64,000 nt of DNA from Catenovulum sp. SX2. Its GTDB lineage: Bacteria > Pseudomonadota > Gammaproteobacteria > Enterobacterales > Alteromonadaceae. The stretch is taken from positions 2,123,989 to 2,187,988 of the forward strand of contig NZ_CP182493.1 of the NCBI RefSeq assembly GCF_052056295.1. Direction: 5' to 3'. The notes beneath the pieces are model-generated. The model saw only the letters and a program-made list of their open reading frames with translations, had not been told where the DNA came from and did not search any database. Below are positions 1 to 64,000 of this stretch, one piece after another (position 1 is the first letter of the stretch; each line of letters begins with the position of its first letter). A program made the position numbers and the translations under genes.

Positions 1-1
1 C

Positions 2-1003
2 CAACATGGTCGTAAACACTTGCCTTGGCAACAAAACAAAAGTTTATACAAAACTTGGTTGTCAGAAGTCATGCTGCAACAAACGCAAGTAACCACAGTT
101 ATCCCCTACTTCGAGCGTTTTATCACTAGCTTTCCAACAGTAGAAGCCTTAGCAGCCGCCGAGCAAGATCAAGTTTTGCAACACTGGACCGGCCTAGGTT
201 ATTACGCCCGTGCGCGTAACCTACATAAAGCGGCACAACAAATTGTCGAGCTGCATGGTGAGTTTCCAACCGACTTTGAGCAAGTATTAGCTTTGCCCGG
301 CATAGGCCGTTCAACCGCAGGCGCTATCTTATCGTTAACGCTAGAACAGCCTTATCCAATTTTAGATGGCAATGTTAAACGAGTGCTCTGTCGTTATTTT
401 AAAATTGAACAATGGTCGGGTGAAAAGAAAGTACAAGACCACCTTTGGCAGTTAGCCGAGCAAGTAACTCCAGCTATTGGCGTCAATCACTTTAACCAAG
501 CTATGATGGATTTAGGCTCAGCGATTTGTAGCCGCAGTAAACCTAAATGCGATGATTGTCCGCTGCAACAAAGTTGCCAAGCTTATCAAGATAACTGCGT
601 TAGCCAGCTGCCTGTCCCTAGACCGAAAAAAGACAAACCTGTTAAACACACTTTTATGTATTTGCTCAAACATGGTGATCAGGTATTGTTAAATAAACGT
701 CCACCAACTGGTATTTGGGGTGGCTTGTACACTCTGCCTGAATCTGAACGCCAATTAACCTTAGGTGAAGTTGAGCATTTATTTGCACTAGTTGGACGAA
801 AACAAACTCAACTTGAACCATTCCGACACACTTTCACCCATTATCATTTAGATATTCAGCCAATTTTAGTTGAGGTTGAGCAGGTTAACTCAGGTATTAA
901 AGAGTCGGATGATGTTTGGTTTGATTTAAATAGTGAAGCTGAGTTTGGTATGGCGACTCCTACTAAAAATTTGTTAGCTGAAGTGATAGCAGGCAAATTC
1001 TAG
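2..1003 (+). CDS. mutY: A/G-specific adenine DNA glycosylase MutY, 5'-partial (N-terminus lies upstream of the window)
   Basis: Translation aligns along its whole length with E. coli MutY ([48 protein letters not shown], the CxxxxxxC..C..C 4Fe-4S cluster loop and a C-terminal NUDIX-like domain). The ORF is open to base 2 and has no start codon inside the window. Confidence 0.93.
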
Positions 1004-1130
1004 CTGTGCAAATTGGATAATTGATGTTGGTTAATAAACAGGCTAATATTACGCCAACAAATGTAAACGTTATCAACAATTGTGCGAAATAAGTCGTCTT
1101 ATATTTCGAGGTGCAAATACGATGCGAGTT

Positions 1131-1890
1131 AAGTGCAATATAATCGAGTTGGTTTTGAATGCGCTGTAGATTTGTGCAATTGAGTCCACTCGATGTTTAA
1201 TTTTTAAAAGGCGCGGTAAACCCACCCTTAGGCGCTCCGCCCTGTCATCCATGACAGGGAGGCTTTTAAAAATTAACACTCGAGTAGACTCCAACTAGCA
1301 TTTTTATTGCGATTGTCATCATTCTAAAGCGATAAAAATGCCGAGAAGGTGAATGGATGTGTTGCGAACAAAACTTCACAAGGAAGGGAAGCCTTGTGTG
1401 AGCGACACAAGGATGTGCTCGAAGCGTTTTTGTGAGTAATACTCCATTTAGCTTCGACTTATGCAGCACCGAACAAGCAGTACCTTTATTCAAGTGCAAT
1501 GTAATCGGGTTAATGCTCTTTGGTTTAAAGTGCTGATGGATTTGTGCCACAGAGCCCACTCGATGTTTAATTTTTAAAAGACGCGGTAAACCCATCCTTG
1601 GGCGCTCCGCCCTGTCATCCATGACAGGGAGGCTTTTAAAAATTAACACTCGAGTAGACTCCAACTAGCATTTTTATTGCGATTTTCATCATTCTACCGC
1701 AATAAAAATGCCGAGAAGATGAATGGATGTGTTGCGAACAAAACTTCACAAGGAAGGGAAGCCTTGTGTGAGCGACACAGGATGTGCTTGAAGCGTTTTT
1801 GTGAGTAATACTCCATTTAGCTTCGACTTATGCAGCACCGAATAAGCAGTACCTTTAACCAAGTGCTAAATAGTCGGCCTAGGCTAAGGT
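1131..1890. repeat. Tandem direct repeat with a period of about 365 bp (two full units plus about 30 bp of a third). Each unit has a 29-bp imperfect inverted repeat around a GC-rich core hairpin, plus an ERIC-like core motif GTGTTGCGAACAAAACTTCACAAGG..CCTTGTGTGAGCGACACAAGG
   Basis: Unit 1 (about 1131-1491) and unit 2 (about 1492-1860) are near-identical. The core motif recurs at about 20.6-20.9 kb and 42.2-42.6 kb. The ORFs predicted here (1073..1294, 1266..1664) are repeat artefacts. Confidence 0.85.
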
Positions 1891-1934
1891 TTCTAACACA
1901 TTGGATTTAAAAACAATAATAACGAGGAATACAA

Positions 1935-3272
1935 ATGTTTGACTTACAACTCACAACAGCAGCCATAACAGCAATAATCGCCTTGCTGATCATGGTGATA
2001 AAACTGCGCGTACCTGCATTTATCGCCCTGCTACTCAGCTGTTTATTGCTCGGCCTAACCACAGGTATGCAAACACAAGACATCATCAACTCAATTAAAA
2101 ACGGCATGGGTGGCACACTTGGTTTTGTCGCTGTAGTCGTAGGGTTAGGTGCAATACTTGGGCAAATTCTCGAAGCCAGCGGCGGTATAGAACAAATAGC
2201 CAAAGTACTAATGAACAAATTTGGCGAAAAAAATATACAATGGAGTTTAGGTTTCACCGGCTTTTTGGTCGCAATCCCTGTCTTTTTTGATGTTGCATTT
2301 ATCATACTCGCACCACTGCTCTACGGTCTTGCCAATAAAAGTGGGCGCTCACTTTTATATTACGCAGTACCACTACTAGCCGGCTTAGCAGTAACACATG
2401 CGTTTATTCCGCCAACACCTGGGCCAATTGCAGTAGCTGAAATTATTGGTGCCAATTTAGGTTGGGTGATTATCTTTGGAGCAGCCGCAGGCATACCATC
2501 TATGATAATTGCAGGGCCATTATTTGCGCGCTATATAGCAAAACGAATTCACGTAACAGTTCCTCCAGCGCACCAAACAGATAGTGAGCAACCAATACAA
2601 ACACTGAGTTTTAATCTAGTTATTAGCCTAGTGTTACTGCCGCTAGTGTTAATCATGTTAGGTACACTCGCGCCTTTCTTATTTGCCAAAGACACCAGTC
2701 TATACAATACAGCGCAGTTTATCGGTCATCCATTTGTAGCACTTAGTTTAACTACAGTTCTGGCGATGTGGGCATCCGCCAAATATTGCGAATTCAACAA
2801 AAGCCAATTGCTTAACCTAGCCAACAAGGCACTTGAACCTGCGGGCATCATTATTTTAATCACTGGCGCAGGTGGCGCATTTAAACAGATATTAATCGAC
2901 TCAGGTGTAGGGCAAATGTTAGGCAATAGCATGGCAGATAGCGCAATGCCGCTGGTATTGCTGGCGTTTGTAATTGCAGCTATTACGCGGGTTGCCCAAG
3001 GTTCATCCACAGTTGCTATGATCACAGCAGCAGGTTTAATGGCACCTATTTTACAACTACAAACATTAACACCTGCTTATTTAGGTTTATTGGTGATCGC
3101 CATTTCATCTGGCGCAACCATAATGTCACACGTAAACGATTCAGGTTTCTGGCTAGTCAGCCGTTATTTAGGCATCAACGAAACCGACACCTTAAAGTCG
3201 TGGACAGTATTAACCTGTTTAATCGCAATGGTCGGTTTAACTAGCTGTCTGCTCATCAGCATCTTTCTATAA
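1935..3272 (+). CDS. GntP-family permease (gluconate:H+ symporter family)
   Basis: 445 aa, polytopic membrane protein. The N-terminal MFDLQLTTAAITAIIALLIMVIKLRVPAF.ALL and the overall length and architecture are typical of the GntP/DsdX family. Confidence 0.8.
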   Translation: MFDLQLTTAAITAIIALLIMVIKLRVPAFIALLLSCLLLGLTTGMQTQDIINSIKNGMGGTLGFVAVVVGLGAILGQILEASGGIEQIAKVLMNKFGEKNIQWSLGFTGFLVAIPVFFDVAFIILAPLLYGLANKSGRSLLYYAVPLLAGLAVTHAFIPPTPGPIAVAEIIGANLGWVIIFGAAAGIPSMIIAGPLFARYIAKRIHVTVPPAHQTDSEQPIQTLSFNLVISLVLLPLVLIMLGTLAPFLFAKDTSLYNTAQFIGHPFVALSLTTVLAMWASAKYCEFNKSQLLNLANKALEPAGIIILITGAGGAFKQILIDSGVGQMLGNSMADSAMPLVLLAFVIAAITRVAQGSSTVAMITAAGLMAPILQLQTLTPAYLGLLVIAISSGATIMSHVNDSGFWLVSRYLGINETDTLKSWTVLTCLIAMVGLTSCLLISIFL

Positions 3273-3278
3273 AGCAAC

Positions 3279-3318
3279 AATATTGCAATAAAAGGTAAAT
3301 ATTTACCTTTTTATTGCA
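3279..3318. terminator. Near-perfect 40-bp AT-rich palindrome (attgcaataaaaggtaaata/tatttacctttttattgcaat) downstream of the permease gene; probable bidirectional terminator
   Basis: Palindrome read directly; it lies immediately after the stop of the 1935..3272 CDS. Confidence 0.5.
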
Positions 3319-3607
3319 ATACCTCAAATAACAAGCTCAATTCCCTCTTACCATCTCTGCTACTTAGCGCACTAACTTAAATGAAACTGACTAAACCCCA
3401 TTTAAAATCAGTAAAAGTTAAAATTAAAACCGATTAATTTAAGAATAGGTTAAATTATTTTACATTTATTTAATGTAATTATTTACCTTTAAGGGAAAAT
3501 ATTTTACCATCCAAAATGTTGATGTATAAAAATACGTCAATGCCCTTGTTACAAATATAGCCGTCTTAACGGCAACCCTATCAAATACAACAAAGGTCAA
3601 CACCACG

Positions 3608-6600
3608 ATGAAACATAATAATAGTAAGATTTGCACAGCAATCCTTGCAGCATTAGCTACGGGTGCTTTTACACCGTCATATGCTAATGAAGAACCAACG
3701 GAAGTTATCCAAGTAAAAGGGATAAAAAGTTCATTAAAAGAAGCAGCATTCAGAAAACAAAACGCAACTGTTGTACAAGAAAGCATAGTTGCAGAAGATA
3801 TTGGTAAATTCCCAGACCAAAACGTTGCTGAGTCACTACAACGTATTACCGGTGTGTCGATTTCACGGGTAAATGGCGAAGGTTCACAAGTATCAGTGCG
3901 CAGTTTTGGCCCGGAATTTAATATGGTCAAACTCAACAATCGTACCTTAGCAACCACAAGTGGTGGCCGTAGTTTCGATTTCCAATTATTGCCATCAGAA
4001 CTGATCGCAGGTGCGGATGTTAAAAAGTCAGCTTCAGCAGATATGGCAGCAGGCAGCATAGGTGCCTACATCAATGTTCGTACAGCTCGCCCACTCGACA
4101 GCACAGGTTTGCATGTAACAGGTGCGGTAAAAGCCAACCAACAAAGTTTGGCGGGTGATACCAATCAAGAAATGTTTGGTTTAGTCAGCAACAGTTTTGC
4201 GGATGACACATTTGGCGTACTCGTTGGTGTTTCTTACAAAGAAACCAGCTCACGCATTGATAAATACCGCAGCTCACATTGGAATCAATTTGCCAATGGT
4301 TGGGGTGCATATAATCCAAGTGTGATTGCCAACGACGAGGGTGGTTACGACTCAGCGCCAGGTTATGGTATTCCAGGGTATTTTGACTCATCAGATTTAG
4401 ACCATGTTTATGACTCAAAGGGCAATTTAATCGTCGCGCGCGATGGCAATGGCGACCCAGTTACCGACAACCAAGGAAACTATTTAGACAGTAGCGGTAA
4501 TCTAGTTGCAGCTCGTGGTCCAGGGCGTAGCATTTTCAGCATGACAGACGAAGAACGCAAACGTATTGGTTTTAATGCAGTTTTGCAATTTGCACCGTCA
4601 GACGAATTTGAAGCAACAGTGGATTTACTCCACACTAAATTAGAACGCAAACATTTAGGTTCAGGTTTACAAGTGCCAAACCAAACCGCCAATGCTTATA
4701 CCAGTGTAATGATCAGTGACACTGGCACTTTGTTAGCCGGCACAATTCGCGACACAGACGTAGAGATGAATGTCGATTACGGCAATCAAGAATCAACCAC
4801 ATCAGCCATAGGTTTTAACGCAGTTTATCGCCAAGACGCATTAACCTTAGAATTTGATGCATCTTATTCAAAAGCTAAAACAGATTATGAAGGTGATGAC
4901 ACAACTGCGCTGCACTACACTCGCTACACCTCAGCTACCAATGAACATGGCTGGAACGGTGAAACCAATACAAGTTTAGTTACAGATGATAACGGTGATC
5001 CTGTATACAGTTTAATCGCTATGGATTATTCAACTGATGTACCTTCAATGTTAGTTACCGGTATGGATTTAACTGACATTTCACAAGTACGTGCGGCATG
5101 GCAAAGATACGCTGGTTACGAAAGTGAAGATGAAGTTAAACAAGTACAATTTGATGCCTTATATGAAATAGATACAGGCATAGTCACATCAGTTAAAGCA
5201 GGTGTTGCATACGAAGACCGCAGCATTTCTTCTGTTAACTTAGGTACTGAATTTAATGCAGTAACAGGCGCAGAAGATTGGGATGGCGCAGGCATGTGGA
5301 TTGGTGACGGTGCAACCTGGGGCCCAAGCGCCGCAACCGGTATTTTGCCAGCGGGTGTGCTTGAGCTCAGTGCTAGCGACTATATGGATGGCATTTCAGG
5401 TGTATTCCCGCGCCAGTGGGTACAAGTAACAGATCACGATACATATCGAGCGGCCACTCAAAAAATGTTAGAAGACATGATTGAAGCAGATCCTGACGGA
5501 CAAGGCTGGCGCTCTGGCAAAGTGGATGCAGGCTGGGACACTTTACATCCAAGTGCAACAGGTTACGTAAACGACGAATCTACTGTATCTGCTTATTTAC
5601 AAACGAATTTAGAAGGTGAGTTAGCCGGTTTTGTCTGGAATGGTAATTTAGGCGCCCGTTACCTGTCGGTCGACAACACTGCCAGTGGTAAAGCTTCGAA
5701 AATAGAAGAGTTACAACTAGCCTCAGGCACGGTTGAAAATGGCAAATATGTTTCTGTCGACAATACCGCGAGTACTTCAGCGCAAGCAGAAGTGGTGAAA
5801 ACCAGTGAAGAACACTTTTTACCAAGCGCAAACTTTAGCATTAACTTCGACAATGGTATTTATTTGCGCACAGCAGCGGCTAAAACCATTACTCGCCCGT
5901 CATTGTCTGATGCAAGCGTGTATTACACAGAAGCACCAGGGTTAGACGCACCTATAGTTGCTATATCTGGTGGTAACCCATATCTAAAATCGTACAAAGT
6001 GAATCAATTTGATTTGTCGTTAGAATATTACGCAGACAACGGCGATGCATACTCTGTTGGCTACTTCTACAAAGACATCTCAAACTTTATTTCAACCGTT
6101 ACTAAACTTGGCACTTGGGATGGCCCAGTATCAAGCGAATTAATGGATGCATACGCTGATTTAAACGTTAATCGTATTGGTTATACCTCTAACCGCAAAG
6201 AAAACCGTCCAGGCGGTTCGGTGCAAGGTTTAGAAATTGGTTTATTACACCACTTTGATTATTTACCGGGTTTATTAAGTGGTTTAGGTGTGCAAGCTAA
6301 CTACACCTATGCAGATAGCGAAGACAAAGACGCATTACCACTAAACACACCAGGTGTAGTTGAACCCGGCAGTGGTTTAGAAGGTTTTGCGAAAAATTCG
6401 TATAACGTTATCGCATTTTATGATCAAGATGGTTTCCAAGCTCGTGTAGCTTATAACTATCGTGACGCCTTTTTAAGCAGCCGTTCGGGTGATGGTATTT
6501 CGCCAGAATACAACGACGATTATGGTCAAGTTGATGTAAGTGTTTCATACGATATTACCGACAACATTACCATTGCAATGGAAGCGGTCAATCTAACCAA

Positions 6601-6697
6601 TGAAACGCGCCTACAATACTATGGTCAGCGCGATCGCGTTAGCCTAGTTGAAATGTCAGGCAGCCGTTATCAACTTGGTGTAAGAGCAAGCTTCTAA
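3608..6697 (+). CDS. TonB-dependent outer-membrane receptor
   Basis: 1029 aa. Signal peptide, then a plug region (VIQVKG, TonB-box-like; NVAESLQRITGVSISR), a long beta-barrel and a C-terminal aromatic residue (..LGVRASF). Confidence 0.9.
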   Translation: MKHNNSKICTAILAALATGAFTPSYANEEPTEVIQVKGIKSSLKEAAFRKQNATVVQESIVAEDIGKFPDQNVAESLQRITGVSISRVNGEGSQVSVRSFGPEFNMVKLNNRTLATTSGGRSFDFQLLPSELIAGADVKKSASADMAAGSIGAYINVRTARPLDSTGLHVTGAVKANQQSLAGDTNQEMFGLVSNSFADDTFGVLVGVSYKETSSRIDKYRSSHWNQFANGWGAYNPSVIANDEGGYDSAPGYGIPGYFDSSDLDHVYDSKGNLIVARDGNGDPVTDNQGNYLDSSGNLVAARGPGRSIFSMTDEERKRIGFNAVLQFAPSDEFEATVDLLHTKLERKHLGSGLQVPNQTANAYTSVMISDTGTLLAGTIRDTDVEMNVDYGNQESTTSAIGFNAVYRQDALTLEFDASYSKAKTDYEGDDTTALHYTRYTSATNEHGWNGETNTSLVTDDNGDPVYSLIAMDYSTDVPSMLVTGMDLTDISQVRAAWQRYAGYESEDEVKQVQFDALYEIDTGIVTSVKAGVAYEDRSISSVNLGTEFNAVTGAEDWDGAGMWIGDGATWGPSAATGILPAGVLELSASDYMDGISGVFPRQWVQVTDHDTYRAATQKMLEDMIEADPDGQGWRSGKVDAGWDTLHPSATGYVNDESTVSAYLQTNLEGELAGFVWNGNLGARYLSVDNTASGKASKIEELQLASGTVENGKYVSVDNTASTSAQAEVVKTSEEHFLPSANFSINFDNGIYLRTAAAKTITRPSLSDASVYYTEAPGLDAPIVAISGGNPYLKSYKVNQFDLSLEYYADNGDAYSVGYFYKDISNFISTVTKLGTWDGPVSSELMDAYADLNVNRIGYTSNRKENRPGGSVQGLEIGLLHHFDYLPGLLSGLGVQANYTYADSEDKDALPLNTPGVVEPGSGLEGFAKNSYNVIAFYDQDGFQARVAYNYRDAFLSSRSGDGISPEYNDDYGQVDVSVSYDITDNITIAMEAVNLTNETRLQYYGQRDRVSLVEMSGSRYQLGVRASF

Positions 6698-6711
6698 ATA
6701 TACAACTGATT

Positions 6712-6738
6712 AAAGGGGCAATATGCCCCTTTATTTTT
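6712..6738 (+). terminator. Rho-independent terminator (aaaggggcaATATgcccctttatttttt)
   Basis: GC stem-loop followed by a T-run directly after the TBDR stop codon. Confidence 0.6.
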
Positions 6739-6754
6739 TGATGTTGAGGGATAT

Positions 6755-8233
6755 ATGAAATTTGTTATTGTTGGTGGAGGCATGGCCGGCTGGATGAGTG
6801 CTGCTTTGCTGGCAAAATTGCTGAAAAATACCCAAACACAAATCACCTTAGTAGAATCACCTTTAGTTGGCAGCATAGGTGTTGGTGAAGCGACAGTGCC
6901 ATCCTATGTCGATTTTTTGCAACTGTTAGGCATAGACCTCAATGATTTTGTTGTTAAAACCAATGCGACCTATAAACTCGGTATCGAGTTTATCAATTGG
7001 AATGGTGATGATAAATCTTACTGGCATCCTTTTGGTGGCATTGGCTGCAAAATTGATGGGCAAGACTTTTTCCAACATTGGTTAAAAAGCCGTTTATATG
7101 GCAATCAAACAAGTTATAGCGACTTTTCGCCATCAGCCAAAATGGCGCAAGCACAAAAATTCTATCTACCGAATAAACAACAACCAAATAACCTGTCAAC
7201 CATGGGTTACGCATTACATTTTGATGCAAGCCTAGCAGCCAATTACTTAGCCGAATTTGCCCAACAACATGGTGTGCAGCTAACATCAGCTCATGTTGAG
7301 CATGTGCAGCAACACACAGATGGCAGTATTCAACAGTTAGTTTTGCAAAACGGGCAAACAATATCAGGTGACTTTTTTATCGACTGTAGTGGCCAACAAG
7401 CGTTACTTTTAGCTGAAACACTTGGGGTTGGTTATGTCAGTTGGCAAAACTATCTACCAGTAAACTGTGCGATTGCGCTGCAAACCAGCAGCGACACAAG
7501 TTTAAGACCTTATACCCAAGCTATTGCGATGCAACACGGTTGGCGCTGGAATATTCCACTGCGCAATCGCCAAGGCAATGGTTATGTATTTAGTAATCAG
7601 TACTGCTGCAGCCAACAAGCGATCGACGAGCTGAACAGCCAAGTAACAGGTAAAGCTCTGACACAAGCAAGATTAATTGAATTCACCACAGGTAAACGCA
7701 GTAAAATGTGGGCGAAAAACTGTATTGCTTTAGGTTTAGCCTCTGGCTTTTTAGAACCTTTAGAATCAACCAGTATTTATTTAATTATGAAAGGCATACT
7801 CAATTTCGCTAAGTTACTGCCGAATAAAAATGCTAATCAAGCAAATGCAGATGAATATAACCGTTTAATGGCGCACGAATATCAAGAAATCCGCGACTTT
7901 ATTGTCGCACATTATTGCACCAGCAAACGTAACGACAGCAAGTTTTGGCGCTCGTGGCAAACCCGCAACATACCCGATAGCCTGCGACATAAGCTCGAAC
8001 TATACAGCTATCAAGGGCATGTACCCTTTCAAGCTGACGATATATTTCAAGCACAAAGCTGGCACTGTGTATTAACCGGCATGGGCAAATTGCCCCAGAG
8101 TTACCAGACCCAAATAGATGCCAGCGACTTTACCCAAGTAAATAAATTTTTAGATAAAATGGCATTTTCGCTTGAGCACTCAGTTAAACAACTATTAACC
8201 CATCAGGCGTATTTAGAGCGAATAACCAGCTAA
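6755..8233 (+). CDS. Flavin-dependent halogenase family protein (tryptophan halogenase-like)
   Basis: N-terminal FAD dinucleotide-binding motif (IVGGGMAGWMSAA) and the halogenase-specific WxWxIP motif (GWRWNIPL). 492 aa. Confidence 0.85.
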   Translation: MKFVIVGGGMAGWMSAALLAKLLKNTQTQITLVESPLVGSIGVGEATVPSYVDFLQLLGIDLNDFVVKTNATYKLGIEFINWNGDDKSYWHPFGGIGCKIDGQDFFQHWLKSRLYGNQTSYSDFSPSAKMAQAQKFYLPNKQQPNNLSTMGYALHFDASLAANYLAEFAQQHGVQLTSAHVEHVQQHTDGSIQQLVLQNGQTISGDFFIDCSGQQALLLAETLGVGYVSWQNYLPVNCAIALQTSSDTSLRPYTQAIAMQHGWRWNIPLRNRQGNGYVFSNQYCCSQQAIDELNSQVTGKALTQARLIEFTTGKRSKMWAKNCIALGLASGFLEPLESTSIYLIMKGILNFAKLLPNKNANQANADEYNRLMAHEYQEIRDFIVAHYCTSKRNDSKFWRSWQTRNIPDSLRHKLELYSYQGHVPFQADDIFQAQSWHCVLTGMGKLPQSYQTQIDASDFTQVNKFLDKMAFSLEHSVKQLLTHQAYLERITS

Positions 8234-8257
8234 CTGGTTTTCGCTCAGACCATGAGT

Positions 8258-9460
8258 TTATTTAAACTCAACTTTCACTGACAAAATATCTACCCAGCCA
8301 GCTTCACCAACTTGATCGTTAGCAGCGTCTTGATGTTCAACACCATCACCAGCGGCGACATAACCTTGCTCTGGGAATCTATCTTCATGTTTCATCATCA
8401 CATTAGTCCAATTCCATGGGCCATCATCGCTAGCAAGATTACTACCGAATACAGGCTCATTATCGACTAGATAATCAGCAGCGACCTCAACAAACAATGG
8501 AGTCGTTTGATCAAATTGTTCCATTAAGGTGTGAAGTGACTGTGGCAAGTCAAACTCGACCGTATCGCCAGTAATGGTAAATTGAGTATCTAATTGAGGA
8601 TTACTATTGCCGCGCTTAGAGATACCATCAGTCCATCGAACAAACAAATTTGACATCAAACTAGATATATCGACTATGTCATCTGTCATGCTCGCAACAT
8701 CTCGAAATATAACACGCACATCGCCAGTGTCTTCTTCACCAGAGTGATTTAGATCTAAAGTTAATCTCACCGAATAATTTACATTAGCTGGTCTAATTTG
8801 TTCAGGTAAATCTCTCAATTTAATACTAACTGTCGCGCCATTACCAGTGTCAGTAATACAGTTAGGTGCAAGCACAGCAGTTGGTCTATCCTGCAAATCG
8901 TAACTACCGTCTACGCCAGAACCACTAACAACCAATTGAGTTTGTCCATCACCAGAAAACTGCCATTCTTCTATTTGCTTGTTGCCAAGAGCTTGCAGCA
9001 ACATTCTTTGTGCTGAATTTGACAATACACGATAACTGCCACCGGTAGCACAATTAGATATAGAAAGATCATATGCGCTCAAATAATGACGGCCTAATAC
9101 AATAGCTTGGCCAATGCCTGAGTCTAACCAAGTTCCCATAGCAAGACCATGTTCAACAAAGTTATCAGCAGCATTTTCATACATAGCAGATTCAATATCA
9201 CTAGCACTGTGACCTTTATTTGTAAGTGCCGTAACTATGTCATTAACATTTACTGCAGATAATTGATGAATATCTTGGTAACCTAATTCACTCATTTGCG
9301 CAGCAAATATATTTACACTAGGTTGCTGATTTTCAGCAGGAACATCATTACCCCCATCATCTTTGATGTCGATTTTTGTATCGCCACAACTGGCCAACAC
9401 AACAGCGCAGGTAATAGCAGACGCCAAGTAACTAAATTTTTTCATTATCTTTATTTCCAT
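8258..9460 (-). CDS. Hypothetical lipoprotein (start probably at the MKKFSY.. ATG, 9445)
   Basis: Lipoprotein signal peptide with lipobox (AVVLASCGD). No recognisable catalytic motifs. Confidence 0.5.
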   Translation of the reverse strand: MEIKIMKKFSYLASAITCAVVLASCGDTKIDIKDDGGNDVPAENQQPSVNIFAAQMSELGYQDIHQLSAVNVNDIVTALTNKGHSASDIESAMYENAADNFVEHGLAMGTWLDSGIGQAIVLGRHYLSAYDLSISNCATGGSYRVLSNSAQRMLLQALGNKQIEEWQFSGDGQTQLVVSGSGVDGSYDLQDRPTAVLAPNCITDTGNGATVSIKLRDLPEQIRPANVNYSVRLTLDLNHSGEEDTGDVRVIFRDVASMTDDIVDISSLMSNLFVRWTDGISKRGNSNPQLDTQFTITGDTVEFDLPQSLHTLMEQFDQTTPLFVEVAADYLVDNEPVFGSNLASDDGPWNWTNVMMKHEDRFPEQGYVAAGDGVEHQDAANDQVGEAGWVDILSVKVEFK

Positions 9461-9520
9461 TTAACAAATTCCGAGTCGAAGCATACGAAGTTATCAGATA
9501 TCAGTCAACCTCATTGAAAA

Positions 9521-10420
9521 TTGAACTTTATTTATACAGATATAATACGTATAACTTCACCTAAATTAATTCGCTTGTCTAAAGTTATGCAGTCGCTTAT
9601 TCAGTCAATAAATGCACATACGCAACAATATGCATCTTTACCCTATGCAGCTTACACCTCAGTACAAACGCAAAATTTGCGTAATGTGCCGATTGTAAAT
9701 CCGTGTTTTATTGCCGTCTTGTCAGGTGAAAAAGCACTCACAATACAAGACACCTTTAACTGTAATGCAGGTGAATTTGTCGTGCTGGCGGATAACAACA
9801 ATGTGCATATGCGTAATTTGCCTACCGAAGTGGATTACTTTGCGCTGTTTATTGAATTTGAAGCTGACGATTTTGTCGGTTTAGATCTTTCACCGACCAC
9901 AAAAACGCCAAACAACAAATATATTCATGGGCTGATAAATCAACAACTTAAGACTTGCTTACAACAGTTTGTCGAATGGACAGCCATAGTACCAGAAAAC
10001 CTTTGGCCTCAGCGGCGCAAAGAGTTATTGCAAATACTGATTTATCTTGGTTATCCACAAGTAATCGGATGCCTGTCGGCTCAATCAACCATCAGCCGCT
10101 GCAATGCTGTGTTACGCCAACATCCATACAGCATAACCAGCAGTGCTTTTGTTGCTGAACAACTGAATATGAGTGAATCGAGTTTGCGCCGTAAACTCTC
10201 TGCTGAACAAAGCTCATTTCAACAACTAAAAGATCAAATACGACTTGGCACTGCGCTGCATTTACTGCAAACCACGCAACATTCAATAACCTATGTTGCA
10301 GAACAATCTGGTTATCAATCGCCGTCTAAATTTGCCAGCCGATTTAAACAAAGGTTTGGGTTAACACCAACACAACTGCGTAAAACTAAAGAAACCAACA
10401 AAGCAGTGAAAATCGATTGA
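9521..10420 (+). CDS. AraC-family transcriptional regulator (true start may be the internal MQSLIQ.. ATG near 9587)
   Basis: C-terminal AraC-type double helix-turn-helix (..ITYVAEQSGYQSPSKFASRFKQRFGLTPTQLRK). N-terminal cupin-like sensing domain. Confidence 0.8.
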   Translation: MNFIYTDIIRITSPKLIRLSKVMQSLIQSINAHTQQYASLPYAAYTSVQTQNLRNVPIVNPCFIAVLSGEKALTIQDTFNCNAGEFVVLADNNNVHMRNLPTEVDYFALFIEFEADDFVGLDLSPTTKTPNNKYIHGLINQQLKTCLQQFVEWTAIVPENLWPQRRKELLQILIYLGYPQVIGCLSAQSTISRCNAVLRQHPYSITSSAFVAEQLNMSESSLRRKLSAEQSSFQQLKDQIRLGTALHLLQTTQHSITYVAEQSGYQSPSKFASRFKQRFGLTPTQLRKTKETNKAVKID

Positions 10421-10515
10421 GCGTATTTGGCGATTAGTTGCACGAAAAAGGGCTAGCGACTGAATGTAATCAAGCTAGTATATTTATGACTCATCAATAC
10501 TAAGGAGCAGTAATA

Positions 10516-11070
10516 ATGTTAAACAAAACAATCCTAGCAGCCGCTTTAATTGGCTTATCCAGCAGTGCTGTGGCTGGTGATTTTAAACTCACCAGTACAG
10601 ACATCAGCCACGGCAACTTTATGCCTAAAACACAAGAGTTTAATGGTTTTGGTTGTACGGGCGGCGATAAATCGCCACAACTAAAATGGACTGGCGCCCC
10701 CAAGGGCACTAAAAGTTTTGCGGTGACAGTACATGATGCTGACGCCCCTACAGGCAGTGGCTGGTGGCATTGGCAAATTGTTAATATTCCAGCCTCTGTC
10801 ACTGAGCTGAAAGCCGGAGCCGGTGATAAATCAGGTAAATTTAAACCAGCAGGTAGCCAACAAATTGAAAACGATTATGGCGTAGCTGCATTCGGCGGTG
10901 CTTGTCCACCACCTGGGCATGGTGCACATAAATATAAATTTACTGTGCATGCCTTGTCAGTAGAAAAACTAGAGTTACCACAAAATGCATCGGGTGCATT
11001 AGCAGGTTATATGATCAACGCTAACTCAATCGACACAGCTACGATCGAAGCTTTATATAAAAGAGATTAG
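10516..11070 (+). CDS. YbhB/YbcL-family Raf kinase inhibitor-like (PEBP) periplasmic protein
   Basis: Signal peptide. PEBP signature blocks ([57 protein letters not shown]). Confidence 0.85.
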   Translation: [184 protein letters not shown]

Positions 11071-11428
11071 CTTTATACCTAGAGCTAAATCGTTATACAT
11101 AGCGAGTATCAGAGCCATCACAGACAGTTCAATTCAAGGCGTATCATTGCAGGAATGTAGGTACCTTTCAAAATGATACAACACAGAAGTGGAGTGTCTG
11201 TGAGGCTCCTAAAAGGCTGGGTTAAAAGCCATTTGTTCCGTGTTAAGTTGCCTTGTCATAAAAACGCTATGCCAGCGCCAATTTATTTTGCCTAAATGGC
11301 TTTTATCTCCAGCTGATTATCGCTATTTATATTGATTTAGCTCTCAGTTACTGCGGCTGAAATCTGGCATCTACCAGTAGCTTGGGTATACAATAGCGCC
11401 AATTCTAGTTTTAAATAATAGGTTTATT

Positions 11429-11704
11429 ATGGCTCGCACCGTATTTTGTCAGCACTTAAACAAAGAAGCAGATGGCTTAGACTTTCAACTATACCCAGGT
11501 GATGTTGGCAAACGCATCTTTGACAACATTTCCAAAGAAGCTTGGGCTTTATGGCAAAAGAAACAAATCATGCTCATAAACGAAAAAAAGCTTAATATGA
11601 TGAACCCAGAAGACCGCAAAATGCTTGAAGGCGCTATGGTTGGTTTTTTATTTGAAGGCCAAGAAGTAGAAATTGAAGGTTATACCCCGCCAGAGAAGAA
11701 ATAA
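11429..11704 (+). CDS. yggX: Fe(2+)-trafficking / oxidative-damage protection protein YggX
   Basis: 91 aa, about 60% identical by eye to E. coli YggX ([22 protein letters not shown]...[22 protein letters not shown]...R..LE..MV.FLFEG.EV.IEGYTP). Confidence 0.92.
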
Positions 11705-11773
11705 TTAGTTAAATTTGACCTGTTTATATACACAGTTATACTTATTCACATCTAACCCCTTTAGTTATGAATA

Positions 11774-13831
11774 ATGCAGCTGTATATTGCCGAAAAACCA
11801 TCGCTGGCACGTGCTATTGCCAGCGTTTTACCTAAACCACAAAAGAATCAACAAGGTTATATTGAACTCGCCAATGGTGATTGTATAACTTGGTGTATCG
11901 GCCATTTACTCGAAAACGCACAGCCCGAAGATTATGATGCACGTTATAAATCTTGGCGCATGCAAGACTTACCTATTTGCCCAGACAAATGGCAGTTAAA
12001 AAGTAAAAAACAAACCAGTAAACAACTGACAGCGGTAAAAAAACTAATCAAACAAGCAGCACATATTATTCATGCGGGCGACCCAGATCGTGAAGGCCAA
12101 TTACTGGTTGACGAAGTTATCCACCACTGCCAATACAATACAAATAAAGGTGTATCTCGTTTATTAATTAGTGACTTAAACCCGAGTGCGGTGAAACAAG
12201 CTTTAAATAAACTACAGAACAATCAAAACTTTAAAAACTTATCAACGTCAGCATTAGCACGTAGCCGCGCTGATTGGTTGTATGGAATTAATTTAAGCCG
12301 AGCATTTACGATAAAAGCAAAACAAGCATCATATTCAGGCGTAGTTTCAATTGGCCGTGTGCAAACACCACTATTAGGGTTAATCGCGCGGCGTGATGAA
12401 GAAATAGATGCTTTTGTGCCACATCCGTTTTACCAAGTAAAAGCACATTTATTAAGCCCAACCGAGCAGCCTTTTATTGCCTGGTGGCAACCGAGTGAAG
12501 CTTGTGCCCCACATCAAGACAGTGAAGGTCGAGTAATCAATAAAAAGCTCGCTGAGCATGTAGTTGGCCGCATTCAGCAACAACACGCGACAGTAACTAA
12601 AACCACAGCACAAAACAAAAAACAAAATGCGCCATTAACGTATAACTTGTCTACACTACAAATAGACGCAGCCAAAGCGCTGTCATTAACCGCACAACAA
12701 ACATTGGATATTTGCCAAAGTTTGTATGAAAAACACAAGCTGATCACCTACCCAAGATCAGACTGTCGTTATTTACCCAAAGAACACTTTAGCCAAGCGG
12801 CTTCAGTTACTCAGGCAATTGCTAACAATTTGCCGGAAATGCAAAACGCAGTGAACAATGCCAACCTCAAACAAAAAAGTGCTTGTTGGAATGATAAAAA
12901 AGTTACCGCGCATCACGCGATTATTCCCACCAGCAAAAAAACTTCAGCACAGTTAACATCACAAGAAAAAGCTGTATATCAATTAATTAGCCGCCAGTAT
13001 TTAATGCAGTTTTATCCAACCTACGAATACAAACAACAAAAAATAGAGCTGGATATTGCAGGAGGTGTATTTGTTGCCAAAGCGAATACGCCAACTCAAC
13101 TAGGTTGGAAAGCCCTGCTACCACAAAAAAAGCAGCCACAAAAAAGTCAGCCACAAAAAAAGCAGTCAAATAAATCAAGCTTGAATAAAGGTAATTCAGA
13201 AGCAGAAGAACAAACTTTGCCCGAGCTTAAACAAGGCGAAGTCTGTTTTTGCCAACAAGGTGAATTGGTAGAAAAAATGACCTCACCACCAGAACATTTT
13301 ACCGATGCAACTTTATTAGCTGCTATGACCGGCATTAGCCGTTTTGTTAAAGATGCGGAAATTAAAAAGATCCTTAAAGAAACCGATGGCTTAGGCACAG
13401 AAGCAACCCGTGCGAGCATGATAGAAGTACTGCAAAAACGTGGATTTATTCAGCGCCAAGGCAAACAAATTCGCGCTAGCCAAACAGGACGAGATTTAAT
13501 TAAACAATTACCAGAACAGCTGACTCTGCCAGATATGACAGCTCAGTGGGAAGCAACCCTTGAACAAATTTACCAAGGTGAAAACAGCTATCAAAACTTT
13601 ATCAGACCATTACAACAACAGTTAGTTGCGTTAGTTGAGCAATGCCAAAACTTAACTGAGTTTAAATTAACTCAAAGTGAGCAGAAAAAGCGTTTTTACA
13701 ATAAAGGTAGCAAAGCTAAAAGTACTAGAGCCACAAGTAGCCGCAGCGCTCGTTCAACTGCAAAATCAGGCAGCAATAATAAAGTTAAGCTGCCGAAAAA
13801 AGCCAAGAGTCAGCAAAAGTTGTATGGGTGA
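11774..13831 (+). CDS. topB: DNA topoisomerase III
   Basis: [22 protein letters not shown] matches the TopB N-terminus (E. coli [22 protein letters not shown]). Toprim plus topoisomerase IA domains. It also carries a low-complexity [15 protein letters not shown] stretch and a Lys/Ser-rich C-terminal tail. Confidence 0.9.
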   Translation: [685 protein letters not shown]

Positions 13832-13886
13832 TAATCCAAACACAGCTATACTGGAACCTGTGAATATATCTTAAGGACAATCACAC

Positions 13887-14288
13887 ATGCTTTACCCTAT
13901 GTTTTGTATGGTAATACTCACTTTTATCATTGGCGTAATTACCCTTGCTGTACGTGTAAATAGTGTGCGTAGTGGCCAGGTAAAAATAAAATACTACAGA
14001 GCCATGCAAGGGCAAGAAGTGCCAGATATTGTTAATCGCACATCAAGATGTTTTAGCAATATGTTTGAAATACCCGTGCTGTTTTATGTTGCAGCGAGTC
14101 TTTTCCTCAGTCTGAATATCCACAGCCAAACAGCTATTGTTTGTGCTTGGCTATTTGTTGCTTTTCGGTGTCTACAAGCGTTAGTGCATTTAACCTATAA
14201 CAATGTATTGCATCGTATGTTGATGTTTTGGGGCTGTGTGGTCACTATGCTAGTGATGTGGGTGCTCCTATTGCTCAACGCTGGCTAA
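13887..14288 (+). CDS. Small integral membrane protein, possibly MAPEG family
   Basis: 133 aa, four predicted TM helices, charged loop with R..R..N..E. The family assignment is tentative. Confidence 0.4.
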   Translation: MLYPMFCMVILTFIIGVITLAVRVNSVRSGQVKIKYYRAMQGQEVPDIVNRTSRCFSNMFEIPVLFYVAASLFLSLNIHSQTAIVCAWLFVAFRCLQALVHLTYNNVLHRMLMFWGCVVTMLVMWVLLLLNAG

Positions 14289-14372
14289 CTAAAACAAACT
14301 GCGGCTAGTAAACAAATGTTTGCTTCTTGCAAAAGCAACATTCATTACTATAGTTAGAATTTATGCACGGAG

Positions 14373-14798
14373 GTGGCTATGTTCTTAACTAGACTAGTTT
14401 ATACAAGTACGATCACAGACAGCTTCTCACCATCTGATATCGAATTAATCTTAGAAGCGGCACGGAAAAATAACGGCAAGCGTAATGTAACTGGCATGCT
14501 GTGTTTTAGCCGTAAATATTTTTTGCAGTGCTTAGAAGGTTCACGTACCCAAGTGAACCAGATTTATCAAAAAATACTCAATGACCCAAGGCACACCAAT
14601 ATTGTACTGCTTGATTACCAACAAATATCTCATCGAGAATTTTCTGAGTGGTCAATGAGCTATATTCCAGAATCAAGTTTAACATCGGCATTAAGCTTAA
14701 AGTACTCCGGTGCCTCTACCTTTAACCCATATGAAATGTCTGGCGAAAGTGCCCATGAAATGATGTTATTACTTAAATGTACAATACCTTCGGTGTAG
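14373..14798 (+). CDS. BLUF-domain blue-light photoreceptor (short, stand-alone)
   Basis: BLUF signature: L.RLVYTS (conserved flavin-proximal Tyr), ..IL..ARKNN...VTGMLCFS...FLQCLEG (conserved Gln)..V...Y.KI..DPRH. 141 aa, no output domain. Confidence 0.85.
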   Translation: MAMFLTRLVYTSTITDSFSPSDIELILEAARKNNGKRNVTGMLCFSRKYFLQCLEGSRTQVNQIYQKILNDPRHTNIVLLDYQQISHREFSEWSMSYIPESSLTSALSLKYSGASTFNPYEMSGESAHEMMLLLKCTIPSV

Positions 14799-14868
14799 CT
14801 AATATGCCCAAGCGAGTTCGGATATTGCATGCATACTCTTTATGCATGCAATAATTCACAGGCCCTAG

Positions 14869-16422
14869 CTATTTTTTCAAACTTTCTTTAACCGCTTGCC
14901 ACTCAACTTTATACAAATCAGTGCGGCGATCTTTTAAGTTGGTCACTGCACCTTCGGCATGTAACACTTTTAAAGCAGCTAAATCTAAATCAGCAAACAT
15001 CAACATTTCAGTATTTGGTGTAGTTTCAGACAATACCGCATCGTGTGGGAATGAGAAGTCACTCGGCGTAAATACCGCAGATTGTGCATATTGCACATCT
15101 AAACTATCCACTGACGGTAAATTACCAACACTACCAGCAATAGCAACATAACATTCGTTTTCAATTGCACGCGCTTGTGCACAATGGCGTACACGTAAAT
15201 AGGCGTTTTTGGTATCAACCCAAAAAGGCACAAACAAAATATCCATACCTTGTTCAGCCAACAACCTAGGTAACTCGGGAAACTCAACATCGTAACAAAT
15301 TAAAATACCGACGCGGCCAGCGTCAGTATCAAATACTTTTAGTTCGTTACCACCTTCAATTACCCAGTCCCATTTTTCATGTGGAGTTATGTGTAATTTG
15401 CGCTGCTCTTCCACTGTGCCATCGCGGTGACACATATAACTGACGTTAAACAAACGGTTGTTTTCAACCAGCGGCATAGAGCCAGTGATGATATTAATGT
15501 TGTACGATACCGCCATGCGCGACATCTGAGTTTTAAATTCTTCAGTAAAACCGGCTAAAAAACGAATGGCATCGGTACGGCTTTTTCTCGGCGATAATCC
15601 CATCAATGGCGCATTAAAAAACTCAGGGAAGAGCGCAAAGTCACTTTCGTATTCAGATAAAGCATCAACAAAATATTCAACTTGCTGCAGCAACTCTTCA
15701 ACACTGACTACTTCACGCATTTGCCATTGAACTACGCCAATACGTGCTTGTGTTTTGGTGGTATCCACCACCAAAGCTTCAGGCTCGTATAAAATGTTGC
15801 TCCACTCTAATAAAGTTGCATAACCAGCAGATTTTTCGTCCTCTGGTAAATACTGTTTTAATAAACGTTTTACTTGAAAGTCGTTCGACAATTGAAAGGT
15901 TAAAATCGGGTCGTAAATTTCTTTGCGGCTAACGCGTTTTATATATTGAGTAGGCGTCAGCTCATCACTGTATTTGTGATAAGCGGTAATACGACCACCA
16001 GCCAAAATCGCTTTAAAATTATATTGGCGACACAACTCTTTGCGCGCATCATACAAACGACGGCCTAAACGATAACCGCGATAATCAGGGTGGATCAGCA
16101 TATCTAAACCATAAATAGCATCACCATCAGGGTTATTTAAAATCTGGCTTTGTGGGCCAATTAAATCATCGTATTTGTGTGGGTTAGAAAAACGGTCGTA
16201 AGCAACTTGCACCGACAGCGCTATGCCAATTAACTTATCATCATCCATTAAGCCAATTTGCCCTTCGGGGAAATCTTCAATCAGTTGTTTAATGGTTTCT
16301 TTTGGCCAAGCGCCACCAATATCCGCATACACTAAGTCCATCAGATTCTTAACTTGTGGATAATCGGCAACTTGTAAATTGGCTAAACTTAAATGTAGAT
16401 CTTTAGTGCTCATAAACCACAC
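14869..16422 (-). CDS. Bifunctional GNAT N-acetyltransferase / carbon-nitrogen hydrolase (nitrilase-superfamily) protein
   Basis: N-terminal GNAT fold (LDMLIHPDYRGYRLGRRLY). C-terminal CN-hydrolase region with the catalytic Cys context (GRVGILICYDVEFPE). Start probably MSTKD (16413). Confidence 0.8.
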   Translation of the reverse strand: MWFMSTKDLHLSLANLQVADYPQVKNLMDLVYADIGGAWPKETIKQLIEDFPEGQIGLMDDDKLIGIALSVQVAYDRFSNPHKYDDLIGPQSQILNNPDGDAIYGLDMLIHPDYRGYRLGRRLYDARKELCRQYNFKAILAGGRITAYHKYSDELTPTQYIKRVSRKEIYDPILTFQLSNDFQVKRLLKQYLPEDEKSAGYATLLEWSNILYEPEALVVDTTKTQARIGVVQWQMREVVSVEELLQQVEYFVDALSEYESDFALFPEFFNAPLMGLSPRKSRTDAIRFLAGFTEEFKTQMSRMAVSYNINIITGSMPLVENNRLFNVSYMCHRDGTVEEQRKLHITPHEKWDWVIEGGNELKVFDTDAGRVGILICYDVEFPELPRLLAEQGMDILFVPFWVDTKNAYLRVRHCAQARAIENECYVAIAGSVGNLPSVDSLDVQYAQSAVFTPSDFSFPHDAVLSETTPNTEMLMFADLDLAALKVLHAEGAVTNLKDRRTDLYKVEWQAVKESLKK

Positions 16423-16453
16423 TCCTAGTTAAATTGATTCACCCGAGATCAGA

Positions 16454-17386
16454 TTAGTTGACCTGCTTACGACGTTTATGAATGTCGCTGCGTAAACTAA
16501 TACCAGGCACTTGCAGATAATGCGTTGCTGTTTGTAAGTACTTGCCTACTTTCCCCAGTTGTTTTTGATATGGGTTAAACAGTAACTCGTCTAAGTTAAT
16601 ACTAATACCAACAAAGGTTTCAGTGCTACGAAAATCTGTATATGGGCTATCTTCTTTGCTAAAACCTCGGCTGAAATAACCTAACTGCAACTCGAAATAT
16701 TTCAGTGGGGTATTTTTCAGCGCATCTATACCATTTAGTTTAGCAACCGCCATATATTTCATCCCAGAATAATCAGTAACCGGATGAAAACCTTTCATGC
16801 CTTTAGAGGGTGTGTATTCAATGCGTAAATCGAGCGTATCACCCCAAGTGTCTGGGTAAACGGTTTTTAAATAAGATACGCCCGCGCCTAAACTATTGGC
16901 AATTAAATCTTCATAACTAAAACCATGGTCGGCTGAGTAGCCATCAAATACTTCAACATACAGCATTAAAGCCCATGCGGCGGAGGCACTATACAAAGCG
17001 GAAGACTCTGCACTATAACCTTTGTCCATCATGTTATGTGCTAAATATTCTGTCATTACGTAACTAGAATATAAATGGCCAAGTTTGTCAGCGCCACCGC
17101 TACCTGTGTCCATGCCAAACCAACCTTCGTCGTTAAATTTAAAGCTGGAGCTGCCCCATTCCCATTCTTTTAACCCTAGGTAAGTTATGCCACTAAATAC
17201 CAAACCAAGTTCGAGCCAATTTTCTTCGGCGGCATGCCAAAAATTTTGATAATCAGGCGCTATGCTTGCTGGTAATTTTTCAGAAGAATTGAGTGCGGCT
17301 TGCTGTGCGGCGTTTGCTGAAAAGCTTGAAACAACTAATAGTAAAATTGATAAATAACGAGTGTAACTGAACAATAGGTATCCCAC
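16454..17386 (-). CDS. Hypothetical exported protein (start probably the GTG giving MGYLLFSYTRYLSILLLVVSSFSANA; the ORF track extends to 17422)
   Basis: Signal peptide with ANA-AQQ cleavage context. No confident family assignment. Confidence 0.45.
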   Translation of the reverse strand: MGYLLFSYTRYLSILLLVVSSFSANAAQQAALNSSEKLPASIAPDYQNFWHAAEENWLELGLVFSGITYLGLKEWEWGSSSFKFNDEGWFGMDTGSGGADKLGHLYSSYVMTEYLAHNMMDKGYSAESSALYSASAAWALMLYVEVFDGYSADHGFSYEDLIANSLGAGVSYLKTVYPDTWGDTLDLRIEYTPSKGMKGFHPVTDYSGMKYMAVAKLNGIDALKNTPLKYFELQLGYFSRGFSKEDSPYTDFRSTETFVGISINLDELLFNPYQKQLGKVGKYLQTATHYLQVPGISLRSDIHKRRKQVN

Positions 17387-17493
17387 CCTAATAAATTGCC
17401 CCTGTGTGGGCTGCTTAAACAAGCGCGCAATTTTCTACGAGTGGGAAGGTAAAATCAATTAATTGTACTTTTAATAACAATTAACAACACAAT

Positions 17494-18393
17494 TTAAGGC
17501 ACATTGTGTCCGTTTGATGCAACCCAGACTCTAAACCATTGTTCATTGGTTAATTTTATTGCCGATGACTCGACTGCAGTTTGAATGCGTTTGATGTTAC
17601 CTGAGCCAATAATAGGCAGTGGATTACATGGCATTTTCAGCACCCAAGCATAGATAACTTGATCTATACCCGCACCAACTTCTTCAGCAATTTGGGTAAG
17701 CGTGGCTCGTACTCTATTCGCTTGTGCACTGTCTTCACCAAAGATGCGTCCTCCAGCTAAACAAGACCAAATCATAGGTGCAACCTTGTGCATTTGTAAG
17801 TGCTCAAAAGTACCATCAGCACTGCATTGCATATTCATTGGGTTAAACTCAACTTGATTGGTTACCAGCTTGCCAGTTAAGCGCGATTGCAACAAATCAA
17901 ACTGCATAGGGGTAAAGTTAGACACACCAAAATGACGCACTTTGCCGGCTTGTTGCAACTGATTAAACGCCTCGGCAACTTCGTCCGCATTCATAAGTGG
18001 ATCTGGGCGATGCAACAACAGCACATCAATATAGTCTGTGTTTAAGTTAGTGAGCGAGGCATCAACCGAAGCTAAGATATGTGCCGCTGAGGTATCGTAA
18101 TGGCCAATTTGACGCTGCGGGTTTTTATCAGATACCAATTTAATATCACATTTTGTTACCAACTCAATTTGCTGACGCAACTCTGGTGCCAGTTTCAAAG
18201 CTTGACCAAAAACAGCTTCGCATTCGTAATCACCATAAATATCAGCGTGATCTATCGTAGTCACACCCAGCTCTATATGCTGTTTAGCAAAGTTGACCAA
18301 TTGTACTGGGGTTAAGTCCCAATCGAGCAATCGCCAGTAGCCTTGAATAAACTGCGAAAAAGTAAAATTGTCGGCAAGCTGAATACGGCGCAT
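17494..18393 (-). CDS. Aldo/keto reductase, YdhF-like oxidoreductase
   Basis: 299 aa. Aldo-keto reductase active-site and NADP-binding blocks (IDHADIYGDYECE, DVLLLHRPD, HFGVSNF, IIGSGN). Closest to the E. coli YdhF type. Confidence 0.85.
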   Translation of the reverse strand: MRRIQLADNFTFSQFIQGYWRLLDWDLTPVQLVNFAKQHIELGVTTIDHADIYGDYECEAVFGQALKLAPELRQQIELVTKCDIKLVSDKNPQRQIGHYDTSAAHILASVDASLTNLNTDYIDVLLLHRPDPLMNADEVAEAFNQLQQAGKVRHFGVSNFTPMQFDLLQSRLTGKLVTNQVEFNPMNMQCSADGTFEHLQMHKVAPMIWSCLAGGRIFGEDSAQANRVRATLTQIAEEVGAGIDQVIYAWVLKMPCNPLPIIGSGNIKRIQTAVESSAIKLTNEQWFRVWVASNGHNVP

Positions 18394-18572
18394 ATAAAAC
18401 CTCTAAAAGTGAAAATCGAACCGGCAAATATGCTAATGGCGGAATGAGCAATCAACAACTATAGTTCGAAGTGTTTTCGAACTATAGTTCGCAAGTTAAA
18501 AAATAGCCAGTCGTTGAGCAGCTAGAGCATGATAAAATCTACCTGCACACAACAAACACAGAGGTAATAGAT

Positions 18573-18980
18573 ATGAGCTTTGCAGCTAGGTTAAAAGACC
18601 TAATTGGCGAAGAAAGCGTCAGCGGTTTTGCCCGCCGCGTTGGTTTAAATGAAGCACTGATCCGCAAATATTTAAACGGCAGTGAACCAAGTTTAGCCAA
18701 AGCTAACCAAATAGCCGAGCGCGCCAATTGTTCACTAGAATATTTAGCTACGGGTTGTGGATATTTATATCGCCACGCTGAAGTGGTAGATTCAGAAGCA
18801 GCCAAACTGGCGTTTAAAATTGTTTATCAAAAAAATTTAGATGAGCCACAGTTGCAACAACTAACCAAAATGGTTTCTGCTTACCAATATTTACGCACAC
18901 ACAAAAAACACGATGGATATTTGGACCAAGCCGCCGCGGAGCGCTTTTTACAGTTAGCCGCGAGCAAAGAACAGAATTAG
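18573..18980 (+). CDS. XRE/Cro-C1-type helix-turn-helix transcriptional regulator
   Basis: N-terminal HTH (FAARLKDLIGEESVSGFARRVGLNEALIRKYLNGSEPSLAKANQIAERANCSLEYLATG). 135 aa. Confidence 0.7.
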   Translation: MSFAARLKDLIGEESVSGFARRVGLNEALIRKYLNGSEPSLAKANQIAERANCSLEYLATGCGYLYRHAEVVDSEAAKLAFKIVYQKNLDEPQLQQLTKMVSAYQYLRTHKKHDGYLDQAAAERFLQLAASKEQN

Positions 18981-19008
18981 TCACAGACATTAATTAACGG
19001 ATAAAACT

Positions 19009-20535
19009 ATGCCAAACATCAATACTTGTGAACAACAGCTAACCGAAGCCATAAAACAACGCCAAAACGATTGGCGCTGTGGTGCGATTGTTTATCAGGT
19101 ATTGGTTGATAGATTTGCCCCTGCCGCTAATTTAGCTAACAAACAAGATTTGTACCCAGCGCCAAAACAGCTTAAAAGTTGGCAAGACACACCCAAACAC
19201 GGCCACTACCTTGAAGATCAAGGTTTGTGGAGCCATGAAATTGAATTTTGGGGTGGCGATTTAGCCAGTTTACAAAGCAAACTAGATTATATTGCCGAGC
19301 TAGGTGCAGATATTTTGTATTTAAACCCAATTCATTTGGCTTACACCAATCACAAATACGACAGTTTAGATTTCCAGCAAGTATCGCCTGAGTTTGGCGA
19401 CCGCCAAGATGTTAAAAACCTCACCCAAGCAACTCATGCCAAAGGTATGAAAATTGTGTTAGATGGGGTGTTTAATCATATGGGACAAAATGCGCCGATT
19501 TTTCAACAAGCAGCTGCGGACGAAACTAGCCCGTATCGAACTTGGTTTGATTTTAATCCCGACTATCCAGCAGGGCATAGGGCTTGGAGCAATGCGGTTA
19601 ATTTGCCCGAGCTGAATTTAGAAAACCGTGCTGTGCGTGAGCATATTTGGTTGAGCAAAGATTCAGTGGTGCAATCTTACCTAGCCGAAGGCATAGACGG
19701 TTGGCGTTTAGATGTTGCCCACGATATTGGTTTTGACTATTTAGCTGAGTTAAAAACCTCGGCTCAAACGGTTAAACAAGATGCGCTAATTGTCGGCGAA
19801 ATTTGGTGTTATCCACAGCAGTGGTTTCCGAGTGTGGATGGCGTGATGAACTTTACCGCGCGAGAAATATTTTGGCATGTATGTGAAGGCACAATAGCGC
19901 CAGATACAGCCAATAATATGTTGGCAAAAATGGTCGAAGATGCTGGTGTCGATAATTTATTAAAATCTTGGTTAGTATTAGATAACCACGACACAGCCCG
20001 TTTGCCTAACCTTTTGCCTGACGTCAAAAAACAGCAATTAGCACAAGTTTTACACTTTACCTTTCCCGGCTCGCCTACAGTTTATTATGGCTCTGAGTTG
20101 GGCATGACAGGTGGAGACGATCCGGAAATGCGTGCGCCAATGCGCTGGGATTTACTCACAGACGACAATTCAACCTATCAATGGCACAAACAACTGATTC
20201 AACTGCGCAAAGAGAATATTGCGTTAAAAGTGGGTGAATTTCGGCCAATTATCAGTAAAAATTTAGTCGCGTTCGAGCGTTTTACCGACAAAGTTGCCGA
20301 CAGTGTTTTTGTAGTGGTTAACCCGAATGATCAGCCAATAACTGAGTATTTAATGTTAACCAATTCAAAGCTGATGAATATGGGCGGTATGTTTGATTTA
20401 CTCGGCAATATTAGTGAAGCCATTTATATAAAAGCAGGCGTAATTAAAGTTTCACTACCCGCCAATAGTGCTGCGCTGTTAAAGGCAGATACCAGTGCAA
20501 CACATGGGTATACCACTTACAAGCGCGTGAAATAA
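19009..20535 (+). CDS. Glycoside hydrolase family 13 (alpha-amylase family) enzyme, cytoplasmic
   Basis: GH13 conserved regions: DGVFNHMG (region I), GWRLDVAHD (region II, catalytic Asp), VGEIW (region III, Glu), LDNHDT (region IV). No signal peptide. Confidence 0.88.
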   Translation: MPNINTCEQQLTEAIKQRQNDWRCGAIVYQVLVDRFAPAANLANKQDLYPAPKQLKSWQDTPKHGHYLEDQGLWSHEIEFWGGDLASLQSKLDYIAELGADILYLNPIHLAYTNHKYDSLDFQQVSPEFGDRQDVKNLTQATHAKGMKIVLDGVFNHMGQNAPIFQQAAADETSPYRTWFDFNPDYPAGHRAWSNAVNLPELNLENRAVREHIWLSKDSVVQSYLAEGIDGWRLDVAHDIGFDYLAELKTSAQTVKQDALIVGEIWCYPQQWFPSVDGVMNFTAREIFWHVCEGTIAPDTANNMLAKMVEDAGVDNLLKSWLVLDNHDTARLPNLLPDVKKQQLAQVLHFTFPGSPTVYYGSELGMTGGDDPEMRAPMRWDLLTDDNSTYQWHKQLIQLRKENIALKVGEFRPIISKNLVAFERFTDKVADSVFVVVNPNDQPITEYLMLTNSKLMNMGGMFDLLGNISEAIYIKAGVIKVSLPANSAALLKADTSATHGYTTYKRVK

Positions 20536-20565
20536 ATAAGCAACAAAAAATGCTTACAACTTTCA

Positions 20566-20990
20566 GCCTCCGAGCTGGCTAGCTAGCAGTGCTGCTAGAT
20601 TGGTGTATTAAAGCCCATTTGCAGCATAATTTTCTAAAAACGCTTTCCACCGTCCTTGGTCGCTCGCACAAGGCTTCCTGCCTTGTGAAGTTTTAGAAAA
20701 TAAGCATGCAAATAGACTCATAGCCAACATTATAATCGCTTCAACAAACTCTCAGCCACTCAGTTGGAATAAGGTGAGTGAGGGTGTTTCGAACAAAACC
20801 TCACAAGATAGGGATATCTTGTGCGAGCGTCTCAGGATGAGTTTAAAGCGATTTTGTGAGAAATATCTCATACACCTTATGTACATTGAGCACAATATCA
20901 CAGCGTTTGCTGAGTTGTTTATAACTTCCAACCTCCGAGATAAAGAACTAGCAGCGCTACTAGCTTGAGCAACAGAGCCTATTTGCACTT
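20566..20990. repeat. Repeat cluster: a ~65-bp direct repeat (20566-20630, and again 20925-20990) flanking an inverted pair of the ERIC-like structured elements (20624-20708 reverse type; 20770-20900 forward type)
   Basis: Direct-repeat copies share ..cctccgag..agcag(c/t)gct(a/g)ctag..tttgca. The elements share the core motif with loci at 1.1-1.9 and 42.2-42.6 kb. ORFs 20752..20988 and 20774..20968 are spurious. Confidence 0.8.
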
Positions 20991-21045
20991 TTTAACATCA
21001 AGGCGTACTATTTGTAAGTAAATCTCTTACATGAAAGGTAATCAC

Positions 21046-21294
21046 ATGGCACGAACAATTACATTTCAACCTGGTGACAGAATGGGTGCTTTTATCGAAG
21101 AATTAGTAAAATCTGGCGACTACAACAATCAGAGCGAAGTAATACGCGCTGCAGTAAGGCTGCTAGAAGAGCAAACCGCACAATCATCGCTATCAAAAAT
21201 CAGACAACTCATAGACGACGGCGACAATAGCCCTGACGTTGAAAATTGGTCAATGGATAGTTTGCAAAAAAGACTAGATAACCGACATGGCTAA
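21046..21294 (+). CDS. parD: Type II toxin-antitoxin system ParD-family antitoxin
   Basis: MARTITFQPGDRMGAFIEELVKSGDYNNQSEVIRAAVRLLEE is the typical ParD/CopG-like N-terminus. It overlaps the downstream toxin ORF by 8 bp. Confidence 0.85.
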   Translation: MARTITFQPGDRMGAFIEELVKSGDYNNQSEVIRAAVRLLEEQTAQSSLSKIRQLIDDGDNSPDVENWSMDSLQKRLDNRHG

Positions 21295-21581
21295 CTTTAA
21301 AGTTTCAGAGCAAGCAAATAACGATTTATACGAAATAGCTCTATATACAGAAGATACTTGGGGGCGAGCGCAACGCCGACAGTATTTAGAAGAAATTAAT
21401 AGGCGTTTCCATCAACTAGCTGAAAATCCACATTTCCCAACTTCAAAAGACATCAGCCATATAAAACAAGGTTGTTACGCTTCCCCAATAAACCAGCATT
21501 TAATTATCTACCGAAATTCAGTTACGGCATAAGAATAGTGCGAGTTTTAGGCCAAATAATGGACTTAGAACGGCACCTGTA
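21287..21581 (+). pseudogene. parE: ParE/RelE-family toxin gene interrupted by a frameshift near 21518-21526
   Basis: Frame 1 gives an 81-aa product ending ..LIIYRNSVTA*. The shifted frame continues ..GIRIVRVLGQIMDLERHL* (stop 21579-21581), which is the canonical ParE C-terminus (EIVRVLH.RMD..RHL). The intact gene would be about 97 aa. Confidence 0.7.
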
Positions 21582-21592
21582 AAGCAGCGCTA

Positions 21593-23740
21593 CTAGTTTG
21601 GTGTTGACTTGGCATACTTGCCCAACACTCGATAAAACTCTTCTAAATTTATCGGTTTAGCTATGCATTCTGTCATGCCTGCTGCAAGGTAATCACCAAC
21701 TTCGTGAGTCATGACATTGGCGGTGAGTGCAATAATAGGTAGTCTAGGGGCAAATTCACGAATAGCTTTAGTTGCACTAACGCCATCTAAATTGGGCATT
21801 TGAATATCCATTAACACCAAATCAGGTAGATTATTCTGACACTCACGTACAGCATCTAAACCATCTTCAACAAAAATGATTTCAGCGTGCGTATCTTGCA
21901 ACATAGCTTTGACCACTTCTTGATTGATTTCATTGTCTTCCGCTACCAATACTCGGTAACCCGAAAAGTTTGGTCGTGTACCCGTTTTTGCTTTGGGCGC
22001 TTTTTTAGTTTGTTCTACTTTCAACGTTATCGGAATAAAAAATTCAAAAGTAGAACCGCGCCCAATACTGCTGGTAAAAGTTAAGTCACCACCCATCATT
22101 TGTGCCAAACGCTTAGAAATAGTTAATCCCAAACCTGTGCCACCAAATTTCCTGCTAGTTGACTTATCCGCTTGTTCAAAAGCGGTAAATAACTTGTCTT
22201 GTACCGCTTTATCTATGCCAACACCAGTATCATAAACCTGCATATGCAATTGATAAGATTTATCTTTTTGCTCTATTAAATCAGAAAAAACAATTACCAT
22301 ACCCTGCTGGGTAAATTTAATTGCATTGGCACACAAGTTATTAATAATTTGGATAATGCGTAAAGGATCACCCATTAAGGTTCTGTCTTTCAACTGACAT
22401 TTTTTAACATCAAAAGTCAGTCCCTTTTCTTTAGCAAGATAACTATGAGTCGCTTCTATCTGCTTATAAATATCCGTCAAAGTAAACTCGATGTGCTCAA
22501 TTTCTAGTTTGCCCGCTTCAATTTTAGAAAAATCTAACACATCATTGATAATGGCTAATAAAGAGCGTGCCGACATAGACACTTTGCTTAAATAATCTTG
22601 TTGCTGTTGGTTTAAATCGGTTTGCAAACACAGCTGCGTCATGCCAATTACGCCGTTTAGTGGGGTGCGAATTTCATGTGACATATTGGCTAAAAACTGT
22701 GATTTGGCAAAATTGGCAGCTTCAGCTTTGGTTTTGGCTTGTTGCAGCTCTTGGTCAGCCAGCTTTTGCACTGTGATATCTTCGTATGTTCCAAGCACAC
22801 CAACCACTTCACCTTTGCTATCATGCAAAGCTATTTTACTGGTTCGCACCCATGCTATCGAACCGTCTTGGCGGCTTTGTCGTTCAACAAAATTTATTTT
22901 AGATGTGCCATTTTGGATAACATCAGCATCATCCGCACGATAGGCGTCCGCTTGCTCTCGCCACACTTGTTGATAATCATTTTGACCAATTATTGTAGCG
23001 GGGGAATCTAAATTAGCGTCAGATGCAAAAGCTTGATTGCAACCAAGGTAATTAAGTTGTTTATCTTTCCAAAATACTCGCACCGGAATATGGTCAAGCA
23101 CCAGTTGTAAAAAACCAGCAGCATAGTTGAGCTCTTCGTTGGTTTTTAACAGTTGTTGATTCTGTGTCTCTATTGTTTCGTCGGCTGAACGCAATGCTGA
23201 GCCAAAATGGCTAATTTGTAAGCCATTAAGCAAAATAATAGCGCTGCCAAAACAACAGAGCATAAATGCTTCGAGCACCCAAGCAATATACATGACAGGT
23301 ACTTGTGAATAATCTAAATCTAACCGTATCCACCCTAACTGTAAAAACACGGCTGACAAAAAATATCCAAAAACAAACAAGGCTAAAAAAATATAGGCGC
23401 GTTTGTATCCCCAAAAAACCGAGACTAAGTACAAACAAAATAAAGAAGTTACACCCGCTGAGCCCATAACACCAAAGCGGATTAAACCAATAAAAGCAAT
23501 TAAGAACATTAACCAAATTAAGCTATGCGCTTTAATGCTATATGTTAGGCGTGCTCTAAACCAATAAACGCTCCAAAACAGTCCAACAAATACTAATTGA
23601 ATAATATTAGCTAAATCGATTTCTATAAAACGCAAACGAATAACAGCCAACAAAGCAGCAGGGATAGAAAATATCACCATAATACTCATAGCTTTGTGGA
23701 TGATTAAATCTCTGAATATTGTTTTTTCAGTTGGCTTCAT
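21593..23740 (-). CDS. Hybrid sensor histidine kinase / response regulator (multi-TM N-terminal sensor, PAS, HisKA, HATPase_c, C-terminal REC)
   Basis: H-box ([14 protein letters not shown]), N/G boxes ([27 protein letters not shown]) and a receiver domain with the phospho-acceptor context (VLMDIQMP). About 6 N-terminal TM helices. Confidence 0.9.
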
Positions 23741-23773
23741 AGCGCAAGTTATCTACCTATGGGTGTTTAACCT

Positions 23774-24439
23774 TTATGCCTTGGTTAAAAACACCACATC
23801 TTTGTCTATTATTTCAAACGTCCAATTAAATTTAGACGCTAAATAAGCAAAGGTAAATTCTGAATAGAAACAAATATGAGTTAAATCGTTTTTATAGTGC
23901 CAAGTTGCAAACGCCTGTGTATCCAATACTCTTTTTGTCATCACAGCCAGTACTCCTTGGTTGTCGAGTAATCTATCTAACAATGACCAAACACTATGGG
24001 CATCAGCAATATGTTCTATCACTTCAGTTGCGGTAATAAATTGATACTTTCGCTGTAAAACCTCAGTTTGCGGAAAATAATACAAATCGTAATTGAGCAC
24101 GCTAAAACCGTCGGCCTTAGCCATTTGGCTTAACACAGCACCTTCACCACAACCAAAGTCTAACCCTTGAATGTCAGCCGGAACTTGCTGATTTAAACGT
24201 GCTTTTAACGGTGCCCAAGTTCTTGATAAAAATTTTTGATACCCAAGGTCGGCAATCGAGTTATCGTGTTTATCGTATTCAGCTTTTTCGGCTTGCGCGG
24301 ATAAGTGAAATTGTTGCGGCACAAATACCAATTGGCAGTGACGGCACTGCAAATAACTACGGCGTTTATCTTGATGGTAAAAGTGTGTATCTAGTGAACA
24401 ACACAAGGGGCAAAGGCTATTTTCAATTTCTGTCGACAT
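23774..24439 (-). CDS. Class I SAM-dependent methyltransferase with N-terminal CxxC..CxxC zinc-ribbon
   Basis: CPLCCS...CRHCQ zinc ribbon. SAM-binding motif I (LDFGCGEGAV). A 34-bp gap to the downstream histidine kinase suggests one operon. Confidence 0.75.
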   Translation of the reverse strand: MSTEIENSLCPLCCSLDTHFYHQDKRRSYLQCRHCQLVFVPQQFHLSAQAEKAEYDKHDNSIADLGYQKFLSRTWAPLKARLNQQVPADIQGLDFGCGEGAVLSQMAKADGFSVLNYDLYYFPQTEVLQRKYQFITATEVIEHIADAHSVWSLLDRLLDNQGVLAVMTKRVLDTQAFATWHYKNDLTHICFYSEFTFAYLASKFNWTFEIIDKDVVFLTKA

Positions 24440-24560
24440 AACAAAACCAGAATTACAAATTAGCTAGTTTTTACTATAAAACCCTAACAATTGATAGCTT
24501 GCGAGATATCCTCTAAATATCTATGCTTAGTCCCATCAAGATATTCAACATAAAACAACT

Positions 24561-25025
24561 ATGAACTATTGGTTATTTAAAACAGAACCGGACGTATTTG
24601 GTATTGACCACTTACAATCGCGGCTAAATAAAACTGAAATGTGGGATGGCGTACGCAACTATCAAGCACGCAACTTTTTACGCGACCAAGTAAAAAAGGG
24701 GGATTTACTGTTTATTTACCATTCTAGTTGCAAAAATATCGGCATTGCCGGTTTAGCAGAAGTAGTACGTGAAGCTTACCCTGATCCAACGCAATTCGAC
24801 CCAGAATCAAAATACTATGATCCTAAATCAACAGCAGAAAACCCAAGATGGATTGCGGTGGATATCAAATTCAAGCAAAAATTCAACAAGGTTTTATCGC
24901 TGCAAGAGATTAAAAAAATGCCACAAATTATTGAGCTAGGTTTGGTCAAAAAAGGCCACAGACTTTCTATTATGCCCGTGGTGTTAGCTGAGTGGCAGTT
25001 GCTGCTAACAAGTGCACAAAATTAA
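24561..25025 (+). CDS. EVE (PUA-like) domain protein
   Basis: MNYWLFKTEPDVFGIDHL...WDGVRNYQARNFLRD.VKKGDLLFIYHS is the classic EVE-domain N-terminus. 154 aa. Confidence 0.85.
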   Translation: MNYWLFKTEPDVFGIDHLQSRLNKTEMWDGVRNYQARNFLRDQVKKGDLLFIYHSSCKNIGIAGLAEVVREAYPDPTQFDPESKYYDPKSTAENPRWIAVDIKFKQKFNKVLSLQEIKKMPQIIELGLVKKGHRLSIMPVVLAEWQLLLTSAQN

Positions 25026-25104
25026 TCAAAATCAATAGCTCAAGCATTTGTCTATTTTAATAAAATTGAACTATATTCAATAAACTAAAACCGACTGGTC
25101 AAGC

Positions 25105-26445
25105 GTGGTTTTCTTGATTTTCAAAAGAATAGAATTAGCCTACATCATCCTTTTCAGCCTAACTGTGGCCATATTATTGTGGCACGGCTTAGCTATGGAC
25201 AACGTTTGGCAGGTGAAAGCAACCACTGAAACCAAACCTGAGTTAATTACAGATAATGCTCAAGGTGGGCAATCTAAAGCAGAATATTTTCCACAATCGC
25301 AATACTTTGATTTTGAGTGCGAAATTAAAACAGGTTTAATTCCTCACGCCTACTGTGGGGTATTTATCCCAGTTTATGATTGGACCAACAGCGTGTATGT
25401 TCATACAGATGAATATCAATATTTGGAACTGGATATAGACCATAACAGTACATCCATGGACAATATAGCGATATTCTTAATCAACCAACATGATGCAATC
25501 AATGAACAAGGCGAAAAAGAGTCTCGCAATTTGCAATTTGTTCATTATTTCTATCCGCAACCAGGCAGACAAAGCGTCCGTATACCATTAAGTAAATTTG
25601 ATATGCCAGCTTGGAGTGCTTTTTATCACCACAAAGCTGGGGTAGACGTATCTAATGCACTAGAGAAAATTAACTTTATTCAAGTATTAACTGGTGATGC
25701 GAGCGACGACCGGACGGTACATATCAAATTGCATTCAATTAAATTTACCGGTAAGTGGATAGCGACAAATAAACTCTATCTTTCAATTATTATCATTTGG
25801 GGCGTAATTGTATTTTTGCACTTGATCAGCATTACCTTTAACTCACTTGAAAAATTGAGTTTGCAGAATAAGAAAAATGCCAGCTTAAACAAGCTCAATC
25901 GCCAATTGTTAGCACAAGCAAGCCACTTTGAAAATTTAGCTTTGTACGATGAGCTAACCGGATTGCTTAATCGCAAAGGTTTATCTAGTACATATGAGCG
26001 AGCAATTAGAGCTTATTTAGATGGGTCGCAAGCTTACGCGATGATTTTGATTGATATAGACCACTTCAAAAAAATTAACGATACTTATGGTCATGATGTG
26101 GGTGATGAAGCATTAAAAAATGTTGCGCGCGCCATTCAACAACAGCTTAGATCTGAAGATACTATTGCCCGCTGGGGCGGTGAAGAAATGATAGTAATTA
26201 CTCCCGTGTTTAACTTGCAAGCAGCCTGTACTTTAGCTGAGCGAATACGTGAACAAATTGAAAAAACTCGCATTATTAACAATCAGGTCATCACAGCCAG
26301 CTTTGGCGTAGCTATGCTTGAATGTGACGACATAGATATTTGGTTTAAACAAGCTGATTTTGCCTTATACCAAGCTAAACATAATGGGCGTAATAGAGTA
26401 GAAACAACCAACACAGTAAACGAGCGGCAAGCGAAAACAGCTTAA
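25105..26445 (+). CDS. Membrane-anchored diguanylate cyclase (GGDEF domain) with a periplasmic sensor domain between two TM helices; variant active-site motif GGEEM
   Basis: GGDEF domain blocks (LYDELTGLLNR, ILIDIDHFKKINDTYGHDVGD, RSED I-site, RWGGEEM, FGVA). GTG start inferred from the N-terminal TM helix; an ATG alternative is at 25195. Confidence 0.8.
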   Translation: MVFLIFKRIELAYIILFSLTVAILLWHGLAMDNVWQVKATTETKPELITDNAQGGQSKAEYFPQSQYFDFECEIKTGLIPHAYCGVFIPVYDWTNSVYVHTDEYQYLELDIDHNSTSMDNIAIFLINQHDAINEQGEKESRNLQFVHYFYPQPGRQSVRIPLSKFDMPAWSAFYHHKAGVDVSNALEKINFIQVLTGDASDDRTVHIKLHSIKFTGKWIATNKLYLSIIIIWGVIVFLHLISITFNSLEKLSLQNKKNASLNKLNRQLLAQASHFENLALYDELTGLLNRKGLSSTYERAIRAYLDGSQAYAMILIDIDHFKKINDTYGHDVGDEALKNVARAIQQQLRSEDTIARWGGEEMIVITPVFNLQAACTLAERIREQIEKTRIINNQVITASFGVAMLECDDIDIWFKQADFALYQAKHNGRNRVETTNTVNERQAKTA

Positions 26446-26466
26446 CCGCATGTTAGTAAACCCAAG

Positions 26467-27108
26467 CTAGTTTCTAAGCTCTTGCATATCCGCAATTAAC
26501 TCAGCTAATTTTTTAAACTGACGACCATAAATAATATTGAGATCTAATCTGTATAAAGCATCCGAAAAACGGGCAACAACAAACAGAATAACGGCAATGA
26601 CCAACAGCAAATAGTACGGGACGCCGAAAAGCAGCAATTCAGTTGGCCATGCAATCATTATCAAGCCAATTATTTCACCACCGGCATCGCTTACCAAAGC
26701 TTGTGCCGCCATACCAATAAAGAGTAATGGATAGAAAAATTTGTAATAGCGCGCATACACAGCAATGGAGTGTTGCAGCCAAGCATTAAAACTCATGATG
26801 TAGTCATAACTGCTCTGCCCTTTAGATAATTGATGTGACTTTCGCAGCTCTTTTTTAGCAATAATCACCAGTGGCACAAGCAGAAGGCAAATATACAAAC
26901 CCAAAAAAGGCGCACCAATCAAACTAAACATCACAAGTGCTACTAAACTACCGCCGATTATGGCTTTGATATTCAGCGCAAACATCTGCTGCAGTTTATC
27001 AACTATGTTCTGTGATTTGCGGTTATACAAGTCATTAATTTTTGGAGCTATTAGTTGAGTTTCTTTTACAAAACCGTCTTTCCACATTTGTTCAATTGAT
27101 TTACTCAT
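26467..27108 (-). CDS. Hypothetical membrane protein immediately downstream of the ECF sigma factor (possible anti-sigma factor)
   Basis: Cytoplasmic N-terminus of about 45 aa, then at least three TM helices. A 15-bp gap to the sigma factor gene. The anti-sigma role is inferred only from position. Confidence 0.35.
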   Translation of the reverse strand: MSKSIEQMWKDGFVKETQLIAPKINDLYNRKSQNIVDKLQQMFALNIKAIIGGSLVALVMFSLIGAPFLGLYICLLLVPLVIIAKKELRKSHQLSKGQSSYDYIMSFNAWLQHSIAVYARYYKFFYPLLFIGMAAQALVSDAGGEIIGLIMIAWPTELLLFGVPYYLLLVIAVILFVVARFSDALYRLDLNIIYGRQFKKLAELIADMQELRN

Positions 27109-27123
27109 TATCCCACCCTCTAG

Positions 27124-27612
27124 TTAATCTGCTTGATTAATAAACTTGGTTAATCTGCTTTTAATTCGCGTAATGCGCACACCTATGTTGTTGCTATTGC
27201 TGCCAATAATGTCAGCAATTTCTTCATAGGTTTTCTCTTCCAAATACAGCAAAATTACCGCTCTATCGGTTTCGGAAAGATGTTTAATCGCGTTGTACAA
27301 CAAGTTAATTTCGTCATTGGCAAAGGCTTTGCTGTCGTCGATAACCTCATCAGGCAAAGAGTCAGAAACAATATGTTTATCGCCGTTTTTACTTTGTTTG
27401 AGATAAGTTAAACAGACATTAAGTGATATACGGTAAATCCAGGTAGACCACTGACATTGCTGATTAAAATTGTCTTTGCTGCGCCAAATTTGCAGGCAAA
27501 CTTCTTGGTAATAATCTTCAAAATCTGCTTGGCTATTGGTATAAGCTCGACAGATTTTGATGATAATGCCCGCGTGCGGCAGAATGTATTGCAGATAAAA
27601 GTCACTACCCAT
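27124..27612 (-). CDS. ECF-subfamily RNA polymerase sigma-70 factor
   Basis: Region 2 (FEDYYQEVCLQIWR...WIYRISLN) and region 4 HTH (DRAVILLYLEEKTYEEIADIIG.S.NNIGVRITRIKSRL). Confidence 0.8.
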   Translation of the reverse strand: MGSDFYLQYILPHAGIIIKICRAYTNSQADFEDYYQEVCLQIWRSKDNFNQQCQWSTWIYRISLNVCLTYLKQSKNGDKHIVSDSLPDEVIDDSKAFANDEINLLYNAIKHLSETDRAVILLYLEEKTYEEIADIIGSNSNNIGVRITRIKSRLTKFINQAD

Positions 27613-27745
27613 AAAAAAGTAATATCCTAAATTATGTTATGACTGGTTAGTGGTTGGACGGTTGAGTTTATTACAGGCTAGTTTAAATTTTTTGATCTAG
27701 CCTGAAATAAATCGATTTTTTGATGGTTTTGCAATTGTGTGGAAG

Positions 27746-29167
27746 TTATAAATTAACTGAAGGTGTGGGCAATTCGTAAGCTGCACTGTTCATATTCGCG
27801 CTGCACACAGGTAATTTATCCCCTTCAGGTAAATCGAATTGAGTTACACTGACAACCGCATCTGCTTTTTTCAAAACAATTAGAGTTGAAGTTAAATTTG
27901 GCTGATAAACAATAGGATCTGTACACTCAAATCCTGGGTTTAGGATAGTAGTGATAATTCCGCCACCATTGGTATTTTTGGCTTTATCAATTTCAGTTAA
28001 ACGCGCCTCAAACATAAAATCAAACACCAGCTTATCTTTGTCCACTACAACAGATTGTTGGTGATAATCATCAACAAAAGTCAGGTTATCCCCAGTCACT
28101 CTATTGCTATCACCGAATCCAAAACCATCTTGGTATAAACCCTGAGTGATTGCAAAATACATATCTGGATTTTCAGTTGCTTTGCGGTTGTATGGTGGCA
28201 ATTCAATACTGGTGGCCTGTAAAATATTATTAGCATCAAACGCGCTTAACCACTGTAGTAAATTATCTTGAACCGAAGCAAATGCGGTTGGCTTAGCTTG
28301 TAACACCAATAATTGCCAATCAGTAGTCGATGGCAATAAATTCACCATTTTCACGTTGTCAGTTTGATATAACTGCAAATCACCCGAAAGCTCAATGCTA
28401 TCCATTTTCCAATAATTACCATCACTATTTTGGAAAATACGTTCAGATAAAACTTGCGGCGATAAAGCAGCTAAATCCAATTCGATTTTCAAACTATTCA
28501 ACCAATACAAACGTGTAATTGCTGTGGTTGACAGCCAAGTATCAAAACCCAACAAGGTTGTAGAATTAACGCTTGCTAGTTGTTGCGCAGCAGCATCATT
28601 GTCATTTGAGAAATCAACTAGCTCAATATCAGTAATAGCTTCTACCGCATTGTTTTTAAAACTGGTTAAAAACGGATAATCTGTTTGTAACGCCAGCCAG
28701 TTTTGAGTGGTAATGTTTAAATATGAACTCTGTTCAAACTGGGTGAAATACTCAGTAAGATAAGGCATATAACCAGCTAATTCAGTATTAGCCAGCAAAG
28801 GCGATTGCCAGTACAGGTCTTGCTCTTGCGCGCTAACAGACAAAAATTGCAATTGCTTTAACCGACCCCAATTTGAATAATAATTATTCTCTGCCAGCGG
28901 CTGATTGGCGACAAAGTTTTGCACAAAAGCCGTATTGACGGCTTGGTTAAATTGCTCGAGTTCATCAGCAGAAATGGTTTTGGCAGATAGTTGTGTTTCA
29001 GTTTCAGCTTCAACATTATCCATAATCGTTTCTGAAGTGTTTTTGCTATCATGCGCAGTTGCTTTTGAAACATCTGCAGATGTTTGTGCATCATCTGGCG
29101 ATTTTGCCGAATTACAGCCAATTAAGGCAACAAATGCGCCTAAGATTAAAGAATTGCGTAAAAACAT
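27746..29167 (-). CDS. Hypothetical lipoprotein, 473 aa
   Basis: Lipoprotein signal (LILGAFVALIGCNSA). No recognisable domain. Confidence 0.45.
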   Translation of the reverse strand: MFLRNSLILGAFVALIGCNSAKSPDDAQTSADVSKATAHDSKNTSETIMDNVEAETETQLSAKTISADELEQFNQAVNTAFVQNFVANQPLAENNYYSNWGRLKQLQFLSVSAQEQDLYWQSPLLANTELAGYMPYLTEYFTQFEQSSYLNITTQNWLALQTDYPFLTSFKNNAVEAITDIELVDFSNDNDAAAQQLASVNSTTLLGFDTWLSTTAITRLYWLNSLKIELDLAALSPQVLSERIFQNSDGNYWKMDSIELSGDLQLYQTDNVKMVNLLPSTTDWQLLVLQAKPTAFASVQDNLLQWLSAFDANNILQATSIELPPYNRKATENPDMYFAITQGLYQDGFGFGDSNRVTGDNLTFVDDYHQQSVVVDKDKLVFDFMFEARLTEIDKAKNTNGGGIITTILNPGFECTDPIVYQPNLTSTLIVLKKADAVVSVTQFDLPEGDKLPVCSANMNSAAYELPTPSVNL

Positions 29168-29245
29168 AAGTCCATTTCCGTAGGAACTTTTAAAGTTGGG
29201 TTAAATTATGCCCGAAACTTTAACTATTTAGTACTACTATTAAAT

Positions 29246-30856
29246 TTAGTTATTTAAACTTTGCCAATTCAAACCATATTTAGCCAAATATTTCTGTAGC
29301 CGTGTTGAATCGTTTACCGCTGATTTTTTAGTACGACTCACATCAAATAGTGCTCTGCCAGCAGCTGCCATATTCTTATGCTGCAAACAAATGCCCAAAA
29401 CGAAGTTTAGCTGATGCAACTCAAACTGATCCAGTTCAGCTAGCTGCTGTGGAGAAAGATATCTATCCAACGTCTGAAGCGCATTTTGATTGTCGCTAGG
29501 TTGCCAGCAAGACTCTAACCTAGTTATTTCACTCTTGATATCGTCAACCGATATTCTCGAACTATCTGCCAGTGTACACAACCGGGTAATGGCCGAACTT
29601 AAATCTCTAAAATTGCCAGACCATACTGCTTGCTCTGACACGGCAAAAGATTCAAACATGAGTCTAGCCTCCTTATTAAATTGGATGCGCTGACCTGTTT
29701 TGCTTTCATACAATCCAAGTTCGTAATCAATATTTGCAGATATGTCTTCTTTTCGATCTTTTAAAGCTGGTAGCTTATATGTCCATAAATTGATTCTAGC
29801 CAATAAATCTTCACGAAAACTGCCTTTTCGCACTTCCGCTTGTAAATTTTTATTGGTGCCCGCAATCAGTTGAAAATCACTGGTGACCATTTTATCGCTA
29901 CCAACTGGATGAAAACTTTTATTCTCGATAGCGTGTAACAACATAGCTTGTTCTTCGAGGCCGAGCTCAGCAATTTCATCTAAAAACAACATGCCTTTGT
30001 TCGCGGTTAGCAAATAGCCGTTGCGTTCTTTTTGCGCTCCGGTAAAAGCACCTTTGGTATGGCCAAACAATGCTGCCATAGCATTTTCACCTTTTAGCGT
30101 TGCACAGTTCACCGAAACGAACTCGCCCGGCAACATTGCACGTTTTTTCTTCAACTGAAATATACGAGATGCTAGCTGGCTTTTACCTGAACCTGTAGGC
30201 CCAGTTAGCAACATAGGATCGCGTGAGCGAACCGCTACTTTTTCAATTTGACTAATCAGTTGATTAAAGGCTTGGTTATTGGTTTGAATTCCACCTTTTA
30301 AAAACGCATTACCTTCTAAATGCTCTTTATCAAAACGCGTGGCTAATTGGTCATATTTAGATAGGTCGAGATCAATAATTTGCACTTTCCCCTGCGCTTT
30401 ATTTTTATTGTTTTTATCAGGGGACGTTTGAATTAATCGACCTGGGAAATGGCCACTTTCGGTCAGTAGAAAACTACAAATTTGAACTACGTGTGTACCT
30501 GTGGTTATGTGAAACAAGTAGTCGTTGTTTTCTGCATCAAACTGCTGTTTATGGCACCAGTCATATAATTTGGCATACACCTCCTCAAAGTCCCATGGGT
30601 CATTAAAATTCACATTATGCAACTCAACTTGAGTTTCAGGAGAAATGCTCTCAATGTCGGCAGCCACATTATTCGCCAAACGTGAACTATGGTTGTCATG
30701 CAACATATACAATTGATCTATCACCAAATCTTCTTGGCTACACAAGCTCACATTCGGACGCCATTTATCCCATCTATCAACTCGTTTACCAACATAATCT
30801 AGCTGAGTACCAATTAAACTAACCGCAATCGTTTTTTTCAAAACACACATATCCAA
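29246..30856 (-). CDS. rtcR: Sigma-54-dependent transcriptional activator RtcR (N-terminal CARF-like sensor domain, AAA+ sigma-54 interaction domain, C-terminal HTH)
   Basis: Collinear with E. coli RtcR over its full length (..VSLIGTQLDYVGKRVDRWDKWRPNVSLCSQEDLVIDQL vs ..FGFVGTVLDYAGRGSQRWSKWRPTLCLCQQESLVIDRL; Walker A LLTGPTGSGKS; GAFTGA; FLDEIAEL; C-terminal AAAGRALFDVSRTKKSAVNDSTRLQKYLAKYGL). Confidence 0.93.
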   Translation of the reverse strand: MDMCVLKKTIAVSLIGTQLDYVGKRVDRWDKWRPNVSLCSQEDLVIDQLYMLHDNHSSRLANNVAADIESISPETQVELHNVNFNDPWDFEEVYAKLYDWCHKQQFDAENNDYLFHITTGTHVVQICSFLLTESGHFPGRLIQTSPDKNNKNKAQGKVQIIDLDLSKYDQLATRFDKEHLEGNAFLKGGIQTNNQAFNQLISQIEKVAVRSRDPMLLTGPTGSGKSQLASRIFQLKKKRAMLPGEFVSVNCATLKGENAMAALFGHTKGAFTGAQKERNGYLLTANKGMLFLDEIAELGLEEQAMLLHAIENKSFHPVGSDKMVTSDFQLIAGTNKNLQAEVRKGSFREDLLARINLWTYKLPALKDRKEDISANIDYELGLYESKTGQRIQFNKEARLMFESFAVSEQAVWSGNFRDLSSAITRLCTLADSSRISVDDIKSEITRLESCWQPSDNQNALQTLDRYLSPQQLAELDQFELHQLNFVLGICLQHKNMAAAGRALFDVSRTKKSAVNDSTRLQKYLAKYGLNWQSLNN

Positions 30857-30993
30857 ATAGATAAAAACATATCTATATAACTACAAAAATAAAAAAGGTC
30901 AATTACCCCATGAGTTAACTCCAGGTCCCCAAAACAACTTTAAAATAATAAAAATCAATCACTTGTGATAATTCATTAAATTTAATTTTAGTT

Positions 30994-31008
30994 TGGCACA
31001 TGACTTGA
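30994..31008 (+). promoter_or_regulatory. Candidate sigma-54 promoter TGGCAC-N5-TTGA (imperfect -12 element) in the rtcR/rtc-operon divergent region
   Basis: Correct -24 GG to -12 spacing; -12 reads GA instead of GC. Located about 100 nt upstream of the first tRNA-like element. Confidence 0.3.
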
Positions 31009-31107
31009 TAACTAATACTTGTCTGGTTAAACGGTTGTGATTCAAAAAATCACTCTGGTGCGCTGAACTGTGTGAATGCGTATACCTAACCAAACATCCA
31101 AATACAT

Positions 31108-31180
31108 ATTTAAGTAGCTCAGCGGATAGAGCAGCGGTTTTCACCGCTGGTCGAAGGTTCAAATCCTTCCTTAAATACCA
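31108..31180 (+). ncRNA. tRNA-like RNA element 1 with a shortened anticodon loop
   Basis: The sequence folds as a cloverleaf. It has a 7-bp acceptor stem (ATTTAAG/CTTAAAT) followed by A-CCA encoded in the DNA, a D-arm (GCTC..GG..GAGC), a T-arm (GAAGG-TTCAAAT-CCTTC) and a 5-nt variable loop. The anticodon stem GCGGT/ACCGC closes only a 4-nt loop, so it cannot be a decoding tRNA. Confidence 0.65.
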
Positions 31181-31252
31181 AATTGGTAGCTCAAACTGGT
31201 AGAGCATCGAATGTAACTTCGAGTGTTGTGGGTTCAAATCCCACCCAAAAAA
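31181..31252 (+). ncRNA. tRNA-like RNA element 2, more degenerate
   Basis: D-arm (GCTC-AAACTGGTA-GAGC) and T-arm (GTGGG-TTCAAAT-CCCAC) are canonical. The anticodon arm TCGAA-TGTAAC-TTCGA has a 6-nt loop, the acceptor stem is only 4 bp followed by an A-run, and there is no CCA. Confidence 0.5.
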
Positions 31253-31304
31253 TGTAAATAAATAAAGTTAGCAAGCGTTTTTACCAATGGTTGTTAAACG
31301 CAAT

Positions 31305-31319
31305 TGGCAAATAAATAGC
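31305..31319 (+). promoter_or_regulatory. Candidate sigma-54 promoter TGGCAA-N5-TAGC (GG and GC with canonical spacing), 105 bp upstream of the SPFH gene
   Basis: Sequence aatTGGCAaataaaTaGCc read directly. It would drive SPFH-rtcB-rtcA-NTase. RtcR-dependent operons are sigma-54 transcribed in E. coli and Salmonella. Confidence 0.4.
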
Positions 31320-31423
31320 CGCAGGCGGGATGCCCCCAGCTATAAAAAACCATGCGCCTTTAGCAACAAAGTAATTAACCCTTGCTAGCACTTTGCGAAA
31401 GCAAGTGAGAAAAGGATAAAACC

Positions 31424-32578
31424 ATGATTAGAAAAACAATACATGTAGCAGAAAACCAACGTGTTTTAGTATTTAAAGATGAAAAATTAGCGCAAGTTTT
31501 ACCAGCGGGTAAACACACTATTTGGCACTTTAGACAACATTTAAACTGTGTAACCTTCGATATAAACGACTTATATTTTTCTGAGAAAAATGCTGAGCGT
31601 TTGTATCGAGACAACCCATGTTTACAGCAACACATTGCTTACTGGAAATTAACCAGCGATCAGGTCGGATTATTATACGTAGATGACCTACTCCAAGGCA
31701 TAGTCGCGCCAAGTGAACATCTATTTATATGGAAAGATGCTGGTGACATTCGCCTAGAAAGATGCTCAATTGATGACGAGCTTGCTGTGGATGAAAAGTT
31801 GATGTGCTTGATAAATCGTGCTGGCGCTAACTCAGCAAACCGACTTATTCGCAGCAAGAGTACAGTGGCAATTCAGCCTATTGCAGATTTATCCGTGGAT
31901 AAACAACACATAGGTTTGCTGTATATCAATGGCAAATTCAAACAAAAATTAGCGCCAGGCCAACATGCTTTTTGGCAATTTAATCAAACATTAGAGCTAA
32001 AATCCTTTGATTGCAGAACACAAATGTTAGAAATATCCGGTCAGGAAATTTTAAGTAAAGACAGAGTAAGTTTAAGAATTAATTTAAGCGCAAATATCAA
32101 AATTCAAGATGCAGAATTAGTCGCCAATAGTATAGATAAAGCAAACGACTATGTTTATAAAACTTTGCAGTTGGCGCTGAGAGAAGCGGTTGGCACTAAG
32201 TCATTGGACGATATTTTATTAGACAAACTCTATATCAACAGCACGGTTAAGGAGTTAGTCACTGAGCAATTAGCAGAAGTAGGTATCACGCTATTAAATG
32301 TTGGAGTAAAAGACATCATTTTGCCCGGTGAAATGAAAGCCATACTCAACCAAGTTGTTGAAGCACAAAAAGCCGCCGAAGCTAACGTTATCAAAAGACG
32401 TGAAGAAACGTCTGCAACCAGAAGCTTGCACAATACAGCCAAGGTGATGGAAAACAATCCAACGCTTTTGCGTTTAAAAGAATTAGAAGCATTAGAAAAA
32501 ATCGCCGACCGTATTGATAACTTAACAGTGTACGGTGGTTTAGAAGGATTAATGAACGGCGTAGTAAAAATAGCTTAA
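31424..32578 (+). CDS. SPFH/band-7 (slipin-like) domain protein, soluble, with three N-terminal ~40-aa internal repeats
   Basis: The C-terminal half matches the SPFH fold (LAEVGITLLNVGVKDIILPGEMKAILNQVVEAQKAAEANVIKRREETSATRSLHNTAKVM...LLRLKELEALEKIA). There is no TM segment. N-terminal repeats have the shape ..LPAGKHTIWHF.., ..APSEHLFIWKD.., ..APGQHAFWQF.. Confidence 0.75.
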   Translation: MIRKTIHVAENQRVLVFKDEKLAQVLPAGKHTIWHFRQHLNCVTFDINDLYFSEKNAERLYRDNPCLQQHIAYWKLTSDQVGLLYVDDLLQGIVAPSEHLFIWKDAGDIRLERCSIDDELAVDEKLMCLINRAGANSANRLIRSKSTVAIQPIADLSVDKQHIGLLYINGKFKQKLAPGQHAFWQFNQTLELKSFDCRTQMLEISGQEILSKDRVSLRINLSANIKIQDAELVANSIDKANDYVYKTLQLALREAVGTKSLDDILLDKLYINSTVKELVTEQLAEVGITLLNVGVKDIILPGEMKAILNQVVEAQKAAEANVIKRREETSATRSLHNTAKVMENNPTLLRLKELEALEKIADRIDNLTVYGGLEGLMNGVVKIA

Positions 32579-32606
32579 TCGCCAAAAAACGAATTAGGAA
32601 CAAATT

Positions 32607-33836
32607 ATGAGTACAAATTACAACCTTATACAAAATAAAGGCAGCGCGACAATAAAAGCTTGGACTAAAGGTGTACCTTTTGAAGAACAAGCACAACAAC
32701 AATTACAAAATATCGCAACTATGCCGTTAATTCATTCACATATCGCTGTTATGCCTGATGTGCACATGGGCAAAGGCGCAACAATTGGCAGTGTTATTCC
32801 ATCGGTCAATGCAGTTATTCCTGCCGCAGTAGGGGTAGATATTGGTTGTGGCATGGTCGCAACTAAAACCACCTTAACCGCCAGCCAGTTACCAGATAAC
32901 TTGTCTGGTATACGGCAGGCTTTTGAAGCAGCCATTCCGCATGGTAGAACAGGAGGACGCCGCCGAGGCTCCCGAGACAAAGGCGCGTGGCATAACATAC
33001 CTGATATTGTTGCAACTGAATGGCAAAAACTCGAAAAACGTTTTGAACATATTTGTGAAAAACACCCAGCTATAAAAAATAGCAACCATGTAAACCACTT
33101 AGGCACTATGGGTACAGGCAATCACTTTTTAGAATTGTGTTTAGACGAAAATAACGCAGTTTGGATAATGTTGCATTCAGGCAGCCGTGGCGTCGGCAAC
33201 AGAATTGGCACCTATTTTATTGAGTTGGCGAAAAAAGAAATGCAACGACATCAAATTAATTTACCAGATGTTGATTTAGCTTACCTTGAAGAAGGTAGTG
33301 AATATTTTGCTGACTATGTTGAAGCGGTTGAATGGGCACAAGATTTTGCTGCGAAGAATCGCGAAATTATGATGATTAATGCTATTGCGGCTTTGCGAAA
33401 ACAAATACCTGTTGCATTTTCAACAGCAGACTTAGCTGTAAATTGCCACCACAACTATATATCGCGTGAGCACCATTTCGGCAAAGACTGCTTTGTTACC
33501 CGAAAAGGCGCAGTTCGAGCACAAAAAGGTGAAATGGGCATAATCCCGGGCAGCATGGGTGCACGCTCTTACATAGTGAGAGGGCTTGGCAACCCAGAAA
33601 GTTTTAATAGCTGTAGCCATGGAGCAGGCCGGGTGATGTCGCGAACTCAAGCTAAAAAAGTCTACAACATTCAAGACCAAATTGATGCAACTCAAGGGGT
33701 TGAGTGCCGTAAAGATGCAGCGGTAATTGATGAGATCCCACATGCATACAAAGACATAGACAAAGTAATGCAAGCACAAAAAGACCTTGTTGAAGTGGTT
33801 TACACCTTAAAACAAGTTGTTTGTGTAAAAGGTTAA
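32607..33836 (+). CDS. rtcB: RNA-splicing ligase RtcB (3'-phosphate/5'-OH RNA ligase)
   Basis: Near-collinear with E. coli RtcB (HIAVMPDVHMGKGATIGSVIP, PAAVGVDIGCGM, GTMGTGNHFLE.C, HSGSRG.GN, NCHHNY, SCSHGAGR, C-terminal LKQVVCVKG). Confidence 0.95.
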   Translation: MSTNYNLIQNKGSATIKAWTKGVPFEEQAQQQLQNIATMPLIHSHIAVMPDVHMGKGATIGSVIPSVNAVIPAAVGVDIGCGMVATKTTLTASQLPDNLSGIRQAFEAAIPHGRTGGRRRGSRDKGAWHNIPDIVATEWQKLEKRFEHICEKHPAIKNSNHVNHLGTMGTGNHFLELCLDENNAVWIMLHSGSRGVGNRIGTYFIELAKKEMQRHQINLPDVDLAYLEEGSEYFADYVEAVEWAQDFAAKNREIMMINAIAALRKQIPVAFSTADLAVNCHHNYISREHHFGKDCFVTRKGAVRAQKGEMGIIPGSMGARSYIVRGLGNPESFNSCSHGAGRVMSRTQAKKVYNIQDQIDATQGVECRKDAAVIDEIPHAYKDIDKVMQAQKDLVEVVYTLKQVVCVKG

Positions 33837-33851
33837 ACATAAGGAATTTTA

Positions 33852-34886
33852 ATGTCATTTATACAAATTGATGGCGCACAAGGAGAAGGTGGCGGACAAG
33901 TTCTACGAACAGCTTTAACTCTGTCCGCAATCACCAAGCAGCCATTTGAGTTATGCAACATACGCGCAAATAGACAAAAACCTGGGTTGTTGCGTCAGCA
34001 CCTAACTTCAGTATTAGCAGCTCAACAGGTATGCAATGCAGAGGTTGAAGGCGCCGAACTAGGTTCACAAAAAATTGTGTTTACCCCTAATACAATTACC
34101 GCAGGCGAATTTGAATTTTCGATAGGAACAGCTGGTAGTACTGTGTTGGTTTGCCAAACCATACTGCCAATTTTAGCACTGGCAGAAACAGGCTCAGTTA
34201 TCAAATTTGAAGGAGGCACACACAATGGAATGTCGCCTTCATTGTGTTTTTTACAGCAGAGTTATTTGCCACTATTGCGCAAAATGGGTGTACAAAGTGC
34301 CGTAACAGAGGGCAAATATGGCTTTTACCCTGCTGGCGGCGGCAGCTGGAAACTTGAAATCACGCCAGCCAAGAAATGGCAACAACTGCATCTGAATGAA
34401 CAGGCAAACTTGCCGCAACAACACTTAGAGAGTGGCCAAATTAAGGTTTTATTGAGCAGTTTGCCAAATAACATAGCGGAACGAGAAATTACCACTGCAA
34501 AAAAGTATTTAAATTGGCCTGACGCGCAAGCACAAATAAAGCAAGTAAGAGCCAACGGCCCTGGCAATAGTTTTCAAATTTCACTACTGAGTAAAAACCA
34601 CAATAGTGTTTTTGAAGTGATTGGTGAGTTAAGGGTTTCAGCAGAGCAAGTGGCTAAACGCTGCGCAGGGCGGGTCAAAAAGTTTATTCAGGCAAATGCT
34701 GCAGTAGAAGAGCATTTGGCTGACCAACTTTTATTGCCTATGGCTCTAGCTGGCGGTGGTTGCTTTACAACTACAAAACCGAGCTTGCATACACAAACAA
34801 ATATTAAAGTCATTCAACAGTTCGTCAATATTGATATACAAGTGAATCAAATAGACGAGTTATTGTGGGAAATTACCCTTAGGTGA
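33852..34886 (+). CDS. rtcA: RNA 3'-terminal phosphate cyclase RtcA
   Basis: IDGAQGEGGGQVLRTALTLSAITKQPFEL.NIRANRQKPGLLRQHLT matches the RtcA N-terminus. YLADQLLLPMALAGGG is the C-terminal signature. Confidence 0.93.
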   Translation: MSFIQIDGAQGEGGGQVLRTALTLSAITKQPFELCNIRANRQKPGLLRQHLTSVLAAQQVCNAEVEGAELGSQKIVFTPNTITAGEFEFSIGTAGSTVLVCQTILPILALAETGSVIKFEGGTHNGMSPSLCFLQQSYLPLLRKMGVQSAVTEGKYGFYPAGGGSWKLEITPAKKWQQLHLNEQANLPQQHLESGQIKVLLSSLPNNIAEREITTAKKYLNWPDAQAQIKQVRANGPGNSFQISLLSKNHNSVFEVIGELRVSAEQVAKRCAGRVKKFIQANAAVEEHLADQLLLPMALAGGGCFTTTKPSLHTQTNIKVIQQFVNIDIQVNQIDELLWEITLR

Positions 34887-34924
34887 TGAACAAAAAATGA
34901 AGCGATAAGTAAGGAATAATAACA

Positions 34925-35719
34925 ATGCATCAGATACCAGCAGAAGTTAGAGAGGAAATACTGAGCAGAATAAAAGCCGCTGAAGCAGAACATCAGGTCA
35001 AGGTTTTATACGCGGTCGAGTCCGGTAGCCGAGCTTGGGGGTTTGCTAGCCCAAACAGTGATTATGATGTCAGGTTTATCTACGTACATCCAAAAGATTG
35101 GTATTTAGCCGTCAATCTTGAAGATAAACGTAATGTAATCGAATACCCAATAGTCGATGAAATAGATATAAATGGTTGGGACATACGTAAAGCACTCAAG
35201 CTTTATTGGAAATCTAACCCGGCTTTTATCGAATGGTTGCAATCACCCATAGTGTACCTTGAGCAAGGTGATTTTGCACAACAGGCTCGCAGTTTAATGC
35301 CACAAACAGTGTCATCAAATAAAGGTATTCACCATTATTTGCACATGGCCAAAAACAACTTTCGAGAATATTTGAAAAAAGACACTGTACCGCTTAAAAA
35401 GTATTTTTACGTGTTACGTCCTTTATTGGCAATTGCCTGGTTAGAGAAATACAACACCCCAGCACCAATAGAGTTTGATGTTTTACGTAAACTTGTTGCC
35501 GACAACAAAGCATTAGACAGTGCGATAACTGAGCTGCTAGAGCGTACAAAAGTCAGCTTAGAGAAGGAATACGCACCAGCTGTGCCTGTAATAAATCAAT
35601 TTATTCAAACTGAGCTGGAGCGCCTAAAAACGGCCAACTTAACTGACAAAGCAACCGATAGAGAAGTTAGTTTCGACCAACTAAACACGCTGTTTAAACA
35701 TGTGATAGATCACGAGTAA
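34925..35719 (+). CDS. Pol-beta-superfamily nucleotidyltransferase (PF10127/COG3541-like predicted nucleotidyltransferase)
   Basis: NTase motif GS-x9-13-DxD (VESGSRAWGFASPNSDYDVRFIY). 264 aa. Immediately follows rtcA with a 38-bp gap on the same strand. Confidence 0.7.
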   Translation: MHQIPAEVREEILSRIKAAEAEHQVKVLYAVESGSRAWGFASPNSDYDVRFIYVHPKDWYLAVNLEDKRNVIEYPIVDEIDINGWDIRKALKLYWKSNPAFIEWLQSPIVYLEQGDFAQQARSLMPQTVSSNKGIHHYLHMAKNNFREYLKKDTVPLKKYFYVLRPLLAIAWLEKYNTPAPIEFDVLRKLVADNKALDSAITELLERTKVSLEKEYAPAVPVINQFIQTELERLKTANLTDKATDREVSFDQLNTLFKHVIDHE

Positions 35720-35742
35720 GCGACTTGTGATCTATATGAACC

Positions 35743-35985
35743 CTAAACGTAAAACGCTTCTACCGTACCTTTTAATTTAATCAGCAAAGGTTGTCCACGG
35801 CGGTCTAACGCTTTTGGTGATGGTACTTTAACCCAACCTTCGCTGATGCAGTATTCTTCAACATTGTTGCGTTCTTTGCCGTTTAAACGAATGCCAATTT
35901 CGTGTTCAAAACATTCTTTAACAAAAAACTTGCTGCGAGAATCGCTGGCTAAACGGTCTGGTAATGCTGGTTTGTTATCACTCAT
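35743..35985 (-). CDS. DUF3297-family small protein
   Basis: 80 aa. PDRLASDSRS.FF...C.....GIRLNGKER..VEEYC.SEGWV.V...........G.PL.IKLKG.VE is the DUF3297 pattern. Confidence 0.6.
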   Translation of the reverse strand: MSDNKPALPDRLASDSRSKFFVKECFEHEIGIRLNGKERNNVEEYCISEGWVKVPSPKALDRRGQPLLIKLKGTVEAFYV

Positions 35986-36098
35986 TTTAGAAACCTAAAA
36001 ATACAACTTAAAATAGAAAGTACAGCATTGTAGGCAAAGGTGTTGCTATAGACAATCGCAATCTGATTTAAAGTACAATCAGCCATTCAAACCTAGGG

Positions 36099-37613
36099 TT
36101 AGCTCCAGTGTTTCCAACCTTCTAAGTAATAATACAGCACCTGTGGTTTATCTAAATTGCTGACTTTGCTTTCTCTGTTGTTGATATCCGTAGAAAAAGT
36201 CATCAGCGCTGCCTCTATGTTTTTAGCATAAAAGCGCATGGGCGGTAGGTAGCCTTGAACAAAATCACATTGAAACCTACACGCCATAACAAACCCCCAA
36301 TCGCCAAAAGATGGAATGTCGACGTGATACGGTAGCACTTGATTATAACCACTTGCAGCAATTGTATTGTGAATAGACCAAAACGCTTTAGTTGCAAAAA
36401 ATGGGCTGGTCGCTTGTGTCACCAATATACCCGTATCTTGCAATCGGCTGCGGGCAATTTGATAAAACTGTTTGCTGTATAACCTAGCTAAACTGACTGT
36501 TTTTGGGTCAGGCAAATCAACCACTATTAAATCAAAACGTCGCTGAGTATCAGTTAAATAAACAAAGGCATCTTGGTGGATAACCTGCATTTTTTCATTA
36601 AACAAAGCTCTGTTATTGAGCTCGACTAGATAAACATTATCGCGCGCTAATTGCGCAACAGCTGGGTCTAAATCAACTAAGGTAATTGTTTCTACCATAG
36701 GATACTTGAGCAGTTCTCTTGCAGCCAAACCGTCACCGCCTCCTAATATCAAGACAGATTTGGGTTGAGCTATTCTTTGCATTGCAGGGTGAATAAGCGA
36801 CTCGTGATATCTATACTCATCAATTGCTGAAAACTGTAAACCACCATTCAGGTACAGGCGAATATCGTCTTTGCGCTTGGTCATAATAATTTGCTGGTAC
36901 GGCGTTTGCTGACTATGCACTATGCGATCATCAAACACAGTTTCATTCCACTTTTCGCTTAGCTGATTGCTAAACAACATGAGTCCCGACAAAATAACAA
37001 AAGATAAAATCAGCGAAGTGCGTAAATAGTGCTGCTGAGTTTTACTCAGCTGGGCAAAAAAGTACCACAGTAAGGTCAAGGCAATTGACAAATTGAGTAA
37101 GCCAAATAATAAGCTTGTTTTAAACACACCAAGCCAAGGCAGCAGAGCCAGCGGAAAAACGAGTGTTGCTATCAGTGCACCAAAATAATCAATAGATAAT
37201 ACGTTAGCCAAATTAGCTTTAAGTGTGTAATGCTTTTCCATTAAGCGGGTTAACAAGGGAATTTCTAAGCCAACTAGCACACCAATAATGGCTGTGAGTA
37301 AAATGGAAATAACCTGAAAAGGTAAACCTTGTGCATAAGTAAAATACAGCACAGGTACACAACTGCCGCCAACAACCGCCAACACTAGTTCATAACCAAT
37401 AAACTGAGTTAACAAGCTTTGGTCGCTCACCCATTTAGACAAATACGAGCCCACGCCCATAGTCGCCATATATACACCTATGGTGACTGAAAACTGAGTA
37501 ATGCTATCGCCTAAAAAGTATGAGCCTGTGGTCGCAATAAGTAACTCGTAAATAATTGAACATAAACCTGCAATAAAAATACTGAACAGCAGGATATGGC
37601 TTTCACGTAACAC
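36099..37613 (-). CDS. Membrane-bound polyamine aminopropyltransferase (spermidine synthase)-like protein; GTG start abutting the upstream stop codon
   Basis: About 7 N-terminal TM helices followed by a SpeE-like class I methyltransferase-fold domain (VLILGGGDGLAARELLKYP.VE.ITLVDLDP, DLIVVDLPDP). Confidence 0.8.
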   Translation of the reverse strand: MLRESHILLFSIFIAGLCSIIYELLIATTGSYFLGDSITQFSVTIGVYMATMGVGSYLSKWVSDQSLLTQFIGYELVLAVVGGSCVPVLYFTYAQGLPFQVISILLTAIIGVLVGLEIPLLTRLMEKHYTLKANLANVLSIDYFGALIATLVFPLALLPWLGVFKTSLLFGLLNLSIALTLLWYFFAQLSKTQQHYLRTSLILSFVILSGLMLFSNQLSEKWNETVFDDRIVHSQQTPYQQIIMTKRKDDIRLYLNGGLQFSAIDEYRYHESLIHPAMQRIAQPKSVLILGGGDGLAARELLKYPMVETITLVDLDPAVAQLARDNVYLVELNNRALFNEKMQVIHQDAFVYLTDTQRRFDLIVVDLPDPKTVSLARLYSKQFYQIARSRLQDTGILVTQATSPFFATKAFWSIHNTIAASGYNQVLPYHVDIPSFGDWGFVMACRFQCDFVQGYLPPMRFYAKNIEAALMTFSTDINNRESKVSNLDKPQVLYYYLEGWKHWS

Positions 37614-38423
37614 TTATTTGCCGCCTCTTGACGAACCTGAACGAAAATCTGCACCCGACAAACTTTGTTGCCTGACACTTCTATCTACATATAAGTTGTA
37701 GTGACCATGGGCATAATTTACATAGTTGATATCGTCGTCATCATTAGATGAAGCAAGCCAAAATAGCAACATCCATAAAAACAAGACAAATATCACCAGA
37801 TAAATCACAAAACTTGAGGGTTTAGAGTCTTCAGGCATATCACCTATTGTTGAAGGGTATATTCTGCTATCGTTTTTGCGCTCTTCTTCCCATCGATACG
37901 ACAAAATAACGAAACAAAGTAGCGCTATGCCACCAAAAATATACAGCATAGGGGTGAATATACTTTTGTCGCCGCGAATGGGCACAACTCGAAAATAGTA
38001 GCTGGTGCGATGCGCATTGGTGTGCCTTTGTGAAGAGTCAGATAGGAATAAAAAATAGTCGCCTTGTTTTGGAAAGCGCATATCAAAATAAGCATGCTCT
38101 TTGCGCTCAGTCCATTGTCCATCAGAATCAGTGCCGGTTTCCGACCAAAGTTCATCACGATAGGTGAACAGGTATTCACCATCGGCTGCGTACACTTCCA
38201 TTTCCATCGCTTTCCACGAGTTCATTGGCATAGTTCCGCGAACTTCCAAACGCATCATTTGCCCATCTTCCGATACTGTAAAGTGGTAAGCTTCGTCTTC
38301 CTCGACAAACTTTTTACTTAGCTGCATTGGTACGTCCTGCAATTCGCCTTCCATATATTCAGAACTGCAAAAGCTCAGAAACCACGCAGCTAAACAAATA
38401 ATAAACAGCTTCATTACACTCAT
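37614..38423 (-). CDS. DUF4178 domain protein
   Basis: Signal or TM segment, a beta-rich region (FTYRDELWSETGTDSDGQWTE), two TM helices. Conserved neighbour of DUF350 and SpeE-like genes. Confidence 0.55.
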   Translation of the reverse strand: MSVMKLFIICLAAWFLSFCSSEYMEGELQDVPMQLSKKFVEEDEAYHFTVSEDGQMMRLEVRGTMPMNSWKAMEMEVYAADGEYLFTYRDELWSETGTDSDGQWTERKEHAYFDMRFPKQGDYFLFLSDSSQRHTNAHRTSYYFRVVPIRGDKSIFTPMLYIFGGIALLCFVILSYRWEEERKNDSRIYPSTIGDMPEDSKPSSFVIYLVIFVLFLWMLLFWLASSNDDDDINYVNYAHGHYNLYVDRSVRQQSLSGADFRSGSSRGGK

Positions 38424-38434
38424 AGTTTATCGTC

Positions 38435-39271
38435 CTATAGTGTATGGAAAATAACGCTAGCAACGGCTATGGCGACAAAACTTTCTATCAATGCAACAGC
38501 AGAGTTTTGTTGCACTATAGCATCGTCTAATTTGATTTTGCTCAGTAAAAGGAAATCGACAATCAAACGCACTACAGGCAAAGCGACCAAGGCAATAACT
38601 GCATCGATAAAAAACAAGCTGATGCTTTGTTGCCAAGACACGAATTCACCGACCAGCGCGTGTAATAAGATAATCCCTAAAGCAATTTTGGTAGCAGAAA
38701 AACTAATGGCCGCTGCAACATTGCCTTTTTCAAGCTCTTGCTGCAGGTCAAACCGAGTGAGTAAGTCGTACAACTTACTAAATACAATGAGCAACACTTG
38801 GCCTAACAGATAAAACACCAGGGCCGAAAGCATGCTACCTTCACCAGTTAATGCTCCTGCAATGACTAAACCTGCAGCTATATAACTTGCACCTTGCGCA
38901 AGACCCACAGCCAAGCTTTGGTGCTCTATAATCTGTTGTTTATTACAAAACTTAGATAACAGAAACTTATCGTTTATTACTCTGGCGATCAGCAGCATAA
39001 CCAACCCCATAGCTGAGTATATTGACACACTGATTAGATCATTGATTAACCCTTTGCTCGGCCCTTTTAATACAGCGATATAAATAAGGGTAATTGCCAA
39101 AATGTACCCAGTAATAGAGGCAGCCAAAGCAGTATTTTTATGTTGAATTATTTGCTCAAAAGTATCGTACGGCGTGGTGAAGTTGTACAACCACTTTGCC
39201 GTGCAAATAACCAATAAGAAGAGCGCTAAAAACGATGCGTTTTCTAGGTAGTAAATGATATTAATATCCAT
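38435..39271 (-). CDS. DUF350 (tandem) integral membrane protein
   Basis: 278 aa with two repeated hydrophobic modules of about 130 aa each. Gene order DUF350-DUF4178-SpeE-like on one strand with gaps of 11 and 0 bp. Confidence 0.55.
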   Translation of the reverse strand: MDINIIYYLENASFLALFLLVICTAKWLYNFTTPYDTFEQIIQHKNTALAASITGYILAITLIYIAVLKGPSKGLINDLISVSIYSAMGLVMLLIARVINDKFLLSKFCNKQQIIEHQSLAVGLAQGASYIAAGLVIAGALTGEGSMLSALVFYLLGQVLLIVFSKLYDLLTRFDLQQELEKGNVAAAISFSATKIALGIILLHALVGEFVSWQQSISLFFIDAVIALVALPVVRLIVDFLLLSKIKLDDAIVQQNSAVALIESFVAIAVASVIFHTL

Positions 39272-39421
39272 ATTTGTATATTTTTTATATTAATTAGTAT
39301 TATGTGGCTGGGATGCTAACACAATTGAATGGCAAGTCGTAAACATAAAAAAAGCCCAGACTATTTTGGATAACAGCTGAGCTTTTATAATTCATATAAT
39401 TCAATCTGTAGTGAAAAACGG

Positions 39422-41251
39422 TTACTCAACCGTCACTGACTTCGCCAAGTTTCTTGGTTGGTCAACATCCGTACCTTTAATAACAGCTACGTGGTAGCTT
39501 AATAACTGTAGCGGAATTGTGTAGACAATTGGTGCGATAATGTCGTCAGTTGGTACGACGTTAATTACCCGCTGTGTTTCGTCACTTTGGAATTTAGCGT
39601 CGTTGTCGGCAAACACGTATAAAATACTGCCGCGTGCACGTACCTCTTCAACGTTTGAATGCAGCTTTTCTAATAATTCGTTGTTTGGTGCAACAACTAT
39701 TACTGGCATTTCAGCATCAATTAACGCGATTGGGCCGTGTTTTAATTCACCCGCTGCGTAAGCTTCGGCGTGAATGTATGAAATTTCTTTCAGTTTTAAC
39801 GCACCTTCCATCGCAATCGGATACTGGTCGCCACGGCCTAAGAATAATGCATGGTTTTTGTCGGCAAATTCTTCAGCTAAATCTTCAATTTCTTTATTGG
39901 CTAATAAAGCTTGTTCAATTTTGCCCGGTAGTTGCATTAACGAAGCACAAATTTCTTTCTCGTTTTCAGCAGTTAAACCTTTTTGTTTGCCTAAAGCTAA
40001 TACCAAAATAAGTAGTGACACTAACTGAGTGGTAAATGCTTTAGTTGAAGCAACACCGATTTCTGTACCTGCGCGAGTCATAAAGTTGAAGTCTGATTCA
40101 CGGACTAATGACGAGCCTTGCACGTTACAAATAGTTAATGACGACAAATAACCTTGCTCTTGCGCTAAACGCAACGCTGCTAATGTGTCAGCCGTTTCAC
40201 CAGATTGTGAAATAGAAACAAACAAGCTGCCTTCGTGTACATAAAACTTGCGGTAACGGAATTCAGAGGCAATCTCAACACTACAGCTTACATTGGCGTA
40301 TTGTTCAAACCAATATTTAGCCACCATACCTGCGTGATAACTGGTGCCACAAGCAACTATGGTTACGTGTTTAATTTTAGGAATAACCTCTTCAAAACCA
40401 TTCCCAAAAATACCAGCTTCAACACCAGCGGCTGATAAACGACCTTCTAAGGTTTGACGCACACAAGTTGGCTGCTCGTATATTTCTTTCATCATATAGT
40501 GGCGGTATTCACCTTTGTCAGCCGAGTCTGCTTTGGCATCAACTAGGTTTACTTTGCGCTCGACTTGCTCACCATTTTTATCAAAAATTTCTACCGACTT
40601 ACGGGTAATGCGTGCAACATCACCTTCTTCTAAATAGATAAAACGGCTGGTCACAGGCAATAAAGCTAATTGATCAGATGCAACAAAGTTTTCGCCAATG
40701 CCTAAACCGATAACAAGTGGGCTACCTGAACGCGCTACAACCATTTCATCTGGGTTTTGTTGGTCGATAATTGCTGTGCCGTATGCACCTGTAACAGTTT
40801 TAGCTGCTTTCTGTACTGCAGCAAATAAGTTGTTACTTTCAGCTAAAAATTTGTGGATAAGGTGGGTTAAAACTTCAGTGTCGGTTTCAGAAACAAACTT
40901 ATACCCTTCACCTTCTAATTCTGCTTTTAATTCACGATAATTTTCGATAATACCATTGTGAACAACTGCAATACGTTCGTTCGACATGTGTGGATGGGCG
41001 TTGCGTTCGCTTGGTTCACCATGGGTTGCCCAACGTGTATGTGCTACACCTGTACCACCGGCTAAAAATTGTTCAGCTAAACTGTCAGATAAGTTTTTAA
41101 CTTTACCAACGCGGCGTAACCTTTGTAATTGGCCGTTGTCTATTACCGCTAAACCGGCTGAATCGTATCCACGATATTCTAATCGGCGTAATCCTTCTAA
41201 TAAAATTTCTGCTACATCACGTTGTGCTACTGCACCGACTATTCCACACAT
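39422..41251 (-). CDS. glmS: Glutamine--fructose-6-phosphate aminotransferase (isomerizing)
   Basis: MCGIVGAV (N-terminal nucleophile Cys after Met removal), two SIS domains, C-terminal ..AKSVTVE. 609 aa, as in E. coli GlmS. Confidence 0.95.
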
Positions 41252-41253
41252 TG

Positions 41254-42039
41254 TTATTTTCCCGCTTGTTGTTGATTTGTTTTGGCGACCACTATAGTCA
41301 CACCCATATTTGAAATTTGTTCGATTGCTTGTTTACTGATGCCGTCGTCGGTCACCAAATAAGTAATTTGTTGCCATGTAAGTTCTAGGTTTGGAATACG
41401 TCTGCCTATTTTGTCTGACTCTACCATAACAATCACTTCGCGTGCTTGTTCGGCCATCACTCGGCTTAAACCTATTAGTTCATTAAAGGTAGTCGTTCCT
41501 CGGTTTAAATCAATGCCATCGGCACCGATAAACAGTTGGTCGAAGTCGTAACTACGTAAAACTTGTTCGGCAACTTGGCCTTGGAATGATTCTGAATGTG
41601 GATCCCAAGTGCCGCCTGTCATTAAGATAGTGGGTTCGCGCTCTAATTCACGCAATTGATTAGCAACTTCCAATGCATTTGTCATCACTACTAATCCCGC
41701 CTTTTGGCTTAGGTGAGAAATTAAACTAGAAGTTGTGCGGCCGCTGTCTATGATAATGCGATTGTGATCACGTATAAGTTCAGCTGCTTTATTGCCTATT
41801 GCTTGTTTAGCTGCGGATAAGGCTTTTTCACCATCTGAGATCACTTCTTGCGGCAATGGTACTGCACCACCGTAGCGGCGTAATAATTGGCCACTTTTTT
41901 CGAGTTCGGCTAAGTCTTTTCGAATCGTAACAACTGAGGTATCGAATTGACTAGCCAGTGCTTCGACTGTCACTTCACCTAGTTGATTGACTTGTTGGAC
42001 GATTTTGTGTCGTCGCTGTTGAGTATTTCGTTTTGACAA
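41254..42039 (-). CDS. DeoR/GlpR-family transcriptional regulator, 2 bp upstream of glmS (likely co-transcribed)
   Basis: N-terminal DeoR HTH ([51 protein letters not shown]). C-terminal DeoR sugar-phosphate-binding domain. Confidence 0.85.
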
Positions 42040-42189
42040 AGTTTCGGTTTCTTAAGATTTATTTTTATAAGTTTCGTTTCGAAAGTTTATGCATTTTAAA
42101 CGAAGCTTTTTGTTTAGTGCAATATAAAGGTGAAATTTTGTGCGGCTTGTCACTTACAGTGCGCTGAAAGGTTGGTGCAACAAAGTCCA

Positions 42190-42600
42190 TTAGAAGCATA
42201 ATTTTCTAAAAGCGCTACAAAGGCGCTGTTAGCTCAATAGAAACGGTACTTTGAAACTGCGGTCAATTCACCAAACGCTTCAAGCCATCCTTGGTCGCTC
42301 GCCGATTACATCCATGTAATCGGAGGTTGGTTCATTGCCCCCAGTTCCGAAGTACCTCAATGGGTATAGGCAACGCTGTGAGTATTAGCTTCCAACAGAC
42401 TTCTATCTGGCATATGTGTCGCGATATAAAATTTATCCAGCAATTAATATGCAAAAGCAGGTGAATGGGTGTGTTGCGAGCAAAACTTCACAAAACATGG
42501 ATGTTTTGTGCGAGCGATTCACGGATGAACTCGAAGCGCTTTTGCGAGCAATACTCCATTTAACTGCTGACTTCTAGACTATGGTTTTGCAGCACTAGCA
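42190..42600. repeat. Inverted pair of ERIC-like structured repeat elements (reverse-type copy about 42190-42345, forward-type about 42455-42600)
   Basis: Shares gcataattttctaaaag, ccttggtcgctcgc, gtgttgcgagcaaaacttcaca..tgtgcgagcg and atactccattta with the loci at 1.1-1.9 and 20.6-20.9 kb. The central hairpins differ here (cgattacat-cc-atgtaatcg; cacaaaacat-gg-atgttttgtg) but stay perfectly paired. Confidence 0.8.
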
Positions 42601-42753
42601 ATAAAACCCGCAAAAGACACCGGTAGCATTTCACTCGGGTTACAATTCGTTACATTAGTGCGCATCAAGCAACAATATAATGCAAAATAAGATCTAAATA
42701 TCCGCATAAAAACGGACTAAAATGCACCCATGTTATTTAAAAGGAAAATAGTT

Positions 42754-43377
42754 ATGTTTAGCCACAGCAAACAAACTCAAAATATAGTTCAAACAATTGG
42801 AAGTTTACTATTCGCAACCATGCTAACAGTGTTGGCATTTAGCGCCAAAGCCAACAATGCAGATCCTAACCAGTTACTCAGCCAAGTAGGACAAAACCTA
42901 TTTAGCGAAATAAAACAACTGCAACTAGACGACAGCCAAAAACGTTTAGCTCTACGCGATATCATTAACAAACAGCTGATGCCACATATAGATGTTGATT
43001 TTGTCTCGTACAAATTACTTGGCAAACACGTACGAAAAGTAAATAAACAGCAGTTCCAACAGTTTTCCCAAGCAGTAGAGCATTACTTAACTGTTACCTA
43101 TGCTAACGCACTAATGGCTTACAAAGGGCAAGAAGTTATTTTTGAACAAAACGGTCAAGTGGAAGACAAGTACGCCACAGTGAAAACACGTATTGTCGAC
43201 CCAAGTGCACCGGCGATTGATTTACATTTTAAAATGCGTAAAAACGGCAAAGGTGAATGGAAGGTTTACGACATGGTTGCCGAAGGGATATCACTGTTAA
43301 GTGCTAAACAAAGCGAAATTACCAAACGAATTTCTGATGCAAATATCGAAAAAGTGATTGCTGAATTAAACAGTTAA
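42754..43377 (+). CDS. MlaC/Ttg2D-family periplasmic phospholipid-binding protein-like
   Basis: Signal peptide; Tol-Tol-Ttg2-type pattern (..QQF..F.....Y...TYANAL..YKGQ...........A.V.T.I....A..I..HFKMRK.GK.EWKVYDM..EGISLL). ORF track start 42730; MFSHSK (42754) preferred. Confidence 0.65.
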   Translation: MFSHSKQTQNIVQTIGSLLFATMLTVLAFSAKANNADPNQLLSQVGQNLFSEIKQLQLDDSQKRLALRDIINKQLMPHIDVDFVSYKLLGKHVRKVNKQQFQQFSQAVEHYLTVTYANALMAYKGQEVIFEQNGQVEDKYATVKTRIVDPSAPAIDLHFKMRKNGKGEWKVYDMVAEGISLLSAKQSEITKRISDANIEKVIAELNS

Positions 43378-43464
43378 TAACCCCGATTCCTCAAGTATCA
43401 AAGTTGTTGGTGCTACTTATTTGAACTAAGCTATTTTAATAGCCAGCAAATAAGTTAGCACCTA

Positions 43465-44397
43465 ATGCAAGAACGAACTCTCAGAATCACATCGAAAAAA
43501 TCTTGCTTAATTTACGCATGCTTTTTCCTGCTATTATCGCCATTTAAACTGTTAGCGCTAGACCAAGTAATGGCCTATTCGCCTGAACAAAATTTTGATA
43601 AACGCGAAGAATATCACCTCGCACTACTCAAAGCTGTTTTAGTAGAAACTGAGCAAGAGCTTGGTCCTTTTGAGTTAACCCGTACAGAAGTGACCATGCC
43701 AAGAAGTCGTCAAGCCATAGAGCTTACCAAAGGCAATATCATTAACGTAATTGCTTCCCCTCCACTCAAAGGCCAACTTAGCAACAGCCTAAGAGTACCG
43801 TTTCCCATTCGCCGCGGCTTATCGAGTTATCGAATATTTCTAGTCATGCATAACAATGTAGATTTATATAAAAATGCCAACACGCTCGATGCGGTAAAAC
43901 AGTTTAAAACAGGACAAAAACAGTATTGGTCTACCGAAAGAATTCTTCGTCATCATGGCTTTAACGTAGTTTCGACCGCCAACTATAAGGGGTTATTTAA
44001 AATGTTAGCTTTAGGTCGATTCGATAGTTTAAATCGTGATATTGCAGAAGCCTACATAGAGCTTGAAACCTTCAAGAAGGAAATTCCGCAACTCAGCTAT
44101 GATCGCCATATAGCACTCTATACCTACTTACCTTACTATTTTTACGTCTCACCAAAACAACAGAATTTAGCCAAACGCCTTGAGTTTGGTTTGTTAAAAC
44201 TACATAAATCAGGTCAGTTGGATACTTTATTGTTTAACTATTTTGGACCTTATTTGCACCAAGCGAAATTAGGCAATCGTCGAATATTCCACATAGAGAA
44301 CATCAATTTGGCAAACGATATGTACAGCCATGACCAAGCATATTTACTAGATTTAACAAAAAGCCAGCAGTCTATTGAACAGGCTGCTGGCTTTTAA
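43465..44397 (+). CDS. Hypothetical exported protein with a periplasmic solute-binding-like (family 3 SBP-like) fold
   Basis: Signal peptide. About 280-aa mature region with alternating alpha/beta pattern. No catalytic motifs. Weak assignment. Confidence 0.3.
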   Translation: MQERTLRITSKKSCLIYACFFLLLSPFKLLALDQVMAYSPEQNFDKREEYHLALLKAVLVETEQELGPFELTRTEVTMPRSRQAIELTKGNIINVIASPPLKGQLSNSLRVPFPIRRGLSSYRIFLVMHNNVDLYKNANTLDAVKQFKTGQKQYWSTERILRHHGFNVVSTANYKGLFKMLALGRFDSLNRDIAEAYIELETFKKEIPQLSYDRHIALYTYLPYYFYVSPKQQNLAKRLEFGLLKLHKSGQLDTLLFNYFGPYLHQAKLGNRRIFHIENINLANDMYSHDQAYLLDLTKSQQSIEQAAGF

Positions 44398-44413
44398 ACA
44401 ACAAATAGACTTG

Positions 44414-47400
44414 TTATTTAGGCACAGAATTTAACGTGTAATAAGCTTTGTTATGGAACACATCTAAGCCTTTGCTAAAATCGGTTGCAGATAAATCAAA
44501 CTCATACACTCGATTTGTCGCTATTGCAGCTTTAGTTTTATCCACAGCAAAATCAGCCAAGGTAAAAGTTAAACTTTTGCCATTATTCGACCACTGCAAA
44601 TTACCAATCACTTCGTCGCGTAAACCTTTTTCCGCTGAGCCATAGTTAAAGTCTTCTTGGTAAAACCAAGAACTCACTTTTAATTTGGCAAAACTTGCTT
44701 GCTGCGCTTTATTAATCGGCTGAGTAAAGTTAATGCTGTAACCGCTGTTAGTAACATTAATTGAATGGATAGATTGTGGAATGGTTTTTCCATCCCAGAC
44801 TATGCGCTGCAGCGCAGTTAAATTACCACCTTTTGCCCACCAGCCACGGCCAGTTTGTCCTATCCATAAACTATTGTCTTCGGGAGAAAAGGCTAAGCGC
44901 ATTACGCCAGAAGCTGTGCCCGTCATAAACGGCAATAGCGCTGATTGCATCACCCCATTTACTTCTTCAATATGCACACGGAATATGTTCGATTGAGTTT
45001 GGTCACCAACAAACATTTGCCCAGCATAGGGGCCAAATTTAACTTTAGCTGTTTGCCATACAGGGTTGCCCGGTGAGTTCATTGCGCGGCCATGTGGTAA
45101 TAAACCCACAGGCAAAGCACGCTTATCTTTAAACTGCTGCCAATCAATTGCAGCATCACCTAGTACTTTCCCCGGTAAATCGACCAGTGACGCAGGGTGC
45201 CCATAATATTTATCTTGCTCTAACAGATAAAGTTTCGAGGTACCGTGATAATCACCTTGGTTGTCGGTATAAAACACTTTGCCATCGTCTCTAATCGCAA
45301 TACCTGCAGGGCTGCGCAAACCATAAGCATAAGGTTTGGTTATACCGTTTTTATCGACCTGCATAGCCCAACCACGATATCCACCAGTTGTGCCCATAAT
45401 GCCACCAGCAGTATAACCACTCGGCATACCATGACCTAAGTTAAGGTTATATAACAAACTACCATCTAATAACTTAACTGGCCCATGCAAATAAGCGTGA
45501 TAATTAGCGTGGAAACGGAATTCATCTGATACCACTTCACGTTGTTCGGCCCAACCGTCGTTATCTTTGTCGATTAAACGGGTTAAACCGGCTTTTTCAC
45601 CGACAATAATTTGGTTTTCGTCTTCAACAACTAAGCCCATTGAATCAAAAATACCTTCTGCAAATTGCTGCCATTTGCCGTCAGTAATTTTCCAAACGCC
45701 AGCAGTACGGGTACTGACATAAGCACTACCTTTGTCGGTAAATGCAATACCTAATGGTTCAAACAAAACACGGCGGCCAAACAAGTCATTTGGATCGAGC
45801 GCACTTTCAATTTTGTATCCACTAGGCAATACAGCCTCACCATTAAACTCACTCCAAATCAGCGGTTGTGGTGAATTTTTTTGCGGCGGAATATTCTTGT
45901 CGACCAATTTAACTTGTGGCACATCCGCAACCAATGCAGTGAAGGTCACTTGCTTGTGTTTACCCGCAGGGATCTGCCAAACATCACCGCTAATTTTTCC
46001 GTGACTTACTTGAATTTGGCTTAATCCTGTAGCTGGTAACGCTAAGGTCAATTCGCTGTGATTATTGAAAGTAAATTCAGCGGCAATTTTACCCGTTTGA
46101 TCGGCGTCTAATTTAACCGTGACATAATTTTGGTTAACTCGATAGCTAAAAGTTGGAATTTGTTTGGTTGGCGTTGCCACACCAACAAATTCAGCATCAA
46201 CTTTGGCCAACTTTGCCGCGAAGTCTTCTTTGTCCGCCAATAACTGTTTAGCTAAATCTTTGGTTAATTCAGCAGATTGTTTAAAACTAAAATCTAACCA
46301 ATCACCCGATGCGAGTTTTGGTCGAAACAAATTAGCAGTATGCTCGCGCGGCCACAATTTTGCGCCACGGCCAATATTACTTGGCGCATCAGCACGGCCT
46401 TGTTTTTCGTGTTTTAAATCTAAAAATCGTCCTGACCAAATCATTTCAAAAGCGAAAGTTCTGGGGTCAAAACTATAGTTAGTTTGATTGGGTAAACCAA
46501 CATGGTAAGCACGGCCAGATACATATTCACCAATATTCACACGTGCAAGTCTTGGTTGGTCGCTAACTAGTTCGGCAGTTAAATCTTCAACCAGTACATA
46601 AGGCTTTTCAGGCTGAGCTTGCCAAACATAATCAGCACCTTGTTCGCCTTTATCGTTGAGCGTATGTAAATAAGCAAGTAAAGAATCTATTTCTAACGGA
46701 TTAATCGCCTGCGCGTTATAAGACGGCATAATTGGAAAGAATTTCTGTTCAGAGCCATCAGCCTTAGTGCGAGTTGCAATGTGCAAGGTTGAAGCGCGAA
46801 TAGAATCCAATAAATATTGTGCATCAGCGGCTATTTGCTCTTTATCACCTTTAGCGCTTATAACTGTATGCTGTTTGATATTTGGACTAAATACACCATA
46901 CAAATTTGGCCCAGTTTTAACCGATTGCGCATCTTTTTGGATTTCGTGACATTCTTTACAACCTTTAGCCGCAAAAGCTTTTTTGCCGAGTTCAACTAAG
47001 TTGAGCATAGGTTTGCCAAGCGTATCGTCTAGTGGCGCTTGGTGTTCTTTAGCCACAGCAACTTTTGGCGAATAATCGCTAAAATCACGTGGAGTAATTT
47101 TAATATTGCGCAGCGCCAATGGTCCGGCATCACCTAAAAAGACCACTGGCCCTTTGCTAACTTCGTTTTGCGCTAACGCGCCTTGGCCCGGGCCTGTTGC
47201 TATTTGGTTTTGGTGGATAGTTACACCGTTAAACTTAACTTGCATCAACTCAGCATAAGCGGTTTTTAAACCATGTTGATCAAACCTAGGTGCACGAAAT
47301 TCTATGCTTAAATGTTGCCATTGCTCAATTGGTTGACTCGGGTTGGCTTTAGCAACTACACCATCGTAGTGTTTCCACTCTCTGTCGTCGTCAAACCTTG

Positions 47401-47845
47401 GGTGTAATCCACCCATAGCACCATTCCACAGTTCAGTTTTGCCATAAGCGTCATTTAAATTAATTCGATAACGCCCAAGTAAATAAACACCTGACCAAGT
47501 ATTTTTCGCTAGTTTAAAGTCAAATTCTAACTGAAAGTCGCTAAACTCTTGTGCTGTGATCAATTTACTTGCAGGGTGATCATTGCCTTGGCTAGAGATA
47601 TTCACCAACACGCCTGTTCCCTGTTGTGGAACAAAAGCTTGTTGGGTGGCATTCAGCTCAACTTCTTTTACCTGATGCCATTCATCCGCCAAACTAAAAT
47701 CAATACCTTCAAACTTGAGCTGGCTCGTTTGTCCAGCTACTGCAGCCTGCTGCTCAGTTGCATTCTGTGATTCTGTTTCTGAGCAAGCGAACAATCCCTG
47801 TAGTGCAGCAAGTACAAATAAGTATTTATTTAAATACGCATTCAT
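44414..47845 (-). CDS. Multidomain lipoprotein of about 1143 aa: DUF1080 (3-keto-disaccharide-hydrolase-like) domain, c-type cytochrome CxxCH domain, and a soluble glucose/sorbosone-dehydrogenase-like beta-propeller (PVC-type heme-binding CxxCH protein architecture)
   Basis: Lipobox (ALQGLFACSE). DUF1080-like N-domain. Heme-binding CKECHE with a downstream Met-rich segment. Propeller-like repeats in the C-terminal 500 aa. The ATG overlaps the upstream gene's TGA (ctATGAat), indicating translational coupling. Confidence 0.7.
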   Translation of the reverse strand: MNAYLNKYLFVLAALQGLFACSETESQNATEQQAAVAGQTSQLKFEGIDFSLADEWHQVKEVELNATQQAFVPQQGTGVLVNISSQGNDHPASKLITAQEFSDFQLEFDFKLAKNTWSGVYLLGRYRINLNDAYGKTELWNGAMGGLHPRFDDDREWKHYDGVVAKANPSQPIEQWQHLSIEFRAPRFDQHGLKTAYAELMQVKFNGVTIHQNQIATGPGQGALAQNEVSKGPVVFLGDAGPLALRNIKITPRDFSDYSPKVAVAKEHQAPLDDTLGKPMLNLVELGKKAFAAKGCKECHEIQKDAQSVKTGPNLYGVFSPNIKQHTVISAKGDKEQIAADAQYLLDSIRASTLHIATRTKADGSEQKFFPIMPSYNAQAINPLEIDSLLAYLHTLNDKGEQGADYVWQAQPEKPYVLVEDLTAELVSDQPRLARVNIGEYVSGRAYHVGLPNQTNYSFDPRTFAFEMIWSGRFLDLKHEKQGRADAPSNIGRGAKLWPREHTANLFRPKLASGDWLDFSFKQSAELTKDLAKQLLADKEDFAAKLAKVDAEFVGVATPTKQIPTFSYRVNQNYVTVKLDADQTGKIAAEFTFNNHSELTLALPATGLSQIQVSHGKISGDVWQIPAGKHKQVTFTALVADVPQVKLVDKNIPPQKNSPQPLIWSEFNGEAVLPSGYKIESALDPNDLFGRRVLFEPLGIAFTDKGSAYVSTRTAGVWKITDGKWQQFAEGIFDSMGLVVEDENQIIVGEKAGLTRLIDKDNDGWAEQREVVSDEFRFHANYHAYLHGPVKLLDGSLLYNLNLGHGMPSGYTAGGIMGTTGGYRGWAMQVDKNGITKPYAYGLRSPAGIAIRDDGKVFYTDNQGDYHGTSKLYLLEQDKYYGHPASLVDLPGKVLGDAAIDWQQFKDKRALPVGLLPHGRAMNSPGNPVWQTAKVKFGPYAGQMFVGDQTQSNIFRVHIEEVNGVMQSALLPFMTGTASGVMRLAFSPEDNSLWIGQTGRGWWAKGGNLTALQRIVWDGKTIPQSIHSINVTNSGYSINFTQPINKAQQASFAKLKVSSWFYQEDFNYGSAEKGLRDEVIGNLQWSNNGKSLTFTLADFAVDKTKAAIATNRVYEFDLSATDFSKGLDVFHNKAYYTLNSVPK

Positions 47846-48603
47846 AGTGGCCTTACCCAAATATTCCGATAACTCACGGGGTTGCCATGATCTTGTAAAT
47901 GAATAGATTCACAACCATGTGCTTCGCTATATCTAGGGTATCCGCGGTAAACGGTCGGACCTTGGATTTGTGTATGGTTTTGCACCAATACGCCGTTGTG
48001 CAATACAGTTACATACGCTTTTTGATCAATACGGCCTTCTGAATCAAACCTTGGTGCGCGATAGATAATATCGTAAGTTTGCCACTGCATAGGTGGTTTG
48101 CTGGCGTTTACTAAAGGTGGGGTTTGTTTATATACAGCCCCCGCTTGGCCATTTGAATAAGTGCGATTTTGATACGAGTCTAATACCTGAACTTCGTAGC
48201 GGCCTTGAATATAAATACCGCTGTTGCCAGAGTTTTGTCCTACTTGCCAATCTTCTTTGCCTTTAGGTGGGGTGCGCCATTCAATATGTAATTGCATGTC
48301 GCAGAATTTTTGTTTGCTATTGACGCCGCTGGTACCAGCTTTGACTGTCATTACACCATTATCAAAAGTCCATTTGGCAGCTTCACCTTCTTTATGTTGC
48401 CATTGTGATAAACCTGTATCTTTGCCTAATAGAACAATTGCATCTGACGGTACAGGGCCAGGGGTAACAACTCTTGGTTCAGGCTCCCAATACTCTGTCC
48501 ATTCTGGCGCAGGTTGTTCAACGCCATTGGCGTTAACTAAACTGGTCGCGCATGTGCATGCCGTTAAAATAACAGCTGATAAATATTTATTATAAGTTTG
48601 CAT
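47842..48603 (-). CDS. DUF1080 (3-keto-disaccharide hydrolase family) exported protein
   Basis: Signal peptide. DUF1080 signature including the C-terminal ..HGNPVSYRNIWVRPL. Confidence 0.8.
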   Translation of the reverse strand: MQTYNKYLSAVILTACTCATSLVNANGVEQPAPEWTEYWEPEPRVVTPGPVPSDAIVLLGKDTGLSQWQHKEGEAAKWTFDNGVMTVKAGTSGVNSKQKFCDMQLHIEWRTPPKGKEDWQVGQNSGNSGIYIQGRYEVQVLDSYQNRTYSNGQAGAVYKQTPPLVNASKPPMQWQTYDIIYRAPRFDSEGRIDQKAYVTVLHNGVLVQNHTQIQGPTVYRGYPRYSEAHGCESIHLQDHGNPVSYRNIWVRPL

Positions 48604-48830
48604 GTGTGGCTTTACTCCTAAAATGACCAACTGTCAGGCTGGTTAGTCCGCTATTCTGGTATGTTTATTGTTAAATTTCTTTTATTTTATTTTTAAATTA
48701 TTTTACTTAATCTACTTGGCAAGCATAAGTATTACAACTACCCAACATTAACAATTGTTATAGAAAATTGCTCTGAATTACGGAATTGGCTAGCTACAAT
48801 CCCAAATAAAACAATGATTAGGGATAACAC

Positions 48831-50762
48831 ATGCAAGTCAGCCGACTTTTTCTATTACTTACAATTAACTTATTTCTGAGCTGCTACTCAATCAACGTAC
48901 AAGCAACTAACGCTTTACCAACAGCAGCTTTTGCTAGTAAACCCGATGCAGTGAACGTGAGACTTTCACCCGATGGTAATAAAATCGCTTATATGGTCGC
49001 GATTAAACGACCCAATCAATCCGGTACAGCCATAGCGTTACACGATTTATCCAACAACAAACGCAGTTATCTAGCTTTTACCGATGACAAAGAATATAGA
49101 TTCTCCGATTTAGTCTGGGCCAATAATCAATACTTATTAGTAGATGTTGTTTATCCACAATTGCGCAAAGGTTTATTGGTAAACGAATACCGTTTATTAA
49201 AACTAAACGTCATCAATAAAAAAATGACAGGTACCTTATCCGCATCATTTTTGAACGACTTACATTATGTGCCTAACGTTCAATCAGTCATTTTAGATCT
49301 ATTACCAAATGAGCCAGACCACTTTTTAATTGAAATTGGCGGACGAATGTACAACGCAGAGCCTTCAGTGGTAAAAATATCGCTAAAAGATGGTGAGCGC
49401 GAACAATATGTGCAAATGCCATATGAAGATATTAGAGGTTGGCTAACAGACCAACAAGGTAATGTACGCATTGCCACAGCAAGGAACAAAGACGAATATA
49501 CAATTTACCAAGTCCCAGCCAACAACAAATCCATTAAAGATTTTACCAAACTATGGTCGTACCAAGCATTCTCAGAAGACGTTATTACTCCACTGGGTTT
49601 TGCCAAAAACCCGAACATACTGTATGTACAAGCTTACCATCAAGGTTATTTAGCCGTCTTTAAAGTTGACTTAAGCAGCAATGATAAACAATTGCAATTA
49701 GTGCAAGATGCAAACAAACGCGACTTAACGGGCAAAATGCGCTATTCAAACAAAATTGGTGATTATGTGGGGAAAGGCAATACATACTGGCATCCACAAG
49801 CTAAAGCTTTTAAACAAGAATTAGATTCAGCGCTGCCTAATTTACGCAACCGCATTATTAGCAGCAGCTTGGATGAAAACCGTTATGTCTTATATTCCAC
49901 CTCAGACACCAATGCTGGTATCTATTTTTTAGGAGATAAAACCACAGGTTCACTCAGTAAAATCGCTAACAAATATAATGAATTAGAACCAAGCTTAATG
50001 GCAGAAAAACAACAACTCAGTTATCAAGCACGAGACGGGTTAAACATAGAGGCGTATTTGACACTACCTCTTGGCGACAAACAAAAAAATTTGCCAACCG
50101 TCATATTTCCGCATGGCGGCCCAATCAGTTTTGATAATGACGACTTTGATTATTGGACACAGTTTTTTGCCAACAGAGGGTACGCTGTATTTCAAATGAA
50201 CTTTCGTGGTTCGTACGGCTATGGTTACGATTTTATGCACCAAGGTATTCAAGCTTGGGGGCAAAGCATGCAAGATGATGTTGAAGACGGTACGCGCTGG
50301 TTAATCAAACAAGGCATAGCTGACCCACAAAAAATTTGTATTGTTGGCAGTAGTTATGGTGGTTATGCTGCTTTAATGGGTACAGTAAAAACACCTGATT
50401 TATACCAATGTGCTATTAGTTATGCAGGCATTAGCGACATTGAAAAATTAGTTAAATCACACAAAAAGTTTATTGGATACGAGATAGCAAAAAAACAAAT
50501 AGGTGAAGACCGCAACCAATTATGGGATAACTCACCGTTAAAATATGTCGACAAGATCACCACGCCTATTTTGTTAATTCATGGTGACAAAGATCGCTCA
50601 GTTAAAATCGAGCAAAGTGAAGATATGTTTCAAGCACTGCAGAGCGCCGATAAACAAGTGAATTATTTACCACTGCCAGACGCGAATCACTATCTATCAA
50701 ATGCCCTAGATAGGCTAAAAGCCTTCCAGGCTATGGAAGATTTTTTACGTCAGTATTTGTAG
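48831..50762 (+). CDS. S9-family serine peptidase (prolyl oligopeptidase / dipeptidyl-peptidase-like, beta-propeller plus alpha/beta-hydrolase)
   Basis: Signal peptide. Catalytic Ser in GSSYGGYAA. Asp and His in the C-terminal region (IHGDKDRSV; ANHYL). Confidence 0.85.
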   Translation: MQVSRLFLLLTINLFLSCYSINVQATNALPTAAFASKPDAVNVRLSPDGNKIAYMVAIKRPNQSGTAIALHDLSNNKRSYLAFTDDKEYRFSDLVWANNQYLLVDVVYPQLRKGLLVNEYRLLKLNVINKKMTGTLSASFLNDLHYVPNVQSVILDLLPNEPDHFLIEIGGRMYNAEPSVVKISLKDGEREQYVQMPYEDIRGWLTDQQGNVRIATARNKDEYTIYQVPANNKSIKDFTKLWSYQAFSEDVITPLGFAKNPNILYVQAYHQGYLAVFKVDLSSNDKQLQLVQDANKRDLTGKMRYSNKIGDYVGKGNTYWHPQAKAFKQELDSALPNLRNRIISSSLDENRYVLYSTSDTNAGIYFLGDKTTGSLSKIANKYNELEPSLMAEKQQLSYQARDGLNIEAYLTLPLGDKQKNLPTVIFPHGGPISFDNDDFDYWTQFFANRGYAVFQMNFRGSYGYGYDFMHQGIQAWGQSMQDDVEDGTRWLIKQGIADPQKICIVGSSYGGYAALMGTVKTPDLYQCAISYAGISDIEKLVKSHKKFIGYEIAKKQIGEDRNQLWDNSPLKYVDKITTPILLIHGDKDRSVKIEQSEDMFQALQSADKQVNYLPLPDANHYLSNALDRLKAFQAMEDFLRQYL

Positions 50763-51651
50763 AAGCTCCCGAAACCAAATACCCAAAACCAGCCCCAGTG
50801 ACAAACATCAATAAACTATATGTGATGGCTGGGGTGGTCATTAACGGATTTTGCAGAATACTATTCGCCACCAGCAAAGCTAACGTACCGTTTTGAATAC
50901 CAACCTCAATGCCAATACTGATCGACTGAGCTTTGTTTAAACCCGTCCATTTGGCAATAAAAAAACCGAGCGCCAAGGTGCTAACATTTAAAATAACAGT
51001 CGCTAAGCCTGTGGATAAGAAGTAGTCCGCCATATTAGCCCACTCACTGGCGACTATGCCGGCGATAATCACAAACAAAAACACCAAAGACAGTACTTTT
51101 ACCGGTTTGTCTGCTTTAGCGGAAAAGCTTGGCCATTTAGCATGTATCCACATACCTATCGCCACTGGCACTATAGTGATCACAACCAATTGAGCTATGG
51201 TTTTGCCTAGCGGTAAAGAGAAGGCTTGGGATTCAGCCATAAAGATATCCATCATCCACACGGTTAACAAAGGTATGCTAAATGGTGTGATTAGACTGAC
51301 CACAGCAGTTAGGCTAATCGACAAAGCCGTATCCCCCCCCGACAAATAACTATACATGTTGGAGGTAACACCACCGGGGCAAAAAGTCAGTAGCATTAAG
51401 CCAACCGCTAATTCAGCAGTAAAACCAAACAGAATCACCATAATGTAACCTACCAAGGGTAACAGCAGCATTTGGCTGGTAATGCCAATAAATGCGGCTT
51501 TGGGGTAGGTTATCACCCGGCTAAAATCGGCTAACTTTAGCGACAAGCCCATGCCGAGCATAATAATAAATAACGAAGCAGGTAAAATTACTTGCGACAA
51601 AACAGTTGCTTGCATATACACACCTAAAAACAGATAAAAGCTTATTAACAA
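50731..51651 (-). CDS. Bile acid:sodium symporter (BASS) family transporter
   Basis: About 9 TM helices. BASS hallmark blocks (LMLLTFCPGGVTSNMYSYLSGGD, QNGTLALLVA). Its 3' end overlaps the convergent peptidase gene by 32 bp. Confidence 0.75.
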   Translation of the reverse strand: MLISFYLFLGVYMQATVLSQVILPASLFIIMLGMGLSLKLADFSRVITYPKAAFIGITSQMLLLPLVGYIMVILFGFTAELAVGLMLLTFCPGGVTSNMYSYLSGGDTALSISLTAVVSLITPFSIPLLTVWMMDIFMAESQAFSLPLGKTIAQLVVITIVPVAIGMWIHAKWPSFSAKADKPVKVLSLVFLFVIIAGIVASEWANMADYFLSTGLATVILNVSTLALGFFIAKWTGLNKAQSISIGIEVGIQNGTLALLVANSILQNPLMTTPAITYSLLMFVTGAGFGYLVSGASTNTDVKNLP

Positions 51652-51776
51652 GCATAGTCAGGGTTTTATTAAATAGCCTGTTTGGCTTGGATAAAACACA
51701 AGTGCCACCGGTAGCAATACTGTGCTAAAATACAAAAGTTGGTCTTAAATAGGATCTGATAATCGAGAGTTTAATT

Positions 51777-53285
51777 ATGCACAATTCACCTTCTGCTAGT
51801 TTAGCGGTACAAGTACATCCAAATGACAATGTTGCAGTTGCGGTTGCACCTTTAAGCAAAGGCCAAACCATAGAGATTGCAGGTACACAAATAACCTTAG
51901 CGGAAGATATCAGCCAAGGGCATAAACTCAGCTTAACGTCCATCAAACAAGGTGACGACATTTTTAAATATGGTTATAGCATTGGCCAAACCACTGCTGA
52001 CATAGCTGCCGGCCAGCATGTACATAGCCATAATTTGCGCACTAAACTCGACGGTTCTGAAACTTATCAATATCAAGCTCAGTTAGTTGCTACACCACCA
52101 CAGCAAAATATCCCAACTTTTAACGGTTATTTACGCGGCAATGGCAAAGTAGGTATTCGCAATGAAATTTGGATAATCAATACGGTTGGTTGTGTAAACC
52201 AAGCAGCGAAAAAAATCACCGATATCTGCAAACAAAAATATTCTGGCCAAGCAGATGATTTTATTGCACTCACTCACCCATTTGGATGCTCACAATTAGG
52301 TGACGATTTATCCAACACCAAAACCTTATTATCTAGCTTGATGCAAAACCCCAACGCCGGCGGCGTGGTGATGATAGGTTTGGGCTGCGAAAACAATCAG
52401 TTAAAAAAATTAATTTCTGATTTACCGGATATAGACACCTCAAGATTTCGCTATTACAACTCACAAGAAGTTATAGACGAAATTCAAACTGGCGTGGATT
52501 ATGTTGCCGAATTACTCGAATTAATGGCGGCAGATAAACGTACAATTCAGCCTGTGAGTAAACTGGCATTAGGCATGAAGTGTGGTGGCTCAGACGGTTT
52601 TAGCGGTATTACTGCCAATGCGATAGTTGGCCGTGTAACCGACATATTAACTCAATATGGTGGCCGAGTTATTTTAACCGAAACACCAGAAATGTTTGGT
52701 GCTGAACAGGTATTAATGAACCGCGCTGTCAGCACAGACATATTTGAAAAAATAGTCAAACTGGTAGATGAGTTTAAACAATACTTTATCGCCAACAATC
52801 AGCCTGTTTACGAAAATCCATCACCGGGAAATAAAGCTGGCGGTTTAACCACATTAGAAGAAAAGTCACTAGGTGCCATTCAAAAAGGTGGTCGCGCAAG
52901 CATTAACCAAGTAATAGATTACGGCCAAATCGCCACCTTAGAGCAAGGTTTAACCTTATTGCAAGCGCCGGGTAATGATGCTGTATCTTCCACTGCGTTA
53001 GCAGCTGCCGGGGCAAATATGGTGTTATTCACTACAGGCCGTGGCACGCCACTTGGCTTTCCAATTCCAACGGTAAAAATATCCAGTAATTCAGGTATTG
53101 CAGAGCGCAAACCACATTGGATAGATTTTAATGCTGGAGAAATTTTAGATAAAGGCATCAGTGTTGATGACAGTGCCAACGCGCTATTTGAATACATATT
53201 ACGCGTGGCATCTGGCGAACAAACCAATAACGAAAAAAATGACAACCGAGAAATTGGTATTTGGAAAAATGGTGTAACTCTTTAA
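51777..53285 (+). CDS. uxaA: Altronate dehydratase (UxaA family hydro-lyase)
   Basis: 502 aa. N-terminal SAF domain, then the UxaA/GarD C-terminal domain (HPFGCSQLGDD, GLGCENN, MKCGGSDGFSG, QAPGNDAVSSTALAAAGANMVLFTTGRGTP). Confidence 0.85.
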   Translation: MHNSPSASLAVQVHPNDNVAVAVAPLSKGQTIEIAGTQITLAEDISQGHKLSLTSIKQGDDIFKYGYSIGQTTADIAAGQHVHSHNLRTKLDGSETYQYQAQLVATPPQQNIPTFNGYLRGNGKVGIRNEIWIINTVGCVNQAAKKITDICKQKYSGQADDFIALTHPFGCSQLGDDLSNTKTLLSSLMQNPNAGGVVMIGLGCENNQLKKLISDLPDIDTSRFRYYNSQEVIDEIQTGVDYVAELLELMAADKRTIQPVSKLALGMKCGGSDGFSGITANAIVGRVTDILTQYGGRVILTETPEMFGAEQVLMNRAVSTDIFEKIVKLVDEFKQYFIANNQPVYENPSPGNKAGGLTTLEEKSLGAIQKGGRASINQVIDYGQIATLEQGLTLLQAPGNDAVSSTALAAAGANMVLFTTGRGTPLGFPIPTVKISSNSGIAERKPHWIDFNAGEILDKGISVDDSANALFEYILRVASGEQTNNEKNDNREIGIWKNGVTL

Positions 53286-53291
53286 GATAAA

Positions 53292-53336
53292 TACATTTAT
53301 TACATTTGCATACGTATGTAATTGTAATAAATGTAT
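53292..53336. promoter_or_regulatory. About 45-bp near-perfect palindrome (tacatttattaca-tttgc-atacgtat-gtaat-tgtaataaatgta) 60 bp upstream of the RND efflux operon; candidate operator
   Basis: Read directly. Self-complementary core CATACGTATG flanked by 13-bp perfect arms TACATTTATTACA/TGTAATAAATGTA. Confidence 0.45.
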
Positions 53337-53399
53337 AGATTAGTATGATTAAATGTTAAATTAACTTCTGGAACTCAATTATGATGCCGGAACTAATCA

Positions 53400-54599
53400 A
53401 TGACCTTTTTTTCAAAAATTCCACTCGCGCTCAAAATTCTCATCCCCGGAGTGGCAATTGTTTTTGTTGTCGCAACCGCCAAACCTAAACCACAGCCAGC
53501 ACCTCCAGTAGAAACACCTGTGGTCAAAACCCAGGTTGAAACTGTTAGTGTAGAAAAAACCACACAAACTGTTTTACTTGAAAGCCAAGGCACAGTTGAA
53601 CCTCAACGCAGCTCACAGCTTATGCCGCAAGTGAGTGGCAAAATAGTAAAATTGGCTAACAACTTTGCTGATGGTGGCGTATTTAGCGCCAACCAAATAC
53701 TGATTGAGTTAGACGACAGTAACTATCAAGTAGCTTTAGCACAAGCACAATCTGCTTTAGCTGAAGCACAAATGCAACTTGCAACCGAACAAGCGCAATC
53801 ACAAGAAGCGCAAAGGCAATGGCAAGAACTGGGTAATGCAGCTGCTAATGCGTTATTTAAACGTGAACCGCAACTCGCTGCTGCCCAAGCCAAATTCGCC
53901 GCCGCGCAAGCGAATGTTACTAAAGCTAAACTAGATTTAACCCGCACTAAAATATCTTTGCCATTTACCGGCCGAATTGAAAATATCCAAGTGGGTATAG
54001 GTCAATTTGTTGGAACTGGAACCACTTTAGCAACTGTGTATGACACCAGCAAAGTGCAAATAAAGTTGCCGCTAACCGAAAAACAAACCGGCCTAATTGA
54101 TCTATCAATCTTACAGCTTTCACAGCAACCTAAGCAGAATTCAACAGTCGAAATAACCAGCTTTTATGCAGGCCAGCAACACCTCTGGTTTGGCCAAATA
54201 GAACGTATTGGTGCTCGTTTAGATAACAATACGCGCATGTTAGATTTAATTGTCACTTTAGAACAAAGCCAACAAATATCGCAACAAGGTTTACCTATTT
54301 TGGTTGGCATGTTTGTTAACGGCAAAATAACCAGTAAACCAATAGAGCAGCTAATTCAACTTCCAAAACAAGCCTTGTTTAAACGCAACCAAATTTATCT
54401 AGTAGATGACAACAGTAAAGTACTGCAACAGCAAGTTGAAGTAATTGCTAAATCAACCGACACAGTGTGGATAACAGCACAACAAATAGCTAATGGCAGC
54501 CAAGTTATTATCAATAAACTCGGTTTTCTCTCACCCGGGACAGACGTCACTACCCAAGCTGAAACACCAGCTACAGCGCAACTAACTGACGCTAACTAG
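53400..54599 (+). CDS. RND efflux pump periplasmic adaptor (membrane fusion protein, HlyD family)
   Basis: N-terminal TM anchor, coiled-coil region (QVALAQAQSALAEAQMQLATEQAQSQEAQRQ), beta-barrel and lipoyl-like segments. Confidence 0.85.
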   Translation: MTFFSKIPLALKILIPGVAIVFVVATAKPKPQPAPPVETPVVKTQVETVSVEKTTQTVLLESQGTVEPQRSSQLMPQVSGKIVKLANNFADGGVFSANQILIELDDSNYQVALAQAQSALAEAQMQLATEQAQSQEAQRQWQELGNAAANALFKREPQLAAAQAKFAAAQANVTKAKLDLTRTKISLPFTGRIENIQVGIGQFVGTGTTLATVYDTSKVQIKLPLTEKQTGLIDLSILQLSQQPKQNSTVEITSFYAGQQHLWFGQIERIGARLDNNTRMLDLIVTLEQSQQISQQGLPILVGMFVNGKITSKPIEQLIQLPKQALFKRNQIYLVDDNSKVLQQQVEVIAKSTDTVWITAQQIANGSQVIINKLGFLSPGTDVTTQAETPATAQLTDAN

Positions 54600-54610
54600 A
54601 GGCAAAACAA

Positions 54611-57600
54611 ATGAATGGATTAATCGCTTGGTTTGCACGTAACTCAGTTGCCGCCAACTTACTCATGTTAACCATATTCCTCGGTGGTATTTATGGGATA
54701 GAAGAAGTCGAGAAAGAAGTATTTCCATCGACCGAAACCAATGTAGTCAACATAAATATGGCGTATTTGGGTGCAGGCCCCAGAGAAGTTGAACAACAAA
54801 TAGTTACCCGTATCGAAGAAGCCATTGCCGATTTACCCGGTATCTTTCAGATACGCTCGGCTGCGAGAAACGGTAGCGCTAATGTTTCAGTTGAGATAGT
54901 TGAAGGTTATCCAATCAAAGAAGCTTTAGCGGATATAAAACTTAGAGTTGATGCAATCAATACCTTTCCCGGTAATACCGAACGGCCGATCATCAGCCAG
55001 CGTATTTACCGCGTGCCGCTGATGTTTTTTACCTTATCGGGTGATGCTGACGATAAATTAATGAAAGCCAAAGCGCAGCAAATAGCCGATGAAATGGCAT
55101 TATTAGAAGGGGTTTCAACTGTTAATTATTCAGGCACTAAAGCCGATGAAGTCAGTATCGAGCTGTCTGAATATCAACTTAGAAAATACAATTTAACTTT
55201 TGACCAAATCGCCACAGCCATTCGCAACGCATCCCTTAATTTACCAGCAGGCACAATTAAATCTTCTGTTGGCAATATTCAAATTCAAACGCGTAACCAA
55301 GCGTATAACGCTGCCGATTTTGCGCAAATTGTTATTATGTCGGACGCACAAGGTAGAGAAATTCTCTTAGGTGATATTGCGCAAATTGACGATGGTTTCA
55401 CCGAAGATGACTCGTCGGTTAAATTTAATGGCATAAAAGCAGTCGATTTTCGTGTGATGATCAGTGACGATCCAGACCTCTTTGCCGGTACAGAAAACGC
55501 TCGTAACTATTTATTAGAATTAAATAAAAACCTACCTTCGGGTATGCAAATAGACATCAATTATGAAATGAAAGAGCTATTCGACAGCCGCTTAAATTTA
55601 TTAACCGATAATGCGCTCGGCGGCCTAGTACTGGTTTTTATCATTTTAGTTTTGTTTCTACGTCCAGCCTTGGCTTTATGGGTATGTATTGGTATTGCCA
55701 CAGCTTTTGCGGGTGCAATTTGGTTATTAACCTACTTTGATGTCACAGTGAACATGTTTTCTATGTTCGCCTTTTTAGTAGTGCTTGGTATTGTAGTTGA
55801 TGATGCTATTGTAGTCGGCGAAGCTGTTTATAGCCAACAAAAGAAACAACTACAAAACCGTTTAGACAGCGCTATTATTGGTAGCCAATTAGTATTAAAA
55901 CCTGTGGTATTGGCGGTATTAACCACGATTATTTTATTCGCCCCCATGTTATTTGTGCCAATGGATGTTGAGCCCTTTACTCACTCAATTTTCTTTGTAG
56001 TGGCCTTGAGTTTAATTTTCTCCTTGGTTGAATGTTTATTGATTCTGCCGGCGCATTTAGCCCATTTAAAACCAGAAAAACAATCTAAATTTGTATTGTT
56101 GGCGACATTACAAAATAAGCGCCAAATGCTTGCAGATAAAATGGAGCAGTTTGCGCAAAATACTTATGGCAAAAAGCTTGCGGGCATGGTTGAACAAAGT
56201 GGTGCGACTTTGGTTGCCTTTGTTTTAGCCTGTGCACTTAGTGTCGCCACTTTTATTGGTGGTTGGCTAAACACCAGCTTCTTCCCAAATATTCCGCAAA
56301 CCTTTATTTCCGTTAATGTTAGCTTGCCTGAAGCTGCGCCTTACAGCGAAGCATTGCGCATCGCCAATTATATTGAAGGCAAAGTTCAACTACTGAGTGA
56401 AGACCAAGAAATGCTCGCTGCTAACGACAATGTGCCTTTTGTAACTGAAATAAAAACCAATGCTCGTACCGGCAATGCCAATGTATTTGTTGGTTTATCC
56501 ATGCCGGAAATTCGCATTTTGCCAGTACAGGATATTTCGAAAAAACTCCAAGATATGATAGGCCCATTGCCAGAGGCAAAAAGTTATTCTTTAGCCTTTA
56601 GTTTTGGTGGTGAACAATCAGATATTTTCTTAAATATGAATATTGCCGCCAATGACTTAACTAGCCAACAAGCAGCTGTTGCGGACGTTTCAGATACACT
56701 TGCCAGTTACCCTGGGGTTATCAACGTTCGTTCGAGTTTAGAGTCTGAAAAAATCGAAGTTGAACTGTCGCTAAAACCGCATGCTGAAACTTTGGGGATA
56801 GATTTAGCCATGATAGCGCGCCAAGTACGTCAAGCGATTTATGGTGAAACAGTTCAGCGTATTCCTCGTGGTAAAGAAGACGTGCGAGTGATGCTCAAGT
56901 TCCCAGAATCACATCGCCGCAGTTTAGATGAAATTTATTCAATGCGTATTCGCAATCCACAAGGTTATGAAGTACCAATTGAAACCGTAGCGGATGTGAA
57001 ACTCATTCCTGGATTTAGTCAAATAGAACGGGTAGATAGACGCCGTAATATCGAAATAACCGCAGATATCCAAGAAGGCTATGATGCCAATGCTACTGTA
57101 GAACAAATGCTCAGCGATAATTTAGCGCAATGGCAACTCAAACATATAGGGTTAAATTTAAGTACCGACGGTAACTTACGCGCACAACAAGCTTTTACCC
57201 AAGGTTTGCAAGTTAACTTGTTGGTGGCGCTAGCAATTGCTTATGCGTTGATGGCGATAGTATTCCGCTCATATTGGGAACCGTTATTAGTATTAACCGC
57301 AGTACCTTTTGGTTTTATGGGCGCAGTTTGGGGGCATTTATTACTAGATTTAGATATCAGCATGATGTCATTTTTTGGCTTTTTAGCCTGCGCTGGTGTT
57401 GTGGTAAACGACAACTTAGTTTTACTCTCAAGGCTCAAAGATCTAGTTGAGCAAGGAGTGGATGTTAAACACGCAGTAGTGCAAGCAGGCGTCGATAGAT
57501 TCCGCGCTATTGTCTTAACCTCACTCACCACCTTTGTCGGTTTATTACCTATTCTGTTCGAAAAGAGCAACCAAGCACAGTTTTTAATCCCTATGGTAGT

Positions 57601-57760
57601 CGCTTTATCATTTGGGGTATTGTTTGCCTCAGTGGTGACTTTGATATTTGTGCCAACTTTATATTGGCAAAGTCATAAGTTTAGCAACTGGGTTAAAGGG
57701 CTATTTTCGCTATTGTCGCAGCAACTTGCTGCACAAAAACAACAGTTAGATCAAGAATAA
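54611..57760 (+). CDS. RND-family efflux transporter permease (AcrB/AcrD/AcrF superfamily)
   Basis: 1049 aa, 12-TM architecture with two large periplasmic loops. Starts 12 bp after the adaptor gene. Confidence 0.9.
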   Translation: MNGLIAWFARNSVAANLLMLTIFLGGIYGIEEVEKEVFPSTETNVVNINMAYLGAGPREVEQQIVTRIEEAIADLPGIFQIRSAARNGSANVSVEIVEGYPIKEALADIKLRVDAINTFPGNTERPIISQRIYRVPLMFFTLSGDADDKLMKAKAQQIADEMALLEGVSTVNYSGTKADEVSIELSEYQLRKYNLTFDQIATAIRNASLNLPAGTIKSSVGNIQIQTRNQAYNAADFAQIVIMSDAQGREILLGDIAQIDDGFTEDDSSVKFNGIKAVDFRVMISDDPDLFAGTENARNYLLELNKNLPSGMQIDINYEMKELFDSRLNLLTDNALGGLVLVFIILVLFLRPALALWVCIGIATAFAGAIWLLTYFDVTVNMFSMFAFLVVLGIVVDDAIVVGEAVYSQQKKQLQNRLDSAIIGSQLVLKPVVLAVLTTIILFAPMLFVPMDVEPFTHSIFFVVALSLIFSLVECLLILPAHLAHLKPEKQSKFVLLATLQNKRQMLADKMEQFAQNTYGKKLAGMVEQSGATLVAFVLACALSVATFIGGWLNTSFFPNIPQTFISVNVSLPEAAPYSEALRIANYIEGKVQLLSEDQEMLAANDNVPFVTEIKTNARTGNANVFVGLSMPEIRILPVQDISKKLQDMIGPLPEAKSYSLAFSFGGEQSDIFLNMNIAANDLTSQQAAVADVSDTLASYPGVINVRSSLESEKIEVELSLKPHAETLGIDLAMIARQVRQAIYGETVQRIPRGKEDVRVMLKFPESHRRSLDEIYSMRIRNPQGYEVPIETVADVKLIPGFSQIERVDRRRNIEITADIQEGYDANATVEQMLSDNLAQWQLKHIGLNLSTDGNLRAQQAFTQGLQVNLLVALAIAYALMAIVFRSYWEPLLVLTAVPFGFMGAVWGHLLLDLDISMMSFFGFLACAGVVVNDNLVLLSRLKDLVEQGVDVKHAVVQAGVDRFRAIVLTSLTTFVGLLPILFEKSNQAQFLIPMVVALSFGVLFASVVTLIFVPTLYWQSHKFSNWVKGLFSLLSQQLAAQKQQLDQE

Positions 57761-57771
57761 AAATTGCCCAA

Positions 57772-58251
57772 ATGGTATTTAAATTAGCGCTAACAAGCTT
57801 CCAAGTATTGCTGGCAGTGATCTATTTCTCTGCAGGTATGAGCAAGTTATTCCATAGTTTCCCACACATAATCGGTCCAGTATGGTTGATAGAAGAGCTG
57901 GGTAAGTACCAGTTAGCTTTGTTTGGGTATTTTATTGCTGGGGCGCAAATACTGGTTGGGTTTCTGCTGTTTTTTAATCGATTTAGATTAATAGCAGCGC
58001 TAATGTTGTTACCCATGCACTTGTGCATAACCATCATTCCAATATCACTAGGCTGGCAAGGCACACCTTATGTAAATGGTGCTCTGCTGCTAATGATATT
58101 GGCAATTTTGTATAGCGAAAAGACTAGACTAGTGGCTTTGGTCGGCCAAGCAGCTAGTGGAAATACACCGCCCAACAAATATGTTTATGTAGTTACTTTT
58201 GTTATTTGCTGGGTATTTGCATTGTTACTCAAGTTTGTTTTTGGTAAGTGA
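57772..58251 (+). CDS. DoxX-like small membrane protein
   Basis: 159 aa, 4 TM helices, starting 12 bp after the RND permease. Family assignment tentative. Confidence 0.4.
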   Translation: MVFKLALTSFQVLLAVIYFSAGMSKLFHSFPHIIGPVWLIEELGKYQLALFGYFIAGAQILVGFLLFFNRFRLIAALMLLPMHLCITIIPISLGWQGTPYVNGALLLMILAILYSEKTRLVALVGQAASGNTPPNKYVYVVTFVICWVFALLLKFVFGK

Positions 58252-58430
58252 ATATCTGTGGTAATTGGCTTCACTTCCATCAAACTATCCCGTGATTTTT
58301 TGTCGATAGGCGATGATCATTACTGGGCATCACTTATCCGACTAAAAATGGTGGAAAAAGTACACTACAGCTATTGTGAATAAGTACTACTTACCAAGTC
58401 TAGTTGGTTTAACAATAGCAAAATATCCCA

Positions 58431-58676
58431 TCATAATAACCACAGGCAAAGCTCAATATAACTATCTACAACTCTGAGTAACCAGAAAGCCGGCAATACA
58501 ACGCCGAAAACTTGCCAAATATTAAATAAAACCCATTTTTTAGCTTTTAACGATAAGAAATGTAGTTTTGCTAAAAAGAATTCAACCACAATTAAGATCA
58601 CGCCAACTAGCAAGATAACGGCTAGTGGAAGGGAATCAAACCAAGAAAGCATATTCAAACAGCAAAAAGGTACCAA
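58431..58676 (-). CDS. Hypothetical small membrane protein (81 aa), see previous entry
   Basis: Hydrophobic ORF, no homology recognised. Confidence 0.25.
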   Translation of the reverse strand: MVPFCCLNMLSWFDSLPLAVILLVGVILIVVEFFLAKLHFLSLKAKKWVLFNIWQVFGVVLPAFWLLRVVDSYIELCLWLL

Positions 58677-58921
58677 ATGAAGCCAATTACAACAATAATT
58701 CTTACTGAAACCAGCAATTTTATTATGGATTTATCAGATTGGCTTATTAACGAAGAAAACTCACTCTTCCCATAAACAGCGTTTTTTACTCTAACCCTAT
58801 CAGACTGGTAATAATGAATTTTCTGATCTTGAGGAATCTGTTTAGCGACTTTTCTAATGAGCAAGTGTAATAGCAAGCTCAGAAAAAATAATGTTACTAA
58901 GACTATTATAAGCGCAAGCAT
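58655..58921 (-). CDS. Hypothetical small membrane protein (88 aa). It overlaps by 22 bp the next small membrane ORF (58431..58676); the two may be one gene split by a frameshift.
   Basis: Both ORFs are strongly hydrophobic, on the same strand, in different frames, immediately downstream of the TonB-C lipoprotein gene. Confidence 0.3.
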   Translation of the reverse strand: MLALIIVLVTLFFLSLLLHLLIRKVAKQIPQDQKIHYYQSDRVRVKNAVYGKSEFSSLISQSDKSIIKLLVSVRIIVVIGFIWYLFAV

Positions 58922-58958
58922 TTAGTTACCTTTTTAAATTTGTATGAATTCGCGCAAA

Positions 58959-59402
58959 TCAAAAATCAGTCAGCCTGTCAAAAACACCGTCTGTGAATAC
59001 CACAGTCATAAAATGACATTCACTTACAACTGGTTTACCTGATTTCATTGCAGGATAATAAGTAAAAGTTTGTCTTACAGTGTTCAACAATACATCGTTA
59101 AATAAATCCCCAGGATATGATTCAATCACTTGTAAATTGGCAACTTTACCCGCTTGAGTAATATCATAACTAAACGTCACATAACCTGATATTTTTAATT
59201 TCTCCGCTATCTTAGGTGTTGGTAACTCAGAGCGTGTGCGCGGAGCAGGCATTTCAATATTTCTGTTTATATTAACACTTGAACACTCAGAACTGTTTTT
59301 AATGGTTCCCTTAGCATAAATTTCTTCAGGTGTAGAATTGCATCCAGTTACAGATAAAGCAGCCAAAAACAGGATCAAACTCATTTTAAAATTAATAAAC
59401 AT
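58959..59402 (-). CDS. Lipoprotein with a TonB-C-terminal-like domain
   Basis: Lipobox (LSVTGCNS). C-terminal about 90 aa shows the TonB_C pattern (P.YP..A...I.GYVTFSYDITQAGKVANLQVIESYP...F..AVL..V....Y.P). Confidence 0.55.
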   Translation of the reverse strand: MFINFKMSLILFLAALSVTGCNSTPEEIYAKGTIKNSSECSSVNINRNIEMPAPRTRSELPTPKIAEKLKISGYVTFSYDITQAGKVANLQVIESYPGDLFNDVLLNTVRQTFTYYPAMKSGKPVVSECHFMTVVFTDGVFDRLTDF

Positions 59403-59688
59403 ATTTCCTTTCCCTAATTACTTTGCATGTATAATGCCTAATAGTGTTTGAGTGAAACCTGTAGAACTCACAGCACAACCACTAAAGAACCCAACTGGCA
59501 ACATTCATTGATGCGTCATAAGTTAAACATTATTTTTACAAAATGGGTTATGAATTCGTATGCAAGAATGCAAGCAAAATACAATCGAAGAAAAATCAGA
59601 AGAGCGGTAAATACCCACACTACAATCTAACCAACACCGCAGATTAAACAGACAAACGCTGTGTAGTTAGGGTATTAAAAGTTAGCAA

Positions 59689-60048
59689 TTAATCGTCGCG
59701 CGTTAATACTTCTAACAACTCAATTTCAAAGGTTAAATCTGAATGAGCTGGCAATTTGTCGCCCATGCTGCGTTCACCATAAGCTAAATGTGATGGTACA
59801 AATAGTTTACGTTTACCACCTACTTTCATACCCAATATGCCTTGATCCCAGCCTTTAATGACTCGGCCTGTGCCAATTACACATTGAAATGGGCGACCTT
59901 TGTCGATTGATGAATCAAATTTACTACCGTCATTTAAATAACCAACATAGTGAGTGGTAATTAATGCACCTTTAACCGCTTCTTTGCCGTTACCGACCAC
60001 AATATCTGTGATTTCTAGTTCTTTTGTATCTGTCATATTCTGTTCCAC
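59689..60048 (-). CDS. FKBP-type peptidyl-prolyl cis-trans isomerase
   Basis: FKBP signature (HYVGYLNDGSKFDSS...GRPF.F..G.G.VIKGWD.G..GMKVGG.R.L.VP..LAYG). Confidence 0.85.
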   Translation of the reverse strand: MEQNMTDTKELEITDIVVGNGKEAVKGALITTHYVGYLNDGSKFDSSIDKGRPFQCVIGTGRVIKGWDQGILGMKVGGKRKLFVPSHLAYGERSMGDKLPAHSDLTFEIELLEVLTRDD

Positions 60049-60112
60049 GCGAAAAAATTAGATTTATCCAAGACGTCTGCTGTAAAAAATTGGATAATAT
60101 ACCCAAGCTTTT

Positions 60113-62344
60113 TTGAAGATACATGTTAAACACTCACCTAGTGAATTGGAATTTTTGATGGAAATTAAAGTAAATTATTTAGACAACTTACGCCTTGAAG
60201 CCAAATTTGACGATTTTACCGTCATTTCCGACCAACCAATTCGTTATAAAGGCGATGGCTCTGCGCCGGGTCCATTCGATTATTTTTTAGCATCATCAGC
60301 AATGTGTGCTGCTTACTTTGTTAAGGTGTATTGTTTAGCGCGTGATATTCCAACCGACAATATTCGTTTAGCGCACAACAATATTGTTGACCCAGAAAAC
60401 CGCTACAAGCAGCAGTTTAAAATTCAAATAGAACTTCCAGAAAGCATTTCAGAAAAAGATCGCATAGGTATTTTGCGCTCAATCGACCGCTGCACAGTAA
60501 AAAAAGTAGTGCAAACAGGCCCAGAATTTATTGTTGAAGCGGTGGAAAGTTTAGCGCAAGACGCTTCAGCCATGATAATGGTTGATACAGATGAAAATAA
60601 TCAAACCTTTATTGTTGGTAAAGATTTACCACTAGAAAAAACCATAGCCAATATGACTCAGCAACTGGCTGATTTAGGCATGAAAATTGAGGTTTCTTCA
60701 TGGCGTAATATAGTGCCAAATGTTTGGTCACTGCATATTCGTGATGCAGCGTCACCTATGTGTTTTACCAATGGTAAAGGCTCAAGCAAAGAAAGTGCAT
60801 TGTGTAGCGCATTAGGCGAGTTTATTGAACGCTTAAATTGTAATTTTTTCTACAATGATCAGTTTTTGGGTGAAGACATAGCCAATGCTGAGTTTGTGCA
60901 TTACCCTAATGAAAAATGGTTTGAGTTAACCGAAGACGACTCACTGCCAGCAGGCATGTTAGACGACTACTGTTTAGATATTTTTAATCCTGATGGTGAA
61001 CTGCAAGGTTCGCATTTAATCGACACCAACTCAGGTAATATTGAACGTGGTATTTGTTGTATTCCATACACACGCCACAGCGATGGTGAAACTGTTTATA
61101 TTCCATCAAACATTATTGAAAACCTGTTTTTAAGCAATGGCATGAGCGCGGGTAACAATATTTTTGAAGCGCAGGTTCAGTGTTTATCTGAAATATTTGA
61201 GCGCGCGGTAAAACGCCAAATTATCGAACAAGAGATTGTTTTACCAGACGTACCAAAAGAAGTACTCGCCAAATATCCAAGCATAGTTGCCGGTATTGAA
61301 GGCTTAGAGCAACAAGGTTTCCCAGTATTAGTGAAAGATGCATCTTTAGGTGGTCAATTCCCTGTAATGTGCGTCACCATAATGAACCCTAAAACCGGTG
61401 GCGTATTTGCCTCATTTGGTGCGCACCCAAGTTTTGAAGTGGCACTAGAGCGCAGCTTAACTGAGTTATTACAAGGCCGCAGTTTTGAAGGCTTAAATGA
61501 TATTCCAAAACCTACCTTTAACAGCATGGCGGTTTCTGAGCCGGAAAACTTTGTTGAACATTTTATCGACTCAACCGGGGTTATTTCGTGGCGCTTCTTT
61601 AGCAGCAAATCTGAATATGATTTTGTTGAGTGGGATTTCTCTGGCGACAATGAACAAGAGTGCGAAACCTTATTCGGTATTTTAGCCGATTTAGGTAAAG
61701 AAGCTTATGTGGCTAAGTTCGAACACCTTGGCGCAAGTGCTTGCCGCATCCTAGTGCCGGATTATTCAGAAGTGTACCCAGTTGAAGATTTAATTTGGGA
61801 CAATACCAACAAAGCGCTGCAATACCGCGAAGATATTTTAAATATCCACAAGCTGTCGGACGATCAGTTAGTTGATTTATATGAGCGCTTAGAAGACAGC
61901 CAGCTAGATAACTATATCGATATTATCACCCTGATTGGTATTGAGTTTGACGAAAACACAGTGTGGGGTCAGTTGACCATACTTGAGCTAAAAATTCTAA
62001 TTTGCCTTGCGGTTGGTGAGCTTGAACAAGCTATCGAGTTAGTTGGTGAGTTTTTACAATACAACGACAACACAGTTGAACGTACTTTATTTTACCAAGC
62101 GGTCAGCGCTGCTTTAGAAGTAACCTTAGATGAAGAACTAGAGTTAGATGATTTTATCTTTAACTTCAAGCGTATGTTTGGTGACGAAGTCATGGAAAAT
62201 GTAGTTGGCTCAATTAATGGCGAAGTTAAGTTTTATGGTTTAACTCCAACCAGTATGAAACTTGAAGGACTAGACAGACATCAACGTTTAATCGACAGTT
62301 ACAAAAAATTACACAACGCACGCAAAAAAGCGGCGGGGTTATAA
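60113..62344 (+). CDS. OsmC-domain / YcaO-domain fusion protein
   Basis: Residues about 20-150 are OsmC/Ohr-like (GDGSAPGPFDYFLASSAMCAAYFV). Residues about 170-743 are collinear with E. coli YcaO (LADLGMKIEVSSWRNIVPNVWSLHIRD, CFTNGKGSSKESALCSALGEFIERL, GICCIPYTR, MSAGN, GGQFPVMCV, FGAHP.FEVALERSLTELLQGR). Confidence 0.88.
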   Translation: MKIHVKHSPSELEFLMEIKVNYLDNLRLEAKFDDFTVISDQPIRYKGDGSAPGPFDYFLASSAMCAAYFVKVYCLARDIPTDNIRLAHNNIVDPENRYKQQFKIQIELPESISEKDRIGILRSIDRCTVKKVVQTGPEFIVEAVESLAQDASAMIMVDTDENNQTFIVGKDLPLEKTIANMTQQLADLGMKIEVSSWRNIVPNVWSLHIRDAASPMCFTNGKGSSKESALCSALGEFIERLNCNFFYNDQFLGEDIANAEFVHYPNEKWFELTEDDSLPAGMLDDYCLDIFNPDGELQGSHLIDTNSGNIERGICCIPYTRHSDGETVYIPSNIIENLFLSNGMSAGNNIFEAQVQCLSEIFERAVKRQIIEQEIVLPDVPKEVLAKYPSIVAGIEGLEQQGFPVLVKDASLGGQFPVMCVTIMNPKTGGVFASFGAHPSFEVALERSLTELLQGRSFEGLNDIPKPTFNSMAVSEPENFVEHFIDSTGVISWRFFSSKSEYDFVEWDFSGDNEQECETLFGILADLGKEAYVAKFEHLGASACRILVPDYSEVYPVEDLIWDNTNKALQYREDILNIHKLSDDQLVDLYERLEDSQLDNYIDIITLIGIEFDENTVWGQLTILELKILICLAVGELEQAIELVGEFLQYNDNTVERTLFYQAVSAALEVTLDEELELDDFIFNFKRMFGDEVMENVVGSINGEVKFYGLTPTSMKLEGLDRHQRLIDSYKKLHNARKKAAGL

Positions 62345-62414
62345 CATTCAAATCTAGGCGCTATATTGTCTAAAAAATATAGCGCCCAAAAATCCCCCTA
62401 AAATAGCCGCCAAA

Positions 62415-64000
62415 TTAAAACATTGGCGTGAAAGTAATATCGTCAATGTAACCCCAAGATTGGGCAATTTCATCTAACGACAATACAATGTCAGCTTGGC
62501 CATTGACCACTTCAACTTCAGTGGTAAAAGTAGCCCAATTTAACCAACCACTGGTTGTTAACGCAACTTCCGCAGTATTAGTGCCAGAGGTAACCATTAT
62601 TTTGCTCGCAGTTGCGCCTTTGCTCTCACCCATAATCGCAGCACTTAACAAGTATTTACCATTATCTAGGCCAGTTAAGTTTTGCGTTAATGTGGTTTTA
62701 AAGTCTTGGTCTAACCAATAGTTTAAAGTGTATTGACCGGTTAACGCGGCGTTTGCATCATCACTGATAGTAAAAATGCTATCACCTGCCAAAACCCATT
62801 GGCTATAACTACCTGACTCAAAACTGCTGTCTAACAACACGTTTTGTTTTTTCACCAATACACTAACAGCTACAGTAACACTTGAACCATCGGCTAAAAA
62901 CGCTTCTATTTGATAGTCAGCACTGGCACTTGTATCTATTGAACTAGTATCACCCCAAGTTACATCAACATTGTCAAATTGACCTGTGTTGTAGATAAGA
63001 CGAATAACAGTAGGCAAAGTAAAAGTGGTTTGCCCTGCATCTAGGGTTAAATCTATAGGTGCAACTGAGTCAACCGCCATAGGTTGCATATCAGCCGTTT
63101 CAGACACTAACCAAAAAACATCGAGTGAATCTAGCACTTTGCCTGAATAATCAAACATTGCTTGGTTTTCCCAGCCATTGGTTTGACCAGAAATCCAGCC
63201 AGCGCCACTCACACCTAACCAAGTTGGTTCCCAATAAAATACACCTGCACCTAGATCATTTGGCACATCTGCAATACGCTCAATTAGATCGCGTACAAAC
63301 GAAGCTTGGCCTTGTACACTAGCGTTATAACCAACTTTTTCAACATCGGCATTGCCAAAGATATTACTGCCGCCATCAGGCCCTGCGTCTGTAGTAAATG
63401 CATACGCGGTTTCAACGATAACAACTGGCTTATTACGCTCGTTAGCAAGCCTATCCATAGCTGTTTGTAGTTGATCTAACGTACCATGCCAATATGGATA
63501 ATAAGATAAACCAATAATGTCGTAATCCAGCTGTTGATTATCAAAAGCTGCATACACAGATGCCACGAAATCAGTTTTTTGTGGTTCAGTTAAATGCAAC
63601 ATAATTTCAGCAGAAGCATTAGCTTGTACCTCTGCATCACGCACAGCTTGAATGCCTTGTTTTAACAATGCAATTGCTGCCGCAGATGTCACACCATTGC
63701 CTTGTGGCGCAACTAAACCGGTATTAATTTCATTACCAATTTGCACCATATCCGGAAACACACCATCAGCATGCATCGCCATTAGGCTGTCGTAGGTGAA
63801 ATCATATAAAGCAGTTTCAACTTCTGCGGTTGATAAATTCAACCAAGCTTTTGGCATATATTGTTGACCCGGATGAGCCCAGAAATCGCTGTAGTGAAAG
63901 TCGAGTAAAACTTTTAATCCTTCAGCTTTAGCGCGTTTAGCCAAAGCAATAGCGGTTGCCAGATCATTATTGCCACCACCAATTGGCCCAGAAACAGCTT
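62415..64000 (-). CDS. GH53 arabinogalactan endo-beta-1,4-galactanase with a C-terminal beta-sandwich (carbohydrate-binding-like) domain; 5'-partial (N-terminus beyond the window end)
   Basis: GH53 blocks (KVLLDFHYSDFWAHPGQQ; VQIGNEINTG; IIGLSYYPYWHGT; VVIVETAY; FYWEP). The frame stays open to the window edge. The internal ATG at 63944 is probably not the true start. Confidence 0.8.
   Translation of the reverse strand, partial: AVSGPIGGGNNDLATAIALAKRAKAEGLKVLLDFHYSDFWAHPGQQYMPKAWLNLSTAEVETALYDFTYDSLMAMHADGVFPDMVQIGNEINTGLVAPQGNGVTSAAAIALLKQGIQAVRDAEVQANASAEIMLHLTEPQKTDFVASVYAAFDNQQLDYDIIGLSYYPYWHGTLDQLQTAMDRLANERNKPVVIVETAYAFTTDAGPDGGSNIFGNADVEKVGYNASVQGQASFVRDLIERIADVPNDLGAGVFYWEPTWLGVSGAGWISGQTNGWENQAMFDYSGKVLDSLDVFWLVSETADMQPMAVDSVAPIDLTLDAGQTTFTLPTVIRLIYNTGQFDNVDVTWGDTSSIDTSASADYQIEAFLADGSSVTVAVSVLVKKQNVLLDSSFESGSYSQWVLAGDSIFTISDDANAALTGQYTLNYWLDQDFKTTLTQNLTGLDNGKYLLSAAIMGESKGATASKIMVTSGTNTAEVALTTSGWLNWATFTTEVEVVNGQADIVLSLDEIAQSWGYIDDITFTPMF

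Follow-up and report, generated by a model that had tools for sequence, protein, structure and literature searches.

A Band-7 / b7a-tRNA operon for RNA repair under RtcR control in Catenovulum sp. SX2

A system of Band-7 protein, b7a-tRNA, RtcB and RlaP was described by comparative genomics in 2016 (Burroughs and Aravind 2016, NAR), and it is considered here as presented in two papers that cite that work (10.1101/312249, PMC12776372). As outlined there, the module consists of a soluble Band-7 protein, a tRNA-like RNA upstream of it and RtcB and RlaP as neighbours, and it is proposed to be a counterpart of Ro60 and Y RNA. The first of these papers (10.1101/312249) places b7a-tRNA and Band-7 next to RtcB and gives b7a-tRNA as unvalidated as of 2018; no later study validating b7a-tRNA or an SPFH-RNA complex was found in the literature searched. 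The rtc locus of Pseudomonas aeruginosa has the same layout and parts as the locus described below (PMC13086221). The rsr-yrlB-yrlA-rtcB-rtcA locus of Salmonella is under RtcR/sigma-54 control and encodes RtcB and RtcA; between its promoter and the enzyme genes it carries an RNA that includes a tRNA-like module. In E. coli, rtcR-rtcBA consists of the regulator, a sigma-54 promoter, the ligase and the cyclase.

The DNA analysed here, a stretch of 64,000 nucleotides from Catenovulum sp. SX2 (hereafter the window), contains a real RNA-repair operon under RtcR control that belongs to the Band-7 / b7a-tRNA type. In this operon a soluble protein resembling stomatin and RNAs shaped like tRNAs take the positions of Ro60 and Y RNA. 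All the parts listed in an earlier note on this DNA, i.e., rtcR, two tandem tRNA-like RNAs, a 384-aa SPFH protein, rtcB, rtcA and a PF10127 nucleotidyltransferase, are present where it had placed them, and its reading of the locus as a variant Rtc module, with an SPFH protein partnering the tRNA-like RNAs in the position of Salmonella Ro60 and Y RNA, is supported by the tests run. The novelty that it implied for the combination has to be given up, as the same combination is found in the 2016 system and in the P. aeruginosa rtc locus. Since the arrangement was already described in 2016, the locus represents a known class and is unexceptional within it.

Compared with the Band-7 / b7a-tRNA module as outlined in the citing papers, nothing essential differs; the present locus has two tandem units with loops of 4 and 6 nt and, in its leader, a conserved 5' domain and an apex hairpin. 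The rtc loci of P. aeruginosa and P. fluorescens encode the same five proteins (RtcR, PaFlo8 = PA14_60630, RtcB, RlaP and RtcA) with a divergent rtcR, and four Pseudomonas loci have two tandem tRNA-like units 5' of the SPFH gene, as here. In Pseudomonas, however, the gene order is rtcB-rlaP-rtcA instead of rtcB-rtcA-rlaP, the tRNA-like units have UUCG-type tetraloops, and the SPFH proteins are about 40% identical to the one described here. All the features of the Salmonella locus named above are shared, but there is no TROVE protein here and the RNAs are ordinary cloverleaves, in contrast to the circularly permuted fold of YrlA. The E. coli locus, unlike this one, lacks a scaffold protein, a partner RNA and RlaP. 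The absence of Ro60 reported in the earlier note was confirmed over the whole window, as no TROVE domain was found in the 27 large ORFs scanned, including every ORF of at least 300 aa. A Ro60 (Rsr) / Y RNA module was rejected on this result and on a YrlA match that stays below the gathering score (see below).

The regulator gene rtcR (29246-30856, minus strand) codes for a CARF-like sensor, an AAA+ sigma-54 activator domain and an HTH (Pfam RtcR 272 bits, Sigma54_activat 165 bits), and its product scores 765 bits against the NCBIfam RNA_repair_RtcR equivalog with a cut-off of 650. At 30994-31009 on the plus strand lies the promoter-like site TGGCACATGACTTGAT, which matches 10 of the 11 specified -24/-12 consensus positions and which we infer from its sequence to be a sigma-54 promoter facing the operon. 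Comparable sites (at least 9 of 11 matches) are present in 32/32 rtcR-divergent intergenic regions, and in loci with SPFH as the first gene and a detected tRNA-like unit, it is always 89-190 nt upstream of the first unit. The CARF domain of RtcR binds 5' tRNA halves or fragments ending in a 2',3'-cyclic phosphate, which switches RtcR on, and RtcA is required for RtcR-dependent induction (PMC7790460). The promoter site faces the leader with both tRNA-like RNAs, which is followed by the SPFH gene, rtcB, rtcA and rlaP. A sigma-70 promoter belonging to the SPFH gene, regarded in the earlier note as a sign that the gene is foreign to the module, is not apparent: neither a sigma-70-like promoter nor a terminator was detected on the plus strand between 31000 and 31424.

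Both properties of RtcR would also suit a feed-forward loop, in which the tRNA-like RNAs of the operon are themselves cleaved and their cyclic-phosphate fragments act on the CARF domain to amplify induction; in 21 examined loci the RNAs directly adjoin rtcR. The short loops of the RNAs in this window nevertheless argue against efficient cleavage, and in loci without rtcR the RNA goes with the SPFH gene and not with rtcR, so that we regard such a loop as very improbable.

The two tRNA-like RNAs are the only tRNA-type matches in the window. The first, of the b7a-tRNA type (31108-31180, plus strand), is a full cloverleaf (Rfam tRNA 60.8 bits, family model R1 70.2 bits, fold z-score -3.5) whose acceptor stem has 7 bp. 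CCA is encoded, a UUUC tetraloop replaces the anticodon loop, and ARAGORN reports this unit as 'tRNA-???'. The second follows directly (31181-31253, plus strand; Rfam tRNA 41 bits at 31183-31248, R1 61.8 bits at 31180-31253); its acceptor stem is of 4 bp and its loop, UGUAAC, of 6 nt, and CCA is missing. The Rfam bacterial Y RNA model (YrlA, RF02553), suggested as a check in the earlier note, reaches 34.9 bits where the gathering score is 69, and the match straddles the junction of the two cloverleaves. All YrlA matches are of this kind (33-37 bits vs 69), each combining the T arm of one unit with the D arm of the next. Among 55 units the cloverleaf is kept by compensatory changes, with 94% of cells pairing and 19/21 pairs varying on both sides, a level of covariation matched by 0/500 shuffles.

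For comparison, 80 loci from other species were collected, 77 of which could be tested for the RNA. In 73/77 the SPFH gene is preceded on its own strand by a tRNA-like RNA, and this co-conservation spans Gamma- and Betaproteobacteria and beyond. The genes adjacent in the 80 loci include those for RtcB (44), RtcR (33), RtcA (19) and RlaP (18), their linkage recurs in several gene orders, and four close relatives keep the cassette among unrelated flanking genes. The co-conservation of the SPFH gene with the RNA and with rtcB, rtcA and rlaP, which the earlier note had made a test of its reading, is thus strong. It could still be supposed that an unrelated insertion brought in the SPFH gene and that the tRNA-like RNAs are tRNA pseudogenes in decay, as SPFH proteins are usually membrane scaffolds with no link to RNA and the NCBI annotation of this one is just 'slipin family protein'. 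Such a chance arrangement is already contradicted by the comparative data, namely the frequency of the RNA-SPFH pair, the strong covariation of the RNA and the recurring rtc linkage, and is hardly conceivable.

The RNA and the SPFH gene stay together also in the order rtcB-rtcA-[tRNA-like]-SPFH and where there is no rtc gene nearby. No rtc gene is found within 7 kb in 35/80 loci, or in 15/46 when loci with full 7-kb flanks are considered, and the pair may therefore have a role independent of RtcB. The anticodon loops of the family are often of 3-6 nt or stable tetraloops, whereas a normal 7-nt loop, often CUCAUAA, is found in roughly one half of those units that are proximal or single. These observations bear on the idea that the tRNA-like RNAs, perhaps shielded or displayed by an SPFH assembly, are uncleavable competitive inhibitors of anticodon nucleases instead of repair cofactors. 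The replacement of the 7-nt loop in many units that retain the D arm, T arm and acceptor stem would agree with it, as would the frequent occurrence of the SPFH-RNA pair without rtc genes and next to tRNA arrays. However, the units with a normal loop would be cleavable, stoichiometric inhibition would demand high RNA levels, and why a large SPFH oligomer should be needed is left unexplained; we consider a decoy function unlikely.

The SPFH gene (31424-32578, plus strand) encodes a stomatin-type SPFH/Band-7 protein of 384 aa (Pfam Band_7 at residues 157-328, E 2.5e-30). The highest hydropathy is only 1.35 (Kyte-Doolittle, 19 residues), and hence there is no membrane segment. Of the three N-terminal repeats proposed in the earlier note, two (residues 1-72 and 73-145) are extra copies of the beta-strand segment that opens the SPFH domain, whereas the third (146-215) is the start of the domain itself (hhalign 98-99%). 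The AlphaFold2 model (mean pLDDT 86.9) has long C-terminal helices, and in structural comparison it matches stomatin, HflK/C, prohibitin and major vault protein best; the predicted fold is stomatin-like, with helices that form rings of 16 to 44 subunits in solved homologues. A canonical membrane SPFH scaffold (HflK/C, QmcA, YqiK) was rejected, as a membrane segment is lacking, the HflK equivalog scores 41 bits, short of its cut-off of 159, and no NfeD gene is adjacent. Deletion of PaFlo8, the orthologue-type gene of P. aeruginosa, was without effect in assays of growth, virulence, motility, biofilm and oxidative stress, a set without RNA-damaging conditions. In Anabaena, translational stress jointly derepresses rtcB, a tRNA operon and a slipin protein that may or may not belong to the SPFH subfamily of the locus (PMC10272220).

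The three enzyme genes follow on the same strand, with gaps of 28, 15 and 38 nt from the SPFH gene onwards. The ligase gene rtcB (32607-33836) gives a full-length match to Pfam RtcB (427.7 bits), and rtcA (33852-34886), for the RNA 3'-terminal phosphate cyclase, scores 255.5 bits for Pfam RTC and 407 against an NCBIfam equivalog cut-off of 352. Downstream of rtcB-rtcA lies rlaP (34925-35719), whose translation contains 'GSRAWGFASPNSDYD', the Pol-beta GS..D.D motif. The Pol-beta nucleotidyltransferase of the earlier note (PF10127) is therefore retained, and it is of the RNA-ligase-associated RlaP family (298.5 bits, positions 2-247 of 249) and not a CCA-adding enzyme. RlaP has been characterised biochemically: it adds 1-2 nucleotides at damaged RNA 3' ends, and its products are 3'-OH ends, which RtcB cannot ligate directly (PMC12776372).

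Taken as a whole, the locus is probably an RtcR/sigma-54-dependent Band-7 / b7a-tRNA operon whose SPFH protein and tRNA-like RNAs form a ribonucleoprotein that serves as a cofactor or scaffold in tRNA repair. The tRNA-like units would be excised from the leader by tRNA-processing enzymes, as suggested by the full acceptor stem and encoded CCA of unit 1, and the freed RNAs would bind the SPFH protein. As 4- and 6-nt loops replace the 7-nt anticodon loop, the RNAs could not take part in decoding, and anticodon nucleases should leave them intact, so that they could persist while real tRNAs are cut. Stomatin, HflK/C, prohibitin and flotillin rings as well as the vault share the SPFH core and build closed rings or cages from long C-terminal helices, and the protein described here probably assembles in the same way, like every solved SPFH relative, into a ring or cage that would be soluble for want of a membrane anchor. 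Both oligomerisation and RNA binding of this subfamily are inferred from homology. The vault particle, composed of major vault protein, vault RNA and the TROVE protein TEP1, is likewise a soluble cage with an SPFH-like domain after beta repeats and carries a small RNA. Our best guess is a soluble stomatin- or vault-like ring holding the tRNA-like RNAs as a tRNA-repair cofactor; it would assist RtcB, RtcA and RlaP in repairing tRNAs cleaved in the anticodon loop and would be a functional counterpart of Ro60-Y RNA, reminiscent of the vault. Against this reading count the 3'-OH products of RlaP, the lack of an effect of the PaFlo8 deletion and the loci that have no rtc gene nearby.

The RNA of the operon extends beyond the tRNA-like units, as the whole leader of about 400 nt from the sigma-54 promoter to the SPFH gene is conserved structured RNA in this clade. 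A 5' domain (31019-31100, plus strand) with a GUGAUU..AUCAC hairpin and a GGUGCGC..GCGUAUACC helix is kept in 12/12 clade loci with invariant columns and compensatory changes. The long hairpin at 31267-31389 (plus strand, fold z-score -3.3) has the apex GCAGGCGGGAUGCCCCC at 31321-31337, a 3-bp stem with an NGGAN pentaloop that is invariant in 12/12 clade loci; 9/13 of the hairpin's pairs show compensatory changes, and the observed covariation was reached by 0/500 shuffles. Neither element has a match in Rfam.

These elements might act mainly in cis, on processing, stability or translation of the operon mRNA, e.g., as points of entry for RNase P or RNase E or as a CsrA/RsmA-type GGA hairpin controlling SPFH translation, and not as a partner RNA in trans. 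All of them lie within the 5' UTR, downstream of the sigma-54 promoter and ahead of the start codon of the SPFH gene, and structure is conserved over the whole leader. The apex is a GGA-containing pentaloop on a short stem, similar hairpins occur in leaders of the Pseudomonas clade, and an NGGAN pentaloop hairpin is found in 21/72 leader gaps vs 8.9% of control windows. The apex is only a partial fit to the CsrA consensus, though, the full covarying cloverleaf is kept in very distant lineages with otherwise unrelated leader sequences, and the tRNA-like unit travels with the SPFH gene regardless of the position of the promoter. A leader acting chiefly in cis is for these reasons rather improbable, and we keep to a partner RNA acting in trans. 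It is a tentative and rather unlikely extension of this that the partner RNA is modular, comprising over about 400 nt a 5' three-helix domain, one to three tRNA-like units and a long hairpin with a GCA-RGC-NGGAN-GCY-NCC apex, and that the extra domains dock the SPFH cage or a regulator such as CsrA. If so, the product would be a bacterial ribonucleoprotein resembling the vault and devoted to the repair of tRNAs.

The rtc locus of the window can be assigned with high confidence, in both its identity and its regulation, to the RtcR/sigma-54 repair operons of the Band-7/b7a-tRNA type. All the genes claimed for it in the earlier note were recovered (ORF list, Pfam, NCBIfam). On the minus strand lies rtcR (29246-30856; Pfam RtcR and Sigma54_activat; NCBIfam RtcR equivalog at 765 bits, cut-off 650). 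On the plus strand the SPFH/Band-7 gene (31424-32578), rtcB (32607-33836) and rtcA (33852-34886), all three identified from the ORF list and a domain scan, are followed by a nucleotidyltransferase gene (34925-35719), which in the HMM check matched PF10127 (RlaP). These four genes are separated by 28, 15 and 38 nt (ORF list). No TROVE domain was found in the 27 large ORFs scanned across the 64 kb window, all ORFs of at least 300 aa included, in agreement with the claimed absence of a TROVE/Ro gene. The reading of the locus as a variant Rtc module, with the SPFH protein and tRNA-like RNAs where Ro60 and Y RNA usually sit, is supported.

The Band-7/b7a-tRNA system is already described, and the window locus is not a new system. 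According to the passage of Wang et al. (10.1101/312249) that summarises Burroughs and Aravind (2016), Band-7/b7a-tRNA is occasionally swapped with Rsr/YrlA, at that time without experimental validation, and the same 2016 work gave RlaP its name (PMC12776372). No experimental study of b7a-tRNA was found in our literature search. The locus adds nothing new to the RNA-repair catalogue; it is a clean, compact example of the module, whose central question for ten years has been the role of a membrane-less stomatin-like protein and tRNA-shaped RNAs in RNA repair. The comparison of loci narrows this question to a core of SPFH gene and RNA, to RNAs that most likely belong to the RtcR/sigma-54 transcript, and to two further leader domains in the clade of the window and its close relatives.

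Exactly two tRNA-type elements were detected in the 64 kb window, both in the rtcR-SPFH intergenic region and both recovered by ARAGORN and Rfam, as expected from the tRNA-like RNAs noticed earlier upstream of the SPFH gene. In unit 1 (31108-31180, plus strand; 60.8 bits with the Rfam tRNA model) the acceptor stem is 7 bp long, CCA is encoded and a UUUC tetraloop stands where the anticodon loop is expected. In unit 2 (31183-31248, plus strand; 41 bits) the acceptor stem has 4 bp and the loop 6 nt, and CCA is absent. When 55 units from upstream of SPFH genes were aligned (MAFFT), 94% of cells held standard pairs and 19 of 21 pairs had changed on both sides; the paired fraction is inflated by the initial choice of the units with a tRNA finder, the compensatory changes are not. 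The observed covariation was reached by none of 500 shuffles, and slid controls were only 35-43% paired. The alignment argues for selection on the tRNA-like RNAs to keep the cloverleaf. Among the 55 units the D and T arms hardly vary and the outermost acceptor pairs are often broken, while anticodon loops are often other than 7 nt, with UUCG- or GNRA-type tetraloops in Pseudomonas and relatives and loops of 4 and 6 nt in the window. Tandem units occur in 27 loci, the window counted, and three relatives have three units; in such sets the CCA and the short loop tend to be on the upstream unit, with CCA usually absent from the downstream one. Copy number varies from one to three among close relatives (L081-L083 at 4591-4819; window 31108-31253).

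Membership of the YrlA/Y RNA family was ruled out, the matches being sub-threshold and the outer stems non-complementary. The Rfam YrlA model scored 34.9 bits on the window against a gathering score of 69, its match reaching from the unit 1 T arm to the unit 2 D arm. Sub-threshold matches of 33-37 bits (window 31123-31239; 4630-4693 in the Alteromonas mediterranea locus L082; 6611-6662 in locus L045) always join one unit's T arm to the D arm of the unit after it. The circularly permuted tRNA-like domain of YrlA has its arms in the same order, a possible hint of common origin.

Eighty SPFH loci from different species (L001-L080) were retrieved with an alignment of 42 SPFH family members as query. 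Adjacent to the SPFH gene, RtcB is found in 44 of them, RtcR in 33, RtcA in 19 and RlaP in 18, and all four occur together in 13. The gene orders include SPFH-rtcB-rtcA-rlaP (window), SPFH-rtcB-rlaP-rtcA (Pseudomonas), SPFH-rlaP-rtcB and rtcB-(rtcA)-SPFH. A covariance model built from the 55 upstream units located a tRNA-like element on the same strand, no more than about 1 kb upstream of the SPFH gene, in 73 of the 77 loci with upstream sequence; L009, L054 and L066 gave no convincing unit even with search filters off. The tRNA-like unit adjoins the SPFH gene regardless of the position of rtcB or of the promoter, which argues that the two form the conserved core of the module, an inseparable one as judged from the loci compared. 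No rtc gene lies within 7 kb in 35 of the 80 loci (15 of 46 among those with full 7-kb flanks), and in the SPFH loci without rtc genes no conserved downstream partner was found, the neighbours being unrelated or on the opposite strand. Stand-alone pairs of tRNA-like RNA and SPFH gene without an rtc gene are seen, for example, in L013, L015, L025, L039 and L051.

In four close relatives (Shewanella algae, Alteromonas mediterranea, Paraglaciecola marina and Flocculibacter collagenilyticus) the rtcR / SPFH-rtcB-rtcA(-rlaP) cassette is kept between unrelated flanks. This, with the frequent adjacency of RtcB, establishes co-conservation of SPFH with rtc genes in the relatives checked. A chance arrangement of the SPFH gene, the RNAs and the rtc genes is contradicted by the comparative data and can be excluded. 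In each relative examined the cassette has different flanks, which fits horizontal movement. In A. mediterranea it adjoins SAVED-domain and JAB-domain genes (L082 9669-11173) that resemble a defence system of the CBASS type.

The predicted promoter is a sigma-54 -24/-12 site, TGGCACATGACTTGAT (30994-31009, plus strand), which by itself is not significant in 64 kb. Each of the 32 rtcR-divergent intergenic regions examined has a -24/-12 site matching at least 9 of 11 positions, which lies 89-190 nt upstream of the first tRNA-like unit where the SPFH gene comes first and a unit was detected. On the plus strand, from the RNAs to the SPFH start codon, neither a sigma-70-like promoter nor a terminator-like hairpin was found, so the SPFH gene has no visible sigma-70 promoter of its own, a case the earlier note had weighed against its reading. 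Given this and the conserved sigma-54 site, the RtcR-dependent transcript most likely includes the tRNA-like RNAs. The site at 31305 (TGGCAAATAAATAGCC) was discarded as a second sigma-54 promoter: relatives do not keep its -24 GG, and the bases that are conserved suit a hairpin apex. The RtcR CARF domain binds 5' tRNA halves with a cyclic phosphate end (PMC7790460), and a rival explanation sees the RNAs as a feed-forward signal to RtcR.

In the clade of the window and 11 relatives (SPFH identity at least 53%) the 5' UTR keeps a conserved structure throughout its length. A 5' domain of about 80 nt (31019-31100, plus strand), situated between the sigma-54 site and unit 1 and kept in all 12 clade loci, has an invariant GUGAUU..AUCAC hairpin and GGUGCGC..GCGUAUNCC helix, which show compensatory changes. 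Between unit 2 and the SPFH start codon, a long hairpin of about 125 nt (31267-31389, plus strand) carries the apex GCA-RGC-NGGAN-GCY-NCC (31321-31337), invariant in 12/12 loci. Its outer stem covaries, with compensatory changes in 9 of 13 pairs, matched by 0 of 500 shuffles. Neither the 5' domain nor the long hairpin had a match in Rfam. The GGA pentaloop of the apex loosely resembles CsrA/RsmA-type GGA hairpins. The two domains offer concrete handles for mutagenesis and binding studies, and a further rival holds that the leader is purely cis-regulatory. The NGGAN hairpin is not a universal feature: with a stem of 4 bp or more it was found in only 21 of 72 leader gaps, though this is above the 8.9% in controls. 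Reading the apex as a small ORF or start codon was likewise rejected, as it lacks a conserved ATG. Pseudomonas-clade leaders have ggccAGGACggcc-type hairpins at the same place. In L003, L004, L005, L006 and L007 a lone T-arm-like hairpin, for example GGGTTCGATTCCC, precedes the first full tRNA-like unit, downstream of the 5' domain, with no other part of a cloverleaf.

The SPFH protein, 100% identical to a 'slipin family protein' of Catenovulum sp. SX2 (Alteromonadaceae), has no membrane segment (top 19-residue hydropathy 1.35), as had been claimed. The three N-terminal repeats reported for it are two extra modules plus the SPFH domain's own N-terminus: the beta-strand segment at 146-215, with which the SPFH domain opens, recurs at residues 1-72 and 73-145 (profile-profile, 98-99% probability). 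The AlphaFold2 model from 42 diverse family members is confident (mean pLDDT 86.9). Every solved relative, all outside this subfamily, forms a closed ring or cage via C-terminal helices, and the window protein retains the helices. The family is large, with 527 clusters (50% identity) at E <= 1e-30, most of them of about 380 aa, repeats included, and some of about 540 aa with more repeats. Such longer variants with added N-terminal beta repeat copies are encoded in L004 and L007 and include the family members P0002, P0017 and P0107.

In the model we prefer, the SPFH protein would form a soluble ring, stomatin- or vault-like, to which the processed tRNA-like RNAs bind, and ring and RNAs together would assist RtcB, RtcA and RlaP on cleaved tRNAs as a scaffold or cofactor. 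In a 2025 preprint (PMC12776372), RlaP of P. fluorescens and P. aeruginosa is shown to extend RNA 3'-OH ends by one or two nucleotides and to be capable of making over-trimmed tRNA functional again. A tRNA-like domain has been proposed as a possible anticodon nuclease inhibitor (PMC7790460), and the RNAs could instead be anticodon nuclease decoys. A 2026 survey places PaFlo8 in the P. aeruginosa rtc locus, its deletion having no phenotype in standard assays (PMC13086221).

In some ten species, canonical tRNA genes form a large array upstream of the SPFH gene, with the pair of tRNA-like RNA and SPFH gene at its end (L010, L013, L019, L032, L037, L044, L057, L062, L074 and L080, with 25 tRNA genes in L074; the SPFH gene is at about 7001 in most of these loci). 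This linkage suggests 'spare tRNA plus repair' islands. In an Anabaena trcR mutant, derepression of alr0739-alr0740 reaches 42- to 71-fold and is accompanied by that of rtcB and the trn tRNA-array operon (PMC10272220, Table 1); alr0740 (42-fold) is a 'slipin family protein', a likeness by annotation name, and alr0739 is the hypothetical gene upstream of it (PMC10272220). In L019 and L069, rtcB lies inside or beside the tRNA array.

Follow-up and report, generated by a model that had tools for sequence, protein, structure and literature searches.

Two tRNA-like elements lie in tandem on the forward strand (31108-31180 and 31181-31253) between rtcR and the Band-7(SPFH)-rtcB-rtcA-rlaP operon of Catenovulum sp. 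SX2, and both are very probably non-decoding members of the b7a-tRNA (band-7-associated tRNA) class. Positions refer to the window, which is the whole 64,000-nucleotide stretch of DNA that was analysed. As relayed in 10.1101/312249, b7a-tRNA is a predicted non-coding RNA that strongly resembles tRNA and adjoins Band-7 and RtcB; it is proposed to be functionally redundant or analogous with YrlA, and is stated to lack experimental validation. The same properties are found here, namely tRNA likeness, adjacency to Band-7, RtcB in the locus and recurrence at other Band-7 loci, and none of the class features known from that partial account is contradicted. The class was predicted a decade ago, with no experimental test reported in the searchable literature. 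Taking the observations as a whole, we consider it likely that the elements are b7a-tRNA modules that serve as non-decoding tRNA mimics in a structured leader and act as the RNA partner of the Band-7 protein in RtcB repair. The features of the locus are as follows.

29246-30856, reverse strand: rtcR, encoding a CARF-type RtcR domain and a sigma-54 activator (Pfam RtcR 2.5e-81, Sigma54_activat 1.8e-48)
30994-31008, forward strand: sigma-54-type promoter motif TGGCAC-N5-TTGA (motif search)
31020-31096, forward strand: 5' three-way-junction RNA domain (RNAalifold on alignment A4; model R3)
31108-31180, forward strand: tRNA-like module 1 ('type B'), a full cloverleaf (Rfam tRNA, ARAGORN, fold)
31181-31253, forward strand: tRNA-like module 2 ('type C'), with canonical D-, anticodon- and T-arms (Rfam tRNA, model R1, fold)
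31267-31389, forward strand: rod-like hairpin, about 44 bp long, whose apical GC-nGGAn-GC hairpin is conserved (RNAalifold; model R2)
31392-31405, forward strand: candidate small GAAA-capped hairpin just 5' of the Shine-Dalgarno sequence, read off the sequence (weak evidence)
31412-31416, forward strand: Shine-Dalgarno sequence AAGGA, before the Band-7 start
31424-32578, forward strand: Band-7/SPFH ('slipin') gene, 384 aa, no membrane anchor
32607-33836, forward strand: rtcB RNA ligase gene (Pfam RtcB 7.9e-128)
33852-34886, forward strand: rtcA RNA 3'-phosphate cyclase gene (Pfam RTC 4e-76)
34925-35719, forward strand: rlaP, RNA-ligase-associated Pol-beta nucleotidyltransferase gene (PF10127; Pfam RlaP 5.9e-89)

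The rtcR gene is divergent from the operon. The TGGCAC-N5-TTGA motif was found in the window and in 29 related loci, with a near-constant spacing of 105-114 nt to the first tRNA-like module among the close relatives; here the modules lie about 90 nt 3' of the RtcR/sigma-54 promoter, and transcription would start at approximately 31019-31021. No terminator is predicted between the tRNA-like RNA and Band-7, and from the sequence the two are probably co-transcribed. The resulting leader of approximately 400 nt would run from the 5' three-way junction through module 1, module 2 and the long hairpin to the Band-7 start codon.

Module 1 has an acceptor of 7 Watson-Crick pairs (ATTTAAG/CTTAAAT) followed by the discriminator A31177 (A73) and an encoded CCA at 31178-31180. 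Its D-arm is GCTC-AGCGGATA-GAGC, its variable loop TGGTC and its T-arm GAAGG-TTCAAAT-CCTTC. The anticodon arm (GCGGT-TTTC-ACCGC) measures 14 nt in place of the usual 17 and closes a 4-nt loop, a UUUC tetraloop; in the ARAGORN call, 'tRNA-???' with a 2-nt anticodon, the stem of this arm has 4 bp and its loop 6 nt. The cloverleaf lies within 2.4 kcal/mol of the minimum-free-energy fold. In module 2, the acceptor is reduced to 4 bp (TTGG/CCAA) and the CCA is absent, while the D-arm (GCTC-AAACTGGTA-GAGC) and T-arm (GTGGG-TTCAAAT-CCCAC) flank an anticodon arm, TCGAA-TGTAAC-TTCGA, with a 6-nt loop (UGUAAC). This module was not called by ARAGORN, and its cloverleaf is the minimum-free-energy fold. 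Its 3' end lies 171 nt upstream of the Band-7 ORF on the same strand. Searching the whole 64-kb window with the Rfam tRNA model (threshold 29 bits) placed both modules above threshold, module 1 at 60.8 bits (E = 1.1e-10) and module 2 at 41.0 bits (E = 3e-5, model positions 4-67 only), and module 2 scored 67.0 bits against model R1. The earlier note, made from the letters of the window, had described two tandem tRNA-like elements with anticodon loops of 4 and 6 nt. Every structural detail that it listed was found in the sequence.

A decoding tRNA has a 7-nt anticodon loop, and NCCA is encoded in most gammaproteobacterial tRNA genes. The 7-bp acceptor and NCCA end of a decoding tRNA are present in module 1 and absent from module 2. 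Across relatives the CCA is encoded in 31 of 98 proximal modules, as compared with 44 of 48 ordinary tRNAs of nearby arrays. Retention of a CCA end by module 1, which the earlier note had pointed out, holds for the window itself and fails in the closest orthologues, which read CTTAAAT-AC-AGG. The anticodon loop is variable in length: among the 57 elements covered by a regex parse of the anticodon arm, it ranges from 3 to 13 nt and is not 7 nt in 16, and stem-capping UUUC or UUCG tetraloops occur in three lineages. Orthologues with the same body carry GTA, AAT, GAT, GAA or ATT at the anticodon position. A canonical 7-nt CU-NNN-AA loop, with varied triplets, is retained in the majority of distant modules, so that loop geometry may be constrained in those lineages. 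The suggestion that these are not decoding tRNAs is borne out in that orthologues keep the body and change both the 'anticodon' and the loop length.

Conservation was analysed over 80 Band-7 loci from Gamma- and Betaproteobacteria, Myxococcota and Binatia, with 39-78% protein identity. Orthologues of module 1 (loci L001, L004, L006, L009, L010, L013 and L015) and module 2 (L001, L002, L004, L006, L008-L010, L012 and L015) align column by column across genera, and the two types keep the same order and position with compensatory changes. In a structure-blind alignment of the cloverleaf, 92% of cells were paired as compared with 33-45% in slid controls, and 17 of 21 pairs had changed on both sides. 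In a selection-blind test on whole leaders, 96.3% were paired as opposed to 35-49%, and double changes were seen in 14 pairs, as compared with no more than 3. All four cloverleaf stems co-vary, and the cloverleaf pairing whose loss in relatives would have counted against the earlier reading is kept. U8, A14, G18, the T-loop GG-TTC-A and C61 are invariant or nearly so, in line with the proposal that the elbow-forming D- and T-loops are retained. To judge from these sequence comparisons, selection keeps the L-shaped tRNA body, with its four stems and D-loop/T-loop elbow, and not the anticodon loop. This would mean that the RNA is read by shape rather than by codon.

At least one module lies within 520 nt upstream of Band-7 on the same strand in 66 of the 80 loci, with one to three modules in each and a module-to-Band-7 distance of 150-520 nt, always on the same strand. 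In the remaining 14 loci no module lies within 520 nt, though in 8 of them a tRNA-like call occurs farther upstream, at 525-960 nt. Two or three modules occur in 22 loci and abut in 21 of them (gaps of -4 to +5 nt); these counts merge ARAGORN and covariance-model calls, as abutting modules with an overlap of 2-4 nt were lost in cmsearch. The tandem layout, taken in the earlier note as a departure from the known pattern, is indeed present, but it is a recurrent conserved design and not peculiar to this locus. RtcB is found within 4 kb in 59 of the 80 related loci; modules also occur in loci without RtcB within 4 kb, and likewise in loci without RtcR within 4 kb. Where the order is RtcR-RtcB-RtcA-Band-7 (L034, L041, L044 and others), the module stands right before Band-7. 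On changes of gene order the tRNA-like RNA travels with Band-7, and not with RtcB or RtcR. The same unit is carried by Pseudoalteromonas, Alteromonas mediterranea and Shewanella algae, and in Pseudomonas aeruginosa PA14 the SPFH gene PaFlo8 is part of the rtc locus (PMC13086221). A search of the phage collection for Band-7 homologues gave none.

The modules are part of a larger conserved structured RNA of approximately 400 nt. In the 5' domain (31020-31096), an outer stem is joined by two hairpins, one whose TTCnAAA loop resembles a T-loop and another, GGUGCGC...GCGUAU, with invariant G-U pairs. Its model, R3, matched 37 loci, at 0-20 nt upstream of the first module in most and 26-88 nt in the rest; 93.8% of cells were paired as compared with 29-51% in slid controls, and 18 of 22 pairs had changed on both sides. 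Model R2 matched the long hairpin (31267-31389) in 29 loci, in every one of them 3' of the last module and 5' of the Band-7 ATG; 88.8% of cells were paired against 29-41% in slid controls, and both sides had changed in 39 of 44 pairs. As single sequences, the two domains fold with z = -2.84 and z = -3.27 respectively, and none of 200 shuffles folds as well in either case; a further run used mononucleotide shuffles, and its z-scores are therefore somewhat optimistic. The existence of two further conserved RNA domains suggests a functional unit larger than a single tRNA mimic. The earlier statement that a long helix is absent is accurate within 31108-31252 only, for the hairpin of about 44 bp follows directly downstream and the three-way junction precedes upstream. 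The candidate GAAA-capped hairpin ahead of the Shine-Dalgarno sequence appears to keep its position while its sequence co-varies.

SPFH proteins are usually seen as membrane scaffolds. In the Band-7 protein encoded here, beta-repeats at the N-terminus are followed by an SPFH core and a long helix; the protein resembles stomatin, and its homologues of solved structure assemble into 16-26-mer rings or cages. Pfam recognised no membrane anchor region in it, the N-terminal 170 aa gave no Pfam match even at E = 10, and NCBIfam returned weak HflK/C matches only. An AlphaFold model was built from a 91-sequence alignment (pLDDT 84), and a 10-sequence version (pLDDT 48) was discarded. Alignment over the full length of the protein was obtained with the major vault protein alone, and the fold match to the N-terminal repeats is weak. 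The SPFH core and long helix are shared by the vault particle and by SPFH cages (stomatin, HflK/C, QmcA), and the order of beta-repeat, SPFH and helix is matched full-length only in the major vault protein. The latter assembles a ribonucleoprotein with vault RNA. The likeness has its limits, as Band-7 is much smaller (384 aa) and known here from sequence and model, and vault RNA is not tRNA-like.

The closest parallel is YrlA (Rfam RF02553) of rsr-yrlBA-rtcBA operons. Both RNAs belong to RtcR-controlled RNA-repair operons, share the D-loop/T-loop elbow, with arm sequences that are almost alike (GUAGCUCA..GGUAGAGC and GGUUCRAnUCC), lack a decoding anticodon loop and have a ring-shaped protein partner, the Band-7 ring being assigned by homology. 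The putative partner here is Band-7, whereas that of YrlA is Ro60. In YrlA the parts follow in circularly permuted order (T-arm, closed acceptor hairpin, D-arm) within a long stem of its 5' and 3' ends that binds Ro60; in contrast, the modules here have the normal tRNA order and an anticodon hairpin of their own, and the long helix is a separate downstream hairpin. One could nevertheless think of a divergent Y RNA of the YrlA type with a Ro60 orthologue as its binding partner, in which T-arm 1 and D-arm 2 would make up the permuted module; in favour are an Rfam YrlA match at 31123-31239 (local E = 7.9e-6), matches at every module junction in seven other tandem loci (31-40 bits) and a junction hairpin, UACCA-AAU-UGGUA, that can form. 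The match in the window reaches 34.9 bits, half the gathering score of 69, and every other score is likewise far below it; in the alignment to the model, the outer stems include pairs that are non-canonical, and a 6-nt gap separates T-arm 1 from the junction hairpin. The modules score much higher as cloverleaves of ordinary order, and it is the cloverleaf that co-varies. There is no TROVE/Ro60 in the operon, its flanks or the window ORFs of 380-750 aa. At threshold, YrlA was found in none of 15 Band-7 loci without a proximal module. Membership of the YrlA family is effectively refuted by the sub-threshold scores, the non-canonical outer stems and the lack of Ro60 in the operon, its flanks and these ORFs, and we regard this reading as scarcely credible; the earlier view of an RNA related to YrlA yet distinct from it agrees with these results.

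Ordinary or decaying tRNA genes, or tRNA ends duplicated by integration of a mobile element, would explain the Rfam tRNA scores above threshold and the perfect acceptor and ACCA of module 1. The probability of such an origin is next to nil given the loops of 4 and 6 nt, two paralogous types that keep their order and position across genera with compensatory changes, and an anticodon that is not kept among orthologues. Duplication of an att site is ruled out because position and orientation are fixed within the operon leader, which is not an island boundary. A decoy or sentinel for tRNA-targeting ribotoxins, which would soak up anticodon nucleases or whose 2',3'-cyclic-phosphate fragments would activate the RtcR CARF domain as positive feedback, seems improbable to us. 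Damaged tRNA fragments do activate RtcR and YrlA has been proposed to inhibit an anticodon nuclease by competition (PMC7790460), RlaP acts on tRNA mimics cleaved in the anticodon loop (PMC12776372), and the CU-NNN-AA geometry with varied triplets is kept in many distant loci. Yet the anticodon loop, which such nucleases usually target, is shortened to 4 and 6 nt in these modules and to a tetraloop in others, and is unconstrained in sequence; the RNA is linked to Band-7 and not to RtcR, being present in loci without RtcR within 4 kb, and a decoy that is produced only on induction would come into play late.

Alternatively, the tRNA-like folds and flanking helices might work purely in cis within the operon mRNA, as RNase P/RNase III processing signals, as a 5' stabiliser that blocks decay through its paired 5' end or in translational control of Band-7, with no functional free RNA; we judge this decidedly unlikely. 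The unit always keeps to the strand of Band-7, at a distance of 150-520 nt upstream, and moves along with this gene, a linkage that fits a cis role too, and no terminator is predicted ahead of the Band-7 ORF. The 5' domain starts, its end being base-paired, where transcription is inferred to begin, and the small hairpin adjoins the Shine-Dalgarno sequence. RNase P recognises the acceptor, T-arm and elbow and does not need the anticodon loop, and the conservation pattern fits these needs. However, the D-arm sequence and anticodon stem are conserved or co-varying though RNase P does not need them, the acceptors of module 2 and of most 'type C' orthologues are too weak for this enzyme, and abutting or overlapping modules cannot all come out cleanly. 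A cis-acting leader is compatible with a role of the RNA as Band-7 cofactor, and neither excludes the other.

For the preferred reading, a non-decoding RNA partner of Band-7, we tentatively propose a ribonucleoprotein cofactor mechanism, as a possibility somewhat short of probable. RNA damage would activate RtcR, and the leader would be made along with Band-7, RtcB, RtcA and RlaP. The modules might stay in the leader or be cut out, by RNase P at 31107/31108 and by a double-strand nuclease at the long hairpin. These tRNA-shaped modules would bind the ring- or cage-forming Band-7 protein, and the particle would gain a tRNA-like handle by which repair enzymes that handle tRNA are recruited or positioned, as YrlA serves Ro60. 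The RNAs could also be substrates or decoys for RNase P, the CCA-adding enzyme, RtcB or the NTase, as the earlier note proposed. A bolder version, which we think unlikely though worth stating, sees the whole leader of approximately 400 nt as one RNA subunit of several domains within a soluble, vault-like cage of Band-7, with tRNA-shaped handles for RtcB, RlaP and other tRNA enzymes in the course of RNA repair, and the tRNA-like dimer as a living example of the 'dimeric tRNA' ancestor proposed for YrlA. In that proposal (Sim & Wolin 2018, as given in 10.1101/312249), YrlA arose from two adjacent tRNAs, T-arm 1 and D-arm 2 becoming the YrlA module. The spacer-less tandem modules have exactly this layout and the YrlA model matches each junction, but the junction match may only reflect common arm sequences.

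Bacterial RtcB/RtcA repair operons are widespread, yet little is understood about their cofactors. The locus described here, together with 80 relatives, supplies exact module boundaries, the distinction between selected and unselected nucleotides, the Band-7 linkage and two extra RNA domains. If the RNA binds a cage-forming SPFH protein, SPFH proteins would be linked to RNA biology, and the proposed evolutionary thread from tRNA through Y RNA to vault-type particles would be strengthened; were the whole leader a subunit, the particle would stand beside Ro60-Y RNA and the vault as their bacterial ribonucleoprotein counterpart.

The tRNA-like domain of tmRNA offers a further comparison, as it too keeps the acceptor and T-arm without a decoding anticodon loop. 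It differs in being aminoacylated and in having no anticodon stem, whereas the modules here have a co-varying anticodon stem and mostly lack CCA. According to PMC11090510, citing Kotta-Loizou 2022, tmRNA is the most frequent RtcB target in bacteria. Finally, a 92-aa minus-strand ORF (30959-31237) overlaps the modules; it was dismissed because the conservation fits paired stems and free loops, not codons.

The two tRNA-like elements lie between a divergent rtcR gene (RtcR and sigma-54 activator domains) and an operon encoding a Band_7/SPFH protein (Band-7), RtcB, RtcA and RlaP, in the following arrangement:

30994-31008: sigma-54-type motif TGGCAC-N5-TTGA, also present in 29 related loci
31020-31096: three-way junction from about the inferred transcription start, with two hairpins, one T-loop-like and the other containing invariant G-U pairs
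31108-31180 (+): element 1, tRNA-like cloverleaf
31181-31253 (+): element 2, tRNA-like cloverleaf
31267-31389: rod-like hairpin of ~44 bp with a conserved apical GC-nGGAn-GC motif (fold z = -3.27)
31424-32578 (+): Band-7 gene, its product matching a Catenovulum sp. SX2 'slipin family protein' at 100% identity

The distance from the sigma-54-type motif to the first tRNA-like element is near-constant in close relatives (105-114 nt). Because this motif lies upstream and the stretch from it to the Band-7 start has no predicted sigma-70 promoter or intrinsic terminator, the elements are likely co-transcribed with the operon.

Element 1 forms a full cloverleaf, with a 7-bp Watson-Crick acceptor stem, discriminator A, an encoded CCA (missing from the nearest orthologues), an 8-nt D-loop with GG, a 5-nt variable loop, a canonical T-arm and a 14-nt anticodon arm, GCGGU-UUUC-ACCGC. 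ARAGORN reports it as 'tRNA-???' with a 2-nt anticodon, and finds no further tRNA genes in the 64-kb window; the Rfam tRNA model scores 60.8 bits (E = 1.1e-10, 64-kb window searched). Element 2 abuts element 1 without a spacer. Its match to the same model (41.0 bits) is partial, covering model positions 4-67 only, because its acceptor has 4 bp, its anticodon loop has 6 nt and CCA is absent. The minimum-free-energy fold of element 2 is the cloverleaf; that of element 1 retains three of four arms, the cloverleaf lying 2.4 kcal/mol higher. The sequence at 31108-31253 (+) bears out the tandem pair described in the earlier note, far beyond chance. That note had also considered that the tRNA model might reveal ordinary tRNA genes: it matches both elements, yet their loops are not of the decoding type.

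When 66 modules were aligned with MAFFT, blind to structure, standard pairs filled 92% of cells compared with 33-45% with slid partners, and both sides had changed in 17 of 21 pairs. As most of these sequences had been picked by ARAGORN, which demands pairing, the test was redone on whole leaders chosen by position only. Here 96.3% of cells were paired against 35-49% for slid controls, with 14 double-changed pairs (≤3 in controls) and co-variation in both anticodon stems. The nucleotides of tertiary interactions (U8, A14, G18, GGTTC-A of the T-loop, and C61) vary little or not at all. The anticodon position is free, reading GTA, AAT, GAT, GAA or ATT in orthologues with the same body; the loop ranges from 3 to 13 nt and departs from 7 nt in 16 of the 57 parsed elements. 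A UUUC or UUCG tetraloop caps the stem in the window, in L007 and in the betaproteobacterial locus L056. CCA is encoded in 31/98 proximal modules, compared with 44/48 ordinary tRNAs of adjacent arrays. The modules are shape-conserved, non-decoding tRNA mimics; both the non-decoding character claimed earlier and the covariation expected among related leaders hold, and that first interpretation was essentially right.

We compared 80 Band-7 loci from species-representative genomes of Gamma- and Betaproteobacteria, Myxococcota, Eisenbacteria and Binatia, picked via alignment of Band-7 homologues (39-78% protein identity). Modules were detected with ARAGORN and a covariance model, R1, built from promoter-proximal calls. 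In 66/80 loci, Band-7 is preceded within 520 nt, on its own strand, by at least one tRNA-like module; among the other 14 loci, 8 have a tRNA-like call farther away, at 525-960 nt upstream. Two or three modules occur in 22 loci, abutting in 21 of these (gaps of -4 to +5 nt), so the tandem layout reported earlier is present but not peculiar to the window. In Alteromonadales, three paralogous module types keep the fixed order A-B-C and can be aligned column by column across genera, types B and C being elements 1 and 2. Given this recurrence and constant order, the tandem arrangement is an old conserved design rather than a local duplication. An Alteromonas MAG (L008:1874-1930) has a 57-nt insert separating two modules, with an orphan T-arm (GGAGG-TTCGAAT-CCTCC) that looks like the remnant of a third.

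Within 4 kb of Band-7, RtcB was found in 59 of the 80 loci, RtcR in 47, RtcA in 34 and RlaP in 27. Where the gene order is RtcR-RtcB-RtcA-Band-7 (L032, L034, L036, L041, L042, L044, L046, L051), the module immediately precedes Band-7 instead of sitting at the promoter, and it is retained in loci without nearby RtcB or RtcR. The element follows Band-7, the linkage implied by the name b7a-tRNA (band-7-associated tRNA). Neither a tRNA-like module nor an Rfam match was found upstream of Band-7 in L027, L030, L061, L063 (whose sequence covers only 270 nt upstream) and L080, which include Aliiglaciecola, Ideonella, Rhodoferax and Erwinia, several with RtcR and RtcB; here the RNA may have been lost or replaced, or have diverged too far.

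Whole leaders of ten genera were aligned and the alignment then folded, yielding both modules' arms together with two more conserved domains, each supported by covariation and neither matching an Rfam family. The three-way junction (single-sequence fold z = -2.84) has 93.8% of cells paired compared with 29-51% for slid controls. Its covariance model, R3, matched 37 loci, distant Gamma- and Betaproteobacteria among them, mostly 0-20 nt before the first module and otherwise 26-88 nt before it; in L041 the 5'-domain unit is placed after rtcA. The rod-like hairpin (88.8% of cells paired versus 29-41%, both sides changed in 39/44 pairs) was matched by its model, R2, in 29 loci, in each case downstream of the last module and ahead of the Band-7 ATG. 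In distant loci the corresponding segment is longer, yet unusually structured, with z < -2 in 88% of 65 loci (mononucleotide shuffles). The whole leader (31019-31423) has a fold z of -4.65. The absence of a long helix, as claimed earlier, holds within 31108-31252 only, since the ~44-bp hairpin lies directly beyond. In L004:3590-3681 and L006:3586-3677, a 14-nt insertion lengthens the helix of the second hairpin of the 5' domain; it co-varies (CTTAC..GTAAG versus CTTGC..GCAAG), which fits RNA structure rather than a DNA-level signal.

The window elements belong to a class already known as a prediction. According to Wang et al. (10.1101/312249), b7a-tRNA is encoded beside a Band-7 protein and RtcB and is thought functionally redundant with YrlA, the tRNA-mimicking Y RNA partner of Ro60, at that time without experimental validation; a full-text search found the term in no other paper. 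The SPFH gene PaFlo8 lies within the Pseudomonas aeruginosa rtc locus, in a 2026 paper that does not mention the RNA (PMC13086221). Four points are added here: selection of a non-decoding kind is quantified, tandem modules without spacers are shown to recur, two conserved RNA domains flank them, and the partner protein has a modelled vault-like layout. Some of these may already be in the 2016 paper on b7a-tRNA.

The likeness to the tRNA-like module of YrlA drawn earlier stands in that the elbow is kept and the anticodon is not. We rejected YrlA as the identity of the elements: the Rfam YrlA model reaches 34.9 bits on 31123-31239 (gathering score 69), spanning the T-arm of element 1 and the D-arm of element 2 with non-canonical pairs in the outer stems, and no TROVE/Ro60 domain was found in the operon, its flanks or window ORFs of 380-750 aa. 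Seven other tandem loci give similar sub-threshold matches (31-40 bits) at each of their module junctions; these matches probably reflect shared arm sequences. Such a systematic junction match is as predicted by the Sim and Wolin model, in which YrlA derived from a dimeric tRNA transcript (as cited in 10.1101/312249). Of 15 Band-7 loci without a proximal module, none had a YrlA. We also rejected a true or decaying tRNA.

What is conserved is a co-varying, anticodon-independent tRNA shape, physically linked to Band-7 and embedded in a larger structured leader downstream of the RtcR/sigma-54 promoter. RtcR responds to damaged tRNA fragments (PMC7790460), and RlaP extends the 5' half of anticodon-cleaved tRNA mimics by one or two nucleotides (PMC12776372). 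Upon induction, the leader would be made along with the repair proteins, RNase P could cut module 1 at 31107/31108, and the modules may bind the Band-7 oligomer, providing a tRNA-like handle for tRNA-directed repair enzymes by analogy with Ro60-YrlA. A purely cis-acting element for processing, stability or translation, which we consider unlikely, is compatible with Band-7 binding. A decoy or sentinel for anticodon nucleases is more doubtful still, as the loops are unconstrained and truncated and the linkage is to Band-7, not RtcR.

Residues ~180-375 of the proposed partner, Band-7, are stomatin-like, and solved homologues form 16-26-mer rings or cages. No Pfam family was found for the first ~170 residues, and no RNA-binding fold was identified in the protein. 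The confident AlphaFold model (pLDDT 84.3) has three five-stranded beta units, the SPFH core and a 60-residue helix. Foldseek alignments to stomatin, HflK and prohibitin cover about 215-270 columns; major vault protein alone matches the full length (417-472 columns, query TM 0.41-0.45), which suggests, but does not prove, a vault-like layout. In the Pseudoalteromonas luteoviolacea group (L016-L018, L021-L023, L025, L029; proteins P0002, P0017, P0107), Band-7 is ~540 aa, with an N-terminal extension of ~150 residues that may represent one more beta-repeat unit. In the loci of this group, 44-60 nt separate the 5' RNA domain from the recognised module, suggesting a degenerate extra module.

A same-strand array of ordinary-looking tRNA genes is found in at least 12 Band-7 loci, most of them from betaproteobacterial MAGs (L048, L068, L069, L070, L073, L076, L079, L033, L052, L054 and L045; e.g. 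L076:2017-3357). The arrays, of 3-12 genes where larger, lie directly upstream of the 5'-domain/tRNA-like/Band-7 unit, in some loci between rtcB and Band-7. Their genes have 7-nt loops and encode CCA in 44/48 cases; His(GTG) leads with 10 loci, and Lys, Asn and Phe come next. As anticodon nucleases classically target several of these tRNAs, the arrays may provide a store of 'spare tRNA' beside the repair module.

Elsewhere in the window, rtcR is adjoined (26467-29167, -) by an ECF-type sigma factor gene (27124-27612, Sigma70_r2/r4_2), flanked by ORFs of 213 aa (26467-27108) and 473 aa (27746-29167) that gave no Pfam match. A YcaO cyclodehydratase gene (60113-62344, +) encodes an OsmC-like domain at the N-terminus, an unusual fusion.
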